From: an uncultured Gemmataceae bacterium
GTDB lineage: Bacteria; Planctomycetota; Planctomycetia; Gemmatales; Gemmataceae
Direction of reading: 5' to 3'
DNA: 64,000 nucleotides
Assembly: GCA_963750165.1 (NCBI GenBank)
Contig: CAVVPN010000010.1
Location: 32,001 to 96,000 of the forward strand
The notes beneath the pieces were generated by a model. It had not been told where the DNA came from and did no database searches. It saw nothing but the letters and a program-made list of their open reading frames with translations. Position numbers and translations under genes: made by a program. This document shows, one piece after another, positions 1 to 64,000 of the stretch; the first letter of the stretch is position 1, and each line of letters begins with the position of its first letter.

Positions 1-215
1 GCGGGAAAAATCGGCCGCCGGGGCTCCAAAAAAGATGAACCCCTTGAACCCCTTGCTCGGAGTGGCGACCGCGGACGCCCGCCGGCAAAGTGCGGCAGGT
101 CCGTCTGGCAGCGGCTGGCCCGTGAACGCCGTGAGCGCCTTGAGCCCCTTGCAAAGACTGGCAACCGCCGGCACGATCGCGGCGCGCCGACCCGCCGTCC
201 GGGAAGGCAACCGGC

Positions 216-314
216 TCAATGGTTGAACAGAAACTCGCGCCCCGTCAGCACCGACCAGAACAGGTCCTCGAACACCTCACGTCGCGGCTGTCCGTCGCAC
301 GCCGCCTCGGCCAG
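216..314 (-). repeat. Diverged direct-repeat copy of the last 33 codons of the DUF1549/DUF1553 gene (1284-1382)
   Basis: 87/99 nt identical by manual alignment; encodes LAEAACDGQPRREVFEDLFWSVLTGREFLFNH* versus LAEAARDGQGRREVFEDLFWSVLTGREFLFNH*. Confidence 0.92.
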
Positions 315-375
315 ACACTTCAACAAGGTGAACAGGCGCATTGAGGAGCCTTATCCCGGTCAAGCAGGCATTCTG

Positions 376-916
376 TCACCACAAGCGGTTGACGCCATAC
401 AGGTCCAGGGCCACGTCCGTGCTGATGATCGGGATCGCTTCGACCGTCGCCTGGGCGACCAACAGGCGGTCGAACGGGTCGTTATGATGCGGCGGTAGCG
501 TGGTCAGTACGCCCGTGTGTTTGGGCAGAATGTGCGAATGCGAAAGTCGTTGGTCGTGAGCTGCCGGTCCATGACGTCTCGTAGGGTTCCGGCAGGGCGT
601 ACTTGCCCTTGCCGATTTTGATGGCGATTTCCCAGTAGCTCGCCAGGCTAGAGCGCGTTGCAGCCGGGTGTAGCGGGGGAGGCGGTGCCTTGGGTTGCCA
701 GGCGGGGACCGGGAACACGTCATGGGATAGGTGAAAAGTGGCAATCTGGCAAAGTGGCAAACTCAACCCCATCCCCAGACGCTACACCCGACGGCAAAAC
801 GCTCTAACCTCGACATCGTTCGCGGCATCTTCGATCAGCGCCCGGGCGGACGCGCTCAGCTGCGGGTCGTCCAGGATGAACCAGAGGAAGGCATGCGTGT
901 CGAGCAAGACTCTCAC
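376..916 (-). pseudogene. vapC: VapC/PIN-domain toxin, interrupted by a MITE and further frameshifts
   Basis: GTG start overlaps the antitoxin stop; RVLLDTHAFLW...NDVEV|SLASYWEIAIK...HNDPFDRLLVAQA...LYGVNRLW are PIN motifs. Confidence 0.88.
651..804. mobile_element. 154-bp MITE with 25-bp terminal inverted repeats and a TA target duplication
   Basis: GAGCGCGTTGCAGCCGGGTGTAGCG (651-675) versus the reverse complement of 780-804, 21/25 match; TA at 649-650 and 805-806; removing it restores the vapC codons D-V-E-V-S-L-A. Confidence 0.88.
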
Positions 917-1143
917 GGCATGTACTCCGCGAAGTCCTTCAGGTGCTCGTCATCATCCTGCAGGATGGTCAACACGCCCTTCGCACTTCCGGCCTTGCGG
1001 GGCGGCCGCGTGGTCGGCCCTTCGACGACCAGGCGCGCCACCGGCGTGGCGTTGCGGGTGATGACGAGTGGTTCTCCCGGTCGCAGGCGGTCGATCAGCT
1101 CCGGCAGCCGGGCCTGGGCCTCTTCGAGCGTTACGGTTGACAT
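913..1143 (-). CDS. Phd/YefM-like antitoxin of the vapBC pair
   Basis: MSTVTLEEAQARLPELI...GEPLVITRNATPVARL...RKAGSAKG; GTGA overlap with the PIN toxin; TACAAT -10 box at 1199-1204 on the minus strand. Confidence 0.88.
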   Translation of the reverse strand: MSTVTLEEAQARLPELIDRLRPGEPLVITRNATPVARLVVEGPTTRPPRKAGSAKGVLTILQDDDEHLKDFAEYMP

Positions 1144-1283
1144 TGCGAGACTCCCTGGATGGGTTTACCCTGCGGCAACAGGGGAACGGCATCCATTGAT
1201 TGTATCGCCTTGCCGGCGCAGCCGTCGCCGGCCAGGTCCTCCACGCCGAACGGCGCGACCAGTAAGGTGGTGCCGCCGACCCG

Positions 1284-3752
1284 TCAATGGTTAAACAAAA
1301 ATTCGCGCCCCGTCAGCACCGACCAGAACAGGTCCTCGAAGACCTCGCGCCGTCCCTGCCCGTCGCGGGCCGCCTCGGCCAGCAGCGCCAGGAAGCGCTG
1401 CAGCTCCGCCGGCGTCGGGTCGCGGCTCAGCGCCAGCAGGAACACGCGCCGCACCGCCTCCTCGTCGCCGAGCTTCTCCTTGACCCACTGCTCGACGCGC
1501 GATTGCTTGTCGCGCAGCCGGTCGTTGAGCGTCTTGCCGTTGCTCAGGTGCAGGGCCTGGCCGACGGTGGCGTCCTGCTGCCGCTCGCAGGCGCACGGCT
1601 GCGTGCGCTCCGGCCGGCCGAAGGCGTCCAGAAACTGCGACACCACCAGCGAGTCCGGCAGCTGCAGCGCCCGCGTGCCGAGCGGATACGCCGTCGTGCC
1701 GGCCACGCCGCCGCTGGCGCCGACCGCCACCTGTGTGAACTTCGTCGGCACCCCCGTCGCCTGCGCGTAGGCGTCCAGCACCACCTCCGCCGCCAACCGC
1801 CGCGGCAGGTAGCGCGAATAGTAACGGTCGTCGGCGCCGTTGCCCGCGGTCGGCTTCGCGCTGCGCTGGTAGGCCGCGGAGAGCATGATCGTGCGGATCA
1901 GCCGCTTCACGGCGTACTTGTGCTTGACGAAATCCTGGGCCAGCGCGTCGAGCAGTTCCTCGTTGCTGGCGGGGTTGGTCTGGCGCAGGTCGTCCTCCGC
2001 CTCGACCAGGCCGCGGCCCAGGAAGTTGCGCCAGACGCGGTTGACCAGCGCCCGCGCGAAGTACGGGTTGTCCGCCGCGGTCAGCCAGTCCGCGAAATAT
2101 TTGCGGCGGTCCACCGGACTGTCGAGCGGCAGCGGTTTGCCGTCGAGCGGCGCCGGCGGCAGGGCGACGCCACGGCGCAGGTGCGGCACGTCGCCGCCGG
2201 GCAGCGACTGCACCGACACCTCGCCGGGCCGGTCGCCGTTCTTCAGGCCGACGCGCGCGAACAGGTTCGCCAGCGCCCAGTATTGATCCTGCGTCCATTT
2301 CTCCAGCGGGTGGTTGTGGCAACGGCAGCAGGTGACGGACATGCCCAGGAACGTCACCGCGGTCGCCTCGGTCAGCTCGGCCACGTCCTTGTGCAGCACG
2401 AAATAGTTGGCGGCGCCGTTCTGCAGGTTGCTGCCCTGGGCGGTGAGGATGTCGCGGGCGAAGCGGTCCCACGGCTTGTTGTCCGCGACGCCCTGGCGGA
2501 CGTGCTGGTAGAACGCCCACATGGCCGGCTGCGGCAGCCGGCGGCTGGAGATCAGCAGCAGGTCGGACCACTTGTAGGCCCAGTAATCGACGAACTCCGG
2601 CCGCTCCAGCAGTGCGTCGATGAGTTTGGCCCGCTTGTCGGCGGCCTTGCTGGCGCGGAAGGCCCGCACCTCCTCCGGCGTCGGCAGGGTGCCGGCGCAG
2701 TCGAGGTACGCCCGGCGGATGAACTCGTCATCGCCGCAGAGAGGCGACGGCGGGATGTGCAGCTCCTGCAGCTTCTTCAGCACCAGTTCGTCGATGAAGT
2801 TGTGCCGTGGCGAGGCCGCGAACACCTTGGGATCGACCGCGGCGGCCCACGGCGAGGTGACGCGGGCCGACGCCACCAGGTTGGAGTAGATGACCGTGAT
2901 GGCCGCCTCGCCGCGGCCGGCGACGGTGACCAGGCCGTCCTCATCGACCGCCGCGACGAGGTCCTCGGTGCTGCCGAACTTGACCCGGCGCGTCACGTCC
3001 TCGGCGTGGCCGTCGCTGTACCAGGCGCGGACCACCAGCTGCAGCCGGTCCCTGGGTTTCAGCAGCGCCGCGGCGGGGAACACCTCCAGGCGCTGAATCC
3101 GTGCACCGTCCTGCTTCGGGCCGGGGGCGCCGCCGGCGATCCAGTCCGCGAGCACCTGGTACTCCGGCGTCTCGACTTCGAGGCGGAGGCCGCCGCCGTG
3201 CGCCACCGCCATCGTCGGCTTGCGCAGCAGCAGGCTCTGGGCAGGCTCCAGCTTGTTGACACGCCGGCCGAGCGCCTGCCGCGTCATCACGAAATGGTCG
3301 TCCGCCGGCGCGTAGCCGCGCAGTGACAGCTTGAAACCGCCCTTGCCCGCCAGGGCGCCGTGACAGGCCCCCGAGTTGCAGCCGAGCCGCGTCAGCACCG
3401 GGATGACGTGGTTGCGGAAGTCCCAGGTGAACGGCGTTTTCGTCTTGATTACCTTGACCTTGATGGCGGCCTGTTGCTGGCCGTGCGTGGCCGTGATCGT
3501 GGCCTCGCCGTCCGCGACCGCGCGCAGCGTGCCGTCGGCGTCCACCTTGACGACGGCGGGGTGGGAGGACGTGAGCTTCGCCTGTGCGGTCAGGTCGGCG
3601 GTCGCCCGGCCAGCGGCGGCGGTGACGACGAGCAGCCGCTGCGTGGCGTGCGGACCGGTCAGGACGACGGCGGGCGGCAACACTTTTAATTCTGCCGTAG
3701 CGCCGGAGGCCGCCAGCAGAACGATGGTCAGAGAGAGGAATTGTCTGGTCAT
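1284..3752 (-). CDS. DUF1549/DUF1553 (PSD1) protein with Ig-like domains, secreted
   Basis: Signal peptide; GCNSGACHG, FIRRAYLD..GTLP, CCRCHNHP, NPYFARALVNRVW and C-terminal EFLFNH motifs. Confidence 0.93.
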   Translation of the reverse strand: MTRQFLSLTIVLLAASGATAELKVLPPAVVLTGPHATQRLLVVTAAAGRATADLTAQAKLTSSHPAVVKVDADGTLRAVADGEATITATHGQQQAAIKVKVIKTKTPFTWDFRNHVIPVLTRLGCNSGACHGALAGKGGFKLSLRGYAPADDHFVMTRQALGRRVNKLEPAQSLLLRKPTMAVAHGGGLRLEVETPEYQVLADWIAGGAPGPKQDGARIQRLEVFPAAALLKPRDRLQLVVRAWYSDGHAEDVTRRVKFGSTEDLVAAVDEDGLVTVAGRGEAAITVIYSNLVASARVTSPWAAAVDPKVFAASPRHNFIDELVLKKLQELHIPPSPLCGDDEFIRRAYLDCAGTLPTPEEVRAFRASKAADKRAKLIDALLERPEFVDYWAYKWSDLLLISSRRLPQPAMWAFYQHVRQGVADNKPWDRFARDILTAQGSNLQNGAANYFVLHKDVAELTEATAVTFLGMSVTCCRCHNHPLEKWTQDQYWALANLFARVGLKNGDRPGEVSVQSLPGGDVPHLRRGVALPPAPLDGKPLPLDSPVDRRKYFADWLTAADNPYFARALVNRVWRNFLGRGLVEAEDDLRQTNPASNEELLDALAQDFVKHKYAVKRLIRTIMLSAAYQRSAKPTAGNGADDRYYSRYLPRRLAAEVVLDAYAQATGVPTKFTQVAVGASGGVAGTTAYPLGTRALQLPDSLVVSQFLDAFGRPERTQPCACERQQDATVGQALHLSNGKTLNDRLRDKQSRVEQWVKEKLGDEEAVRRVFLLALSRDPTPAELQRFLALLAEAARDGQGRREVFEDLFWSVLTGREFLFNH

Positions 3753-4081
3753 GGTGTGCGCTCGTTTGTGTTCTCGCCCGCTCGCGCCGCGGCCCGACGG
3801 TAGGCATCGATCTCAATGGCGATCAATTCCTGAATCAAGGTTGTTTCCGGCAATCCACTCGCTTCCAGATGCCACAGGATTCCGATGGCACCATCTGTCC
3901 TCCACCCGCGTGCCGCGCCCGCGGCGGCATACTCTTCCCGTGTGAACGCCAATCCCCCGAAGCCACAGCCTGCCCGTAAACCGTACAAGAAATCCCGCAC
4001 CGGCCGCAGCGTGGCCTGGTGAACGTACATCTGGGGGCGTTTGGCCACCCCAGCCAGTAGCTCGCACACCTTTTCCACCAC
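3749..4081 (-). CDS. Hypothetical protein
   Basis: ORF between the nucleotidyltransferase-like gene and the DUF1549 gene, with an ATGA overlap to the latter; GGGAG SD before a GTG. Confidence 0.55.
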   Translation of the reverse strand: MVEKVCELLAGVAKRPQMYVHQATLRPVRDFLYGLRAGCGFGGLAFTREEYAAAGAARGWRTDGAIGILWHLEASGLPETTLIQELIAIEIDAYRRAAARAGENTNERTP

Positions 4082-4100
4082 TGGACTTCTCCCGGTCGCG

Positions 4101-4730
4101 TCAACAGTTGCGCGCCTCGTATTCGTCTTCCCGCCGCTTTTCTTCCAGACATTCGATGTAGTCTCGCCGAATCGACGGGTGCAGTCGGTCGGCAAACGCT
4201 TCATCCAGGTCATTGTGGCGGATGAGTTCCACGACGTCGCCGAAATCCTTGTAACGGCGGGCCGCCAATTTCAGTTCAATCATCGTGGCCAGATTGATTA
4301 CGTGAACCTGTTGAAACAATTCGCTCACCACTGCCGGATCGGGGAAGGCAATCGGGCCGGGTTTACCGCTGCCCGGGAAGCGTCCGGTGACCAGGATGTC
4401 GAGGGTAACGCCGTTGGTCCGATCCGTTAATCGGCGCGGGCGGTTCGGAAAGGGTTCGTAATATTTGGGCACGAACCGGCGGCAGAATTCTTCAAAGCCG
4501 TGCTGGGTGAGCAGAATGTCCACGTCCTCGGTGGCACGCCGGAAGCGGTGGGCGGTGAGCGCCATGGCGCCCATCACGGCGTAAGGAATCTCGGCCTTCT
4601 CCAGGCGCTTCACCAGTCTGCGGAGCGACTGATGGACTTTATCTTTGCCGGCGAAGAACAAGGATAATTCCTCCCAAGCGCTGAGGGTGCGGCGGAGCCG
4701 TTTGGATCGTCGTTCGGCGGGAGCAGTCAT
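4101..4730 (-). CDS. Nucleotidyltransferase-fold protein
   Basis: IPYAVMGAMALTAH..RATEDVDIL and ELKLAARRYKDFGDV motifs. Confidence 0.75.
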   Translation of the reverse strand: MTAPAERRSKRLRRTLSAWEELSLFFAGKDKVHQSLRRLVKRLEKAEIPYAVMGAMALTAHRFRRATEDVDILLTQHGFEEFCRRFVPKYYEPFPNRPRRLTDRTNGVTLDILVTGRFPGSGKPGPIAFPDPAVVSELFQQVHVINLATMIELKLAARRYKDFGDVVELIRHNDLDEAFADRLHPSIRRDYIECLEEKRREDEYEARNC

Positions 4731-4746
4731 GCGGCACCTGAATGAA

Positions 4747-5297
4747 TCACAAAGTAAACAGGTGGGCGAGCGCCAGGCGAAACCCTGGCAACACCGGGTC
4801 ACCGTTGAGTTCGTCCGCCACGGCCAGGATGTTCACCTGCGTCGGGGAGGTGTAGGCGTAGATGAGCCGCTGCAGGGGCACCACCACCCACACCAATTGA
4901 ACGTTCGCGGTGAAATACTCCTGCAACTTTTGCAACACATCCGTCATCGAGTTCGTGAGGCTGATGACCTCCACCGCCAGGTTCGGGGACGCCTCGTACT
5001 GGGCCGGGTCGGTCTGCATCACGCTGTCGGGTACCAGCCGTTCGTTGGCGACGAAGGCGAGGTCCGGCCGGCGCGACAGTCCGGTCGATAGAGAGAACAA
5101 CATCTCCACAAAAACGCGGCCCAGTTTGTTTTGCGCGCGAAGGCCCATAAGTGGCCTGCCAGTTCTGAGGCAACCCCAACAGCCAACGCCCCCATCGGTG
5201 GAACCTCCTGCCGTTGGCCGTTCACAATCTCATACAACGCATCCCCGTCGATGGGCTCACTACCCGGGATGATGGGTAACGCGGTGGCAGTCGTCAT
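4747..5297 (-). CDS. Uma2 family (DUF820) putative endonuclease, one frameshift near 5115
   Basis: YEIVNG..EVPPMG in one frame; RRPDLAFV, PNLAVEVIS, KLQEYF..VQLVWVV and LPGFRL in the next. Confidence 0.85.
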
Positions 5298-5309
5298 GCT
5301 CCCCTCCGG

Positions 5310-6670
5310 TTAAAACAGCTCGCGGATCGGCTGCACGCCAAAATCCGCCAGCGGGATCGGCCGGTTCTGCGGCCCCGGCAGCTCGCGGTGCGGGTCCAAC
5401 CCCAGCGCCTGATACAGCGTCGCCGCCACCTCCGCCGGCGTCACCGGCCGCCGCTTCGGCGCGAAGCCCTGCTCGTCCGTCTCGCCCACCACCCGGCCGC
5501 CGCGGATCGGGCCGCCGCCCATCAAAATCGTCCACGCCCCGGGGTGGTGGTCGCGGCCGCCGGCAGGGTTCACCTTCGGCGTCCGCCCGAACTCGCCCAT
5601 TGCCGTCACGACCGTGTTTTCCAGCAGCCCGCGGTCGCGCAGATCCTCCAGCAGCGTCGTGAACGCCCGGTCGAAGTTCGGCACCACCTCGCGGGCCATC
5701 TGCGTGATGTCCGTGAACGGCCGCGAACCGTGAATGTCCCACGTTACCTCGTCGAAGACCGTCTCGAACATGTTGACCGTCACGAAGCGCACGCCGCGCT
5801 CGATCAGGCGGCGGGCCAGCAAACAGCACTGACCGAAGCGCGTGCGGCCATAGCGGTCGCGCAACCTGGCTGGCTCGGACTCCAGCGCGAACGCCGCCCG
5901 CGCCTCGGCGCTGGTCGCCAGGCGGTACGCCAGCTGGAAATTGCCGTCGAACTGCCGCGCCCCGGCGTCCTGCTCGAACGCAGCCACCGCCCCATCGACG
6001 GCGGCACGCATGCGCTGGCGGCGGTCGGCGCGGACGCTGGAGATGTAGTCGGGCGGCAGCAGGTCGGGCACCTGGAAGTTGGCCACGGACGGATCAGCGT
6101 TGAGCACGAACGGGTCGTGCTGACGGCCGAGGTAGCCGGCGTTCTGGCCGTGCGGCAGGTTGCCGCCGGTGCGGCCGATGGGTCGCGGCATCAGCACGTG
6201 CGCCGGTACGTCGCCGCGGCGGCCGCGGATGCCCCCACCACACAGCCGATGTGCGGGTGCTCGATGCCGCCGCTGAACAGCCGGCCCGTCTGCATCATCT
6301 GATGACCGGTGTCGTGGACCGCCGTCGCCGTGTGGTAGCAGGTGCGGATCAGCGAATATTTGTCCGCGTGCCGGGCCATGCGCGGAAAGATTTCGCTGAT
6401 CTGGATGCCCGGCACGTTGGTCTGCGTGACGCCGAAGGGGCCGCGCACCTCGACGGGGGCGTCCGGCTTCGGATCCCAGGTGTCGAGCTGACTGGGACCG
6501 CCGACCAGGAACAGCATGATACAGTTCACGTCGCGTCGCGGGTTCTGGGCAGCGGCGAACAGGCCGGGCAGCGTCAGGCCGAGCGGGGCCAGCGCCCCGG
6601 CGTGCAGGAAGTCGCGCCGCGTGAAGCCGTCACAAAACGTCGCACCGCGCCGAGCGTTCAGCTGCAACAT
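5310..6670 (-). CDS. DUF1501 domain protein, one frameshift near 6230
   Basis: FCDGFTRRDFL, GGPSQLDTWDPKP, CLLARRLIERGVRFV, GEFGRTP and GRDHHP motifs. Confidence 0.93.
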
Positions 6671-6824
6671 CGACGGAGTCTCCCTTGTTTAGAAGCAGAC
6701 AGGTTGCAATCGGGGCTCATGGGGTTAGAATATCAACCCTACCAGATTCGTGGTGGGAGATTCAATGAAAAACCTGACCGGTTGACGACAGGGCAACTGT
6801 TGCAACCAACTACGGAGGTGGACC

Positions 6825-7628
6825 GTGCAACGACTCGCAGGGCTGTTGGTGATCGGGCTGCTGGCGGCGGTCGGGACGGCTGCCGTCCAGGACAAAAAAG
6901 GGCCGTCCAAGGAGGACATTCAGAAGGCCGAGGCCCAGGTCAAGGAGTACCTGACCAAGAACAAGGCCGAGGGCGGCCAGGTCCTCTACCTGGGCAACGA
7001 GTACCTGGACAAGATGTTCCCCAAGCAGCGCTTCTTCGCGGTGCGCTACCGCATTTACCCGGTGGCGAAAAAAATGCCGGAGGGGATGAAGCCGTCGAAC
7101 GTCATCGTGGTGCCGCCGAACGGCCGGCCGGAGCACCTCAAGGACGCCAAGGCGCTGGAGAATTACTTCAAGACGAACCAGCAGCCCGTCAAGGGCGGGC
7201 TGGACGCCACCTTTTCGCTGCTGAGCTGGTTGACGCTGTCGCAGGAGTTTCGCCAGGACGGCTTTTACAAGTTCAAGCTCCCCACCATGACCGACGGGAA
7301 AGCCGGCGACGGCATCGACATCAAGGGCAGTGCCGTCGTCATGCAAGGCGGCAACGGCGAGATCACGGCGGAGCTGAGTTTCGACAAGGCCGGCAAGCTG
7401 ACGAAGGCGACCGAGACCGCGAAGATCAAGCCGGGACCGCGGCCGATCTGCCAGGCGACCCGGCTGCTGCACGAGGACCCGCTGGTGCGCCGCATCTGCG
7501 AGGCGGACCTGCTCTACATGGGCCGTCCGGCGCTCGACTACCTGCGCGAACAGCGGGCGCTCGCCGGCCCTGATCTGCGGCGGGCGATTGACCGCGTCAT
7601 CGAGCGCATCCAGCGCGAGGCGGATTGA
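6825..7628 (+). CDS. Secreted hypothetical protein
   Basis: GGAGG SD, signal peptide, strong GC3 codon bias; C-terminal RPICQATRLL..DPLVRRICEADLLYMG. Confidence 0.85.
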   Translation: MQRLAGLLVIGLLAAVGTAAVQDKKGPSKEDIQKAEAQVKEYLTKNKAEGGQVLYLGNEYLDKMFPKQRFFAVRYRIYPVAKKMPEGMKPSNVIVVPPNGRPEHLKDAKALENYFKTNQQPVKGGLDATFSLLSWLTLSQEFRQDGFYKFKLPTMTDGKAGDGIDIKGSAVVMQGGNGEITAELSFDKAGKLTKATETAKIKPGPRPICQATRLLHEDPLVRRICEADLLYMGRPALDYLREQRALAGPDLRRAIDRVIERIQREAD

Positions 7629-7639
7629 CGAATCGATCG

Positions 7640-7682
7640 CCCCGTTTACGTTTCGCGCGCGCGGCGCGAAACGTAAACGGGG
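7640..7682. repeat. Palindromic intergenic element (family D), possible bidirectional terminator
   Basis: CCCCGTTTACGTTTCGCGC...GCGCGAAACGTAAACGGGG between convergent genes; related copy at 32662-32711. Confidence 0.75.
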
Positions 7683-7698
7683 TGGGTTCGAGGTGAGG

Positions 7699-8963
7699 TT
7701 ATTTCTTTTGCGCGGCAGCCTTGCGGAGCAGTTCCACCTGATCCCGCAGCCGGGCCGCCTCCACCCGCGTATCTTCGAGCTGTTTTTGCAGGACCGCGTT
7801 GCGTTCGCGCTCTGCCTGAAGCTGTTGCTCCAGCGCCGCGCCGCCTGCTCGGCAACTCGCTGCGTCCGCCGCGTCTGCGCCAGCTGCACTTCCAGTTTCG
7901 CTTGCAGCGCCCGGGCCTCGTCGCGGGCGGCCAGGCTTTGGGCCTGGGCCACCGCGGCGTCCGCCTGGGCCGCGATGGCTCGGGCCTTCTCCATTGTGAG
8001 TTCCGCCCGCAGTTTCTCCACCTCCAGGCGCAACTTGTCCTGTTCCGTCAGCGGCTTCCTGGGCTCTTGCTTCTTACCGCCCGCCGCCCCCTGCTTCTCC
8101 TGGGCAGGCTCCGCTCCCGCGCTGGGGTAGAGCAGACCGCCGGCGCCCGCGCCGACCACCGCGACCGTCAGCAGCACCGCCGCGGCCATTTTCAACTTCG
8201 TCATCCACATGGCGTGTAACACTCCTTCCGTCAGGGCGGCGACCGCCAGCGGGGCCGCCGCGCTCAGGGTGATGGACTGGACCGTGGCGGCCACGAGGAC
8301 GCCCGGCACACTCGCCGTCGCCGAACCCGCGGACAGCGCCGCCGTCAACCCGGCTGCCGACAGCGCGACGCCCTGCCGCGTCAGCCGGCCGGCCAGCAGC
8401 GCCCGCGCCCGGGCCAGCCGGCCGGCCACCGTGCCCTCCGGACAGCCCAGCTGTCGCGCCGCCGCGCCGCGGCTGATGCCCTGCAGGTCGCACAACACGA
8501 AAACCGCCCGGAGTTTCTCCGGTAAGCGGTCCAGTTCGCAGTCGAGCAGCGGCCACAGGTCCGCCCAGGGTTCAGGCTCCGCCGCCGTCGGCTCGGGCAG
8601 TTCCGCCACCTGCCGCTCCCGCGTCGCTCGCCGGTTGCGGAGCGCCCGCGCCTTGAGGGCCGTGCGGTAAGCGACGCCGTGCAGCCAGCCGGCCAGCAGC
8701 CCGTGCCGCAGCGACGCCGCCCTGCGGGCCAGCACCAGAAAGGTCGCCTGGAAGGCGTCCTCCGCGTCGTGGTGGCTCAGCAGCCGGCGGCAGACGCCGA
8801 AGACCATCGGGCCGTGACGGCGCACCAGGGCCGTGAACGCCGCTTGCTCGCGGCGTGTGACGAATTGTTCCAGCAATTGCCCGTCGCTCTGCGCCTCCGC
8901 GGCTGGCACGAGGCTGATGCCGCGAAGGCGCTGGAGGACGGCGTGCATGCGGCCGGTTGCCAT
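7699..8963 (-). CDS. ECF RNA polymerase sigma factor with transmembrane and coiled-coil C-terminal extension, frameshift near 7835
   Basis: DGQLLEQF..AFTALVRRHGPMV..DAEDAFQATFLVL; LPEK.R..FVLCDLQG..GTVAGRLARAR; hydrophobic helix KLKMAAAVLLTVAVV. Confidence 0.9.
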
Positions 8964-9054
8964 GACGTGCCTCCCACCCTATTCTGCCCGGCCGCGGCGG
9001 GATTGATACGACTTTTTTCGGGGTGTTCCTCGGGGCGGTTGGCACCCTCGTCCG

Positions 9055-9621
9055 TCAGGACTTGACGAACATGATCGCCACGACGGCCAGGACGGCGATC
9101 AACACGAGGGTGAGCCAGGTGGGAAGCAGCGCCCGGGATTGCTTCGGGCTGGACGCCGCCTCTGCGGGTGTGGGGTGGTGGGAACCGGCCAGGGCCACGC
9201 TCTGAAGCGGGACGGTGCCCTGGTACGCATCGGTGGGCGCCGGGTTGTCGCCGAACTGGTCCGGGGAGCCCGACTCGGCGTCGCCCTCGGGACGGCGGGA
9301 GTGGCCCGAAGGGTTCAGCGACTCGGCGAACTTCGACCCCAGACCGAAGACCACGACCAGGCAAAACAGCACCGTACCGCCCTCGACGACGGTGTAGGAC
9401 CAATAATTGCCCCGGTCCAGGGGGTCCAGGCCGCGCGCGGCCATTTGCGCTCCCAGGAACGCGCCGATACAAAAGGCCAGGGGCATCGGCAACATGCCGA
9501 CCAGGCCAAGCCACCGTGCCGCCGCGCCGGACACGATGCGATCCTTGCCCACCTTCAGCTTGCCCGTCACCAGAGCGCACAGGCCCAGGATAAACAGAGC
9601 GATTTCTGCAACGACAATCAT
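9055..9621 (-). CDS. Hypothetical membrane protein
   Basis: GAGG SD; three N-terminal and one C-terminal hydrophobic segments. Confidence 0.7.
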   Translation of the reverse strand: MIVVAEIALFILGLCALVTGKLKVGKDRIVSGAAARWLGLVGMLPMPLAFCIGAFLGAQMAARGLDPLDRGNYWSYTVVEGGTVLFCLVVVFGLGSKFAESLNPSGHSRRPEGDAESGSPDQFGDNPAPTDAYQGTVPLQSVALAGSHHPTPAEAASSPKQSRALLPTWLTLVLIAVLAVVAIMFVKS

Positions 9622-9818
9622 GACTGCCTCCTCTCGTGAATGGTGTCTGGAACCGACACCAAAAAATACGCCAGAAACCGGACCTGTGCCGGGTTTTTTG
9701 TCCACCCGCGGCGACCGTTCGACGGCGCGGCGCTGGACAACGATCCGGGTTGAGGGCATACTGTCGCTCAGTCGATTCGGCCACGACCGGAGAATCTTCA
9801 CTTCTCGGGAGGACCGTC

Positions 9819-11063
9819 ATGAGCAAGTGCCGCAGCGTGTGGACGGTGCTAATCATCAGTCTTGGGGCCCCGGCGGTGTGGGGCCAGGGCCAGGGGTCGG
9901 AGCCGTTGCCCAAGAACATCGTCACCGCCTGGGGGAAGATGGGCGCCAGGGCTGCCTGGATGGGGCCGCCCAACGACAACCTGTTGATGTTCCGGCACGA
10001 CGGCGGCCCAGCCCGGCCCGGCGAAATCCCGGGCTTTTACATCGAGTTCGGCAAATTTAAGCCGGGCGTGCTGGCCGATCTGCCGGCGCCACCGCGGCCG
10101 TTCGGGCTGGATCTCCGCAGCACCAAGGCGACCAACGCCGACCTCAAGGGCCTGGGCAAATTTCAGCAACTCCAGCGTCTGGTGCTGTTCGACACCGACG
10201 TCACCGACGCGGGCCTGAAGGAAGTCGCCGGCCTGAAGAACCTGCGCGAACTGTACCTCAACTTCGCCAGGGTGACCGACACCGGCCTGGAACACCTGGC
10301 TGGCCTGAAGCAGTTGCAAACGCTGAGCCTGGGCAGCGTCCCGATCACAAACGCGGGATTGAAGCACCTGGCCGGGCTGAAACAGCTGCGTGTGCTGGAC
10401 CTCAGAAACACGAAGGTGACGGACGATGGCCTGGCGGTGCTGGCCGGCCTGCCCGAACTGCGGCGGCTGCGGCTCGACATCAACCGCAGCGTGACCGACG
10501 CAGGGCTGAAGCACCTGGCCGGCCTGAAAAAGCTGGAAGAACTGGACATCAACAGCACGGCAGTAACGGACGCGGGCCTGAAGGAACTGGCCGGGCTCAC
10601 GGAACTGCGGCGGTTGAATCTCGGCTTCCTGTTCCAGGTCAGCGACCAGGGCGTAAAGGAGCTGACCGGGCTGAAGAAGCTGGAAGCCCTGCAACTCTTT
10701 GGGACGGGAGTGACCGACAAGAGCCTGCAAGCGCTGGCCACGTACCGGCAGCTGCGGGAACTGGATGTCAGCCACAATCAGCGGGTGACGGACGCGAGCC
10801 TGAAAATCATCGGCGGCCTGAAAGGACTGCGCGACCTGAACCTCAGTTACACCAAGATCAGCGACGCGGGGCTGGAGCACCTGGCGCCGTTGCCGAAACT
10901 GGAGCGCCTGTTGCTGCTGCAGACGAGTGTGTCGGACGCGGGCGTGCGGCACCTGGTCGCTCTGCGGCAGCTGACCTACCTGGCGTTCAACGGCACCAAG
11001 ATCACGGCCAAGGGGCGGGAGATGCTCAAGAAGGGGCTGCCGAAGGTGCGCCTGAACTGGTGA
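9819..11063 (+). CDS. Secreted leucine-rich repeat protein
   Basis: GGAGG SD, signal peptide, many 24-aa repeats of type LxxLxLxxTxVTDAGLxxLAGL. Confidence 0.93.
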   Translation: MSKCRSVWTVLIISLGAPAVWGQGQGSEPLPKNIVTAWGKMGARAAWMGPPNDNLLMFRHDGGPARPGEIPGFYIEFGKFKPGVLADLPAPPRPFGLDLRSTKATNADLKGLGKFQQLQRLVLFDTDVTDAGLKEVAGLKNLRELYLNFARVTDTGLEHLAGLKQLQTLSLGSVPITNAGLKHLAGLKQLRVLDLRNTKVTDDGLAVLAGLPELRRLRLDINRSVTDAGLKHLAGLKKLEELDINSTAVTDAGLKELAGLTELRRLNLGFLFQVSDQGVKELTGLKKLEALQLFGTGVTDKSLQALATYRQLRELDVSHNQRVTDASLKIIGGLKGLRDLNLSYTKISDAGLEHLAPLPKLERLLLLQTSVSDAGVRHLVALRQLTYLAFNGTKITAKGREMLKKGLPKVRLNW

Positions 11064-11177
11064 GGCTACGCGATTGCCACAAACCGGGGGAAGATGCCGA
11101 CCAGGCGCCTTCCCCGGCTTTCGCACTAAAATTATGCCCAGGGATCAGGCTCTGGGTAAGCACAGTGAGCGTCAACG

Positions 11178-11915
11178 ATGGCGGACTGGCTGTTCACCTG
11201 GAAAGGCTACCTGTCTGGTGCGATCATCTTGCTCGGCGCAGTCGTCTTCGCGATCATCTTCCGCGAGGAGAGCACGCTTGGTAATATTGCAGGTATTGTG
11301 GGACTGGTTGTAAGTGTCCTGGGCTTTATCGTGACCATCTGGACCGTGGCCGATGCCCGCCAGCAAATCAAGGAAGCAGGAGTTCGAGCCGAGCGGGCAA
11401 TCACCCGGGCAGCTGAGGAGTCACGCCGTGCGGTGGAAGGGATTGCTGCCCAACTCCGAGCCGCCGACTGCGGGGTGCTTCGCAGCGGCATTGAGGATCT
11501 CCGGCAAGCCGCTCAGGATGCGAAGTGGGCGCGGGCTATTTATCGTTGCCAGGAATGTCGGCTGGTTGCCTACCGGTTGGCGCACGACCGGCGTCTGACC
11601 GACGCGGAGGCGTCCGGGTTGCGTCGGGCCGCGGATGACCTCCTCCTCATCCTCCGATTTAGGAGGCGCCGAACAACAACTTCCAAGAGTAGGACGGCTC
11701 TCCAGAGCCGTCCCGACGGCTCTGGAGAGCCGTCCTACGAAGTTGTTGTTCGGCGCCTCCTTATTGAAAGAAACCGTCGTGCAAAAGAGACAGGTTCTCT
11801 CCAAGATCAACAAATTCAGAAGCTGGATGGGATGATCGGACTGCTCACCGGGATTCAGGGGCGTCTCCACCACGAACCATTGCGGTCAGCCGCGGAGCCT
11901 ACCGATCAACCGTGA
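11178..11915 (+). CDS. Hypothetical membrane protein carrying an in-frame 34-codon MITE insertion
   Basis: Two N-terminal TM helices; lower-GC codon usage; insertion at 11659-11763. Confidence 0.7.
   Translation: MADWLFTWKGYLSGAIILLGAVVFAIIFREESTLGNIAGIVGLVVSVLGFIVTIWTVADARQQIKEAGVRAERAITRAAEESRRAVEGIAAQLRAADCGVLRSGIEDLRQAAQDAKWARAIYRCQECRLVAYRLAHDRRLTDAEASGLRRAADDLLLILRFRRRRTTTSKSRTALQSRPDGSGEPSYEVVVRRLLIERNRRAKETGSLQDQQIQKLDGMIGLLTGIQGRLHHEPLRSAAEPTDQP
11662..11760. mobile_element. 99-bp MITE with perfect 22-bp TIRs and a TTA target duplication, carrying an inverted REP pair
   Basis: GGAGGCGCCGAACAACAACTTC (11662-11683) and its reverse complement (11739-11760); TTA at 11659-11661 and 11761-11763; inner GTAGGACGGCTCTCCAGAGCCGTC...GACGGCTCTGGAGAGCCGTCCTAC. 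Confidence 0.9.
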
Positions 11916-11932
11916 AAGAAACGGAGCAGTCA

Positions 11933-12277
11933 ATGCCTACGCAAACCTCCCCGACTTTGGAAGACCTGTTACGGTTGCTCAACGCCGCCACCGATAGAAA
12001 CGCGATTCATTGGGAAACGACTGCGCAAGAAGACGCCTTTCGGACTGAGTTCGGCTTAGGAATGGTCCGAATTGAAAAGGTGGTCGATTCCGGCGGCTAC
12101 GTGCTTTACCTTCTGAACAACGACGGGACCATCCTGGAAGAGTATCGACCCTCCGGAGAACAAGCACTGATCGGCACCGAGGCCTTGTATCAAAAAGCCC
12201 GCCGCCAGGCGCTAAACCTTGAGGGGAAGCTGAAAAACGTTTTCGACCACCTCAAAAGGTTGGCTGGCGAATCCTGA
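11933..12277 (+). CDS. Hypothetical protein
   Basis: GGAG SD; protein-like composition; lower GC; directly follows the previous gene. Confidence 0.7.
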   Translation: MPTQTSPTLEDLLRLLNAATDRNAIHWETTAQEDAFRTEFGLGMVRIEKVVDSGGYVLYLLNNDGTILEEYRPSGEQALIGTEALYQKARRQALNLEGKLKNVFDHLKRLAGES

Positions 12278-12394
12278 TTTCTTTCAGTTCTGCGTCTTAT
12301 TTCGTTTGAAACAGCCCGCAGCAGGCGTGGGTACTCATCACCATCACCACCGGCAGCCGCCGCTGCCGCCATCACCAACGCAGGAGGGTTCCCC

Positions 12395-13890
12395 ATGTGG
12401 GTGCGCCAGTGCGACCTGGACGCCGAAGCCGAGGCCCCCTCTCCCGTGCCGACGCGCATCGCGTCCAACGAGGAGTTCATCCCGCCGCAGCAGACGCCCA
12501 AGCAAAAAGAGTTTGAAGATCGCCTGAAGGTCGTGAGTGAGGAGGGCGCCAGGGCCCAGGGTATGGACCGCCGCAAGTTCCTGCGCACCGGCAGCGGCAT
12601 GGCGGCGGCGCTGGTGGCGCTCAACCAGACCTTCGGCAACTGCTACGATGTCAGCGCCGCCGAGGTGCAGAATCAGGACGCCTTCAATGAAAAGTGGCCG
12701 AAAAATCAGTTCATCTTCGACGTGCAGACGCACCACATTGATCTGAGCAACAAATGGTTCGAGACCAAGGAGGGCAAGGGCAGTCTGCTGTTCTTCCAGA
12801 TGCTGCGGCCCAGGGCCACCGGTAAGACGCCGCGCGAACGCCTTGAACTGCTCAACCGCATCCACTACGTCAAGGAAATCTTCGGCGACAGCGACACGGT
12901 GATGGCGATCATCAGCGGCGTGCCGACGCGCGACTGGACCACCAACCCACTGCCGCCCGACCAGATGGCCGCCACGCGCGACTATGTGAACCGCCTGGCC
13001 AAGTCCACGCGCGTGCTCTCGCACGGCCTGTTGCGGCCGAACCTCGGCAAGCCCGAGCTGGAGGAGATGGAGCGGCAGGTCAAGAAGCTGCACATCAGCG
13101 CCTGGAAGTGCTACACCGGCGCCGAGCTGGGCGGCGAGTCGTGGCTGCTCAACGACAAGAAGGTGGCGTACCCGTTCTGGGAACGCACGCTCAAGCTGGG
13201 GGTCCGCAACGTTTGCGTCCACAAGGGGCTGCCGCTGGGCGCGTTCAACGAACGGGCCTGCACGCCCAACGACGTGGAGCGCGCCGCCCTGGACTTCCCG
13301 AACCTGAACTTCATCATCTACCACAGCGGCTACCGCGGCACCGGTTTCCTCGGCGCGGCACCGGCAAGCGCGTCGTGGACCCGCCGAACAAGGACCCGCA
13401 GGAAATCCCCTGGATCAGCGAAATCTTCCGCATCCTGCGCCGCAACCCGAAGATTCGCAACGTCTACTTCGAGCTGGGCAGCACCTTCCAGCAGCTGTCG
13501 GCGGGCGACCCGGTGCGCTGCCTGCACATGCTCGGCCAGATGCTGCAGACGGCGGGCGCCGATCACATCCTGTGGGGCACCGACTGCATCTGGGGCGGCA
13601 GTCCGCAGAGCCAGATCGAACGGTTGCGGCGGCTGAAGATGACCGATGAATTGATGAACAAATATAAATATCCGCAACTGACCGACGCGATCAAGAACCA
13701 GATCCTCGGCCTGAACGCGGCGCGGTTGTGGAACGTCGATGTCAAGGCGCAGCGCAACGCCATCAAGACGGATCGGCTGACGCAGCTTCGGCAGGAGTAC
13801 CGGCGCGACCCGCTGCCGACCAACACGCAATACGGTTGGGTGTGGGTTGAGGACGGCCGCGAGCCGTCGGTGCCGGTCGGAAATGCGTGA
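12395..13890 (+). CDS. Amidohydrolase family protein, frameshift near 13355
   Basis: FIFDVQTHH, WKCYT, NVCVHKGLP, FIIYHSG and ILWGTDCIW metal-binding motifs; internal RRKFL motif. Confidence 0.88.
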
Positions 13891-13912
13891 ACGAACTGCG
13901 ACCACGAGGTCC

Positions 13913-13956
13913 GAGCCCGAGCGCCAGCGAGGGGTACCCGCTGGTGCTTCGGGCTC
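13913..13956. repeat. Palindromic repeat family C (GAGCCCGAGCGCCAGCG), degenerate copy
   Basis: Other copies at 15304-15364, 34979-35033, 51529-51577 and 55448-55500. Confidence 0.75.
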
Positions 13957-13963
13957 AGTTTTG

Positions 13964-15208
13964 CTAGCGCATCTTCCGCCAGCCGAGGAACAGCGTGGAG
14001 CCGCACGTGAGCAGGCCCATCACCGACGGCAGCACCGGCAGGCCCGACCCGTTCTCCCGCGCCGGCGCACTGACGGCCTCCTGCTGCGGCGCGGGCGTCG
14101 TCCGCACCCGGGGCGCCGCCTCGACCGGAACCTCACGCGGCATGGTTCTCGGCGCCTGGGCGACGGCGACCGCACCCGGTGCCGCGTCCGCGACGGCGTT
14201 CACGAAGACCGTCCCGGGCTGACCGCTGCGCTTCGCCTTCGGCAGACCGCCGCGGACGTTAAACAGACCGTCCGCCTGCGGAGCGGAAACGTCCGTGGTG
14301 CTCACGTCCGGGATGCTCACGTCCGGAGTGCTCACATCCGGGGTCGGCGGCGTGACGCTGGCGGACTGAACGTTGGGATCCGTCGGGTCCGTGGACGCCA
14401 CATCATTGGTGCCGGCGCCGGTGCTACCGCCGCCCATGCTGCCGCCGCCCGAGCCGCTGTAGCCGTTGGACATGCCGCCGTAGCCGCCGCCCGTGCCGCC
14501 GAAGCCGTAGGGCATGCCGCCGTAGTTGATGATCGGCGTCGAACCGGTCGAGCCGGTCGTGGCGGTCGTGGCAGTCGTGGACTGCGTCTTGTTGTTGTGG
14601 TCGCGGTGCCCGTCGTGGTCGCGGTGCCCGTCGTGCCCGTGCGGCCAGTACGGCCAGAAGCTGCCGCGGGTGTTCACCACGACATTGGTGATCACGTTGG
14701 TGGTCACCTGCGGCTTCGTACCCTTCTGGCCCGCGTTCGTGGTCACGTGCGGCTTCGTACCCTTCTGGCCCGCGTTCGTGGTGACCTGCGGCTTCGTGCC
14801 TGACTGGCCAGCCTTGGTGTTGAACTGCGATTTCGTGGTCTGGCTGCCGATTTTGTTGGTGCCCGGCAGCTTCATGCCCTGGTTGCTGGCGTGAAGGGTG
14901 CCGTTGCCCTTGTGTGGCATGGGGACGTGCCGAATGCCGCCGAACGGCATGACGCTACCGACGTTGATGTTCACGTTGACCCGCACCGACGTGCCCACCT
15001 TGCCCGCCTGATGCTGGCCGGTCTGGTTCATCGGGTGATGGGCCGGCTGATTCGCCGGGTGGTTGACGACCGCGGCGTGATGGACCGGCCCGCCGGCGTA
15101 ATGGACTGGGCCGCCGGCGTGTCCGCCCCCGCCGTGCTTTTGGGCCTGCACGGACGTGGGCACTGCCACGACCGCCGCCAGCAAGAATACTGGCCAAACC
15201 TTTCTCAT
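13964..15208 (-). CDS. Low-complexity secreted protein with a C-terminal membrane anchor
   Basis: Signal peptide MRKVWPVFLLAAVVAVPTSVQA; His/Gly/Thr-rich repeats; tandem TNAGQKGTKPxVT; C-terminal TM helix plus WRKMR. Confidence 0.8.
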   Translation of the reverse strand: MRKVWPVFLLAAVVAVPTSVQAQKHGGGGHAGGPVHYAGGPVHHAAVVNHPANQPAHHPMNQTGQHQAGKVGTSVRVNVNINVGSVMPFGGIRHVPMPHKGNGTLHASNQGMKLPGTNKIGSQTTKSQFNTKAGQSGTKPQVTTNAGQKGTKPHVTTNAGQKGTKPQVTTNVITNVVVNTRGSFWPYWPHGHDGHRDHDGHRDHNNKTQSTTATTATTGSTGSTPIINYGGMPYGFGGTGGGYGGMSNGYSGSGGGSMGGGSTGAGTNDVASTDPTDPNVQSASVTPPTPDVSTPDVSIPDVSTTDVSAPQADGLFNVRGGLPKAKRSGQPGTVFVNAVADAAPGAVAVAQAPRTMPREVPVEAAPRVRTTPAPQQEAVSAPARENGSGLPVLPSVMGLLTCGSTLFLGWRKMR

Positions 15209-15303
15209 GACTGCACCTCTTCGGAAAAAGTTGCTTCCACTTTTGCCCCGGTACCCCAATTGGGCAGGAAAGTTTAGCTTTTTCCAAAGGTGAGTCAAAA
15301 AGC

Positions 15304-15364
15304 GTCTGAGCTTGAGCGCCAGCGAAGGGCACAGCAGGCCCCTCGCTGGCGCTCAAGCTCAGAC
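15304..15364. repeat. Palindromic repeat family C
   Basis: GTCTGAGCTTGAGCGCCAGCGA...TCGCTGGCGCTCAAGCTCAGAC. Confidence 0.8.
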
Positions 15365-15391
15365 CAGCGCTGCGGGCTCAGCAAATCCAGA

Positions 15392-16918
15392 TCAGCGCGC
15401 CTTCAGGAACGGCGGCGGCGCTTTCGGGTCGGCGACGAAGGCGTCCACCGGTTCGCCCTCCAGCGCCCGCAGGAACAATACCAGGTCGGCCTTGTCCTGT
15501 TTGGTCAGGTTCAGCTTCAGCGGAATGATCGGCCGCTGGTCCGGGCCGAACAGGAACGGCTTCGGCCCCTGGTACGGCGTCTTGTGGCGGCGGCTCATCT
15601 CATAGACCCGCTCGGCGGTCTCATCGCGCATCTTGTTCGACAGGAATTCATTGGGGTTGCCGCCGCGGTCGTAGAACTCGACCACCTCCGCAAGCGTCTT
15701 CTCGGCGCCGGTGTGCATGTACGGGCCGGTGCCGACCAGGCCGCGCAGCGTGGGCGTCTTCCAGGCGCCCAGCATCGCGAAGTCCTTGGCGCCGGTCGGC
15801 AGCTGAGCGAAGCGGCCCTGGGCGTCCCGCGGAATCTTGCCGTCCTTGCCGACGCCAACACCCAGGTTGTGGAACGAGTTGTCGGTGTAGTTGTCGCCGG
15901 CATGGCAGGTCGCGCAGCGTGCCTTGCCGAAGAACAGCGCCCGGCCGCGCGCCAGGCTGGCGGCCACCTTGTTGATGGCCTTGTCGTCGTCCAGCTCGGC
16001 GCCCAGCATCTTCAGCGCCGGATCCTGCTTCTTGAGCGCCGCCCTGAGCACCAGGGCGAAATCCTCCGCTTTCGGGTTGAAGTCGCTGCCGCCGTCGTCG
16101 GAGACGCGCACGCGCGCCGCCAGCTCGGCGCGGTCCACCAGGGCGTTGCCCGACAGGACCGTGCGTTCATAGATGGCGATGGCCTTGGCGATGGCGTCGC
16201 GCGTCGGCAGGGTGCCGAACGCCTTCTTGAAGCGGGCCGTGTAGTCGCCCTTCGCACGCACCCGCGCGATCGACCTGTACCAGGCGTGGCCCTTGCCGTC
16301 GAACATCTCGATGGGGTTGCCGACGGGGCCCTGAGCCTGGTCCTCCAGCGACTTCGCCCGGCCGTCCCAGAACTGGAAGGCGTTGTAGCCGCTGTTCAGC
16401 ACCGTCGGCGCGCTGACGCCGCCCTTCTGGCCGCTGATGCCGACCGACACCGGCGCCTGATCGGTGTAGCCGCGGCGCGGGTCGTGACAGGACGCGCAGG
16501 AGACGGTGCCGTCGGAGGACAGCACGGGATCGAAGTACAGATCGCGGCCCAGCGCCCAGCGCGCCGCCGTCATGGGGTTCTCGGCCGGCACCGGCGGGCC
16601 CTGGCTCAGGCCCAGCGGCACCTTGATCTTGAGCACCTTGCGGGTCAGCGGTTCGCCGGTGAACGGGTCCGTCGTTTTCTCGGTGCCCTCGTTCCAGTAG
16701 GACGTGAGCTTGGTCCACTCCTTCAGGTTCTGCGATCGGCTGACGAAGTAAATCGGCATCTCGTCTGCGGCGGGGGTCATCCAGGTGTGGTTGGGGACTT
16801 GCCAGTCGTAGCCATCGTACAGGTCCCTGGGAATCTGCTGCTGCGCCAGGCCCAGGGACCCGACCAGGGGCCAGAACAGCACCCCCGCAAGGGCCAGCCG
16901 CCATGCGTTCACGGTCAT
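15392..16918 (-). CDS. Diheme cytochrome c peroxidase (bCcP/MauG family)
   Basis: Signal peptide; LGRDLYFDPVLS..VSCASCH, QFWDGRA..LEDQ, CATCH, KTPTLRGL..TGPYMHTG. Confidence 0.92.
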   Translation of the reverse strand: MTVNAWRLALAGVLFWPLVGSLGLAQQQIPRDLYDGYDWQVPNHTWMTPAADEMPIYFVSRSQNLKEWTKLTSYWNEGTEKTTDPFTGEPLTRKVLKIKVPLGLSQGPPVPAENPMTAARWALGRDLYFDPVLSSDGTVSCASCHDPRRGYTDQAPVSVGISGQKGGVSAPTVLNSGYNAFQFWDGRAKSLEDQAQGPVGNPIEMFDGKGHAWYRSIARVRAKGDYTARFKKAFGTLPTRDAIAKAIAIYERTVLSGNALVDRAELAARVRVSDDGGSDFNPKAEDFALVLRAALKKQDPALKMLGAELDDDKAINKVAASLARGRALFFGKARCATCHAGDNYTDNSFHNLGVGVGKDGKIPRDAQGRFAQLPTGAKDFAMLGAWKTPTLRGLVGTGPYMHTGAEKTLAEVVEFYDRGGNPNEFLSNKMRDETAERVYEMSRRHKTPYQGPKPFLFGPDQRPIIPLKLNLTKQDKADLVLFLRALEGEPVDAFVADPKAPPPFLKAR

Positions 16919-17030
16919 GCGTCGCGTACCTCGTGGTTGGAAATAACAGGCGGGGAAATACTTGACATCCCTATTATTCATAGAGTCTCGATGCCGCCGC
17001 ATCCAGGCGCTGGCCTGAAAAATCGCGCCC

Positions 17031-17705
17031 TCAGCGGACCACGGGGTAATACGCCGCCAGCCGATCCGGGTGGACGCCCGCCGCGGCCAGGGCGGTCAGC
17101 ACCCAGTTGCGCAGCGTCTGCCGCACCAGGCCGGTGCGCTGCCAGCGCCGCGGCGACACGAAGATGCGCCGCGGCAGCACCGCGACCCGGCCCAGGCGGC
17201 GCAGGGCGCGGCTGAAGAACACATCCTCCATGAGCCGCAGCGGCGGGAAGCCGCCCAGGCGCTCGAAGTCCGTTCGCCGCACCGCCAGCCCCTGATCGCC
17301 GTAGACCAGGCCCGTCAGCCGCACCCGGGCGGTGGCACAGGCGTCAATGGATCGGTACAGCAGCCCGGCGGCGCGCACGGTCATCGTGAAGCTGGCGGCG
17401 CTGGTGTCGCGGCGGCGCAGTGCAGCGCGGGCCGCCGCCAGCGCCCCCGCTTCCAGCGTGCAGTCGGCGTGCAGGAACAGCAGCACGTCGCCGCGGGCCT
17501 GGGCGGCGCCGGCGTTCATCTGACTGGCCCGGCCGCGCGGCGCGGTCAGCACCAGGTCCGCGGCGGCAGCGGCCTCCCCCGTGCCGTCCGTGCTGCCGCC
17601 GTCCACGACGATGATTTCGCGGGCGCCCTGGCCGGCCAGGCTGCGCAAGGTCTCGGGCAGGCAGTCGGCCTCGTTGAGTGCGGGGATAATGACGGAAACG
17701 GTCAT
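17031..17705 (-). CDS. GT2 glycosyltransferase, TIGR04283-like
   Basis: SVIIPALNE, VVDGGSTDGT, GRASQMNAGA, LLFLHAD, YGDQG, LMEDV and SPRRW motifs. Confidence 0.9.
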   Translation of the reverse strand: MTVSVIIPALNEADCLPETLRSLAGQGAREIIVVDGGSTDGTGEAAAAADLVLTAPRGRASQMNAGAAQARGDVLLFLHADCTLEAGALAAARAALRRRDTSAASFTMTVRAAGLLYRSIDACATARVRLTGLVYGDQGLAVRRTDFERLGGFPPLRLMEDVFFSRALRRLGRVAVLPRRIFVSPRRWQRTGLVRQTLRNWVLTALAAAGVHPDRLAAYYPVVR

Positions 17706-17729
17706 GGGTGGCGGGGGTGCGGGGCGGCG

Positions 17730-19202
17730 CTACCGGGCCGCAGCGGTGAGGCGTTCCAGGTGCAGGACCGTCACGTCCTGAAAGGGGTGTCGGCCAAGGA
17801 CGCGCCACGCCCCGGGCGCCAGCGCCGCCAGGTAGTCCCGCTCCTCGTCGGCGCCGTGCGGCGCCAGCACCCACAGACGCCGCACCGGCCCCGCGGCCAA
17901 ACCCGCCTCGGAAGTCGGCGCAGGCGCGGGCGGGTCGTGGGCGACCAGGTGGTGCGGCCGGTAAAGCGGCCCCAGCCCCCGGAAATAATAGGCGTGCTCC
18001 CAGTAAAAGCCCACCACCGGCTCGTCGGTCTGCCGGGCGTGCAGCACGAAGGCCGCGGGCGTGGCCGCGTCCAGGCGCTGCCACGGCCGCACCAGCCGAT
18101 AGGCCGCCTGGCCGACCGGCGCCAGCAGCAGCGCCGCCAGCGCCAGCGGCGCCAGCCGGTGCCGGTGCCGCAGCCACGCCCAGGTCGGCGCCACCCCGGC
18201 GGCGCTGAGCAGCAGCACCGCGGGGGCCGCGTAGACCGTCACGCGCAGCGCCCCCAGCAGGTAATAGCCCAGCAGCCACGCCAGCACGTTCAGCGCCAGC
18301 GGCCAGACCAGGAACCCCAGCAGCGTCCGCCGGCCGTCGCGCCACAGGCGAACGCAGCCGACCGCCGCCAGCGGCAGAAGGGTCCAGCCGACCGGCTCCG
18401 CTGCGTAGCTGAACACGCCGGCCACGCGCCAAACGGCCACCACGGGGACCGCCCAGGGCGTGTGCCAGGGCGGAAAGGAGTCGCGCCAGTAATTCACCAT
18501 GCCGGGGTCGCGCTGCGCCTGCACCGGCCCCAGGTACAGGCACACGAAGGCCGCCGCCAGCAAGGCCAGCATCGTCAGATAGGTAAGCCATGGGCCCGGC
18601 CTGCGGGCGCGGCCGACGGCCGGCAGCAGCGTCAGCGCGACGCCGCCCAGGAGGAAACACGCGGGATACGACAGGAACAGCAGCACCGGGCTGAGCAGCG
18701 CCAGCGGCAGCAGTCGCCGCAGCGTGAGGGCGTTGGCGGCCCACAGCGCCAACCCCAGGACCACGGCAGCCACGAACACGTCGGTGGCGTAGGGCTTGCC
18801 CTCGCAGCCGTGCCAGAGCAGCCGGTCGGAGGTGGCGACCAGGGCCGCGAACGCCAGGGCGCCGGCCGGCGGCAGCAGTCGGCGACCGAGTTCCGCCAGA
18901 AACAGCAGCGCCGCACAGCTGGCCAGGAACGGCAGCAGGCGCAGCGCCAGGGGGTCGTCGCCCAGGAGCAGCACCAGGATTTTTTGCAGCCACAGAAACA
19001 GCGGCGGCGCGGCCTGGGTGAAATACAGCGGCCCGGTCAAGCCGGCGAAGGACTTGCCGATGATGTTCAGCAACAGGGCTGCCTCGTCGTGCCAGACCGG
19101 CGGATTTTGCAGGTAGTACCCGGCCCGCAGCGCCAGGCCCAGCGCCACCACGGCCAGGAGCCAGTGACGGGGGGATTCGGCCGCGGGCCGGCGGAGGAAC
19201 AT
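17730..19202 (-). CDS. GT-C fold (PMT/GT39-like) membrane glycosyltransferase
   Basis: Polytopic membrane protein; WHDEA..N, QAAPPLFL, ALRL.P and EGKPY motifs. Confidence 0.8.
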   Translation of the reverse strand: MFLRRPAAESPRHWLLAVVALGLALRAGYYLQNPPVWHDEAALLLNIIGKSFAGLTGPLYFTQAAPPLFLWLQKILVLLLGDDPLALRLLPFLASCAALLFLAELGRRLLPPAGALAFAALVATSDRLLWHGCEGKPYATDVFVAAVVLGLALWAANALTLRRLLPLALLSPVLLFLSYPACFLLGGVALTLLPAVGRARRPGPWLTYLTMLALLAAAFVCLYLGPVQAQRDPGMVNYWRDSFPPWHTPWAVPVVAVWRVAGVFSYAAEPVGWTLLPLAAVGCVRLWRDGRRTLLGFLVWPLALNVLAWLLGYYLLGALRVTVYAAPAVLLLSAAGVAPTWAWLRHRHRLAPLALAALLLAPVGQAAYRLVRPWQRLDAATPAAFVLHARQTDEPVVGFYWEHAYYFRGLGPLYRPHHLVAHDPPAPAPTSEAGLAAGPVRRLWVLAPHGADEERDYLAALAPGAWRVLGRHPFQDVTVLHLERLTAAAR

Positions 19203-19560
19203 GCGCACCCTCTTTGCCTGGAACAACGAACGCCAGGGCGGCCGAGCCGCCACGGGAGCGGCTCATACGCGGAGCGGTGCGGGAAGACAAGAGCGGTTTT
19301 GGGGCGCGATTGCAATCAACGGCTGCGGGTCTTAAAATCTGGGTATGGTAATCATTCGCTTTCCAGACTCTGCTGTGGAACGCCGTGCCCTGGGCTATCT
19401 GGTCGGCCGTTTCTCCTTCAAATCCTGGGCCAACGGTGATCTCATGTTGCCGGAATAAGCCCTGGCCTCGTTGGCGATGGAGGGGATTTCGTTCACCGTC
19501 CAGGGACCGGCCACTTATGAACAAATAGCGACGGCGGGATGGAACTGTCTTCGTTCGTAG

Positions 19561-21062
19561 TTCTACTGTGCAACATGATTCTAGCCGGCAGCTGACGCGG
19601 TGGCTACACTGAACGGCGGTATCTTTGTGGAGGCCGCCATGGACATCCTCGACCACCCCGACGCGCAGGCCCTGCTGAACGACGCCGAACTCTCCGCTGC
19701 TGCCGTCCGCTCCTGCGCGGACCAGTTGACCGCCTTCGCCCAGCGCTACCTGCCCCGGTTCCACCGAGAGGAGCACCGCGGCCACGCCCTGACCGTGCTG
19801 CGCGGCAAGCTCAGCGGCCTGCAGCGCAAGACCACCGAGCCCATCGCCACCTTGGCCGGCCTCAAGCGCCGCCCCTTGCAACTGTTCGTCGGTGGCGGCG
19901 GCTGGGACGACCAGGCCGTCCTGGGCGAGTTGCGCCGCCACATCGCCGAGGAGTTGGCCGACGACGACGCCGTCTTCGTCCTGGACCCCTCGGCCTTCCC
20001 CAAGAAGGGGGCGGCTTCCTGTGGGGTGGCCCGCCAGTGGTGCGGCCGGTTGGGCAAGATCGACAACTGCCAGGTCGGCGTCTTCCTGGCCTACGTCGCC
20101 CCGCGCGGCAAGGCCCTGCTCGACGCCCAGCTCTATCTGGACCAGGACTGGGCCCACGACCCCAGGCGCCGCGCCGCCACGTTTGTGCCCGCGGCGGTCG
20201 CCTTCGCCGAGAAGTGGCGGGTCGGCCTGGAACTGCTGGACCGCGCCGCGCCGACCTGCCCGGGGACTGGGTGGCTGGCGACGACGAGTTCGGCCGCTGC
20301 ACGGAACTGCGGGCGGCCCTGCGGCAGCGGCGGCTCCGGTACGTGCTGGACGTGCCCTGCAACACCCTGGTGCGTGACCTGGCCGAGCGGTCGCCGCCGG
20401 CGCGCCCCGGCGGCCGGCCGCGGTTGCCGGCGTTCGAGCGCGTTGATCGGTGGGCGGCGCGGCAGCCGGCGGGGCGGTGGCGCAAGGTGAAGGTGCGTGA
20501 CGGAGCCAAGGGGCCGCAGTGGGTCAAGGTGCTGTTGGCGGCGGTGCAGACCAAGGACGAGGACGGCTGCGTGGGGCCGCGCGAACGTCTGGCGATCCTC
20601 AAGAGTTGCGAGCCCAAGCCGCAGACGTGGTACACGCTCTCCAACGCGCACCGGGCGCGGCGCGGGCAGGTGGCGCGGGTACATGGGGCGCGGCACGGGG
20701 TCGAGGAACTCTTGGCGGAGGCCAAGGGCGAGGTGGGGTTGGGACACTACGAGGTGCGCAGCTGGGTGGGCTGGCACCACCACATGACGCTGTCGCTGTT
20801 GGCCCTGTGGTTCCTGCAGACCGAGAAGCTGCGGCTGGGGGAAAAACACCAGCGCTGACGGTGCCGCAGGTGCGGCAGATCTTCACGGAACTGCTGCGCG
20901 AGCCGAGCCCCAGCGCGGCCCGGGTCGCGGAGATCGTGAGCCAAGTGCTGCGGCGTAACGAGGAGGCACGCATCTACCACTGGCACAACGCGACCGGGCA
21001 GTTCCCGCCGCGTCGGCCGCGGCCGCGCGGCCGACCGAAAAGAGGAAAGTAGCACAGTAGAA
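19561..21062 (+). mobile_element. IS701-family insertion sequence with a 4-bp GTAG target duplication
   Basis: TIRs TTCTACTGTGCAAC / GTAGCACAGTAGAA (13/14); GTAG at 19557-19560 and 21063-21066. Confidence 0.9.
19639..21052 (+). CDS. IS701-family transposase, frameshifts near 20250 and at GGGGGAAAAA near 20840
   Basis: FPKKG..SCGVARQWCGRLGKIDNCQVGVFL; AKGEVGLGHYEVRSWVGWHHHMTL. Confidence 0.92.
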
Positions 21063-21144
21063 GTAGTACCGCCTTCAGGCGTACTACAAACGAAGACAAA
21101 AAACCTTCCGACTCCACCTTTGAGACTGACGCTGTGCGTTATCG

Positions 21145-21966
21145 CTAACCGCGCAGCCCCGCCTCGCGCATCAGCCGATCCGTCGCCTGGTACGCCTCGC
21201 GCACCCACTCGACAATCTTCTCCGGCTGCGGCGAATACTCCAGCTCGATGCTCACCGCTCCATCGATGCCCAGCGCCTTGATCTCGCGCAGGTACGGCCC
21301 GAACGGCACCACGCCGCGGCCCGGCGGCAGGTCGCCGTGGACCTTGCCGTCGCAGTCGCTCACGTGGACGTGGATCGCCTTACCGCGCAGCCGCCGCAAA
21401 TCCTCCGCCGGCACCTTCGACAGCTGCAAGTGCGACACGTCAATGTTCGCCTGCACCGCCGGGTGGTTCACGTCGTCCAGAAAGCGCACCATGCTGTCCA
21501 CGTCGTTGACCAGTGATAGCTTGAACGGCTCCAGCTCCAGCGCAATTTGCAGCCCCAGGTCCGCCGCGTACTTGCCCAGCTCGCGCAGGTTGCGCACGCC
21601 CGTCTGCCACTGCTCCGCTGGCGGAATCACCTGCTTCTCCCAGATGTACTCGCCCAGCACCAGCAGCACGTTTTTCGCCTGATACTCATAGGCCAGGTCG
21701 AGGTATTGCCGGCAGCGCTGCAGGTGGAAACGCTGCACGCTCGGGTTGAAGTCAATCAGGCCGACCGCGACGCAGGCGATGCTGATGATCGGCAGCCCGA
21801 CGCGATCGCACTCACGCTTGATGAGCAAGCGCTCCTTCACGTCCAGGTCGAGCGGATCGGCGAAGATGTCGATGGTGTCGAAGCCGATCTCCTTGGTCAT
21901 GCGGATGCCGTAAGCGGTGTCGCGGCCCGCCTGCGCCCAGGCGGAGTTAATCAGACCGAGTTTCAT
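21145..21966 (-). CDS. Sugar phosphate isomerase/epimerase (xylose isomerase-like TIM barrel)
   Basis: ALELEP, ANIDVSH, HVHVSD..HGDLPPGRG and SIELEY motifs. Confidence 0.9.
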   Translation of the reverse strand: MKLGLINSAWAQAGRDTAYGIRMTKEIGFDTIDIFADPLDLDVKERLLIKRECDRVGLPIISIACVAVGLIDFNPSVQRFHLQRCRQYLDLAYEYQAKNVLLVLGEYIWEKQVIPPAEQWQTGVRNLRELGKYAADLGLQIALELEPFKLSLVNDVDSMVRFLDDVNHPAVQANIDVSHLQLSKVPAEDLRRLRGKAIHVHVSDCDGKVHGDLPPGRGVVPFGPYLREIKALGIDGAVSIELEYSPQPEKIVEWVREAYQATDRLMREAGLRG

Positions 21967-22007
21967 GGGTTGTATCCTCTCGGGGTTGGTTGGTTATGTT
22001 AGTAATA

Positions 22008-22065
22008 CGTGGGGCAGACATTCCTGTCTGTCAGTCCCTCGGCAGACAGGAATGTCTGCCCCACG
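22008..22065. repeat. REP-like family B inverted pair (GTGGGGCAGACATTCCTGTCTG)
   Basis: Other copies at 26616-26645, 44946-44975 and 59776-59833. Confidence 0.85.
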
Positions 22066-22079
22066 AAAGCGGGGTGACG

Positions 22080-22716
22080 ATGGCGGCCAACGACCTGGTG
22101 CTGGCGATGACGGGCGCGAGCGGTGCCCCCTACGGCGTGCGTCTGCTGGAAGTGCTGTTGCGCCGGCCGCACCGTCCACCTGACCGTCAGCCCCGCGGCG
22201 ACGGAGGTGCTCCAGGAGGAACTGGGCCGCCGCGTCCGCCTCGACCGCTTTGAGCTGCGCGACCTGCTCGGCGACCCGGCCGACCTCGCGGCGCCGGGCC
22301 AGGTCCACTACCACGATCACCGCGACTTCCGCGCCGGCATCGCCAGCGGTTCGTTCCTGACGGCCGGCATGGCGGTCTGCCCGTGCAGCATGGGCACCGT
22401 CGCGGCCATCGCCCACGGCCTGTCGCAGAACCTCATCCACCGCGCCGCCGACGTGCATCTCAAGGAGCGCCGCCGTCTGGTCCTGGTGCCGCGCGAGACG
22501 CCGCTGGGTGTCGTGCAGTTGCGCAACCTCACCGCCTGCGCCGAGGCGGGCGCCGTGGTGCTGCCGGCCATGCCCGCGTTCTACACCCGGCCGCAGTCCC
22601 TCGCAGAGCTGGTCGATTTCGTCGTCGGCCGTGTCTGCGACCATCTCGGTGTCGCGCACCAGCTGTTCCGCCGCTGGGGGGACGGCCCGGTTGAAGGCGG
22701 CAGCGGCGCTCACTAA
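22080..22716 (+). CDS. ubiX: Flavin prenyltransferase UbiX, frameshift near 22160
   Basis: AMTGASGAPYG, IASGSF, PCSMGT, RAADVHLKERR.LVLVPRETP and PAMPAFY motifs. Confidence 0.92.
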
Positions 22717-22761
22717 GATCAACCTTGGTCAGCTTAACCGCTGTAGCAGTGAGGGGTGCGG

Positions 22762-23259
22762 ATGCGGCACGTGTTGTCGGCTTTGGTCCACAATCAACCA
22801 GGGGTGCTGGCGCACGTCTCCGGCATGCTGGCATCGCGCGGCTTCAACATCGACAGCCTGGCGGTCGGCGAAACCGAGGATCCGCAGTTGTCGCGCATGA
22901 CCTTCGTGGTCCACGGCGACGACGCCGAGCTGGAGCAGGTCCGCAAGCAACTCGACAAGATCGTCACCATCGTGCAGGTGCAGGACATCAGCAGCGAGAA
23001 CTACGTCGAGCGCGACCTGATGCTCATCAAGGTCAAGGCGTCGGCGGCGCAGCGCGTGGAGATTTCGCTCCTGGTAGAGATGTTCCGCGGCCGTGTTGTG
23101 GACGTGAGCCTGACCGACCTGATGATCGAGATTTCCGGCCAGGAGAGCAAGATCGAGGCGTTCATCGAGCAGATGCGCCCCTACGCCATTCTGGAGCTGG
23201 CCCGCACCGGCCGCATCGCGTTGGTGCGCGGCACGCCCAGCAAGGGAGACGTGCTATGA
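22762..23259 (+). CDS. ilvN: Acetolactate synthase small regulatory subunit
   Basis: MRHVLSALVHNQPGVL..RGFNIDSLAVGETE..SRMT..EQVRKQLDK; ERDLMLIKV; ELARTGRIAL. Confidence 0.95.
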   Translation: MRHVLSALVHNQPGVLAHVSGMLASRGFNIDSLAVGETEDPQLSRMTFVVHGDDAELEQVRKQLDKIVTIVQVQDISSENYVERDLMLIKVKASAAQRVEISLLVEMFRGRVVDVSLTDLMIEISGQESKIEAFIEQMRPYAILELARTGRIALVRGTPSKGDVL

Positions 23260-23558
23260 CCACTCCGTCGCCGACGACGACCGCCAAACCGCTGCTCCCG
23301 GCCACGCGCGAGGCGCTGGCGCGACTGCAACCGGGCCAGCGCCTCCGCATCACGCAGCGCGTCAAGGTCGGGCAGAAGGTCTGGACGACGACGGTGACGG
23401 GCGTGTTTCGCCACAGCGGCAGCCTGGTCACCGGCCTGGCCACGCAGCGTCTGCCGGTGGACGAGATCATCGTGCCGACCGTTCACTTCACCAAGGACAA
23501 CGGCGAACTGGCCAGCGTCACCCTCGACGAGAACACGCAAATCGAGATCGTGTCGTGA
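23256..23558 (+). CDS. Conserved hypothetical protein
   Basis: ATGA overlap with ilvN; LQPGQRLRITQRV...DNGELASVTLDENT. Confidence 0.75.
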   Translation: MTTPSPTTTAKPLLPATREALARLQPGQRLRITQRVKVGQKVWTTTVTGVFRHSGSLVTGLATQRLPVDEIIVPTVHFTKDNGELASVTLDENTQIEIVS

Positions 23559-23577
23559 GCGCCGGTGGAGGGAGGCC

Positions 23578-26500
23578 ATGCGGGTCGAGTGTGCCGACTG
23601 CGGCCGTACCCTGGAGTTCTCAGGCGTGCGGCCCTCGTTCTGCGGCTACTGCGGCAAACCGCTGCCCCCCTCCGGCGGCGACGCGACCACGCCGTTCGAG
23701 TACACCCCCACCGGCACGCGCACCGGCGACGCCCCCGCCCCGGATTACAGCGACCTGCCGCCGGAGGTGCGCGGCTACCGTCTGCTCGGTCTGCTCGGCG
23801 AGGGGGGCATGGGTTCCGTCTACCAGGCCGAACAGCTCGCCTCCGGCCGCCGCGTGGCGCTGAAGCTCATCGCGCCGCAGTACGCCGCCTCCGCCACCGC
23901 CGTGGAGCGCTTCCGCCAGGAGGGCCGCCTGGCCAGCCTGATCGCGCACCCGCGCTGCGTCTTCGTGCTCGCCGCCGATGAGGACGCCGGCCGGCCGTAC
24001 ATCGTCATGGAACTGATGCCCGGCGAAACACTGCAGGAACTCGTCGAGCGCCACGGGCCGCTGCCGCAGGCCGAGGCAATTGCCAGGATCCTCGACGTGA
24101 TCGACGGCTTGCAGGAGGCGCACCGCCTTGGCGTTATCCACCGCGACGTGAAGCCGTCCAACTGCTTCGTGCTGAACGATGGCCGCGTCAAGGTCGGCGA
24201 CTTCGGCCTGGCCAAGTCGCTCGTACAGGCCAGCAGCCTGACGCGCACCGGCACCTTCCTGGGCACGCTGCTTTACGCCCCGCCCGAGCAGATCAAGGGC
24301 GAGGCCATCGACGTGCGCGCCGATGTGTATTCCGTGTGCGCCACGCTGTATTTCCTGCTGACCGGCCGCGCCCCGTACCAGGGCAAGGACGCCGCCGCGA
24401 CGCTGGCGCGCACCGTCTCCGAGCCGCCGCCGCCGTTGCGCTCGCTGCGCCGCGACGTGTCGCCGGCGCTGGAGAAGGTGGTGCTGCGCGGCCTGGGCCG
24501 GCAGCGCGAGGAGCGCTGGCGCGACCTGGAAGAGTTGCGGCAGGCGCTGCTGCGCTTCGCCCCGGGTGAGTTGCAGCCAGCGGGCTTCGCGGTGCGCCTC
24601 GGCGCCTTCGTGCTGGACTTCCCGTGGTTTTTCCTGCTGGGGGCGTTGCTGAATTTCGCGACCGCGCAGTGGTGGGGCCAGACGGCGCCGCGGTACATCT
24701 TGCCGGTGCTGGCCATGCGGCTGGCGCAGTTCGTGCCGTGGTGGTTCCTGGACGGCTGGCTCGGCTGGTCGCCGGGCAAGTGGCTGCTGCACCTGCGCGT
24801 CTGCACGCCGGCGGGCGGCGATCCACCGGGCCTGGGTCGAGCGGCCCTGCGCACCCTGGCCTTCTACACCTTCCTGTGTCTGCCCGGCGACCTGCTCGGC
24901 CTGGCCCTGGCGCCGTTTCCGGAGACGCTCGGGCTGGCGTTCGGCATATTGATCTGCCAGGTGCTGAGCTGCGTGGCCCTGGTGGTGACGATGCGGGCAC
25001 GCAACGGCTACCGCGGGCTGCACGAGTGGCTGAGCGGCACGCGCGTCGTCCGGCTGCCGCGCGCGAGTGGCGGCGGCCGCTGAAACCGCGGCGGCCCAAC
25101 GTGGACGGGGTGCCGGTCGCGGCGGACATCGGCTTACCAGAGCGGCTGGGGCCGTTCGTGGTGCGCGGCTGGCTGGGCGTGCAGGACGCGGCGGACCTGC
25201 TGCTCGGCGAAGACCCGTCGCTGGGGCGATCCGTCTGGCTGCGCGTGACGGGGCCGGACGGTGAACGGTTGTCGGAAGCGCGGCGGCTGGTGAACCGAGC
25301 GTCGCGACTGCCGTGGCTGACCTGTGGGACGCACCTGGGCCAATCGTGGGACGCCTTCCTGGCGCCGGGGGGTCGGCCGCTGGCGGAACTGGTGGACCGC
25401 CGGGTGCCGCTGACCTGGGGCGAGGCGCGGCCCCTGCTGGCGCAGCTGTGCGAGGAACTGGCCGCGGCCCGCGCCGACGGCTCGCTGCCGCGAACGCTGG
25501 ACGTGGCCCAGGTGTGGGTGCAGCCGAACGGCCGCCTGCAACTGCTGGACGCCCCGCTGTCCGGCGCGGCGCCGCCCCCGCCGAGGAACTGCCGGACGAG
25601 GAAGACCTGTTGCGACTGGTGCGGGCGACGGCGGTGCTGGCGCTGGAGGGCGAGCCGCCGCGGCTGGGGCCGCGCCAGCACGTCCGCGCCCCGGTGCCGG
25701 CGCCGGCGGCCCAGGTGCTCGACCGGCTGGTCGGCGGTCCCCGAGCGTTCGCCAGTGTCGCCGAGGTGCAGCGCGAACTGGAGGCGCTGCAGGGGCAGCC
25801 CACTCAGGTCAGCCGGGCGCAGCGCGTCGCCCACCTGGGACTGCTGGGCGCGGTGCTGGCTGCGCCGTTGATGATGCTGTTCTGCCTGCGCTATTTCCTG
25901 CTCGCGATCAGCATGGCCCATGCCCAGCAGGGCATCGCCGCCATCGACCGTGCCGAGGCAGTTCTGGTTCATGGCGAAGGCACAGCGGCGGATCGGGCCG
26001 TTGTGGAGGAGTGCGACCGCGAGCACCTGACCGCTCCGGACGGCACCTACTGGTTTCACGCGCTGACGGAGCGGCGCCGCCAGCTGCGCGAGGAGTTGAA
26101 GGGCTGGGAGGATTTCGCCGGCCCCGACCCGGTGGCCGTCGCCCTGGCCCGCTATCGCTTCCCGGAGGAACAATTGGCCGGGCCGTTTAACGTACCGCGC
26201 ATCCGTCAACTGATGGCGGAAACCCCGGAACGGCGGCGAGAGTTCCGCGGCGTGATGGCGTTGAGCCTGTGCGTGACACCCGTGGTGTTCGTCGCCGGCT
26301 GCGTGCTCTGGGCGTTGATCTTCCGCGGCGGGCTGACGCTACGGCTGATGGGCATCAGCCTGCGGCGGCGCGATGGCCGGCCGGCGGCGCGCTGGCAGTG
26401 CGCCTGGCGGACGCTGCTGTTCTGGCTGCCGATCATGACGGCGCTGTGCCTGTCGCTGCTGGCCCTGACGCCCGGCCCGGAGTTCGCGGGCGTGGCGCTG

Positions 26501-26614
26501 ATGTTGTGGGTGGTGGCCGCGGGCACCCTGGCCGGCTACGTGCCGCTGGCGCTGACGCGGCCGACGTGGTCGCTGCACGACCGCCTGGCCGGGACGTATT
26601 TGATGCCGAGCTAA
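23578..26614 (+). CDS. Ser/Thr protein kinase with RDD, degenerate kinase-like and second RDD domains; frameshifts near 25075 and 25580
   Basis: LGEGGMGSVY, VALK, HRDVKPSN, DFGLAK, YAPPEQ; RDD motifs RLGAFVLD, SPGK, GLHEWLSGTRVV and SLHDRLAGTYL. Confidence 0.85.
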
Positions 26615-26615
26615 A

Positions 26616-26645
26616 CGTGGGGCAGACATTCCTGTCTGCCCCACG
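26616..26645. repeat. REP-like family B, collapsed copy
   Basis: CGTGGGGCAGACATTCCTGTCTGCCCCACG between convergent genes. Confidence 0.8.
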
Positions 26646-26653
26646 GAAGAGGG

Positions 26654-27613
26654 TCACTTGCGTCGCCACAGATGCGCCTCGGGCACGCCCAGCCGCGCCG
26701 CCGCCGCACGGATATCCGCGAAGAAGCGCGTCGCGTCGGTCGGATAGCCGGCGGTCGGCTTCAGCCCCGGGACGTGCCGCTGCCAGAATTCGTTGAACTG
26801 CGCCATCAGCACTTCGCGGACGTACTTGCTCAGCATCGACGCCAGCGCCACGCACAGGTGGTCCGCCTCCGCTCGCGGCTGGATCGTGAGCTGCACCGGC
26901 CGCTTCGCCCCCTGCAGCCGATAGACGCTGCGCAGCGCCCCTTCCTCGTTCGCCATCACGACACCATCCTCGAACGCCGGCTGCAACTGCGGAGCGTAAT
27001 TATTGCGGCCGCCGTGCTTGTCCACGAAGAAATACAGGGCGTCCTCCGGCAGCGCCTGCTGGGCGGCGCGCACCAGTTCCGCCAGGGCAATCGCCAGCAC
27101 GGTCCCCTTGCTGTCGTAGCGGTCGAGCAGTTCGTTGAAGCGCTTCGCGCAGACGATGACGCTGCGCACGAAGCCGACCTGCACCTGCCGCTCACAGCAG
27201 GTTCCGTGGAAGTGCTCGGCGGCCGTGCGCCAGTCCTCGGCCGCGGCCTGCAGCGGCAGCCCGGTGCCGCCGGCGTACCACAACTCTGCGGCGAGTTCAT
27301 CAAGGTACTTCAGACAGTAGCGGTCGAGAAAATCCGCGACGCTGAGCGGCCTGGCGTCGGGGCACAGGGCGGGCCAGACCGCGGCCTCCAGGTTGCGCAG
27401 CGGTTTGGCGCCGGCGTGGACGAGTTTCGAGTCATCGATGAGCAGGCGGTCGCGGCCGTGGCGTTCGCCGTGGCGGCGCACCGCCGGCTGCAACGCTTCC
27501 CAGAGGTTCGCGGCCGTCAGCGGCTCCGGCACGCGGAAGGCGACGGCCGACATGACGAAGGGGCCGAGGTTGGGGCCGTAGCCCGCCTCATCAACGCCGA
27601 TGATCCAGGGCAT
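26654..27613 (-). CDS. Ribonuclease HII-like protein
   Basis: IGVDEAGYGPNLGP, DDSK, VALASMLSKYVRE and GYPTDA motifs. Confidence 0.8.
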   Translation of the reverse strand: MPWIIGVDEAGYGPNLGPFVMSAVAFRVPEPLTAANLWEALQPAVRRHGERHGRDRLLIDDSKLVHAGAKPLRNLEAAVWPALCPDARPLSVADFLDRYCLKYLDELAAELWYAGGTGLPLQAAAEDWRTAAEHFHGTCCERQVQVGFVRSVIVCAKRFNELLDRYDSKGTVLAIALAELVRAAQQALPEDALYFFVDKHGGRNNYAPQLQPAFEDGVVMANEEGALRSVYRLQGAKRPVQLTIQPRAEADHLCVALASMLSKYVREVLMAQFNEFWQRHVPGLKPTAGYPTDATRFFADIRAAAARLGVPEAHLWRRK

Positions 27614-27701
27614 GAAAAGCTGCCTCCGTGCGCTCGGTTGAACGGGGGAGCGACCTTTGCTATTGTAGCCGCACCGCCAACCCCAAAGGAGGAGCAGCCC
27701 C

Positions 27702-28046
27702 ATGATGACTGACAACATTTTCCTGAAGATCATCGAGAAGAAAATCCCGGCGACCATCCTTCACGAGGACGAGCACTGCGTGGCCTTCCGCGACGTGAAT
27801 CCGCAGGCCCCCGTTCATGTGCTCATCGTCCCGCGAAAGGTCATCGCCACCCACGACGATCTGACGCCGGCGGACGCCCAGCTCGTGGGCCACCTGCACC
27901 TGGTCGCGGTACAACTGGCCAAACAGCTCGACCTCGGCAAGGGCTATCGCCTGGTGCTCAACTGCCGCGAGCAGGCCGGTCAGACGGTGCCGCACCTGCA
28001 CCTGCACTTGCTGGGCGGCCGGCCGATGGGATGGCCGCCGGGCTGA
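27702..28046 (+). CDS. HIT family nucleotide-binding protein
   Basis: NIFLKII, AFRDVNPQAPVH, GQTVPHLHLHLLGGR. Confidence 0.95.
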   Translation: MMTDNIFLKIIEKKIPATILHEDEHCVAFRDVNPQAPVHVLIVPRKVIATHDDLTPADAQLVGHLHLVAVQLAKQLDLGKGYRLVLNCREQAGQTVPHLHLHLLGGRPMGWPPG

Positions 28047-28050
28047 GGGT

Positions 28051-28118
28051 GGCGAGCGGCGCGGCGTCAGCCCGCTGGTGTTGAGAACTACCGGCGGGCT
28101 GACGCCGCGCCGCTCGCC
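28051..28118. repeat. Palindromic intergenic element (family E)
   Basis: GGCGAGCGGCGCGGCGTCAGCCCGC...GCGGGCTGACGCCGCGCCGCTCGCC. Confidence 0.8.
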
Positions 28119-28151
28119 GCGTCCAACGCTTTTCGAGGATTTCTCCAGGGC

Positions 28152-28892
28152 ATGCTCGACCTCATCCCCGTACTGGACGTGCAGGGCGGCGTGGTGGTGC
28201 GCGGCATCGCTGGCCGCCGCGCCGAGTACCGGCCCGTCGTCAGCCGCCTGACGGCCAGCGCCGAGCCGCTGGCGGTCGCGGCGGCGTTTCGCGCACACTT
28301 CGGCCTGTCGCGCTGCTACCTGGCGGACCTGGACGCCATCGCGGGCGATCCGCCGGCGCTGGGGCTGTATGCCGCCCTGCACGCGGCCGGCTGCACGCTC
28401 TGGGTGGACGCGGGCGTGCGCACGGCCCGGGGCGCGGCGCCGCTGGTGGCCGCCGGCGTGGACACGGTCATCGCCGGGCTGGAGACGCTGGCCGGGCCAG
28501 AGGTGCTGGCGGAGTTGTGCGGCACGCTCGGCCCGGAGCGCGTGCTGTTCTCACTGGACCTCAAGTCCGGTCAACCGCTGGCCGCCGCGACCACCTGGCC
28601 GGAGCGCGACCCGGCGGCACTGGCGGCGCGGGCGGTCGGCCTGGGTGTGCGGCGCGTGCTGGTGCTGGACCTGGCCAGCGTTGGCGTCGGCGGCGGCACC
28701 GGCACGGAGGCGCTGTGCCGGCAACTGGCGGCGGACCATCCCGAAGTGACGGTGGTTGCCGGTGGCGGCGTGCGCGACGTGGTGGATCTGCGGCGGCTGG
28801 CGGCGGTGGGGGTGCGCGGCGTGCTGCTGGCGTCGGCGCTGCACGACGGCCGCATCACGGCGGAGCAACTGGCGAAGTTCACGAAACAATGA
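28152..28892 (+). CDS. HisA/HisF-related TIM barrel protein (Orf9-like, associated with C1-cofactor biosynthesis)
   Basis: IPVLDVQGGVVVRG..G.RAEYRP, YLADLDAI, LWVDAG, LDLASVG..G, GGGVR and ASALHDG motifs. Confidence 0.85.
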   Translation: MLDLIPVLDVQGGVVVRGIAGRRAEYRPVVSRLTASAEPLAVAAAFRAHFGLSRCYLADLDAIAGDPPALGLYAALHAAGCTLWVDAGVRTARGAAPLVAAGVDTVIAGLETLAGPEVLAELCGTLGPERVLFSLDLKSGQPLAAATTWPERDPAALAARAVGLGVRRVLVLDLASVGVGGGTGTEALCRQLAADHPEVTVVAGGGVRDVVDLRRLAAVGVRGVLLASALHDGRITAEQLAKFTKQ

Positions 28893-28937
28893 CGGGGCGG
28901 CGCGCCAACCGGACGCGCCGCCCCGCTTTCAAGTCGC

Positions 28938-29618
28938 TCAGCCATTCGCGGCCTGGATCAATTCATTCACCTTGGACTGCATCTTCACCATCCACACCAG
29001 CATCATGATGTAACCGATTGGCATGGTGCAGCAGATCACGCTCAGAACCATGGGCGTCAAGGGGTCGGAAAGATCGGGTTCCAGGCCGTACCGCTCGCAC
29101 TGCTCGTTGATCCGCGTCGCCAGCCGCCGGTACACGAGCCAGATGCCGTAGAACATATTCAGACCTGGCACAAGCAACAGGATGAGCGTCTTGCTAAAGT
29201 TGGGGTCGTCCTCGCGTTCCACGGGCAGTTTATCGTGGATCGTGGCGATGTGGATGAGGGGGTAGATGCCGAAGGTAACCATCCCAAGCAGGATGAGCAT
29301 GCCGGGGCTCACTTCCTTGAGATCGCGAATGTCTCCGCCGCCGCCACCACCACCGCCGCGCTTCTTCTTGCGCGGACGGTCGTCCTCGTCCTCATCCCGG
29401 CGACGGCGGCCGACGGGCTGTTCTTCCTCAATCTCCTCCTCGTCGCGCGGCCGGCGCGGCGGCGCCTTGGGTGCGGCGGCCGGCGCCGGCGGCGAACCGG
29501 CCTTGAGTCCCGGCACCTTGAGCACCGTCTGACAGCCGGGACACTTGACGCTCTTGCCTGCCCACTCGTCCTTGGCTTGCAAGGTTTTGCCACAAGAACA
29601 GGTCACCATGATGGCCAT
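28938..29618 (-). CDS. Zinc-ribbon, charged linker and DUF4234-like membrane domain protein
   Basis: CSCG...KCPGC; Arg/Asp/Glu-rich linker; LLGMVTFGIY...MQSKVN. Confidence 0.75.
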   Translation of the reverse strand: MAIMVTCSCGKTLQAKDEWAGKSVKCPGCQTVLKVPGLKAGSPPAPAAAPKAPPRRPRDEEEIEEEQPVGRRRRDEDEDDRPRKKKRGGGGGGGGDIRDLKEVSPGMLILLGMVTFGIYPLIHIATIHDKLPVEREDDPNFSKTLILLLVPGLNMFYGIWLVYRRLATRINEQCERYGLEPDLSDPLTPMVLSVICCTMPIGYIMMLVWMVKMQSKVNELIQAANG

Positions 29619-29956
29619 GCAGGGATCTCCAGCAACGATTTCACGCGGGCTGTGCGGTGACAGCCATGAGAACAAAGTCGATGACGCCAGGCAAGCAGCT
29701 TTTTCGAGGACGACCCCGGCCGCCCCACCGGGATGGGCCGGTTCAGGGCGGCCTGGGGACGAGGCCCTTGTCCTCTCCTCCCATAGACACCGTGCCCCGG
29801 AGGCGGGCGCGGGCAGGGCAAAAAAATCGCTTGGGGTGCCACGAGAACCGGGGGGAGTACGGTCGAAGGGCACGGGCATCAAGGGAGGTTAGAAAAGAGG
29901 ATACAACCTCGGCCGCCGATCCGCAAGCCCCCCGCTTCTTTGCTGCCGCTTGCGGC

Positions 29957-30867
29957 TTAGCGCACGATCTTCGTCTTGGCCAGCGCCTTGCGTAGCTGTT
30001 GCATGCCAGCGTCGTTGATCTTCGTGCCCACCAGATGGAGCGACTCCAGCTGCGTCAGCGTCTGCAAGTGCCGCACCGCTGCGTCGCCGACCGGCGTGCC
30101 TTCCAGGTCCAGGCGCTTCAGCCCCTTCAGCGCCTTCAACGCGGCCAGGCCCGCGTCACTGACCTTCGTGTCAAACAGGTGCAACTCCTGCAGGGCAGCA
30201 AAATGCTTCAACTCCTTGAGACCCTCGTCGCCAACCGCCGGGCCGCTCAGGCGAAGCGTTTGCAGGTGCTTCAGTCCCTTCAACTGGGCCAGTCCCGCGT
30301 TGGTGACCGACGTGCTCGTCAGGTCGAGCGCGCGAAGGTTGACCAGCGGCTGGAGCGCCTTGAGCCCCGCGTCGGTGACGGCGGTGTAGCTCAGGTCCAG
30401 CGCCTGAAGCCGCGTCAACGTTTCCAGGTTCGCCAGGCTGGCGTCGTTGATTTTGGGGCCGCCCCCACCGCCGCCGAACTTGCCGCCGAACTTGCCGCCG
30501 CCCTTGCCGCCGCCCTTGCCACCCTTACCGCCCCCGCCTTCGCCGAGCCGGGCGTCGCGCAGGTCGAGTTGCTCCAGCTGCGTCAGCTCGCCGAGCCGCT
30601 TCAGAGCGGCGCCGTTGATGGTGGCACTGGTCAGGTCCAGGTGGCGCAGCGTCTGGAGCGGCTTCAGTTCCTCCAGGGCCTTGTCGGAAAACACGCCGAC
30701 GAAGAAGCTGACCTGAAAGACCCCCGTTTTGTCCGCGAGCGCCCGGCCGCCGACCTTCTTGAGGTCCGCGACGATCCGTTCCTGCTCCTGCTTGTCCGGC
30801 TGCGCCGCGCCGCCCCCGGCACGGCCAGCCCGACCGCCATCGCCGCCACCACCCAGTACCTGACCAT
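29957..30867 (-). CDS. Secreted leucine-rich repeat protein, frameshift near 30805
   Basis: 24-aa LRRs (VTDAGLKAL type); Gly/Lys-rich insert; signal peptide in the adjacent frame. Confidence 0.88.
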
Positions 30868-30974
30868 GATTGCCCCCGTTCATTCAGCCGCTGGCGCCTT
30901 CTCTTTCGCGGCGCCTCCCTGATAATAACCCCGACCAACCCGCATCGTCCCGTTCCGCACGCAAGGGCATCCCC

Positions 30975-32024
30975 GTGACCACCGCCGTCCTGCGACCGCC
31001 GCCGTCCGACCCGGCGCCGCTCTTTGACCTGTTCCGCGGCAACTTCGCCACCGAACTGCTCACCGCCGCCAGCGCTCACCTGAACGTCTTCGGCCGCCTC
31101 GCCGCGTCCGGCCCACGGTCGTTCGCCGACCTGGGCGCCGACCTCGGTCTGCAACCGCGGCCGCTGCAGGTGCTGCTGACCGCCTTGCAGGCGTTCGCTC
31201 TGCTGCGGCACGACGGCGGCCGCTACGACCTGACGCCGCTGGCGCGCACGCATCTGGTGCCCGGCGGCGACCACGACATCAGCGGTTACCTGAACCTGGT
31301 GGCCGAGAGCGCCGGCGTGCGCGACATGGTGGAGCGGCTGCGCAGCAATGTGCCGGCGGGCGCGCAGGACGAGCAGCAGGGCGCTGCCTTCATCTACCGC
31401 GAAGGGCTGGAATCGGCGATGGAGCGCGAGCAGAGCGCCCGTCACCTGACGCTGGCACTGGCCGGTCGCGCGCGCAACGTCGGCCCGGTCCTGGCCCAGC
31501 AATACCCGCTGGCGGACGCGCACCGCCTGCTGGACGTGGGCGGCGGCAGCGGCCTGTACAGCGTCGCCTGGCTGCAACGGCACCTGGGGCTGCGGGCCGT
31601 CGTGTGGGACCGGCCGGAGGTGCTCAAGGTCGCCGCGGAGCTGGCCGCGACCCACGGCGTCGCGGAGCGGTTGGAATGTCAGCCCGGCGACATGTTCACG
31701 GACCCGGTGCCGGCCGGCTGTGACGTGGTGCTGTTCTCCAACGTGCTGCACGACTGGGATGTGCCGCAGTGCCGCGAATTGATCGGCCGCACCGCGGTGG
31801 CGCTGCCGGCGGGCGGCCGGTTGCTGATCCATGACGTGTTTCTGAACGACACGCTGGACGGTCCGTTACCGCTGGCGCTGTACTCGGCGGCGCTGTTCAC
31901 GCTCTCGGAGGGCCGGGCCTACAGCGCGGCGGAGTATCGCGACTGGCTCAGCGCGGCCGGGCTGACGCCGGGCGCGGTAGTGCCGACGCTGATTCATTGT
32001 GGCGTGCTGCCGGCCCGGAAATGA
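30975..32024 (+). CDS. SAM-dependent O-methyltransferase (family 2)
   Basis: N-terminal dimerisation HTH; LLDVGGGSG, GDMF, SNVLHDW and GGRLLIHD motifs. Confidence 0.9.
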   Translation: MTTAVLRPPPSDPAPLFDLFRGNFATELLTAASAHLNVFGRLAASGPRSFADLGADLGLQPRPLQVLLTALQAFALLRHDGGRYDLTPLARTHLVPGGDHDISGYLNLVAESAGVRDMVERLRSNVPAGAQDEQQGAAFIYREGLESAMEREQSARHLTLALAGRARNVGPVLAQQYPLADAHRLLDVGGGSGLYSVAWLQRHLGLRAVVWDRPEVLKVAAELAATHGVAERLECQPGDMFTDPVPAGCDVVLFSNVLHDWDVPQCRELIGRTAVALPAGGRLLIHDVFLNDTLDGPLPLALYSAALFTLSEGRAYSAAEYRDWLSAAGLTPGAVVPTLIHCGVLPARK

Positions 32025-32042
32025 GCGCAAGACCGTGATCGC

Positions 32043-32120
32043 TGTCTTCGTTCATAGTACCGCCTTCAGGCAGAATCAGCGTCTCGGATTCCGCCTGAAG
32101 GCGGTACTACGAACGAAGAC
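32043..32120. repeat. REP family A inverted pair (GTAGTACCGCCTTCAGGCGG type)
   Basis: TGTCTTCGTTCATAGTACCGCCTTCAGGC...GCCTGAAGGCGGTACTACGAACGAAGAC; related copies at 45776-45846 and around the IS701 element. Confidence 0.85.
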
Positions 32121-32135
32121 GCCCCCTTTCCGCCA

Positions 32136-32519
32136 CTATTTGCTTTTGGGCGGCAGTGGGGTGGGTCCCTGACGCAGTTCGCCCAGGTAGCGGTCGTTGC
32201 CGGTGGTCGGGATGACGCGATACCACACGTTCTCACCGGGGCGGAAGCCGGTGGCGGCCAGACCCAGGTTCAGGCTCTGGCTCTGACGGTCGAAGTAGCG
32301 CGTGAAGCGGCTCACGCGGTACATCTGGTTCACGATCTGATTGCCCTCGACCGAGCGGATGGTGATGAAACCGGTCTTGGGATTGATGTTGACAATTTGG
32401 CCGCGGATTTCCGGGCCGAGTTTGACCGGCGCCGGTGGTTGAACGGCCGGGTTCTGGGCCGCGACCACCCCCGCCGTCAGCAACAGGCCGACCACCACAC
32501 ACGGCAGCATTCGCTTCAT
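32136..32519 (-). CDS. Small secreted hypothetical protein
   Basis: Signal peptide MKRMLPCVVVGLLLTAGVVAA followed by a beta-rich domain. Confidence 0.75.
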   Translation of the reverse strand: MKRMLPCVVVGLLLTAGVVAAQNPAVQPPAPVKLGPEIRGQIVNINPKTGFITIRSVEGNQIVNQMYRVSRFTRYFDRQSQSLNLGLAATGFRPGENVWYRVIPTTGNDRYLGELRQGPTPLPPKSK

Positions 32520-32661
32520 GGGAAACCCCTTTTGCTCTGCTCCACATCTGTGCATCCCTCCCGGCATGGCGCCGGGACTTCACCTGAATGAGAAGTTTTG
32601 CAAACGGGGTGCCGCTAGCGCTTGAGACCGCCTGTTTTACGGCGTGAACCTCGACAAACAC

Positions 32662-32711
32662 GAACCCCGTTTTTAGTTTCGCGCGCGCGCGCGAAACTAA
32701 AAACGGGGTTC
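32662..32711. repeat. Palindromic element family D
   Basis: GAACCCCGTTTTTAGTTTCGCGCGCGCGCGCGAAACTAAAAACGGGGTTC. Confidence 0.8.
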
Positions 32712-32728
32712 TAATTGGGCGCCAGTTC

Positions 32729-34696
32729 CTAGCGCACGCCATCACGGTAGCCGGTCTTGTACGGCGCCGGGTCGATCACATCAGGGAAGCCATCGCCATC
32801 GCTGTCGCGCAGGTACGGCAGGTCCAGCCCGTACGCCTGCCGCACGTTCACCAGGGCGCGCGACACAATCGGCTCGCCACGGATGTTGCGAATCGGCCCT
32901 TCGATCTTGCCCGGCACGCGGAACAGCCATTCCGGGTTGAACCGCTCCAGGCCCGTGTCCATCTTCTGCACGATGAAGTGGTCCGAAATGATGCCGTCGC
33001 CGTTCATGTCGCAGGCCAGCTGGTCCGTCTGGTACAGCACCAGGCTCTGCAGGAAGCAGACCACCTGCTTCTGCTCCGCTTCCGACAGCTTCTTGTAGGC
33101 GTTGCGCGACGCCAGGGACTCGCCGCCGTGACGGCGGATCACCGCGTCCAGGTCGAGGCTGGCGCCGTCGTGGCCGTACGGCGCCGTGGTGCCGACGCCC
33201 CACAGCGGCGTCGTCCGCCACTGCTTGACGAGGCTGCCGTCGAACTGCATCTGGTAGAACTCCGGCCCCACGTCGTGGTACTTGAAGTCGCTGTAGATGC
33301 CCTTGACGGTGTATGCCCCGCGCCGCGGGATCGTGCGCTTGCCCACCTTGTCGGCCAGGTAAACGACCTTGCCCTCCAACCGCTCCGTTTTGTCGTTGTA
33401 GCCTACCTGCAGCTCGAAGAAGCGGCGGTCGCCGTCGTAGCGCTGCGTGTAGTCCTTCGCGCCCGGGTTGTGGGCGTGCAGGTGCCAGTCCGGCACGTGG
33501 CAGCTGGCGCAGCCAATCGCGTGGAATAGCTTCTCGCCGGCAAGCGCATCCTTCGTGATGCGGCCGCGGGCCGGGGCGGGGTGGTTGAGCAGATACCACT
33601 CGGTCACGTCGAGGTCGCCCTCGGTCAGTTCCTCGCAGTAGCCGTCGCGGTCGGGGTCGTCCAGGCTGATGCCGGTTGGCCCCTTCATGCCGCCGCGGTC
33701 CTTGCCGGCGGCGGTCACGAACTGCTGCGCCCCCGCGTTGGACACCAGGGCCAGGGCGTCCTTGTTGGGGCTGGTGAATGTCGTCGGATCGCACGCCTGC
33801 AAGCCGGAATGGATGTCGAACGGCGCCGACGAGAACGCCCGCAGCGTGGTCGAGAGCGGCGGCCGGAACGGCAGATACAGGTTGCCGAAGCCGAACACCT
33901 GCACCTCAAAGGTGTAGCCGGCCACCTCGGGGTACTTCAGGTTCTTGGCGAAGGCGATGCGCTGGCCGTTTTTGTCCACGAAGATCGGGTAGAAGATCGG
34001 GTTGAGGTCGGGGAAACCGTTGCCGTCCAGATCCTCGAAGCTGCCGTAGTCGATCTCGACGCGGCCCGGCGTGCCCGGCGGCAGGTTGGCCAGGACCAGC
34101 CGCTTGCCCCTGGCTTCCTCGAAGCTGATCCAGCCATCGCGGTTGGTGTCGGCGCTGGCCAGCGCCTGCAGACGCATCTGGAGACCGATCATTTCCTGCA
34201 GACCGCCGCCGAACATGTGCGGCGTGTTGCGACCGGTGCCGCCGTTCTTGGCCATGGTCTGACCGGCGCCAGCGTCGCGGTACGGGACGTTGTGGCAGGC
34301 ACCGCAGGAGTTGGCATGGCTGCGGTCCATCATTTTGCTGGCGCCGTCGGCCAGCAGCGGCCCCTCGATCTTGCCGGCGTCGCCGTACACGCCGTCGCGC
34401 TCGCGGAAGTTGCGCTGCGTCAGGCTCTTGCCCCACAGGTAGCCGAGCCACGGATCGATCTGCTGCAGATACATCGAGCCGCCGACCAAATGAGGATCGG
34501 TGGTGTGGACGACGCGGATGCGCGGGTTTTTGATCGACAGGCCGGAGAGGTCGCGCGGCGTATCGATGGGGTTATCGAGGGAATGGCCGGAGCGCTCGGA
34601 CTGCTGGCCGCGGAGGCCGAGGACATGGCCGACGTAGAGCGCAGCCGCAAGGCCGGCGATGAAGCCGCAGGCCAGCAGACAGGATCGTTTCTTCAT
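32729..34696 (-). CDS. Di-heme oxidoreductase (DHOR-like) with Ca-binding loop motifs
   Basis: CGACH, RNTPHMFGGG, GEKLF..IGCASCH, YSDFKYHDVG and WRTTPLWGVG..APYGHDG motifs. Confidence 0.85.
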   Translation of the reverse strand: MKKRSCLLACGFIAGLAAALYVGHVLGLRGQQSERSGHSLDNPIDTPRDLSGLSIKNPRIRVVHTTDPHLVGGSMYLQQIDPWLGYLWGKSLTQRNFRERDGVYGDAGKIEGPLLADGASKMMDRSHANSCGACHNVPYRDAGAGQTMAKNGGTGRNTPHMFGGGLQEMIGLQMRLQALASADTNRDGWISFEEARGKRLVLANLPPGTPGRVEIDYGSFEDLDGNGFPDLNPIFYPIFVDKNGQRIAFAKNLKYPEVAGYTFEVQVFGFGNLYLPFRPPLSTTLRAFSSAPFDIHSGLQACDPTTFTSPNKDALALVSNAGAQQFVTAAGKDRGGMKGPTGISLDDPDRDGYCEELTEGDLDVTEWYLLNHPAPARGRITKDALAGEKLFHAIGCASCHVPDWHLHAHNPGAKDYTQRYDGDRRFFELQVGYNDKTERLEGKVVYLADKVGKRTIPRRGAYTVKGIYSDFKYHDVGPEFYQMQFDGSLVKQWRTTPLWGVGTTAPYGHDGASLDLDAVIRRHGGESLASRNAYKKLSEAEQKQVVCFLQSLVLYQTDQLACDMNGDGIISDHFIVQKMDTGLERFNPEWLFRVPGKIEGPIRNIRGEPIVSRALVNVRQAYGLDLPYLRDSDGDGFPDVIDPAPYKTGYRDGVR

Positions 34697-34797
34697 GGGG
34701 TGCTCCGTATAAAAGCCTCTCGTCGGGCGGCCGCACTGGAATGGCCGCGGTTGCCCGGGTTGTCGTCAACTGAAACCGTTGCCGGAGGGGATCCTTC

Positions 34798-34962
34798 ATG
34801 GTTGAGCGTAAAAGCGAACTGAAACGCCGTCAACAGCGCAAGCTGAAAATGCGCAAGCTCAAGGCGAAGTTGGCCGCCGCCAAGGACGGCCACAGCCGCG
34901 AGCAGATTTTGAACAAAATCCATCGCATTAGCCCGTGGTGGCTGGAGCCGCAGCAGGCGTGA
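34798..34962 (+). CDS. 54-aa basic protein, DUF6800-like (below the ORF-track cutoff)
   Basis: GGAGG SD; MVERKSELKRRQQRKLKMRKLKAKLAAAKDGHSREQILNKIHRISPWWLEPQQA. Confidence 0.8.
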   Translation: MVERKSELKRRQQRKLKMRKLKAKLAAAKDGHSREQILNKIHRISPWWLEPQQA

Positions 34963-34978
34963 GCGCGGCGGTTTGGTC

Positions 34979-35033
34979 GGAGCCCGAGCGCCAGCGCGGG
35001 GCAGCGCCTGCCCCGCGCTGGCGCTCGGGCTCC
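34979..35033. repeat. Palindromic repeat family C
   Basis: GGAGCCCGAGCGCCAGCGCGGGGCAG...CTGCCCCGCGCTGGCGCTCGGGCTCC. Confidence 0.85.
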
Positions 35034-35085
35034 TTCAATCATTCGACGAGGCCGCCCAGCTTTCGGATTGCCAGGAATCGGTTAG

Positions 35086-36527
35086 CTACCCGCCAAACCA
35101 CCATGCCTCGACCGCCAGCAGGATCGCGAAGCCGGTCAGCGCCATGCACGCCCGGCAGGCGTTGAACTTCACCATCACGTCGCGCACGCTCAGGCGGCAA
35201 TACTCCTTGACGAGCCAGAAACCGCTGTCGGCCGGCTGCGTCATGAACGTGACGCCGTTGGCGACCGCCAGAATCAACAGCGTTTCGCGCCCGGCAGCCG
35301 CGCCGCCAGGCCCGCCAGCAGTGCCGACGCCGTCAGGATCGCCGCCGTCGCCGAGCCCAGCGCCACGCGCACCAGCACCGCGACCACGAACGCCACCGCC
35401 ACCGGCGTCAGCGGCAACGCGCCCGCCTGCTCCGCGATGTACCGGCCGGCCCCGGTCGCCTGGATCACCTCCTTGAAGCCGCCCGCGGCGCCGAACAGGA
35501 ACAGCATCGAACCCACGTCGTTCAGGCCGTCGCCGGCCAGCTGCGCCAGCCGCTCCGGTCCCAGGCCGCGCCGCCAGCCGAGCAGCCAGAACGCCAGGCC
35601 CGTCGGGATCAGCAGCGCCATCGTCTGGTGGCCGAGGAACTGCAACCAGTCCACCGGCCGATGCGTCAACACCGCCAACCACGGCGGCGCGTCGGCGCGG
35701 GCGATCAGTGGCTCGGTCAGCGCCGCGGGCAGATGATGCAGATCGGCCAGCAGTTTCGCCCCGAAGCCGAGCAGGCTGAGCCCCAGCGGCAGCGTCACCA
35801 CCAGCACCGCGACCGCGAACGATGGCGGCGGGGTCGCGGGCTTGCCCAGCACCTGCGTGTCGTCCTCGGCCGCCTCCGCCCTCGGAGCGGCAACGAACTG
35901 CTGCCGCGCCCACCAGCGACCGGGGCCGAACCAGCCGACCAGCACCACCGGCACGCCCATCAGGGCGCCGAACACAATCGTCTCGATCATGATCGTGCTG
36001 CCCGGTTTGTCGCCGCCCAGGTTGGCCACGGCGCCGACGATGCCGGGGTGTGGCGGCACCAGGGAGTGCATCGTCGCCAGGCTGAAGATCAGCGGCAGCG
36101 CGAACCACAGCAGCGACCGGCCTGTGTCGCGCTGCAGTCGATACATGATCGGCATCAGCAGCAAGAAACCGACGTTGAAGAGGACCGGGATGCCGATCAG
36201 GTACGAGGCAACCAGGACCGCCAGGGAGGCCCGCTGAACCCCGAAGGCGCGGACGAGGGTGCGAGCGATGACCTCGGCGGCGCCGGAGGCGTCGAGGACG
36301 CGGCCGAGCATGGCGCCCAGTGCCAGGATGATGGCGACACTGGCGAGGATGTCGCCGATGCCCTTGCCGACGGCGCCGACCACCGTCAAGGGCGGCAGTC
36401 CCGCGGCCAGGCCAAGGCCGAGGCTGACGAGCAACAGGGCCACGAACGCCTGGAACCGGTAGCGGATGATGAGCACCAACAACGCCACCAGGGCGGCGGC
36501 GGTGCAGACGGCAGGCCAGGCATTCAT
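35086..36527 (-). CDS. GntP family gluconate:H+ symporter, frameshift near 35295
   Basis: AFVALLLVS, LGAMLG..SGAA, HSLVPPHPG, VRVALGSATAA and DSGFWLVKEY motifs. Confidence 0.9.
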
Positions 36528-36555
36528 GGGTGGGGAGGGGGGTCCTTTTCCCGAT

Positions 36556-38415
36556 TTATCGGTTCGCAATGACAATCGTGAAGGCGTGGTCGATCAACCG
36601 GCCGCCGCTCCGCAGGACGACGCGCACGTCCGCCTCCGGGCCGGGGAAGTTCGCGGGCACCTGCCACGTGATCTCGCCCTGCGGACTGATTTGCATGCCC
36701 GGCGGGTGCGTGGCCAGTTCGTAACCCACGCCGCCCGCGCGCTGGCGCACGTCCAGGGCGTAGCGGTAGGGGTCGCCGCGCCGCGCCGCCTGCACCGGCC
36801 GCGACGCCACATAGAGGTAATCGACGTTGGCCTTCTTGAACGCCGCCTCCGGGTCGAAGCGGTGCAGCACCATCTCCTCGCCGTTGCCGCGGATCGTGAT
36901 GATGACCTTCGCGTCCGGGACGAAATGCACGCGCCGGTCGAACGGCAGCGATGCCCGCAGTGGTGCCTTCGGTTCGTCGAGACCGTCGAGGTTCAGCTTG
37001 ACCAGCGGCTTCGCGAAACCGGGCAGGTGGACTGGCACGCCGCCGGGCGGGATGCGCGGCTGACCGGGGCCGGCGTTGAGGAATTGCAGGTACATCGTGC
37101 CGTGCGCCGCGGGGACACAGTTGCCGCTGTTCCCCACCAGCAGCTTCAGCCCCGGGCTCAGGGTGTCGTGGTTCGTGAACACGCGGCGGCCGTCCGCGCT
37201 CGGCAGCGGATAACTGCCGTTGCCGGCGTAGCGTTTGAGTTCGCCGCGCGCCACCGCGCACGCCTGGATGACGCCGCCGGCGTTCGGCTGACAGGTGAAC
37301 AGCCGGCCGTTGGACGATGCGCGCAGGAACAGCTGCGGAGTGATGTCGAAAATGCCCTGTGGGTTGAGCGGCAGCGGAATGCGTTTGGCGCCGTCGCGCA
37401 CGTCAAAGAACGCCGTTTCGCCGAGCCGCGACAGGTCGAGGCCGGTGACGACCAGTGGTCCCGCGGACGCCGAGCCCATCGCCACGGCGAACGGCGGCAC
37501 CTTCATATCCAGCTTGACCTTCGCCCCGCGGGTCAGGTCCGGCAGCCGAAAGATCTCGGCGCTGGACTTCTCCGGGTAGACGACGATCAGCCGGTCCGCG
37601 CCGGCCGCGATCAGCACCTGGTCCTCGGGCTCGACCTCCGCCTCCTTGACGAAGGCGCACTTGCTCACGTCGAAGACGCTGACCTTGTGCAGGCTGAGGT
37701 GGAAGAAGACGAGGTAACGGCCGCCGCCGCCGACCACCGCGGCGCTGGCCATTGCCGGCAGTTTGAGGACAACCTGTTCGTCGGCGAGCGTGGCCGGCGT
37801 GATGACCAGGGCGGCCGGTGGTGGCGGCGGCAGCACCGGGAACGGCGTCGCCACAGGCTTCTCCCTGGGGAACTGGTCGATTGGGTCGAACTTCTCGTCC
37901 TCTTTTTCCTTCTTCTCGGGCTGCTTCTGTTCCTTCTTCTCGGGTTCGTCCCGGGGGGGATTCGGGGCCGGCTTTTCTTTCCCCAGCGGCGCCGCCTTCT
38001 TCGCGGCCTCCGTGCTCGGGCTCGTCGAGACGGGCGTCATCCAGAACACCACCAGCAGAACGACACCGCCACAGGCGAGCAGGACGCACACGGCGGCCAG
38101 GCCGAGGACCACCCACACGACCGGGAAGCCGCCCGCGGACGGTCGCGGTTGCCGGGGCGGCAGTTCCGGGGCCGTTCGCGGCGCGGCGGGCAACCGGCCG
38201 GGCTGGGTCTGCACCTGCCGTGCGGCGGCCGGGACCGGAGCGGGCACCGCGGCCGGGGGACGCGCGGCGATGGCCTGGGGCGGTGCGGGCGTGCCGTTGG
38301 TGGTGTCGGGAATGCGGAAGGGCTGCTGACAGCCGGGACAGCGGACCTGTTTACCGCGAGCGGTGTCGGGAACCTGGCTGGCCGCCCGGCAGGCGGGGCA
38401 GTTGACGATGAGCAT
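36556..38415 (-). CDS. Zinc-ribbon, TM, beta-propeller-like and Ig-like domain protein
   Basis: CPAC...CPGC; Pro-rich linker; TM helix; C-terminal PPGMQISPQGEITW. Confidence 0.8.
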   Translation of the reverse strand: MLIVNCPACRAASQVPDTARGKQVRCPGCQQPFRIPDTTNGTPAPPQAIAARPPAAVPAPVPAAARQVQTQPGRLPAAPRTAPELPPRQPRPSAGGFPVVWVVLGLAAVCVLLACGGVVLLVVFWMTPVSTSPSTEAAKKAAPLGKEKPAPNPPRDEPEKKEQKQPEKKEKEDEKFDPIDQFPREKPVATPFPVLPPPPPAALVITPATLADEQVVLKLPAMASAAVVGGGGRYLVFFHLSLHKVSVFDVSKCAFVKEAEVEPEDQVLIAAGADRLIVVYPEKSSAEIFRLPDLTRGAKVKLDMKVPPFAVAMGSASAGPLVVTGLDLSRLGETAFFDVRDGAKRIPLPLNPQGIFDITPQLFLRASSNGRLFTCQPNAGGVIQACAVARGELKRYAGNGSYPLPSADGRRVFTNHDTLSPGLKLLVGNSGNCVPAAHGTMYLQFLNAGPGQPRIPPGGVPVHLPGFAKPLVKLNLDGLDEPKAPLRASLPFDRRVHFVPDAKVIITIRGNGEEMVLHRFDPEAAFKKANVDYLYVASRPVQAARRGDPYRYALDVRQRAGGVGYELATHPPGMQISPQGEITWQVPANFPGPEADVRVVLRSGGRLIDHAFTIVIANR

Positions 38416-38570
38416 GACGGCGGCACCCTGAGAGAAAGAAACGCCCGGCAGACGACCGGGGGTGCGCCCATTTTACAACATCCGCGCGTCGCGGTCAGCG
38501 GCCCTTCTTGTCCGCCGCTTGCGGCTGAGCGCATGAAGCGCGCCAGGCCGCAAGCGGCAGACAAGACAGT

Positions 38571-40411
38571 TCACAGCGATTTCAGATACGCAATCAGATC
38601 GCTCAGTTCCGCGTCGGTGAGTTCGCCGCGGCCGGTGACGCGCTCGGGGTTGTGGTCGCCGCGCAGCGCCTCCTCCAGCGTCTTCGCCCGGCCGTCGTGC
38701 AGCAACAGCACGCGATCATACACGCCCAGCAGCGACGGCGGATTGTAGCCCTTGTACTGGTCCGTGCGCTTGCCGGTGCCCACGTCGTGGACGCGGCCGT
38801 CGGTGAAGTACGGCCCCGAGTGGCAGCGCACACAGTCCGCCTTTTTGCCCTTGAACACCTGCGCGCGCGCCGCGCCGCCTCGGTCAGACTGCCGTCGCGG
38901 TTGCGGTGCGGGTTCGGCGGCACCGCCAGCGTCTCGAAGTAAGCGAGCAGCGCGTCCACGTCCGCCGCGCTCGGCGGCCGTTTGCCGAGCATCGTGTCCT
39001 TGAGCGATTTGCTCATGGCCGCGCGCAGGTCCTTCTGCCAGCCGTGCCACGTCCACGGCCCCGTCTTCGTCACGTTGCGCAGACTCAGCACCGTCTTGAA
39101 CGTGAATGACACATAACCGTCGTTCTTCGTGTCCATCGCCGCCGCGTTGGTGTGGCCCTCGTAGTGGCAAGTGTGGCAGCTGTACCACTGATCCAGCGAC
39201 CGCTTGCCGTCATAGAAGATCGCCTCGCCCTTGCGTGCCAGCGATGGCTCCTTCGGGCCGCCGAGCGCGATCGTCCGCGCCACCGCCTTGCCGGGCACGT
39301 CCACCACCTGCACGCAGTTGAGTAAATAGTTCGTCACATAAACATGCTTGCCGTCCTTCGCATAGCGCACCGCCATCGGCCGGCCGCCGAGGTCGATGCG
39401 GTAGTGGCGGCTTTTGTCCTTGAGCAGTTTGGCGTCGATGTGATCGCCGGGGCCGCCGTAATCCTGGAACGGCAGCCCCGCCGTCTTGTAGACCAGCAAT
39501 TCCTGCGTGCCGGACGCGGCGCTGACCAGCCACTGCTCGTCCGGGCTCAGCGCCAGGCCGTGCGGGTCGGCCACCGCCAGCCCTTGCGGGTCCAGCGAAA
39601 TCGCCTCGCGGCGGGCCGGGCCGTCCAGCCGAACGCGAGCGATACGGCTCGCCAGCACCCAGCCGATGCGAATGTTGTTCGGCGTGATCGGGTTGTAGCG
39701 GTACACCATCCACGGAAAGTAAACGTACTTGCCGTCTCTGGAAATCTGCATCTGGCCGAGGTTGATGCCGCTGAACGCTTCGTCATAGAGCAGCTTGCGT
39801 GTGGCGGTGTCCACGACGGAGACGCCGCCGTCACCGTTGGCCCCGACCGCGAGCCGGCTGCCGTCCGGCGACACCGCCAGATAGCGCGGCCACTTGCCGA
39901 CACTGATGCGGTCCACCACCTTCAGCGCCGCCAGATCGACCACCGCGATTTGATGCGCGGTCGTCAACGCCACATAGGCCAGATCGCCCTGCGGCGCCAC
40001 CGCGACGCCGCGCGGCTCGAAGCCGAGGTAGACCGAGCCCGTCCGCTTGAGCGTTTCGCCGTCGAGTTGGAGCACGGTCAGGTCGTGGCTGAAGGTGCCG
40101 GTGACGACGGCGCGGCGCCCGTCCGGCGTCAGGGCGATGCCGCTGGGCCGCTTGCCGGCGGGCACTTCCGCGAGCACCTTGCCGCCGGCCACGTCCACGA
40201 GCGAGACGGTGTTGCTGGTCTGGTTGACGGTGAGCAGCCGCTGTTCATCGCCAGTGAGCACGAGGTCCACGGGCGAGCGGTCCACGTCGGCGGCGGGCTG
40301 CTGCTGGGGCGCCGGCGTCTGGCCGTGGACGAGGCCGAGGAGCAGCAGCGGCAGCAGGACCAGCAGGGCTCGGGGGCCGGTGGCGGTGGGCGGCGATGTG
40401 TAGTGGGTCAC
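38571..40411 (-). CDS. YVTN beta-propeller and diheme cytochrome c protein, frameshift near 38870
   Basis: Repeats VGKWPRYLAVSPDG; SCHTCH, TGPWTWHG, CVRCH and PSLLGVY..LLHDG motifs. Confidence 0.85.
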
Positions 40412-40657
40412 GGCAACCTCGTCGGCAGATGGTGGGACCGAAACGGCAGCGGGCCAGACAAGGTATCTTTTTACCCGCCGGACGCTGCCGGATCAAGCAA
40501 GCAGCTTCAGGTCAGGGGACTCCGAAGACGATTGTGCGAATTGCGGTGAGCCACTTATTTTCCCCGTTTTGCGGTGTTACGCTCTCCCATGATCCGCGGT
40601 TCGTTCTGATCAGAACTCGACGCGCAAGATTCCGGTCTCCACCCCTGAGGTTCCATT

Positions 40658-41494
40658 ATGACGCACACGAGTCGTCTGGTGAGTGCTGTACTGCTGTCGC
40701 TCGCGCCGACGCTGCCACTGCCCGGGGAGGCAGGCGACAAGGGCAAGGAAGACCCCGTCATTGCCGGCATGAAGTTTGTCAAGGTGCCCAAAGGGACGTT
40801 CTGGATGGGCTGGGATAGCCAGGAAAAGAAGAGCAAGCAGGTCGAGATCAAGCAGGATTTCGAGCTGGCGGCGTACCCGGTGACGCAGGAGCAATGGGAA
40901 GCGGTCATGGGCACCAACCCCAGTTACTTTTCCCGGAAGGGCAAGGGGGTGGACAACGTTAAGAATGTTTCAGACGCCGACCTGAAGCGGTTCCCGGTGG
41001 AGCAGGTCTCCTGGGAGGACGCCCAGGAATTCCTGAAGAAGCTGAACGCCCGCGCGAAGGGCAAGGGCTGGGTGTACCGCTTGCCGACCCAGGCGGAATG
41101 GGAATACGCCTGCCGCGGCACGGCCACGAGCAAGAAAGATTGCTCCTTCGACTATTACCTCGACCGGCCGACAAACAACCTGTCGTCCAAACAGGCCAAT
41201 TTCCGGGGCACCGACCCGGGCGGCAAGGCGGAGCGCGGGCCGTACCTCGGGCGGACGAGCAAGGTCGGCTCGTACCCGCCGAACAAGCTGGGCCTGTACG
41301 ACATGCACGGCAACGTGCAGCAGTGGTGCGGCGATAAGTATCTGGGTACCTCATCCCCGGCGTACCGGGGCGGCAGCTGGATCGTGCCCGGCATGGACTG
41401 CACGGCGGCGTACATGCGCGGAGCGTTGCCGACGTTGCGCGTCAATTACATCGGGCTGCGCCTGGTCCGCGTCCCGTCCGGGACCGGGAAATGA
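40658..41494 (+). CDS. Formylglycine-generating enzyme (SUMF1) family domain protein
   Basis: PKGTFWMG, VTQEQW, PVEQVSWEDA, YRLPTQAEWEYACR, NKLGLYDMHGNV and GLRLV motifs. Confidence 0.93.
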   Translation: MTHTSRLVSAVLLSLAPTLPLPGEAGDKGKEDPVIAGMKFVKVPKGTFWMGWDSQEKKSKQVEIKQDFELAAYPVTQEQWEAVMGTNPSYFSRKGKGVDNVKNVSDADLKRFPVEQVSWEDAQEFLKKLNARAKGKGWVYRLPTQAEWEYACRGTATSKKDCSFDYYLDRPTNNLSSKQANFRGTDPGGKAERGPYLGRTSKVGSYPPNKLGLYDMHGNVQQWCGDKYLGTSSPAYRGGSWIVPGMDCTAAYMRGALPTLRVNYIGLRLVRVPSGTGK

Positions 41495-41609
41495 GCGCCG
41501 CGGCTGGGCCGAGGCTCGATGGTTGCGTTTGCCAGGGACGCAGGGATCGTGTTCCGGCCAGCCGCAGCCGGCGGCTTCGGCGGCTGCCAACCGAAGAACG
41601 GGGCAACTC

Positions 41610-42170
41610 ATGATAGTTCGCTGCACAAGCGGGGCAGTGCTCGTTCTGGTCCTCCTCGCGCTCGGGCGTGACTCGTTACCCCTGGTCGCCTCGCAAGAAA
41701 AAGACGCGCCGCAGAAAAAACGCCATGACCCCGAGAAGGAACTGGCCGCCCTGAAAGCAACCGTCAAGGAACTCGCGGAAGCCAACCGGAAGCTGGCCGA
41801 GCAACTCGACCGCCTGGCCAGAGAGCACGAACGTCTGAAGGCGGCATTCGCGAAGGAAACCGAGCAGGCGATCAAGGGCCGGGTCGCGCGGATCGAGGTC
41901 ACCGAGCGTGCGGTGCTGTCCGCGAACCGGCGCGACCTGCGGTTCTTTGTGGCGACGGGGTCCACCGCGCAGCCGGTCGCGTGCCTCGCAGATTGCAGGG
42001 ACTTTCCGTTGCCGACCGCCATCTTTGCGAAAGCCGGCAGCCACGCGGGGAGAAATGGCGTCCATGTCCATGTCGTCTTCCCAGGGCCTGCAACAAAAGG
42101 GGTCGTCGCCGTGAACATCTTTCAGGCCGCGATGGCACCAGGAGACCTTGCCGTCATTCCGGTGAAGTGA
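41610..42170 (+). CDS. Secreted hypothetical protein with a coiled coil
   Basis: Signal-like N-terminus and heptad-rich segment. Confidence 0.65.
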   Translation: MIVRCTSGAVLVLVLLALGRDSLPLVASQEKDAPQKKRHDPEKELAALKATVKELAEANRKLAEQLDRLAREHERLKAAFAKETEQAIKGRVARIEVTERAVLSANRRDLRFFVATGSTAQPVACLADCRDFPLPTAIFAKAGSHAGRNGVHVHVVFPGPATKGVVAVNIFQAAMAPGDLAVIPVK

Positions 42171-42298
42171 TCGAGACAGCGGGGCGTGCCTCTTGTTTTC
42201 GGATTTTTGCGGTGTTACGCTCGACCGCGGAGAAGCGCGGGAACGCCGCGATGACATCCCCCTGACACCGCTGTACCGAAAACCCGGAGACTTCCGCC

Positions 42299-42850
42299 AT
42301 GTTCATCATCTGGGGCTCGACGACGATCACCAGCAAGGTAACCGAGGGCGCGTTCTACTGCCCACGTTGCCGGGTCCATACCAGCTATGTGCAGCGACGG
42401 GTCAAGGAATTTTTCACGCTCTACTTCATCCCCATATTCCCGACACGCACCCTGGGCGAATATGTCGAATGCCGCGATTGTGGCGACAGCTTCCACCCGG
42501 CCATCCTGGAACACTCCGCGGCCGAGATCGAGGAACGGCAACGGCCGTGGACCTGCGTCGATTGCCAGGGCCTGAACCCGCCTTCGGAAATGCGCTGCCT
42601 GAATTGTCACGCCCGCCGCGTCCGTGTCGAGGAAGCCACCCCGGCCGCACCGGCCAGGGACCGGCAAACTTCGGAGACGTTTCGTGGGGCGCCGCCGCGG
42701 CCGACCCCACCCGCCCCGGCCCCCCCGCCCGCCGCGGGGCCGGACCTGGCCACGCTCATTGCGTCGAACAGGTGCAAGGATTGTGGGGTTGTCAACTCGC
42801 TGGTCGCCCTGCACTGCAAAAGCTGCGGCGTCCGGTTGCGTTCTTCCTGA
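42299..42850 (+). CDS. Multi zinc-ribbon domain protein
   Basis: MFIIWG...FYCPRC...FTLYFIPIFP...ECRDC plus four further CxxC pairs. Confidence 0.82.
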   Translation: MFIIWGSTTITSKVTEGAFYCPRCRVHTSYVQRRVKEFFTLYFIPIFPTRTLGEYVECRDCGDSFHPAILEHSAAEIEERQRPWTCVDCQGLNPPSEMRCLNCHARRVRVEEATPAAPARDRQTSETFRGAPPRPTPPAPAPPPAAGPDLATLIASNRCKDCGVVNSLVALHCKSCGVRLRSS

Positions 42851-42927
42851 ACGGCGGCTGGTGGCGCGGCGGTTCCGTACACTATCCCGGTCACCCCACC
42901 ACCCGGCGAAGAGAAAAGGAGGCCCCC

Positions 42928-43830
42928 ATGCATCTGCCGACGCGCCGCCAGTTCCTGTCCACCGCCGTCGCCGCCGGCGCCGCAACCGCGCTGGCCGCCG
43001 CCCCGGCCATCGACCCGATCAAGCGTCCGGGGCCGTCGCGGCTGCACCTGAGCCTGGCCGCATACAGCTACAATCGTTACCTGCGTCTGAAGAACCCGAT
43101 GCAGCCGGCGATGACGCTGGTCGAGTTCATCGACACCGCCGCAACCATGCCGCTGAATGCGGTCGAATTGACGGCGTATTACTTCCCACGGACGACACCG
43201 GAATACCTGGCGGACCTGAAGGGTCGCTGCACGCGGCTGGGCCTGGACATTAGCGGCACTGCGGTCGGCAACAATTTCTGCACGACGAACGCGGCCCGGC
43301 TCAAGGAGGAGATCGGCCACGTCAAGAACTGGATCGAGCACACCTCCCGGCTCGGCGGCAAGACGATGCGCGTTTTCGCCGGCAACGTTGAGAAGGGCGA
43401 CAAGGAGGAGCGGGCGCACAACCAGGCGGTGGCGGCGCTGCAGGAGGTGAGCGAGTACGCGGGGCGGTTCGGCATTTACGCGGCGCTGGAAAACCACGGC
43501 GGCATCACCGCGACGCCGGAGCGGATGCTGGCGATCATCAAGGCGGTCAAGTCGAACTGGTTCGGCGTCAACCTGGACACGGGCAACTTCCACACCGCCG
43601 ACCCCTACGCCGACCTGGCCCGCCTGGCGCCGTACGCGGTCGTGGTGCAGTTGAAGACGGAAATCCACCGTGCCGGCAAGCCGACCGAGGACGCGGACCT
43701 GAAGCGGCTCGTGGACATCTTGCGGCGGGTGAACTTCCGCGGTTACGTGGCGCTGGAGTACGAGGCCAAGGCGGACCCGCACAAGGCGGTGCCGGCGGCC
43801 GTCGCGGCGCTGCGGAAGTTGACGGACTGA
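42928..43830 (+). CDS. Tat-exported sugar phosphate isomerase/epimerase
   Basis: TRRQFL signal; SLAAYS, RVFAG, ALENHGG, NLDTGNF and GYVALEYE motifs. Confidence 0.9.
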   Translation: MHLPTRRQFLSTAVAAGAATALAAAPAIDPIKRPGPSRLHLSLAAYSYNRYLRLKNPMQPAMTLVEFIDTAATMPLNAVELTAYYFPRTTPEYLADLKGRCTRLGLDISGTAVGNNFCTTNAARLKEEIGHVKNWIEHTSRLGGKTMRVFAGNVEKGDKEERAHNQAVAALQEVSEYAGRFGIYAALENHGGITATPERMLAIIKAVKSNWFGVNLDTGNFHTADPYADLARLAPYAVVVQLKTEIHRAGKPTEDADLKRLVDILRRVNFRGYVALEYEAKADPHKAVPAAVAALRKLTD

Positions 43831-43837
43831 CGTCTGT

Positions 43838-43893
43838 GGTCCGTTGCAAGTTGGGTTGAAGCCCCGGTGCTTGTCCCCTGCTTGCAACGGACC
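43838..43893. repeat. 13-bp inverted repeat between convergent genes
   Basis: GGTCCGTTGCAAG...CTTGCAACGGACC. Confidence 0.6.
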
Positions 43894-43898
43894 CTGGA

Positions 43899-44900
43899 CT
43901 AATAATCCGTCGTCGCCAACTGGCGGCAGGCAACCACGAGCATCAGCACACCGAAGCCGACCGAGGACAGCAGCGACCACCCCGGGTAAAACTGGCCCTC
44001 CTGCTGCAACCGCCGGATCACGTCCCAGCTGGACATCGAATCAAAGAACCGTGGCGTGCCGATGGCCTGTTCCAGTAATACGCCGAAGTCCACCGGTTTG
44101 GGCAGCAGCCAGTAGCCGGCCTCCGTCAGGGCGTTCGTCAACGGCGACAACCCCGCCCCGGTCGGCGCCAGGTAGTGCAGCACCGCCACGTAGTGGTGGC
44201 CCGCGTTCATCGCCCAGCACAGCAGCCAGAACAGCAGCGAACCGAACATCGTCGCCACCGTGCTCCGCGTCCACACCGCCAGCACCGTGGAGAAGGTGAA
44301 CATCACCGCGAAATGCAGCACCAGCAGCGGCGCCGCCCACAGGTAGGCGTATTCCCATATGTCCGTACTCAGCCCCAGCGCCAGCCAGGTGCCGCCAAAG
44401 AACACCAGCACCTGGAAGGACACGAACGCCACCACCCCCAGGTACTTGCCCAGCAGGATGACCCAGCGCGGCGTCGGCTTGGTGAACAGCACCGACGCGG
44501 CACTCGGCTGCAGAAAGTCCGGCAGAAAACCCGCCGTCCAGACCAACGTCAGCAGCACGCCAAAGGTGCCAGCGACGTAGCTGGCCAGGATCACTTCCAG
44601 GAATTGCACTGCCTCCTCGCGGTGCCGGCCCTGCTCGACCGTGACGCTGCCGAACAGCAACCGCAGCTGTGTCGGGTTCGGGTTGCGACCGATGAATGGC
44701 TTGTTGTCCTTCGTGTACAGTTCGATGTCGTCCGGCAGTTTCTTCGACAGGCCGCCCTCGACACTGACGCCCAGGCAAAAGACGATGCACACGCCGCTGA
44801 CCGTCAGCATCACCCAGAAGATGCGCGACGCCAGCGCCTGGCGGAACGTGTCGCGGATCAGCCAGTACAGCGCATACAGGACGGCGGAACCATTCACCAC
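43899..44900 (-). CDS. ABC transporter permease
   Basis: LIRDTFRQA, TAGFLPDFL, KPTPRW..LGKYLG; multiple TM helices. Confidence 0.88.
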   Translation of the reverse strand: MVNGSAVLYALYWLIRDTFRQALASRIFWVMLTVSGVCIVFCLGVSVEGGLSKKLPDDIELYTKDNKPFIGRNPNPTQLRLLFGSVTVEQGRHREEAVQFLEVILASYVAGTFGVLLTLVWTAGFLPDFLQPSAASVLFTKPTPRWVILLGKYLGVVAFVSFQVLVFFGGTWLALGLSTDIWEYAYLWAAPLLVLHFAVMFTFSTVLAVWTRSTVATMFGSLLFWLLCWAMNAGHHYVAVLHYLAPTGAGLSPLTNALTEAGYWLLPKPVDFGVLLEQAIGTPRFFDSMSSWDVIRRLQQEGQFYPGWSLLSSVGFGVLMLVVACRQLATTDY

Positions 44901-44975
44901 GGGGATGCGTTCTCCAGGATGTAGACTGGTTGGCAGCCTCTTTCACGTGGGGCAGATTTTCCAGCCTGCTCCACG

Positions 44976-45746
44976 TTACTTGACGGACTGGCGCTGGTAC
45001 ACGTCGCGCAGCGCCTCCTCCAGCGGTCGGTGACCGCCGGTGGCCGGGTCGCGCGTCAACTCCGCCGTCGGGCCGAGGAACACCAGACGACCGCCGACCA
45101 GCACGGCCAGGCGGTCGCACAGCAGTTCGACCTCCGACAGCAGGTGCGACACCAACAGGACGGTACGGCCGCGGCGGCGCTGCTCAGCGGTCAGGTCGCG
45201 GATCAGCTGGCGGCCGGACAGGTCCAGGCCCTCGCTCGGCTCGTCGAGCACCAGCAGTTCAGGATCGTTGACCAGCGCCTGGGCGACGCCGAGCCGCTGC
45301 ACCATGCCCTTGCTGAAGCGCTGGATCGGCTCGTTGGCCCGATCCGCCAGACCGACCTGCTCCAGCAACCGCGGCACCCGCGCCTTGACCTCCGGCTCGG
45401 GTAGCAGGCTCAACGCGCCATAATACTCCAGCAGAGCCGCGGCGGTCAAATAGCGCGGGAAGGCGTGGTTCTCGTGGACGTAGCCGACCCGGGCCAGGGT
45501 GCCGCGGTCGGAGCCCGGTTGGCCCAGGCGGAGCACGCGCCCCGCGGTCGGCCGGCACAGCGACAGTAGCAGTTTCACCAGCGTGGTCTTGCCGGCGCGG
45601 TTGGGTCCGAGCAGACCGAACACCTCGCCCGCCTCGACGCGCAGACTGACGCCGTCCACCGCCCGCAGCTGCTGGCGGCCCAGCAGGCCCCGCGGATAGT
45701 CCTTCACCACGTCCACGAATTCCACGACGCTCACGAACACCCCCAA
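44976..45746 (-). CDS. ABC transporter ATP-binding protein
   Basis: GPNRAGKTT, FSKGMVQR and LVLDEP motifs. Confidence 0.93.
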   Translation of the reverse strand: MGVFVSVVEFVDVVKDYPRGLLGRQQLRAVDGVSLRVEAGEVFGLLGPNRAGKTTLVKLLLSLCRPTAGRVLRLGQPGSDRGTLARVGYVHENHAFPRYLTAAALLEYYGALSLLPEPEVKARVPRLLEQVGLADRANEPIQRFSKGMVQRLGVAQALVNDPELLVLDEPSEGLDLSGRQLIRDLTAEQRRRGRTVLLVSHLLSEVELLCDRLAVLVGGRLVFLGPTAELTRDPATGGHRPLEEALRDVYQRQSVK

Positions 45747-45886
45747 CGGATTGCGGATTGCGGATTGAAAGACCTGAGTTCGTAGTACCGCCTTCAGGCG
45801 GAATCAGCCAGTCTGATTCCGGCGAAAGCCGGCACTACGAACTCAGAGTCTTCCAATCCGCAATCTGCAATTTGCAATCTGCAATT
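45747..45886. repeat. Composite palindrome: inverted heptamer arrays flanking a REP family A pair
   Basis: (GGATTGC)n ... GTTCGTAGTACCGCCTTCAGGCGG...CACTACGAAC ... (CAATCYG)n. Confidence 0.8.
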
Positions 45887-45892
45887 CCCAAA

Positions 45893-48800
45893 TTACTGGA
45901 TCAGCGACACCTGCACGCCGGCTTGCATGATCGATTGAAACGCTGCCTGCATGCTGGTGATGCGCTGCGTGTACGTGCCATAAATTTGCTGGATCGCCGG
46001 GAAATTCGCCGGGTTCTGGTCCGGCGACGTGTTGCCGTAGTTCTGCACCGTCTGCAAGAACGTCAGGGCGGCCGTCTGCTGGGCGCCGGCGTTGGTCGGG
46101 TCGAACAGCGACCCGTAGCCGATGCAGTACACGTAGGCCGGCTTGCGGGTGGTCCCGTAACCCGGCGGGGACGCGTTGGTCGAGGCGGTGATTTGCTTGA
46201 CCACGTTGGTCACCTCGGTGCTACTGTAGGCGCCGGTGGTCGGCCACTCGATGTTCTTCGTGTCCGACAGGTTCGCCGGGTTGTAGACGCGGATCGGGTA
46301 GTAGGTGTCGGAGCCCGACCCCGCGGTGGCGGCGTAGGCACGCCAGTTCGGTGCGCCGTCCGTCTCGAAGATGACCAGCCGCGAGGCCCCCTGCCGTCCC
46401 AGGCCGCCCGCGCTGCCGCGGTAGGTGGTCGAGGGCTGGGCGTACAGGCGCAGGTTGGTCACGCTGGAGCTGAACTGGTTGTAGGCGATCATGAAGCCCA
46501 TGCCGGGGGCTGTGCCACCGTCGGCGCGCGGCACCTGGAACATGTCAGGGGCGTACGGGCCGATCTCCGCGACGCCGCCGGTCACCGTGGTGGGCGGGAA
46601 GAACAAGGAATCCGTGAGTTGCTGATACTGCCGGCCCAGCGGCACGACTGCCTTGTTGTGGTGGCCGACTGTGTTGGTCCCGGTCATCGGGCTGCTGAAG
46701 AACGTCAGGCCGACGAAGTCGTTGGGGTGGTTATTCTGGATGTCGGTGATGGCCGACTGGATGCCCACCTTGCAGGCCCACGCCTGGGCCTCGTGGCAGT
46801 TGCCCGGCCAGGAGTGGTGGGAGTTGCCGTTGTAGCCGGTGCTCAGGTTGTAGTTGCCCAGCCAGTCGATGAAGGTCATCGGGCCGAACCAGAACTGGGT
46901 CCGCGGCCGCCGCGGGCAGTCGCCGTAGTCCATGTACTGCGAGTAAATCTGCACGCTGGCACTCTTGGAGTAAGCGGCCCCCGTGCCCGACTGCAAGTTC
47001 AGGGTGGTAGTGGTGCTGCCGTTCTTGATGGTCACCAGGTTGGTGGTGTCGCCGTTGATGACGGCGTAGTCCAGCATGTAGGCGGAGCCGGCGACGTTCT
47101 TGCTGGCCGATGGCGTGTAGGCGATGGCCGAGGAGAGCGTCAGGGTGGTGGCCCCCTTGGACACCGCGGCCGACAGCGTGCCGGTCGCGTACGGGGCGCC
47201 CGGCGTGGCCGGGGACGGCTGCGGCTGCGGCCGCTGCGAAATCTGCAGCGTGCTGCCCGTCCACTGATAGTAGTCGCCGCCGCCGATCAGCGCGCTGATG
47301 GACACGCCCGACTGGGTGCGGCTGTAGCTGTTCGCGGTCGTGGTGCTGGCGGTGAAGCCGAGCACGAAGTCGATGTACTCCTTCCAGAAGCGCTCGTCGC
47401 TGGGCAGCGACGAACTGACCGTCGTCCACCAGCGGTTGTTCAGGGTGTTGTCCGTGCCGGTGGGCATCGTGGTGTAGTAGCGGATGCGGCCCGCCTGGAG
47501 AGTGGTCGGGAACGGGGCGGGGCTCTGGTTCAGCCAGTACAGGATGGCCGCGTAGTTGATGCGGTAGGTGTAGGTCACCGACGAGCCGTTCTCCGTCACG
47601 GTCGTGGAGGTGCCGGGCGTCTTCATGGTGTAGCCGGAGGCCGGCGTGTCGAACAGGATGGTGTTGTGGTTGACCCAGCTAGGAACCTGGGAGCTGGTGT
47701 TGACGGCCACGAAGAAGCGCTGCCGCCAGTCGTTGGACTGGTTGTTGTACCAGTTGAACGTGGTATTGGTCAGCGAGGTCGGCGGATTGACGACGTTGGG
47801 CCCGCGCGGCGCCGGTGGCCAGATCAAGAACGTCTTGCCCCAGTAGTTCGGGCCCTGCGTGTAGCCGTAATAGTTCGCGCGCACCGCCTTGTAACCGTTG
47901 TACTCAAAGTTGGCGTTGGTGGTCCAGCTGTTGCTATTGAACTGGTAGACCGTCTGGGCGTAGTTGGCGCCGGTGTCCAGGGTCTGCTTCAGGAAGTTGT
48001 CGCCACCGGGCGTCGAGGCGTAGGCGGCGGGGGCAGCGGTGAACGCCAGGTTGCTGCTCGTGTCGGGGGCGACACCGACCGCGTTCTGGAAGAAGTCGGT
48101 GACGATGGCCGGGCCGGCATTGGAGGCGATCACGGCGTTGCTGTAATCGACGGTGGTCCCGTCCGTCGTCGGGTAGGACGGCGTGGTCCCCTGCAGGGCG
48201 GCGGTGGCGCTGTCCGAGTAGTGGCCGAACAGCGGGATGGTGGGGTCGTTGTTCATGGACTGGGTGCGCGCCGAACTGAAGGTGGCGGGGTTGGCCTGGG
48301 TGCCGCTCATGGGCACGCCCAGCAGGCTCTCGAAACGCATCGAGCCGGACAGGTCCATGATAATCATCACATCGCGCGGCCGGTGGACGGCGATGGCCGT
48401 GGCGCTGGTGTTGAACGTGTTCATGCCGAACAGCCGGGCGAAGGCGAAGTTCCCCTGGAAGGTGATGGTCGATTGCACGGCGCTGTACGGTTCGGTGGTG
48501 TCGGTGTTCGTCCACTGAATCGAGAAGCCTTCCGTGCTGGGGTTGGAGTCGTTGTAGGTGTACATGTACTTGCCCACCTGCAACGAGACCTGGCCGGAGT
48601 TATAGGTGTACGAATTGGGGTGGTTCGTCGTCTGGGCCCAGTCGGCGGTAGGGTTGGCCGAGATGGCCTGGCCGAAGACGGAGTTCTCGGTAGCCGACGT
48701 GATGGCGTTGGTCGGCACGCTGGAGAGGTTGTAGTTGACGGTGGGGCTGTTATTGCCGTTGATGGTGCGGGCGCCGGCCATGGCGGAGGCGTCGGCGGCG

Positions 48801-48940
48801 TTCTGGCACTGGTTGCGCGCCACCGCGATCATGCCAATGTCCACCGCCAGGGCGATCATGCCGATCAGGGAAATCGTACACATGCACACGAGGGGCAGGA
48901 CTGAGCCCCGACGCTGCTGAGTTTGTGGTCGCAGGATCAT
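45893..48940 (-). CDS. TadG-like pilus assembly protein with a vWA domain
   Basis: RRGSVLPL...ALAVDIG...CQNAADASAMAGA; RPRDVMIIMDLSGSM; VIFETDG. Confidence 0.88.
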   Translation of the reverse strand: MILRPQTQQRRGSVLPLVCMCTISLIGMIALAVDIGMIAVARNQCQNAADASAMAGARTINGNNSPTVNYNLSSVPTNAITSATENSVFGQAISANPTADWAQTTNHPNSYTYNSGQVSLQVGKYMYTYNDSNPSTEGFSIQWTNTDTTEPYSAVQSTITFQGNFAFARLFGMNTFNTSATAIAVHRPRDVMIIMDLSGSMRFESLLGVPMSGTQANPATFSSARTQSMNNDPTIPLFGHYSDSATAALQGTTPSYPTTDGTTVDYSNAVIASNAGPAIVTDFFQNAVGVAPDTSSNLAFTAAPAAYASTPGGDNFLKQTLDTGANYAQTVYQFNSNSWTTNANFEYNGYKAVRANYYGYTQGPNYWGKTFLIWPPAPRGPNVVNPPTSLTNTTFNWYNNQSNDWRQRFFVAVNTSSQVPSWVNHNTILFDTPASGYTMKTPGTSTTVTENGSSVTYTYRINYAAILYWLNQSPAPFPTTLQAGRIRYYTTMPTGTDNTLNNRWWTTVSSSLPSDERFWKEYIDFVLGFTASTTTANSYSRTQSGVSISALIGGGDYYQWTGSTLQISQRPQPQPSPATPGAPYATGTLSAAVSKGATTLTLSSAIAYTPSASKNVAGSAYMLDYAVINGDTTNLVTIKNGSTTTTLNLQSGTGAAYSKSASVQIYSQYMDYGDCPRRPRTQFWFGPMTFIDWLGNYNLSTGYNGNSHHSWPGNCHEAQAWACKVGIQSAITDIQNNHPNDFVGLTFFSSPMTGTNTVGHHNKAVVPLGRQYQQLTDSLFFPPTTVTGGVAEIGPYAPDMFQVPRADGGTAPGMGFMIAYNQFSSSVTNLRLYAQPSTTYRGSAGGLGRQGASRLVIFETDGAPNWRAYAATAGSGSDTYYPIRVYNPANLSDTKNIEWPTTGAYSSTEVTNVVKQITASTNASPPGYGTTRKPAYVYCIGYGSLFDPTNAGAQQTAALTFLQTVQNYGNTSPDQNPANFPAIQQIYGTYTQRITSMQAAFQSIMQAGVQVSLIQ

Positions 48941-48981
48941 ATGAGGTTCTCCGATTCCCGGCCGCGGACGCGGCCCGGTGT

Positions 48982-49698
48982 TCAGTTCGCTTCGCTGTAC
49001 ATCGCCGACTTGGCCGTGATGTGCATGGTGCTGGGCATCAACAATAACACGGGCAAAATGGGGTCGTAGTCCAGGTCGATCTGCACCACGATGTAGGAGC
49101 CGAACGGCGCGTCGCTGGCCGGCATCACGCCCAGGATATTGTTATTGGTGGTGAAGCTGTTAAAGGCCGTCTGGTTGGCCGCGTTGGACCCGGTGACCCC
49201 GTTGGTGACCGTGTTCAGGGTCAGGTACACCTTGGCGTTGCTGTTCTTGGGATCCTTGACGTAATTACCCGTCGAGTCCGTGCCGATGGTGTATTTGTTG
49301 GGCGTGGGCGTGGTGTTGTCGAGGAAGTATTTGTTGCCGCTGGTGTCGGTCTGGTAGGCGTAGTTGGCGCTGCCGCTGGGGTTGTACTCGAAGGCCATGC
49401 CGCCAGTGCTGTTGCCGGCGTAACACTGCACGGTGAAGTTGGCGACCTTCTGGTTCATGCCGCCCATCTGCTGCGTGACCAGAGTCTGAACGTCGGTGGT
49501 GAGGGTGGACGAGGTAGTGTTGGCGACGGCGTAGCGGGCGCCCGTGCGGCAGGCGCTGGCGGCCAGCTGGCGGATGAAGATGAAGCGGCAGTATTCCAGC
49601 ACCCCGAACAGCAGCATCAGGAACACAACCACCACGGCCGCGGTTTCGACCACGGCGCTGGCGGGGCGCTTGTTCTGCGTAAACGGTGTCACGAGCAT
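48982..49698 (-). CDS. TadE-like protein
   Basis: AVVETAAV..FLMLLFGVLEY...ACRTGARYA. Confidence 0.85.
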   Translation of the reverse strand: MLVTPFTQNKRPASAVVETAAVVVVFLMLLFGVLEYCRFIFIRQLAASACRTGARYAVANTTSSTLTTDVQTLVTQQMGGMNQKVANFTVQCYAGNSTGGMAFEYNPSGSANYAYQTDTSGNKYFLDNTTPTPNKYTIGTDSTGNYVKDPKNSNAKVYLTLNTVTNGVTGSNAANQTAFNSFTTNNNILGVMPASDAPFGSYIVVQIDLDYDPILPVLLLMPSTMHITAKSAMYSEAN

Positions 49699-49719
49699 GG
49701 CAAACTCCTGGTCGGGCAG

Positions 49720-50415
49720 TTACTGCAGCGGGAGGTTGGTGTTGACCGTCAGCGGTTGGTCCTTCATGGACCGCCACTGAACGGTGGCGTACAGGGTCTG
49801 CGTCGGGGTGATCTGGTTGAGCAGAATCCAGCGGACGCGGTTAAAGGGGATATTGACGGACACCCGGAGGCGGTCGAGCTGATGGGCGTCCTGCGGGTTC
49901 TGGTCGGAGGTGATCTTGTTGTTGCTGACCAGGTTGGAATACGCTGTCGAGTTCTGGGCCGACACGTTGCCGTTGATCGAATCGACGCTCACATACACCT
50001 TGGCGTTGCCGTTCTTGGGGTCCGTGACGTACGTGCCGTTGGCGTCCGACTGGATGTAGAGTTTGGTGCCGGAGCCGGTGCTCAGATAGTTGCCGGTACC
50101 GTTGGTCTGGTAGGGGCAGGGGGCGTCCAGGTTGGTGAAGGTGATGTCGCTGGCGTAGACGGTGACGCCGTTCATGGCGCAGTAGTTGATGATGGTGTTC
50201 TGCACGCCGGTGACGGTCTGGTCGTGGGTGGAGGCCTGGCGGCCAGCCTCGCGGGCGGCGTTGTTGAGGTACTGTTGCACCTCAACGAGGCGGCCGACCT
50301 CCCAGAGGCCGATGAGCAGCGGCACCAGGAACAGCGAGACGACCGCGAATTCGACGGCGGCCACGCCGCGGCGCCGGCCAACCGGCGGGCCACCTTTCCT
50401 TGTGCGATACAGCAT
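49720..50415 (-). CDS. TadE-like protein
   Basis: RRGVAAVEFAVV..LLIGLWEVGR...NAAREAGRQAS. Confidence 0.88.
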   Translation of the reverse strand: MLYRTRKGGPPVGRRRGVAAVEFAVVSLFLVPLLIGLWEVGRLVEVQQYLNNAAREAGRQASTHDQTVTGVQNTIINYCAMNGVTVYASDITFTNLDAPCPYQTNGTGNYLSTGSGTKLYIQSDANGTYVTDPKNGNAKVYVSVDSINGNVSAQNSTAYSNLVSNNKITSDQNPQDAHQLDRLRVSVNIPFNRVRWILLNQITPTQTLYATVQWRSMKDQPLTVNTNLPLQ

Positions 50416-50660
50416 GGCAAATCTCTCCTGCAAGAAGTCCCGGGCCCGAGGGGACGGGCGGCGCGGGGGTGGTGCGGGATGCGGACGCGAGCCGGGCGCG
50501 CACCGAGGAAGGGCTCGGCGCCCATGAGACGGGGCACGCTCCGGGAGCGCAACGGGAACGTGGCCGCCCGCGGCCGGGGTCGTGTCGTTGGAACTATAGG
50601 TCACAAATTGCGGGGGTGGCAAATCCGGCGCGGCCGGCAGGGAGAAAATTTTCACCGCGC

Positions 50661-51469
50661 TCACCAGTGCATGACGAATCCGCCATCGACGTTGATGGTC
50701 TGACCGGTGACGTTGTCGGCGCGCGGCGAGGCGAGAAAAACGGCCATGTGCGCGATGTCCTCGGGCGTCTGCCAGCGGCCCAGCGGCACGACGCGCTGCA
50801 CCTTGGCGCCGGCCCACTCCTCGTAGGTCTGGCGCTGCTCGGCCGGTTGCTGGCGGTGCCAGGCCTCCCAGACGGCGCGATTCAGGGCGGTCTGCACCAT
50901 GCCGGGACAAAGCGTGTTGACGCGGACGTTGTACGCGGCCAGATCGCGGGCGGCACACTGAGCGAAGTTGATGAGCGCCGCCTTGCTGGCGCTGTAGGGT
51001 GGGTCGGTCTGCGAGCCGATCTGGCCGGCCACCGAGGCCAGGAACAGCAGCGTGCCGCGCCGCGCCCGCACCAGGGCCGGAGCGAAGGCGTGAGCCACGT
51101 TCACGCCGCCAACGACGTTGACATGCAAGACAGGTGCCCAGTCCGCGGGCTCCAGGTTCCAGAACGGGAAGCCGAACTTGCCGCTGCCGACGGCGACCGT
51201 GAAGACCACGTGGTCGATGCGCCCAGCGCCTGCGCGACCTGAGCGGCCGCCTGCTGCATCCTGGCATAGTCCGTCACGTCGGCCTGGACGGCGAGCGCGC
51301 GGACGCGGAAGGTGGCTTCGAGATCGCGGGCGGCGGCGTGGGCCTCGGGGTCGCGGTCGAGGACGGCGACGGGGCAGCCCTCGGCGGCGAAGGCGGTCGC
51401 GATGGCGCGGCCGATGCCGCGGGCGCCGCCGACGACCACGGCGGTTTGTCCAGTAAGTTGCAGGTCCAT
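50661..51469 (-). CDS. SDR family oxidoreductase, frameshift near 51225
   Basis: VVGGARGIG, YSASKAA, VRVNTLCPG and TGQTINVDGG motifs. Confidence 0.9.
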
Positions 51470-51528
51470 GAGTGGTCCCCTTTGGTTCGCGTGGGGTGGG
51501 CCGCGCGAACCGATAAAATCGTGATGGG

Positions 51529-51577
51529 TCGGAGCCCGAGCGCCAGCGCTGCCCCCGCGCTGGCGCTCGGGCTCCGA
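51529..51577. repeat. Palindromic repeat family C
   Basis: TCGGAGCCCGAGCGCCAGCG...CGCTGGCGCTCGGGCTCCGA. Confidence 0.8.
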
Positions 51578-51609
51578 TCAGAAACAAGAATCACCTTGGC
51601 GATTCGGTA

Positions 51610-52678
51610 TTAGCGCCCCGGGCTCAGGCCGTCATCTGTCGCCTCAATGAACACGTCCACCTGCTGGCCGACCCACAAGCCGCCGCGCTCCGGCAGCACC
51701 GCGTAAATCACCTGCAGCACGCGCGTGTCCACGCGCTCGGTGGCGTCGCCGGTCAGCGACTTCTTGGGCACGACATACGGTTCGACGCGCACGAACTTCA
51801 GCGTGTAGCTGTGTTTGGCGTGGCCGCGTAGCACCGCCCGCGCCGCGGCCTGTGGGAAGAAGCGCGGCACATCCTGCTCGGCGATGTCAGCGCGGACGTG
51901 CAGCGGCCGCACGTTGCCGACCACCAGCAGCGCCTGCCCCGGCGGCGCCCCAACGAACTCGCCGACGCGCACGTTCTTCTGCAACACCGTGCCGTCGATG
52001 GGCGCCCGCACCCACAGGCGCTCCAACTCCGTTTCCGTCTGGATCAGCTGCGCGGGCCTGCTCCACGGCGGCGCGGGCCACCATCTTGTCCGGCTCCCAG
52101 GCGCCGGCCTTGAGCAGCGCGTCCTCCGCCTTCACGCGCGCCAGCTGCTCACGAGCCATGCGCGTCGCCTGCCGCCGGAGGATCAGGTCCTCGTCCGCGA
52201 TGGCCCTGGACGGCAACAGTTTCTCGGCGCGCCGGTACAACTCGTCCTTGTCGATCAGGTTGGCCTCGGCCTCGCGCACCTTGGCGACGCTGGGCGGCAG
52301 TTCCTCGGGCCGCGGCATCCGCTCCAGCTTGCTCAGCTGGGCCTCCGCGGACCACAGCAGGGCGATCCGGTACTTGCGCTCCGCCTGCAGCTGGCGGTCG
52401 TCGAGCCGAAACAGCGGGTCGCCCTGCTTGATCTCCTGGCCGACGACGACGAACACCTCTTCCACGACGCCCGGCAGGTGTGAGCCGATGGCGATGTTCT
52501 CGCTCTGCGGCTCGACGATGCCGGCGGCGGCCAGCGTCCTGCTGTAGGGGCTGCGCGTTGGCTCGACGGGGGGCGACGGCGCCGGCGGTGTTTGCTGGGC
52601 CGTGACGACATGGTGGACCGCCAGGCCGAGCATGCCCAGCGCCAGGGCGGGCAACAGCAGTTTGCGGATCGTGCGCAT
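51610..52678 (-). CDS. Periplasmic adaptor (HlyD/DevB-like), frameshift near 52050
   Basis: [26 protein letters not shown] and [10 protein letters not shown] motifs. Confidence 0.88.
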
Positions 52679-52679
52679 A

Positions 52680-53396
52680 TCAGTGCTCCGTGAGGGGGGC
52701 GGCCAGGTCCGAGGGTTCCTTGTTCGAGACGACGCGGCCGTCGCTCATGGCGATGATGCGGCGGCCGAACTTGAAGATGCGGTTGTCGTGCGTCACCACG
52801 ATCACGCCGCGGCCCGGCTGGACCGCTATCTTCGTAAGCAACTCCATGACGGTCTGGCCGGAGTGGGCGTCAAGGGCGGCGGTCGGCTCGTCGCAGACGA
52901 GCAATTTCGGCTCGTGGATGAGGGCGCGGGCGATGGCGACGCGCTGCTGCTGGCCGCCGGACAGCTGGTTCGGCAGCGCCTGAACGCGCGGCCCCAGGCC
53001 GAGCTGCGTGAGCAATTCCGCGGCGCGGACAACGGCCTGGCGGCGCGGCCGGCCGGCGATCAGCAGCGGCACCGCGGCGTTCTCGGCGGCGGTCAGCGCC
53101 GGCAACAGGTTGTACTGCTGGAAGACGAAGCCGATGTTGTCGCCGCGGAAGCGCACCTTGCGGCCGCCGGACATGCGCGTCAGATCCTGGCCGAGCACAT
53201 TCACGGTGCCGCGCGTCGGTTCCAGCAAACCGGCGATGATCGACAGCAGGGTGGTCTTGCCGCAGCCGCTGGGGCCGACCAGCAGCGTCATCTCGCCGGC
53301 GAACACATCAAGGTCCACGCCGTCGAGGGCCTTCGTCTTCGATTCGCCCTGGCCGAACTCCTTCGTGACGCAGCGGCAGTGGACAACGGTGGACAT
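52680..53396 (-). CDS. ABC transporter ATP-binding protein (DevA/LolD-like)
   Basis: [24 protein letters not shown] and CDEPT motifs. Confidence 0.93.
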
Positions 53397-53413
53397 GATT
53401 GCCTCGAAAACGA

Positions 53414-53528
53414 TTCACCACAAAGACACAAAGAGCACAAAGGAAAAGGCGAAGAGGAGGAATTCATTTGATCAATGCATTTCTGTTCTTTGCCTTTTCC
53501 TTTGCGCTCTTTGTGTCTTTGTGGTGAA
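53414..53528. repeat. 37-bp inverted repeat built of 9-mer units, inside the operon
   Basis: TTCACCACAAAGACACAAAGAGCACAAAGGAAAAGGC versus the reverse complement of 53492-53528 (36/37). Confidence 0.85.
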
Positions 53529-53535
53529 CCCTTCT

Positions 53536-54674
53536 TCATCCGCGGAACACGATGGCCGCCTCCAGCACGAGCACCTTGCGCATGCTCAGCAGGCTCGCCA
53601 GCACGGCGATGACCAGCACCGCTGCCGCCGTGCCGGCCATCACCTGCCAGCGCATGTAGAACCCGGCGAGAGCGACCACGTTCGCGGTCGATTCAAAGAA
53701 CAGCGCCGCCAGACCGACGCCCAGGCCGTAACCCAGCACCGCCACCACGGCCGCCTGCAACAGGATCATGCCCACCAGCCGCAGGTTGCTCACGCCCATC
53801 GCCTTCAGCGCCCCGAACTGCTTCAGATTTTCGATCGTAAACAGGTAGAACGTCTGTCCCGCGATGGCCACGCCGACGATGAAGCCCAGCGCCACCGTGA
53901 TGCCGAAATTCACCGGAATGCCCGTGAAACGCAGGTAAAACGCGATCGTGCGGTCGGAGAACTCGTCCGCCGTCAACGCCATCCGGCCCGTCTGCTGCTC
54001 GATGCGCGCGCTCAACTCCGGCAGCGACTGGCCCGGCTCCGCCTTGGCCAGCACGAACGTCATCATGTTGCGCTCCCTCGGCGCGAAGAAGATCGCCTGG
54101 CTGTAGCGTGCATACACGACGGGCAACGACTGAAACGGCGCTCCCGCCTTGCAGACGCCGACCAGCACCGCCCGGCGGTCGTTCATCTCCAGCACCTTGC
54201 CCAGCTCCACCGGCTGGTCCGGCCACAAATAGGTATAGCCCGCCTCATCGATGATAATTGCGTCGGGCTTGCGCAGGTCGGCGAGGTTGCCCAGCACCAT
54301 CTCCGCGGGGCGCCGACGAGCGTGTCATCGTCGATGCCCATGAGGAGGATTTGGCGGAAGTTGCCGTCGCTGAGCCGGGCCCGCGCGTTGCTCTTGTGCA
54401 GCGGCACCGCCCAGGCGACGCCCGGCACACTGCGGACGCGCTGCAGGTCCGTCGGCCGCAGGGCCGGCACCTCTTCGACGTAACGCACCTTCGCGTCCAT
54501 CACCCACAGGTCGGGCTCGCGCACGTCGCGGATCTGACTGGTGGTGCGCTGCAACAGGCTGATGAAGATCGACACCTGGTGCGCGATCAGCAACGACGCG
54601 AACATCACGCCAAAGACGATGCCGAGAAACTTGCTGCGGTCGCCCGTCAACATCTTGAAGGCCAGCCAGGTCAT
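53536..54674 (-). CDS. ABC transporter permease (DevC/FtsX-like), frameshift near 54305
   Basis: KMLTGDRSKF, TGIPVNFG and ENLKQFGALKAMG motifs. Confidence 0.88.
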
Positions 54675-54696
54675 GTCCGCTCCTCCGCGCAGGCTG

Positions 54697-55356
54697 TTAC
54701 ACCGATTTCGCAGACCGCTTTTTCGCCTTTTTGGCGGCCGGCGCCGCCGTCAGCGCCGCCAGGCAGAAGTCGGCGATGTGCTCCGCCAGGCGCTCGGCGG
54801 TGTAGGTGCGGGCCTCCTCCTCGCCGACGAGCTGCACGATGATGCTGCGGGCGCAGCGGTGGTGGATGCACTGGCCGATGATGCTCAGCACGATCAGGTG
54901 GCGCGCGTCCGACGGCGTGTCCGGTGCCACGAAGTCATCGACGATGCTCAGCAAGAGGTCGAAGTGCGGCCGGGCGAAATCACGGACGAAGGCAGCGCAG
55001 GCGGCCGACGGCTGGCTTAGTTCGCGGCCGACCAGTTGCATGTGCCAGGCCGGCCGGCCGTCGCCGATCAGCCCGGCGGTGAAGTGGCGCACGAACTCGC
55101 GCAGCCGTTCCTCGCGTGGCGTGCCCGGCGGCCAGCTCGGCATGTCCTCGGCGCTGTGGCGGCAGGCGAACGCTTTCTGCACTGTCTCGACGTACAGCCG
55201 CTCCTTGTCGCCGAAGTAGTAGTTGACCGCGGCAATATTGGCGGCGCCCGCGCGCTTGCAGATGTCGCGCACCGTCGCCGCCTCGAAGCCCTTGGCCGCG
55301 AAGATTTCGCCGGCGGCCTGCAGCAGGGCGGCCCTGGTGTCCTCGTTCAGTGTCAT
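54697..55356 (-). CDS. TetR family regulator, CecR/YbiH-like
   Basis: LLQAAGEIFAAKGFEAATVRDICKRAG..AAVNYYFGDKERLY; SIIGQC. Confidence 0.9.
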   Translation of the reverse strand: MTLNEDTRAALLQAAGEIFAAKGFEAATVRDICKRAGAANIAAVNYYFGDKERLYVETVQKAFACRHSAEDMPSWPPGTPREERLREFVRHFTAGLIGDGRPAWHMQLVGRELSQPSAACAAFVRDFARPHFDLLLSIVDDFVAPDTPSDARHLIVLSIIGQCIHHRCARSIIVQLVGEEEARTYTAERLAEHIADFCLAALTAAPAAKKAKKRSAKSV

Positions 55357-55381
55357 GGCTGCATCCGGGAAAGGAACGAGC

Positions 55382-55432
55382 GTTTCAAACTAAGATTGAA
55401 ACCATTGTAGCAAACAGTTGTTTTAATGGCAA
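55382..55432 (-). promoter_or_regulatory. Sigma70-type promoter and putative TetR operator
   Basis: TTGCCA-N17-TACAAT on the minus strand (55432-55404); palindrome GTTTCAA-N7-TTGAAAC at 55382-55402. Confidence 0.7.
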
Positions 55433-55447
55433 GCAAAAAAAGAGGAA

Positions 55448-55500
55448 TCCGAGCCCGAGCGCCAGCGCGGGGCCAACGCTGCCCCGCGCTCGGGCTCGGA
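55448..55500. repeat. Palindromic repeat family C
   Basis: TCCGAGCCCGAGCGCCAGCGCGGGGC...GCCCCGCGCTCGGGCTCGGA. Confidence 0.8.
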
Positions 55501-55529
55501 CCAACCGCGAAAATCATGGCGTTTCCAGA

Positions 55530-56300
55530 TTACCCGGCCGACTTGAGCAGTTGCTTCGCCCGGCTCACCCAACGGCCATCGCGGCGGCGGGCCGGGCCGG
55601 ACGTGAAGTGATAGTCCGCCAACCCCTGCTCCACCACGCGCCGCGCCTCGTCGCGCGCGTCGGTGTCCATCAGGTGTTCGGCCAGCAGACAGCGGTGCTC
55701 CAGGCGCGGCGCCACGCGGGCGAGTTCGCGGCAGTGGACCAGGGCCGCGACCGATTCGCCGGCGTCGTCGCAGACCGTGACGAGCGTGCGGAACGCCTCG
55801 TAGTCGCGCCAGTTGGGCTGCTTGGCGACGAGCTTTTCCAGCAGCGGCATGGCCAGTTCGGGCTGCCCCAAACCGCGTCGCGCCTGCGCCAGCAGGAACA
55901 GTGCCTCGCAGTGCTCCGGCTCGCGCGCGAGCATCGCCTCCAGGTGCGGCGCCGCCTCGGCGCACTCGCCGACCTCGACCAGGCGCTCGCCCAGCTCGAA
56001 GCGGTTGGCGACGGTCGGCGTCTGCTCCGCCCGATAGCGCAGCTCCTGCAGCGACGGCCTGCGGTTGAACAGGATGGTCAGCCAGCCGGGGCGCTGGCTG
56101 TGGCCGCCCTGGAAGTCCTTGACCTTGTGCGTGAAGAAATACGCCCAGGCGCCGAAGGGCTGGAAGATGAGGATCATCCAGAACCACTGCGATTCGACGC
56201 CGCGGCGGTTGGCGTCCACGAGCATCCAAACCGTGAACGCCGCCTGCACCAGGAACAGCGGCGACAGGCCGTAATACAGGTAGGGGTCGTAATAGGGCAT
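55530..56300 (-). CDS. Membrane-anchored tetratricopeptide repeat protein
   Basis: WMLVDA..WFWMILIFQPFGAWAYFF followed by TPR-like helices. Confidence 0.85.
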   Translation of the reverse strand: MPYYDPYLYYGLSPLFLVQAAFTVWMLVDANRRGVESQWFWMILIFQPFGAWAYFFTHKVKDFQGGHSQRPGWLTILFNRRPSLQELRYRAEQTPTVANRFELGERLVEVGECAEAAPHLEAMLAREPEHCEALFLLAQARRGLGQPELAMPLLEKLVAKQPNWRDYEAFRTLVTVCDDAGESVAALVHCRELARVAPRLEHRCLLAEHLMDTDARDEARRVVEQGLADYHFTSGPARRRDGRWVSRAKQLLKSAG

Positions 56301-56449
56301 GACCGCACATGGGTTGAAAGGGCGACTGCTTTCCCCGCAATGGTAGCGGGGCGGGGGGAGATTGCAACCGCAGAAGGGGCGTCCGGTCGCTTTTCCGGTG
56401 CGCTGCCAGCGACGGCAGGTGCAGCGCAACCGCTCCGGAGAACGATCCC

Positions 56450-56563
56450 ATGTCGAGCGAACCCACGGTACTCGAGCGCAACCGGGAACTGGCCATGCGC
56501 ATCAACGCGGAAGCACGGCGGGATCCGCAATCGCCGTCAATCGGAGTCAAGAGAGAGGAGTAG
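56450..56563 (+). pseudogene. Truncated small-gene remnant abutting the end of the tRNA array
   Basis: GGAG SD; MSSEPTVLERNRELAMRINAEARRDPQSP then unrelated sequence; resembles, from recall only, the N-terminus of a longer planctomycete protein family. Confidence 0.5.
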
Positions 56564-56633
56564 TCCCAGGTGGACTCGAACCACCGATCTTCCCCAGGTC
56601 AAGGGGCTGTCCTGGCCGCTGAACGATGGGACT
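56561..56633 (-). tRNA. tRNA-Val(GAC)
   Basis: Cloverleaf; acceptor AGTCCCA/TGGGACT; loop TTGACCT; T-loop TTCGAGT. Confidence 0.82.
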
Positions 56634-56643
56634 CTGTTTTCAG

Positions 56644-56716
56644 TACCCCGACCAGGAGTTGAACCCGGAACGCCTCGTTCGAAGCGAGGTATGATGATCC
56701 GTTTCACCATCGGGGC
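56644..56716 (-). tRNA. tRNA-Arg(TCG)
   Basis: Anticodon arm CCTCG-CTTCGAA-CGAGG; T-loop TTCAACT. Confidence 0.88.
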
Positions 56717-56721
56717 AAGAG

Positions 56722-56807
56722 CGGAAGGCAAGGGATTTGAACCCTCATACCCTGACGGGCGCACTGTTTAGCAAACAGGCCCGGCGAACCGTATCCGGCT
56801 ACCCTCC
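56722..56807 (-). tRNA. tRNA-Ser(GCT)
   Basis: Loop TTGCTAA; long variable arm; G73. Confidence 0.88.
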
Positions 56808-56817
56808 GTTAGCGCAG

Positions 56818-56889
56818 TGGACCCACCGGGAATTGAACCCGGATTTTCAGTCTGCCGAACTGATGTCCTCCCGGTTGGACGATGAGCCC
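56818..56889 (-). tRNA. tRNA-Ala(GGC), C33
   Basis: G3:U70 pair; arm TCAGT-TCGGCAG-ACTGA. Confidence 0.85.
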
Positions 56890-56900
56890 ATTGATTGCAG

Positions 56901-56974
56901 TGGAGACGATGGGAATCGAACCCATCCCAGGTTGCTTGCAAGGCATCCTCGCCGCCCTTGGCACATGCGCCCCC
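56901..56974 (-). tRNA. tRNA-Ala(TGC)
   Basis: G3:U70 pair; loop CTTGCAA; T-loop TTCGATT. Confidence 0.85.
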
Positions 56975-56985
56975 ACAAATGGCAG

Positions 56986-57057
56986 TGATCCCGGATGGAC
57001 TCGAACCATCGTTGCCTGGACGTGGCCCAGGAGTCGTGGCCGCTGGACCACGGGATC
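56986..57057 (-). tRNA. tRNA-Val(CAC), atypical anticodon loop
   Basis: Acceptor GATCCCG/CGGGATC; arm CCTGG-GCCACGT-CCAGG. Confidence 0.75.
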
Positions 57058-57071
57058 ATCACAGCAGTCAG

Positions 57072-57150
57072 TGACCGAGGTGGGATTTGAACCCACAAAC
57101 AGATCACCAGGCTCTCGACCTGGTCGCTTTGCCAGTTTGCGTACTCGGCC
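57072..57150 (-). tRNA. tRNA-Leu(GAG), C33, reduced variable arm
   Basis: Arm CCAGG-TCGAGAG-CCTGG; T-loop TTCAAAT. Confidence 0.82.
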
Positions 57151-57158
57151 GTCAGCAG

Positions 57159-57227
57159 TCGCGGGTCCGGGAGTCGCGCCCGGAGAGCTGGGATTATGAG
57201 CCCCGGCTGGAAACTCTTCCACCCGCC
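57159..57227 (-). tRNA. Atypical initiator-like tRNA-Met(CAT)
   Basis: Loop CTCATAA; G-rich/C-rich anticodon stem; 1:72 mismatch; shrunken D-arm; T-loop CGCGACT. Confidence 0.68.
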
Positions 57228-57229
57228 AG

Positions 57230-57314
57230 TGACCAGGGGGAGACTTGAACTCCCACGCCTGTGATGAGGCACGGCCTTCTGAGGACCGCGTGTCTGCCAT
57301 TCCACCACCTGGCC
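57230..57314 (-). tRNA. tRNA-Leu(CAG)
   Basis: GGTGGAATGGCAGACAC D-arm; loop CTCAGAA; long variable arm. Confidence 0.92.
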
Positions 57315-57327
57315 ATGAACCAATCAG

Positions 57328-57400
57328 TAGCCCGTGCGGGAATCGAACCCGCGTCCTCAGCTTGAGGGGCTGAGATCCTGTGCCGTTAGAAGAACGGGCC
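57328..57400 (-). tRNA. tRNA-Glu(CTC), C33
   Basis: Arm TCAGC-CCCTCAA-GCTGA; T-loop TTCGATT. Confidence 0.87.
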
Positions 57401-57404
57401 GCAG

Positions 57405-57484
57405 TGTGTCGGGCAGGAGTCGAACCTGCAAGGCTAACGCGGACGGGTTACAGCCGTCTGGGCCTGCCAGTGCCCAACCAACAC
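57405..57484 (-). tRNA. tRNA-Tyr(GTA)
   Basis: Arm GACGG-CTGTAAC-CCGTC; variable arm; T-loop TTCGACT. Confidence 0.87.
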
Positions 57485-57494
57485 AGCACTTCAG

Positions 57495-57572
57495 TAGCGC
57501 GGGCGAGGGTCGAACTCGCAGTCGATCACCAAGGTTTGAGCTTGGCCGCTTTGCCAGTTTGCGTACCGCGCC
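57495..57572 (-). tRNA. tRNA-Leu(CAA), reduced variable arm
   Basis: Arm CCAAG-CTCAAAC-CTTGG. Confidence 0.83.
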
Positions 57573-57577
57573 GTCAG

Positions 57578-57650
57578 CGCCCCGACGGGATTTGAACCCG
57601 CGATCTCCACCTTGACAGAGTGGCGAGGACTCCAGCTCCTCTACAGGGAC
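57578..57650 (-). tRNA. tRNA-Asp(GTC)
   Basis: Arm CCACT-CTGTCAA-GGTGG; acceptor 3' strand one G short (possible homopolymer error). Confidence 0.82.
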
Positions 57651-57659
57651 GTATCTCAG

Positions 57660-57733
57660 TAGCGCCGGTGGGAGTCGAACCCACAGCAGTTCTGGTTCTA
57701 AGCCAGAATGGTCGTCCGGTTGCCTACAGCGCC
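57660..57733 (-). tRNA. tRNA-Leu(TAG), short variable loop
   Basis: Arm TCTGG-CTTAGAA-CCAGA; 6-nt variable region. Confidence 0.82.
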
Positions 57734-57748
57734 GTTCGATCACCGAAG

Positions 57749-57822
57749 TGCGCGGGGTGGGAGTCGAACCCACAATCACCTGGGTTTAAGCCAGGCCGCT
57801 CTGCCGATTGGCGTACCCGGGC
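57749..57822 (-). tRNA. tRNA-Leu(TAA), short variable loop
   Basis: Arm CCTGG-CTTAAAC-CCAGG; 5-nt variable region. Confidence 0.83.
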
Positions 57823-57829
57823 AAAACAG

Positions 57830-57901
57830 TTCGGGGAGAAGGGGTCGAACCTTCGTTGCCAGATTCAGAGTCTGGCGGCCTACCAGTTAGCCGATCCCCG
57901 A
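57830..57901 (-). tRNA. tRNA-Gln(CTG)
   Basis: U1:A72; arm CCAGA-CTCTGAA-TCTGG. Confidence 0.9.
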
Positions 57902-57920
57902 ATCTATGTCTCCGCTTCAG

Positions 57921-57993
57921 TAGGGCCGGTGGGACTCGAACCCACGTCTCATCGCTTAAAAGGCGAGCGCTCTGACCGCTGAGCTACGACCCC
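57921..57993 (-). tRNA. tRNA-Lys(TTT)
   Basis: TAGCTCAGCGGTCAGAGC D-arm; loop CTTTTAA; T-loop TTCGAGT. Confidence 0.92.
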
Positions 57994-58035
57994 ATGTGGG
58001 ATGCGTAGCCGACGTTTACCAGGTGCTTGTCGCAT
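57949..58035 (-). CDS. Putative 28-aa ORF inside the tRNA array, reading into tRNA-Lys
   Basis: AGGAG SD 8 nt upstream; MRQAPGKRRLRIPHGVVAQRSERSPFKR*. Confidence 0.4.
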   Translation of the reverse strand: MRQAPGKRRLRIPHGVVAQRSERSPFKR

Positions 58036-58054
58036 GACCGCTGCTCCTGTCGAG

Positions 58055-58125
58055 TAGTCCGGGGTGGAGTTGCACCACCACTGACGACGTATCAGATCGC
58101 CGTGCTCCTGTTACACCACCAGACT
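58055..58125 (-). tRNA. tRNA-Ile(GAT), atypical T-loop
   Basis: Acceptor AGTCTGG/CCGGACT; loop CTGATAC; T-loop TGCAACT. Confidence 0.78.
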
Positions 58126-58144
58126 GTCTGCTCCGGCCCCGTCC

Positions 58145-58180
58145 AACGAAAAAGGCCGGGTGTTTCGTGACACCCGGCCT
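58145..58180 (-). terminator. Intrinsic terminator upstream of the first tRNA (attenuator-like)
   Basis: 11-bp stem AGGCCGGGTGT/ACACCCGGCCT, 6-nt loop, followed by TTTTCGTT on the minus strand. Confidence 0.8.
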
Positions 58181-58209
58181 GAAGCGTTCTCTTCAGTGCG
58201 TTCGCGGGG

Positions 58210-58311
58210 TCACAAGTTGAGACGATCAAGAGCCAGCAGTTTGCGCTGATAGGCCGCGACGGCCTGCAACGCCTGCTGTTCAAGCACCAGACTGATCACG
58301 GAATAACGCAT
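58210..58311 (-). CDS. Putative 33-aa leader peptide of the tRNA operon
   Basis: MRYSVISLVLEQQALQAVAAYQRKLLALDRLNL*, lying between the promoter motif and the terminator. Confidence 0.55.
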   Translation of the reverse strand: MRYSVISLVLEQQALQAVAAYQRKLLALDRLNL

Positions 58312-58366
58312 GGTATTGTCGATCGTCTCAAGAAGGTTAATGAGGTTCAGGATCGCCTCGCACACA

Positions 58367-58394
58367 TAAGACGGCTAACCCTTTCGTTTGGTTC
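58367..58394 (-). promoter_or_regulatory. ECF-sigma-type promoter motif
   Basis: GAACC-N16-CGTCTTA on the minus strand, with an A-rich tract upstream. Confidence 0.6.
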
Positions 58395-58493
58395 GCCGAT
58401 TTTTTCAAATTCTTTCGGTCGTTGCGTCCTACGGAAGATGAGACGCCGACCCCCACCAGTTGGTTCGCTGTGAATCCAAAAATATTTCGCGGC

Positions 58494-59747
58494 TCAGGAC
58501 AACCGATACCTGGGTTGTTGCTCCAGATACCGCCGCACCCGCTCCGTGCGCGTCACCGCCTCCTTCAGGAAGCCAACCGCCAGCCGCAGCCGCTCGTCCG
58601 GCTCGGCGCAGCTGAAGCGCAGGAAACCCTGTCCCGCCGCTCCGAAGCACTCGCCGCCCAGGCACGCCACGCCGAAGCGCTCGTCCGCCGCCTCCAGCAG
58701 GAACATCGCCAGGCCGTGCGACGTGATGCCCTGCCGCCGGCAGATCGCGGACACGTCCGGGAACACGTAAAACGTCCCCGCCGGCATCAACACCTGGACT
58801 TCCGGCACCAGGCGCAGTTCCGCGACCAGCAACTGCACCTTCTTGTGGAAGCGCCGCATCACCTCGTCGCGCTCGGCGGCGTCGTACTGGAGGGCGGCCT
58901 GGCCGGCCAGCTGCACGATCGGCGGCACGCACGACAGGCTCGTGTTAATCATCTTGCCGATGGTCTCGATCAGCCGCGGACTGCTGACCGCGTAGCCGAG
59001 TCGCCAACCGCTCATGCTGTACGACTTGCTGAAGGTATACGCCGCCACCACCTGGTCGAGCATGTCCGGATGCTCCAGCAGCGTGTGGTGCCGGCCCTGC
59101 CAGACCATGTGGCAGTACGGTTCATCGCTGAACACCGCCACGTCCTGGCCGCGCACCAGATCGGCGATGCCACGCAGGTCCTCCGCCGTGGCGACGCCGC
59201 CGGTCGGGTTGTGCGGCGAGTTCAAAAAGATCGCCTTTGGCCGGGCTGCCGTCTTCAGGAAGTCGGCCACGGCGTTCAGGTCCGGGCGGAACTGGTGCGC
59301 CTGCTTCAGTGCCGCGAACACCGGCCGGGCACCGCGGCGCTCGATGTTCGGCACGAACGTCGGGAACTGCGGGCTGAACACCAGCACGCTGTCGCCAGCG
59401 TCCAGCACCGCCTCGCAGAAGAACTGCTCGAACACCTTGGCGCCAGCGCCCACCACGACGTTGGCCGCCGTGATCGGCACGCCGAACTCCTTGCCGTAGT
59501 TCTCCGCAATGGTCTCGCGGAAGCCCGGTAGGCCCAGCGAGGCGCAGTAGTGCGTCTCGCCGGTGTCGATGGCCTGACGGCCGGCTTCGCGGGCGTGTTT
59601 GGTGCTGGGAAAGGGGCTGTCGCCGATCTGCAACTCGACCACATCCTTGCCCTGGGCCTTGAGCCGGCGGGCGACCGCCAGCACGTCGAAGGCGGTCTCG
59701 GCCGAAAGTTCCCGGGCGAAACGACTCAGGCTCACGGGGGTGGTCAT
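58494..59747 (-). CDS. PLP-dependent aminotransferase class I/II
   Basis: LNSPHNPTG, FSDEPY, TFSKSYSMSGWRLGY, GTFYVFPD and FLRFS motifs. Confidence 0.93.
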   Translation of the reverse strand: MTTPVSLSRFARELSAETAFDVLAVARRLKAQGKDVVELQIGDSPFPSTKHAREAGRQAIDTGETHYCASLGLPGFRETIAENYGKEFGVPITAANVVVGAGAKVFEQFFCEAVLDAGDSVLVFSPQFPTFVPNIERRGARPVFAALKQAHQFRPDLNAVADFLKTAARPKAIFLNSPHNPTGGVATAEDLRGIADLVRGQDVAVFSDEPYCHMVWQGRHHTLLEHPDMLDQVVAAYTFSKSYSMSGWRLGYAVSSPRLIETIGKMINTSLSCVPPIVQLAGQAALQYDAAERDEVMRRFHKKVQLLVAELRLVPEVQVLMPAGTFYVFPDVSAICRRQGITSHGLAMFLLEAADERFGVACLGGECFGAAGQGFLRFSCAEPDERLRLAVGFLKEAVTRTERVRRYLEQQPRYRLS

Positions 59748-59775
59748 GGCTCCTCGCGGTCGGTCAGCGGCCATT

Positions 59776-59833
59776 CGTGGGGCAGACCTTCCTGTCTGCC
59801 AAGGCACCGGCAGACAGGAAGGTCTGCCCCACG
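59776..59833. repeat. REP-like family B inverted pair
   Basis: CGTGGGGCAGACCTTCCTGTCTGCC...GGCAGACAGGAAGGTCTGCCCCACG. Confidence 0.85.
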
Positions 59834-59836
59834 ATA

Positions 59837-60589
59837 TTACTGTTTCGCGGCGATGGTCTGCGCCAGCGGCCGCACCACCGCACTGATGATGTGGTTGTCC
59901 ACCAACTCCTGGCACAGCTGCCGCTGATGACGGTACGAATCCACGAAGGTCTTGAACGGCTGCCGGCCCCAGTATTGCCGCACCGTGAAATACACGCTGA
60001 TCGGCGCCTCCGGGAACTGGCCCGTTCGTATCTGGTAAGCGTTCGTGCGCGTCTCGATGCTCAGCCGGCACTGTAGCCGACAGGTGTCGTCCAGCGCCAG
60101 CATCAGTGACGGCTCGTAATTAATGACGCGGGTGCCCTGCAACTGGACCAGGTTCTCCAGCGTGGTGTTGACGCCCAGGGCCTCGGCGACCACCTCATCG
60201 TGGTTGCCGCTGAAGGCGAAGTCGAAGGCGAACAGCACGTCCAGCGCCTCGCAGTCCAGCGGGCTCAGGTCCAGGTGGTACGGAGCCAGTTCCAGCACCC
60301 GTTCGTGCTGCGTGTCGGCGGCTTCCAGGTTGGGCGGATTGACGTAGCCCGAACAAATGCGCCGCTGCTCCAGCGTCACCCAGCGGTAACTGCCCTGCTC
60401 GCGCTCCTCCTCCAAAACGTATTCGCCGTTGTCACGGCAGTCGAAGTCGGTCATTTGCGGAAAGGTTTTTTGCAGGCTATCGAAGAAGTGGAGCACCGTC
60501 TCGCGGCGGGAGGGGAGTTCCATTTTGGTGTTGGTGTAAACGTACACCCCGAAGTCGTCACACAGGGATGTGTAGGGGTTCATTTGCAT
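59837..60589 (-). CDS. Conserved hypothetical protein
   Basis: Strong codon bias; YTSLCDDF..RETVLHFF..SGYVNP..GNHDEVVAEAL. Confidence 0.88.
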   Translation of the reverse strand: MQMNPYTSLCDDFGVYVYTNTKMELPSRRETVLHFFDSLQKTFPQMTDFDCRDNGEYVLEEEREQGSYRWVTLEQRRICSGYVNPPNLEAADTQHERVLELAPYHLDLSPLDCEALDVLFAFDFAFSGNHDEVVAEALGVNTTLENLVQLQGTRVINYEPSLMLALDDTCRLQCRLSIETRTNAYQIRTGQFPEAPISVYFTVRQYWGRQPFKTFVDSYRHQRQLCQELVDNHIISAVVRPLAQTIAAKQ

Positions 60590-60928
60590 TTCCTCAGCGT
60601 CCGGGAAGATAAGACACCGACGCCCGTATTCCTCGCCAAACTCTTCTCATTGTTGGGTAATGGCGCCCCATTTGCAAGACCCACAGGCCCTTTTCCTTGC
60701 CGCCGCCGCAGCCGCCACCGCACACAACTGACACGGTGATCGTATTCCCACCGGGTAGCGGACAATGGACGCACGTTCATCATCTAAAAACGTAACCTTT
60801 TTGTGTGAATCGAGGTGCGTGTATGGGAAAAGACATGGGAGTGGCTGCCTCGGAGCCTTGCGGCGCGTTGCGGGCGGGGCAAGGCCCCGAGGTGCGTGCG
60901 ACAGGTCTGGCGCGAGAAGAGCGGAAAC

Positions 60929-61201
60929 TCAGGCGCTCTGGGCGACCTTGGCGTGAGTGGGCACGGTGAGCGTCGTCTGTTGCAGCCAGCGGCCGGCGTC
61001 AGGGGCACCGTGCCAGCGCTCCAGGCGGATGGAGCGGACGTGCTCGCGTTCCTCCTCGTCGAACAACTCGAAGTAGGCATCCGCGAAGCCAGCACGCACC
61101 TGTGTCGAGGACCGGCCGAGGTAAATGAGACGCTCCGGGCGGTCCTCGAACACGGCGATGGCCCGCCAACCCTGGGGCTTGGCTTCCGTCTGGTAAAACA
61201 T
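60929..61201 (-). CDS. Small conserved hypothetical protein
   Basis: GGAGG SD; MFYQTEAKPQGWRAIAVF...WHGAPDAGRW. Confidence 0.8.
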   Translation of the reverse strand: MFYQTEAKPQGWRAIAVFEDRPERLIYLGRSSTQVRAGFADAYFELFDEEEREHVRSIRLERWHGAPDAGRWLQQTTLTVPTHAKVAQSA

Positions 61202-61490
61202 GATTCGACCCTCCTTGGTCTAACGCGACGGTGAGAACGAAGCATAAGGTGCCTGAGATGGCTGTGCCAGTCAAGGGCAAGTCGTAACTTCCCGGATAGT
61301 GGGGGAGTTAGGCGGTTGTTGGCATCCGCTCAGTTGGCTGGTTTTGACGCCGCTACTCTTGATCGCCTATGGAGTATCGCCGAGCAAGATGCCGCCGCCG
61401 CGCTCAGCACGTGGGGCGGCAGTTGCCCCGATCGGCCGGCGGGCTAAGAATGTAGTGCCCGGCGTCGCTCCCGGTTTTCCGAGGTGTCGC

Positions 61491-62014
61491 ATGCAACCCC
61501 CGCCCCCCGCCCCCCCTGCCGTCCCTCCCGCCCGCGCAATCTCGCCGCGGCTCGACCTGCTGGGGCTGCTGGGTTTTGTGGCGTTGTGTGCCGCGGTCGC
61601 GGCGGGCGGCGGCTGGCTGACGGCGCTGAGCGTCAACGACTGGTACGCCGGCTTGAAGAAGCCGCCCTTCAACCCGACCGACGCAGCCTTCGGGCCGGTG
61701 TGGACGGTCCTGTTCGGCATGATGGCCCTGGCGGCGTGGCTGGTGTGGCGCAGCGCGGCTGGTCCGGCGCACGGGTGCCCCTGACGCTGTTCCTGGTGCA
61801 ACTGGCGCTCAACCTGGCCTGGTCGGCGTTGTTCTTCGGTCTGCGCGAGCCGGGGCTGGCGCTGCTGGAAATCCCGCTGCTCTGGCTGGCGATCTTCGCG
61901 ACGATGTGGACGTTCGAGCCGGTCAGCAAGCCGGCGGCGTATCTGCTGGGGCCGTACCTGTTGTGGGTGACGTTCGCGGGGGTGCTGACCTTCGCCATCT
62001 GGCAGATGAATTGA
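61491..62014 (+). CDS. tspO: TspO/MBR family protein, frameshift near 61770
   Basis: WYAGLKKPPFNP..FGPVWTVLF; QLALNLAWSALFFG; PYLLWVTFA. Confidence 0.9.
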
Positions 62015-62363
62015 TCACGCGGCCAACTTGTCGGTTTCGATGAGTTTGAGGCAAAGCGCGCATCACTTCCAGTTCACGCTGAAACTCACGCTGGGCCTGC
62101 TCTGCCGAAAGGGCGTCAAAAACGTCCGGAAGTTGGACGCCGTGGCTCATGAGGTGGTCGGCCGCTTTTTCGCGAAACCCCTTGCGGACCCACAGGCAGT
62201 TGTCCGCGTGGTAAAAGAGTTGAACCGCCTCCGTGGCTCCCAGTCTGCCGGTCGCCAGGGATTCAATGACCCCCAGGTTAAGAAAAGCAAAAATGGCAAG
62301 TTGTTGAGCGGTTTCACCACCGTCCTGGGGAAATAGCGTCTGGAAGTGAATGGCTGTTCTCAT
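62015..62363 (-). CDS. DUF3969-like putative immunity/antitoxin protein, frameshift near 62058
   Basis: LNLGVIESL..G..EAVQLFY...MSHGVQLPDV; ATGA overlap with the upstream ORF; lower GC. Confidence 0.6.
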
Positions 62364-62608
62364 GACTCGCCCTGGCTTGGGAAAAACTTGACATCCGCTA
62401 CCTGACCGGAAGCATGCTCGAAGTAATGCACGTCCCCGGTGTTGCCTTTTTTGATGACTTTCTGCCACTTTCCGGCCAGCAGTTAGCGCAAGACCTGGTG
62501 GACCGCGCGATTGCGGACAGGGTACTTGACGGCCCCTCCTTTGACGGGAACCCAGCCCTCCGGCACCGAGCCCGATGCGTAAACATCGGAGTACAGATTG
62601 AGGGGCAT
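62360..62608 (-). pseudogene. 82-codon toxin-like ORF with an internal TAA at codon 42
   Basis: GAGG SD; MPLNLYSD...VHQVLR*LLAGKWQKVIKKGNTGDVHYFEHASGQVADVKFF. Confidence 0.6.
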
Positions 62609-62655
62609 CCTTCCTCAGGGCTAAGATCCTGGGCCTGTGAGTAGCAGAGGATCAT

Positions 62656-64000
62656 TTATCCCCGGAACAGCTCGTCAATCGCCTCCGCTTCCGTGATCGG
62701 CAGCGGTCGGTTCTCCGGCCCCGGCAAGCGCGTGCCCAGTTCGACGCCGACGCCCTTGTACACCGTGGCGGCGATCTCCGCCGGGCTCACCGGCCGGTCG
62801 CGCGGTTCAGCGCCGGTGCGATCCGACGCGCCGACGACCTGACCACCGCGCACCCGCGCCCCGGCGAACAGCACCGACCAGACGCCCGGCCAGTGGTCGC
62901 GGCCGCCGCGGCCGTTGAGTTGCGGCGTGCGGCCGAACTCGCCCATCGCCACCACCAGCGTGGTGTCGAGCAGGCCGCGCTGCCGCAAATCCTCCAGCAG
63001 CGCCGTGTACGCCATGTCAAACATCGGGCACAGCGTCTCGCGGTAGTCGTTCAGGTTCACACCCAGCGAGCCGCCGTCGGCGTGGCAGTCCCAGGTGATG
63101 TCGTTGAACACCGTGTCGAACATGTTGACCGTCACGAAGCGAACGCCATGCTCGACCAGTCGCCGCGCCAGCAGGCAGGACTGGCCGAAGGTGTTGCGGC
63201 CGTAGCGAGCACGGAGCGTGTCATTTTCGGCGGCGATGTCGAAGGCCCGCCGGGCGTTCTGCGCGAAGATCAGGTTGAATGCCTGATCGTAGGCGTTGTC
63301 CCGGGCGCGGCTGTCCTCGGTGGCGTCGAAGGCGCGCTGGGCGTTGTCGATGGCTTCCAGCAATTCGCGGCGGCTGCGCATTCGGGCCGGGTCGATGCCG
63401 GCGGGAGCGTTGATGTCGGTGATGCGGAAGTCGGCCGCGTTGGGGTCGGCCCGCAGGATGAACGGTTCGTGGCGGGCCCCGAGGTAGCCGGCCCCCTGGC
63501 CGTGGCTGACGCTGACGCCGGTGTTGCCGATCGGACTCGGCAGCACCACATACGGCGGCAGTCCGCCGCGACCGGCGCCGCGCAGGTGCGAGATGGCGGC
63601 GCCATAGTGCGGGTACTCCTGGCCGCCACGGAACAGGTAGCCGGTCTGCATCATTTGATGGCCGGTTTCGTGGATCGGCGCGGCACGGTGGTGGACGCTG
63701 CGCACGATGGCGTAGCGGTCGGCCACGCGGCTCATCAGCGGGAAGTGCTCGCAAATCTGCACACCGGTGACGTTGGTCTGGATGGGCCGGAAGGGACCGC
63801 GGACGTTGTCGGGGGCGTTCGGCTTGAGATCCCAGGTGTCCAGGTGGCTCGGGGCGCCGACCAGGAAGAGGAGGATGCAGTTGATGTCGCTGCGGCTGCC
63901 GCCGGTGGCCCCGGCCTGGGCCAGCGACAGGCCGACGGCGCCGGCGCTGAGCGTGCCCACCCGCAGGAAATCACGGCGGCTCATGCCGTCGCAGAACCGC
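62656..64000 (-). CDS. DUF1501 domain protein, 5' end beyond the window
   Basis: FCDGMSRRDFL, APSHLDTWDLKP, CLLARRLVEHGVRFV, GEFGRTP and GRDHWP motifs. Confidence 0.93.
   Translation of the reverse strand, partial: RFCDGMSRRDFLRVGTLSAGAVGLSLAQAGATGGSRSDINCILLFLVGAPSHLDTWDLKPNAPDNVRGPFRPIQTNVTGVQICEHFPLMSRVADRYAIVRSVHHRAAPIHETGHQMMQTGYLFRGGQEYPHYGAAISHLRGAGRGGLPPYVVLPSPIGNTGVSVSHGQGAGYLGARHEPFILRADPNAADFRITDINAPAGIDPARMRSRRELLEAIDNAQRAFDATEDSRARDNAYDQAFNLIFAQNARRAFDIAAENDTLRARYGRNTFGQSCLLARRLVEHGVRFVTVNMFDTVFNDITWDCHADGGSLGVNLNDYRETLCPMFDMAYTALLEDLRQRGLLDTTLVVAMGEFGRTPQLNGRGGRDHWPGVWSVLFAGARVRGGQVVGASDRTGAEPRDRPVSPAEIAATVYKGVGVELGTRLPGPENRPLPITEAEAIDELFRG

Follow-up and report, generated by a model that had tools for sequence, protein, structure and literature searches.

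A conserved promoter motif, leader frame and terminator before planctomycete tRNA arrays: a probable ribosome-dependent attenuator

The window analyzed here, a stretch of 64,000 nucleotides from an uncultured Gemmataceae bacterium (contig CAVVPN010000010.1 of assembly GCA_963750165.1), carries on its minus strand a 1.57 kb tRNA array that is preceded by a promoter-like motif, a short reading frame and a predicted intrinsic terminator. The neighboring frames include an aminotransferase, a TetR/CecR regulator and a DUF1501 protein, and a scan of eight neighboring frames for signs of array mobility found no integrase or HNH gene. On re-reading the sequence, the promoter, leader, hairpin, terminator and repeat of the original prediction were all located exactly where it had placed them; an upstream second copy of the promoter-like motif was absent from that prediction. 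From 5′ to 3′ on the minus strand, the features are as follows.

58439..58466, minus strand: additional promoter-like motif GAACC-N16-CGTCTCA, upstream of the next one, from sequence and motif scans; function putative
58367..58394, minus strand: promoter-like motif GAACC-N16-CGTCTTA (GAACC at 58394-58390, 16 nt, CGTCTTA at 58373-58367)
58321..58331, minus strand: 5′ half of an 11-bp inverted repeat, the exact reverse complement of 58217-58227
58210..58311, minus strand: leader reading frame of 33 codons and UGA, followed by C (ATG at 58311, TGA at 58212-58210)
58206..58213, minus strand: 5′ strand of the predicted antiterminator, GUGACCCC, with the UGA stop inside (from folding without the 3′ arm and from covariation)
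58179..58196, minus strand: small spacer hairpin CTGAAG/CTTCAG (58196-58191 with 58184-58179), nested in the antiterminator
58145..58180, minus strand: predicted intrinsic terminator with an 11-bp stem (58180-58170/58163-58153), a loop at 58169-58164 and a U-rich tail
56560..58125, minus strand: tRNA array (ARAGORN and Rfam), the first tRNA starting at 58125

Transcription is predicted to start ~7 nt 3′ of the promoter-like motif at 58367..58394. The terminator stem (58180-58153) is composed of 11 pairs, eight of them G-C, and is followed by TTTTTCGTT, while terminator bases 58175-58167 are common to the antiterminator. The 241-nt leader folds with a z of -4.4 relative to shuffled sequences.

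The array was originally counted as 18 tRNAs, a number that is reproduced by ARAGORN at a relaxed threshold but not by default, where 16 genes are called. The two additional genes are Ser(gct) at ~56721-56807 and Met(cat) at ~57158-57227. At gathering score, Rfam recognizes 14 array tRNAs, to which three weaker clan hits can be added, one of them at 56723-56807; the Met(cat) call is without Rfam support. An Rfam search of 55500-59500 with E up to 1 returned the tRNA clan and chance-level matches on the tRNAs, with no other family and no T-box. The 18-gene array serves 12 amino acids, and its tRNAs are at most 0.72 identical to sequences with the same anticodon elsewhere in the genome. The original prediction regarded the array as a reserve. 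This view is not supported, as the genes for Val-GAC, Leu-UAA and Lys-UUU were found in the array alone in this assembly (93% complete, 12 contigs), which we count as a need for the array to be expressed.

The same order of parts, namely promoter, leader of ~30 codons ending in UGA-C, spacer hairpin, terminator and tRNA, occurs three times in this genome. A BLAST search with the leader re-finds the hairpin in front of a second tRNA cluster, where it is accompanied by its own promoter motif and a frame of 29 codons. In relatives, a 375-nt whole-leader query recovered the hairpin alone, the remainder being too diverged, and relatives were therefore searched by pattern and then with a covariance model. 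Of 252 family genomes, 11 contain the hairpin pattern, with 15 matches in total, compared with 2 for a reversed control, and each of the 15 is followed by a tRNA array at a distance of 12-92 nt. Among the matches listed for species-representative genomes, 15 of 141 have a tRNA within 150 nt, all of them in planctomycete records; the other 126 listed matches, outside planctomycetes, are unrelated GC-rich hairpins (in actinobacteria, for example) with no tRNA after them and were discarded. The covariance model of the 3′ part of the unit (R1) matched 61 of the 151 genomes sampled from the class, single-contig Pirellulales genomes among them, with a tRNA within 120 nt at 24 of the 27 new loci. Matches of this model without tRNAs (L214, L217, L218, L220, L223, L226) resemble ordinary terminators and were likewise set aside. 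The genes upstream of the unit are unrelated between loci in dozens of genomes, and in most loci the terminator is separated from the first tRNA by 12-40 nt with no promoter motif in between. In line with the check proposed for the original prediction, the compared loci share a conserved frame, a terminator and covarying stems. Judged from its recurrence, the unit is not a chance arrangement. It constitutes an RNA family that is conserved and unannotated and that occurs in many planctomycete genomes, records of cultured strains included; in the record titled Zavarzinella formosa DSM 19928, the hairpin (locus L120) is followed by tRNA-Pro.

The promoter-like motif is largely retained across these loci. 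In the first set, 13 of 17 loci carry a motif with a CGTC -10 at the corresponding position and three more have a GCTC or CATC variant, and a looser form of the motif is present in 32 of 36 further loci. The other tRNA loci of this genome show TTGMM-N16-19-TAnnnT in 11 of 68 cases, which is unlike the motif of the unit. We take the ECF-sigma-type consensus to be a -35 element with AAC, a spacer of 16-17 nt and a -10 element with CGT(C), and by this consensus GAACC-N16-CGTCTTA reads as ECF-type, that is, as a putative alternative-sigma promoter. Of the "ECF promoter" originally proposed, the conservation of the motif and its difference from the sigma-70-like housekeeping tRNA promoters are borne out, whereas the ECF label itself is a reading of promoter type. 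The strict 7+5 motif has 13 matches in the genome, four of them before tRNA clusters, and the loose motif has 70, mostly within likely genes. Some tRNA clusters of this genome that lack a leader are also immediately preceded by a promoter of the same type. The 10-base form GAACC-N16-CGTCT is not enriched genome-wide (34 matches, compared with 29 and 35 at wrong spacings), and the short motif was for this reason rejected as stand-alone evidence. This lack of enrichment would be in keeping with a mere coincidence, in which a chance open frame meets the terminator of the upstream aminotransferase gene, and so would the abundance of open frames in GC-rich DNA (31/52 and 24/52 in the other frames of the aligned loci). 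However, the aminotransferase gene ends 315 nt upstream, the single-locus match of leader and array described below has a P of ~1e-5, and the recurrence of the unit behind unrelated genes contradicts this explanation, which we find barely credible.

The alternative structures of the leader were examined by folding and by covariation. When the 3′ arm of the terminator is left out, the region of the stop codon pairs with the terminator 5′ arm, together with the loop, in 15 of 15 loci folded, and the full naked leader favors the terminator in 15 of 16. In the alignment (A2), which was fitted to the terminator and not to the antiterminator, 553 of 557 terminator cells are paired, with compensatory changes. 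For the antiterminator, 437 of 529 cells (82.6%, 51 loci) are paired, again with compensatory changes, compared with 24-46% in slid controls, and columns 20, 66, and 91 show three-way covariation. In the predicted switch, the stop-codon region therefore pairs with the 5′ arm and loop of the terminator, and the geometry suggests that a ribosome at the stop would mask the antiterminator strand. The spacer hairpin appears at the same place in the folds of most loci, its sequence not being conserved.

The original prediction had instead placed the dependence on ribosome position in the 11-bp inverted repeat. In the window, this repeat is indeed exact and strong, with a duplex energy of -19.8 kcal/mol and a z of -4.9 relative to shuffles, and it is part of the minimum-energy fold; elsewhere, the corresponding pairing has a mean z of -0.1 over 45 loci and falls below -2 in only 5 of them. 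It was rejected as a conserved switch and appears to be locus-specific. A conserved 1:2 pause or anti-antiterminator hairpin, sought as a helix between the 5′UTR and the end of the frame in 45 loci, was not found either.

The hairpin might also act as a processing or stability element, or as a protein-binding site, of the tRNA precursor, with the alternative pairing and the open frame as by-products. This would suit the strong conservation of the terminator stem in sequence, beyond its structure, and the Gemmataceae copies, about half of them, whose stem is not immediately followed by a clean U tract. On the other hand, at least five T are found in the first eight nucleotides past the stem in 40 of 51 loci, the compensatory stem changes and the three-way covariation with the stop region go against such a role, and both the open frame and the correspondence between leader and array would be left unexplained. 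We regard this role as highly improbable.

The leader frame in the window contains 13 amino-acid types, with eight Leu, a single Lys codon (AAA) and no G, P, T, F, H, C, or W. With the 18-gene count, the original observation that all 12 amino acids of the array occur in the leader, plus one Asn, is confirmed, and the array covers 31 of the leader's 32 residues other than Met. Simulated peptides give P ~1e-5 to 4e-5 for this match at the single locus. Across loci, an uninterrupted frame of 25 codons or more leads up to the aligned UGA in 52/52 cases, a length that the two alternative frames reach in 31/52 and 24/52. The stop codon is almost always UGA followed by C, and the leader length is 24-40 aa in 39/52, with start codons that were set by rule and are uncertain for long frames.

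Leader sequences diverge between loci, and the amino-acid set follows the locus's own array. The Matthews correlation of leader and array (MCC) averages 0.61 with the own array and 0.07 with other arrays, and 92% of the amino-acid types of an array are found, on average, in its leader. With either of two choices of representatives, none of 362,880 permutations scores better than the true pairing of leaders and arrays, the match reaches a z of 8.1 in 31 leader clusters, and in 18 held-out clusters the sum of 5.29 (1.17 ± 0.94 in permutations) is reached by 0 of 200,000 permutations, although the loci are related and these P values thus overstate independence. By these permutations the composition match, for which the original prediction had allowed chance as an explanation, is non-random. 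The match is poor in some cases, with 13/26 residues served in G000b, 13/33 in Pir066 and 26/40 in G216, and at locus G002 four of the amino acids that the array serves do not occur in the leader.

These leaders could also belong to an independent small gene, encoding an sRNA or a small protein, with the array transcribed separately or by unregulated read-through. Promoter, frame and terminator do form a complete unit, the naked RNA favors the terminator, and the promoter type recurs before tRNA clusters without a leader. Such a gene is nevertheless very unlikely, since the peptide sequence is not conserved and its composition follows the array, covariation links the stop region to the terminator arm, and the short gap between terminator and tRNA is free of promoter motifs in most loci.

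The positions of the served residues are also informative. Array-served amino acids make up 292/335 residues in the middle of the leaders, 49/70 in the last five codons and 31/42 at codons 2-4 (Fisher P 2e-4), a distribution that fits a sensing window ending at the codons on which a stalled ribosome would mask the antiterminator. The match of leader and array is strong per amino acid and only modest per codon, with 295/363 codons readable by the array compared with 277.8 expected (z 2.7) in one count and 318/510 compared with 288.7 (z 2.9) in another, so that many leader codons would be read by tRNAs from outside the array. This weak codon-level match would be expected if the same attenuator sensed translation capacity in general (any slowing or block of ribosomes, antibiotics, or ribosome shortage) and the amino-acid correspondence were a secondary tuning. 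Also in line with a general sensor, no conserved anti-antiterminator was found, and untranslated leaders may therefore read through as well. Leader-controlled antibiotic-resistance genes and the response of the Anabaena trn operon work in this mode, and translational stress elsewhere triggers the expression of long tRNA arrays, according to the available portions of PMC8421152 and PMC10272220. Yet a general sensor needs no leader set that tracks the array, while the tracking holds in the held-out loci, and it offers no reason for unserved residues to gather at the leader ends; we consider it unlikely as the main function.

Our preferred reading is that the unit, conserved across the class, is probably a ribosome-dependent transcription attenuator in front of tRNA arrays. 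The gating of the array by ribosome position through leader and terminator, as originally put forward, is supported by the conserved architecture, the open frame, the leader-array match and the covariation. We infer that the regulation works by stalling and, with it, that the leader is translated; where transcription starts, how efficiently it terminates, and which signal drives the response in which direction are likewise drawn from sequence. Transcription would begin at the alternative-sigma-type promoter, with a ribosome translating the leader close behind the polymerase. Under smooth decoding, the ribosome would arrive at the UGA and cover GUGAC(A/G)CC, the terminator would form, and the polymerase would stop before the tRNAs. 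A stall at a middle codon, where almost only array-served amino acids are encoded, would leave the GUGAC(A/G)CC strand free to pair with the 5′ arm and loop of the terminator; this pairing would block the terminator and let the polymerase enter the array. The array would thus be made on demand when its own amino acids are decoded slowly, be it through tRNA shortage, damage or poor charging. In the one metatranscriptome run inspected, which shares 0.04 of words, region 56500-58500 is matched by short tRNA-like contigs, mostly 90-95% alike, none of them on the leader.

We lean toward a broader view as well, in which Planctomycetia possess a class-wide tRNA-supply homeostat: an alternative-sigma promoter and a leader that spells its own array would be combined so that the ribosome opens the terminator switch when tRNAs are insufficient. 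This would be the first decoding-dependent attenuation of tRNA genes and possibly an answer to tRNA-targeting toxins or phage. If true, it would provide direct feedback from decoding to tRNA synthesis, with the ribosome testing the very tRNAs encoded downstream, and would extend leader-peptide attenuation beyond metabolism, to the apparatus of translation. The quiet yet available state of long, divergent tRNA arrays would likewise be accounted for, and the leader alone could reveal which tRNAs an array should supply. The presence of the element in records of cultured strains makes this an easily testable system.

Control of bacterial tRNA genes is generally placed at the promoter, through growth rate, the stringent response or repressors such as TrcR, and we found no description of leader-peptide attenuation of tRNA genes in the literature searched. 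The closest relatives in logic are the multivalent leader-peptide attenuators of amino-acid operons (thr, ilvGMEDA, and ilvBN), besides those of trp, his, leu, and pheA. Like these, the unit has a short leader frame with many codons for the amino acids concerned, a terminator immediately upstream of the genes under control, and an antiterminator that overlaps the terminator 5′ arm and would be masked by a ribosome at the stop; several amino acids would also be sensed by one leader. In contrast to the enzymes controlled there, the regulated genes here encode tRNAs, and the leaders sample up to 15 or more amino acids with one to few codons each instead of runs of one. Further differences are that no conserved 1:2 hairpin was found here, that the promoter is of a putative alternative-sigma type, and that the antiterminator strand includes the stop codon itself.

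T-box leaders of aminoacyl-tRNA synthetase and amino-acid genes bind one uncharged tRNA directly and need no translation. The unit shares with them the choice between terminator and antiterminator in a leader that reports tRNA status, but the reading would be done here by the ribosome, and 55500-59500 has no T-box match in Rfam at E up to 1. General descriptions of leader-peptide attenuation of amino-acid operons are given in the available portions of PMC1183508 and PMC3082878.

Long tRNA arrays (L-arrays) and the trn operon of Anabaena sp. PCC 7120, which is repressed by TrcR, are described in the accessible parts of PMC8421152 and PMC10272220, the former naming planctomycetes among the phyla with such arrays. 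As in L-arrays, which these parts link to translational stress, the tRNA genes here are closely packed and diverged from the housekeeping set. In the trn operon, as far as the same parts describe it, the repressor binds direct repeats over the -10 element and the transcript start, whereas a translated leader and a terminator switch are proposed here, and the promoter motif is of another type than the TrcR-repressed promoter with its direct repeats. The words "leader," "attenuat," and "terminator" are absent from the accessible part of PMC8421152. Unlike the trn operon, the array in the window holds the sole genes found for three anticodons.

Ribosome-stalling attenuators are also present before antibiotic-resistance genes, such as bmrCD of B. 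subtilis (PMC4191407) and ermB (PMC8274638). In the available portions of these two reports, stalling in a short leader frame frees downstream expression and translation stress is sensed, as is proposed for the unit. The leaders of bmrCD and ermB respond, in the same portions, to drug-bound ribosomes at specific peptide motifs, whereas the composition of the leaders described here follows the set of tRNAs encoded downstream.

Reading along the minus strand toward the tRNA array, all of the parts named in the original prediction (the promoter-like motif, the 33-codon frame, the hairpins and the terminator) are found in place, together with a tandem second copy of the motif, so that the leader may have two starts:

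58466-58439, minus strand: tandem second motif copy, GAACC-N16-CGTCTCA, 72 nt upstream of the copy originally noted (motif scan)
58394-58390 (GAACC) and 58373-58367 (CGTCTTA), minus strand: promoter-like motif GAACC-N16-CGTCTTA (read from the sequence)
58311 (ATG) to 58212-58210 (TGA, then C), minus strand: leader frame of 33 codons (read from the sequence)
58196-58179, minus strand: small hairpin CTGAAG/CTTCAG (read from the sequence)
58180-58153, minus strand: terminator stem of 11 pairs, 8 of them G-C, then TTTTTCGTT (listed by the terminator scan)
58125, minus strand: start of the first tRNA of the array (ARAGORN)

Rfam places no family on this leader, which folds more stably than its shuffles (z -4.4). 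The proposed 11-bp inverted repeat (58331-58321 with 58227-58217) is exact and part of the minimum-energy fold, and the helix that it forms between the 5'UTR and the end of the frame is strong in the window (-19.8 kcal/mol, z -4.9); as a conserved feature it is absent, with a mean z of -0.1 and values below -2 in 5 of 45 loci.

The array holds 16 tRNAs between 56560 and 58125 by default ARAGORN, while Rfam gives 14 at the gathering score and weaker clan matches for another three stretches, including 56723-56807. In a relaxed ARAGORN run, Ser(gct) and Met(cat) also appear, filling two tRNA-size gaps and bringing the array to the 18 genes and 12 amino acids originally proposed, the Met call coming from that run only. 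All 12 of these amino acids are present in the leader, as claimed, plus one Asn, and its sole Lys codon is AAA. None of the array tRNAs encodes CCA, and their identity to sequences of the same anticodon elsewhere in the source genome (G000) does not exceed 0.72, a value that is an upper bound because the comparison set was over-called. Among the 97 tRNA genes called by strict ARAGORN in this assembly, which is 93% complete, Val-GAC, Leu-UAA and Lys-UUU are found in the array only; with completeness as the caveat, the array is therefore not simply a spare set, and the description of it as a reserve is not supported. The tRNA complement of G000 is large and partly unusual, its calls including two tRNA-Sec, several long or odd ones and two '???' with 2-base anticodons. 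The upstream neighbor is a class I/II aminotransferase gene ending 315 nt before the terminator, and none of eight neighboring frames is a mobility gene. A TetR/CecR-family regulator (54700-55356, minus strand) lies ~1.2 kb past the array end and a DUF1501 protein (62659-63984, minus strand) further upstream, with no link to the array seen for either.

With the 375-nt leader as the BLAST query, 61 related genomes yielded the terminator hairpin only, in a second G000 copy and in three relatives, and all of these matches adjoin tRNA clusters. The second G000 copy, on contig 11, comes with a separate GAACC-N16-CGTCTA motif and a frame of 29 codons closed by TGA-C; a spacer hairpin and the same terminator come next, and then Lys, Pro, Ser, Cys and His tRNAs (array b); the order of motif, frame, spacer hairpin, terminator and tRNAs is also kept in relatives. 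A hairpin pattern gave 15 matches in 11 of 252 family genomes, compared with 2 for the backwards pattern, and all 15 precede the first tRNA by 12-92 nt, in front of arrays of 4 to 35 genes, some truncated at contig ends. In species-representative genomes a tRNA follows within 150 nt for 15 of the 141 hairpin matches listed, namely 13 Gemmataceae loci and two Pirellulales MAGs with the full unit, and many of the remaining listed matches are unrelated GC-rich hairpins. A covariance model (R1) was built on the terminator, the spacer and the five final codons of the leader. Its matches fall in 61 of 151 genomes sampled across the class, in several families, with a tRNA no more than 120 nt downstream in 24 of 27 new loci. 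Two R1 matches, L218 (genome G106) and L223 (genome G103), are GC-rich hairpins matched on both strands with no tRNA nearby; they are probably ordinary bidirectional terminators and mark the false-positive level of R1 near 33-35 bits. The conserved frame, terminator and covarying stems sought before homologous tRNA arrays were found in many loci. R1 also located a third, short leader in G000:

Contig 4, 499567-499662, minus strand: third G000 unit (L225), with an Asn- and Gln-rich frame of 15 codons, a variant stem GCCAGGCGTCA... and, downstream, the tRNA pair Asn(gtt)-Gln(ttg)

The frame that ends at the aligned TGA is open for at least 25 codons in all 52 loci, compared with 31 and 24 of the 52 for the other two frames. 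With the most upstream ATG within 70 codons taken as the start, the predicted leaders measure 24-40 aa in 39 of the 52; two starts, those of loci G078b (to GTG) and G216 (to the second ATG), were reset after the promoter position had been viewed. Peptide sequence is not conserved between array types. In the non-Gemmataceae loci L185-L224 the leaders are closed by a nucleotide-level block, CTGCGC(T/A)TGTGAC, that reads ...Leu-Arg-Leu-stop regardless of array content and may be an RNA pairing partner or reflect a peptide or stop-context effect (UGA then C).

The composition of the leader follows that of its own array. Every array amino acid is present in the leader in 10 of the 14 loci with uncut arrays in the first set (the initial leader loci, chiefly Gemmataceae), and the mean Matthews correlation between leader and array sets is 0.61 within own pairs, compared with 0.07 for foreign ones. 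Over nine non-homologous representatives, no other of the 362,880 permutations scores as high as the true pairing, and a second choice of representatives gives the same result. Against simulated peptides, single-locus P is <1e-3 in 7 of 14 loci under both composition models and ~1e-5 to 4e-5 at the window locus, and the match is not significant in G011, G002 and Pir066. The test was then extended to R1 loci of other families, held out in that they had played no role in forming the idea: 59 loci were processed and 38 kept (a leader of 15 aa or more, 4 or more tRNAs, array uncut by a contig end), forming 31 leader clusters. Their summed match lies 8.1 sd over permutations, and the 18 new clusters alone sum to 5.29 versus 1.17 +/- 0.94, with 0 of 200,000 permutations as high, figures that overstate independence because the loci share ancestry; leaders whose sequences are no longer recognizably similar and yet keep the composition of their own array point the same way. 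Chance, which the original prediction had allowed as the source of the match, is contradicted by the permutations and by the P value at the window locus.

Array-served residues make up 292 of 335 mid-leader positions, whereas the proportion is 49 of 70 over the five final codons and 31 of 42 at codons 2-4 (Fisher P 2e-4); with four poor loci dropped, the mid-leader figure becomes 206 of 212, a post hoc count. Codon by codon, the agreement is no more than modest: under simple wobble rules, array anticodons can read 295 of 363 leader codons versus 277.8 expected from genome codon usage (z 2.7), and 318 of 510 are readable versus 288.7 expected from same-amino-acid codons of other leaders (z 2.9). 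Such weak codon matching lends weight to the main rival explanation, that the attenuator hardware is a general sensor of translation stress, whereas the array-specific composition of the leaders and the placement of served and unserved residues within them weigh against it.

When the 3' arm is omitted from folding, GUGAC plus 3-4 nt of the stop-codon region pairs with the distal 5' arm and loop of the terminator, GG(U/C)GUCAC, in 15 of 15 first-set loci, and the spacer hairpin is enclosed within this antiterminator. In alignment A1 (17 sequences) 97.9% of terminator cells are paired, as are 88.2% of antiterminator cells versus 22-46% in slid controls, with three antiterminator pairs changed on both sides. 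A model-based alignment of 51 distinct rows has 553 of 557 terminator cells paired and, for the antiterminator, which lies outside the model, 437 of 529 versus 24.5-45.7% when slid; one position shows three-way covariation involving the stop region and both arms of the terminator. At least 5 T occur in the 8 nt after the stem in 40 of the 51 loci, and the naked full leader favors the terminator in 15 of 16, mostly by ~5-13 kcal/mol. No conserved anti-antiterminator was found, a further point for a general sensor of translation stress.

The best-supported reading is a ribosome-dependent transcription attenuator before tRNA genes. Since the UGA falls within the antiterminator strand and precedes the stem by ~30 nt, a terminating ribosome would cover that strand and not the terminator, and one stalled at least 5 codons earlier would leave the strand free. 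A ribosome that decodes the leader, written in the array's amino acids, without delay would thereby end up on the antiterminator strand and let the terminator form, while a stall in the middle codons would free that strand and transcription would enter the array. The sequences show the layout of the unit and its conservation, the open frame, the leader-array match and the alternative pairings; leader translation, the start of the transcript, termination and the response are inferred.

In 13 of 17 first-set loci the motif GAACC, 16-19 nt, CGTC precedes the hairpin by 176-227 nt; of the other four, three have a GCTC or CATC variant and one lacks the motif. A looser form occurs at matching distance in 32 of 36 further loci. 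By its consensus, GAACC-N16-CGTC is a putative ECF-type promoter, at which the transcript would start. By itself the 10-base motif shows no genome-wide enrichment (34 matches versus 29 and 35 for wrong spacings); GCGAACC-N15-17-CGTCT has 13 matches, four of them before tRNA clusters. Of the genome's tRNA genes, 68 stand first in their cluster. A sigma-70-like TTGMM-N16-19-TAnnnT is present within 110 nt of 11 of these, and 7 carry a GAAC...GTC motif, the latter being three leader-bearing arrays, one more locus, and three leaderless loci (an Arg-Gly-Ser-Gly cluster, a Trp-Thr-Arg cluster and a single Glu gene) with the motif directly in front:

Contig 3 near 2578608, plus strand: GCGAACC-N16-(C/G)GTC before a leaderless tRNA locus of G000
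Contig 11 near 2246439, minus strand: the same
Contig 1 near 79606, plus strand: the same

Located on the strand of array b and 24 kb downstream of it, the Trp-Thr-Arg block resembles the array tails of relatives and may therefore be a split-off piece. Upstream of many stand-alone G000 tRNA genes lies a common AT-rich block that carries 'cgacgcaaa' ~35 nt ahead of the tRNA and '...actt' at the junction. It fits neither promoter type; a third class of promoter or processing element, or a repeated unit, may explain it.

Among long tRNA arrays, control is known for one, the Anabaena trn operon, which the repressor TrcR governs at promoter repeats (PMC8421152, PMC10272220). PMC8421152 names planctomycetes among phyla with long tRNA arrays, and the words leader, attenuat- and terminator are absent from it. 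Full-text searches, in a collection that includes few subscription journals, returned no account of tRNA genes under leader-peptide attenuation. For a case built on computation alone, the evidence for an attenuator is unusually complete; since the leader-terminator element occurs in records of cultured strains, it is directly testable. In its mode of working the unit resembles multivalent attenuators that control amino-acid operons through a leader peptide; it differs in having tRNA genes as its cargo and many amino acids represented in its leader.
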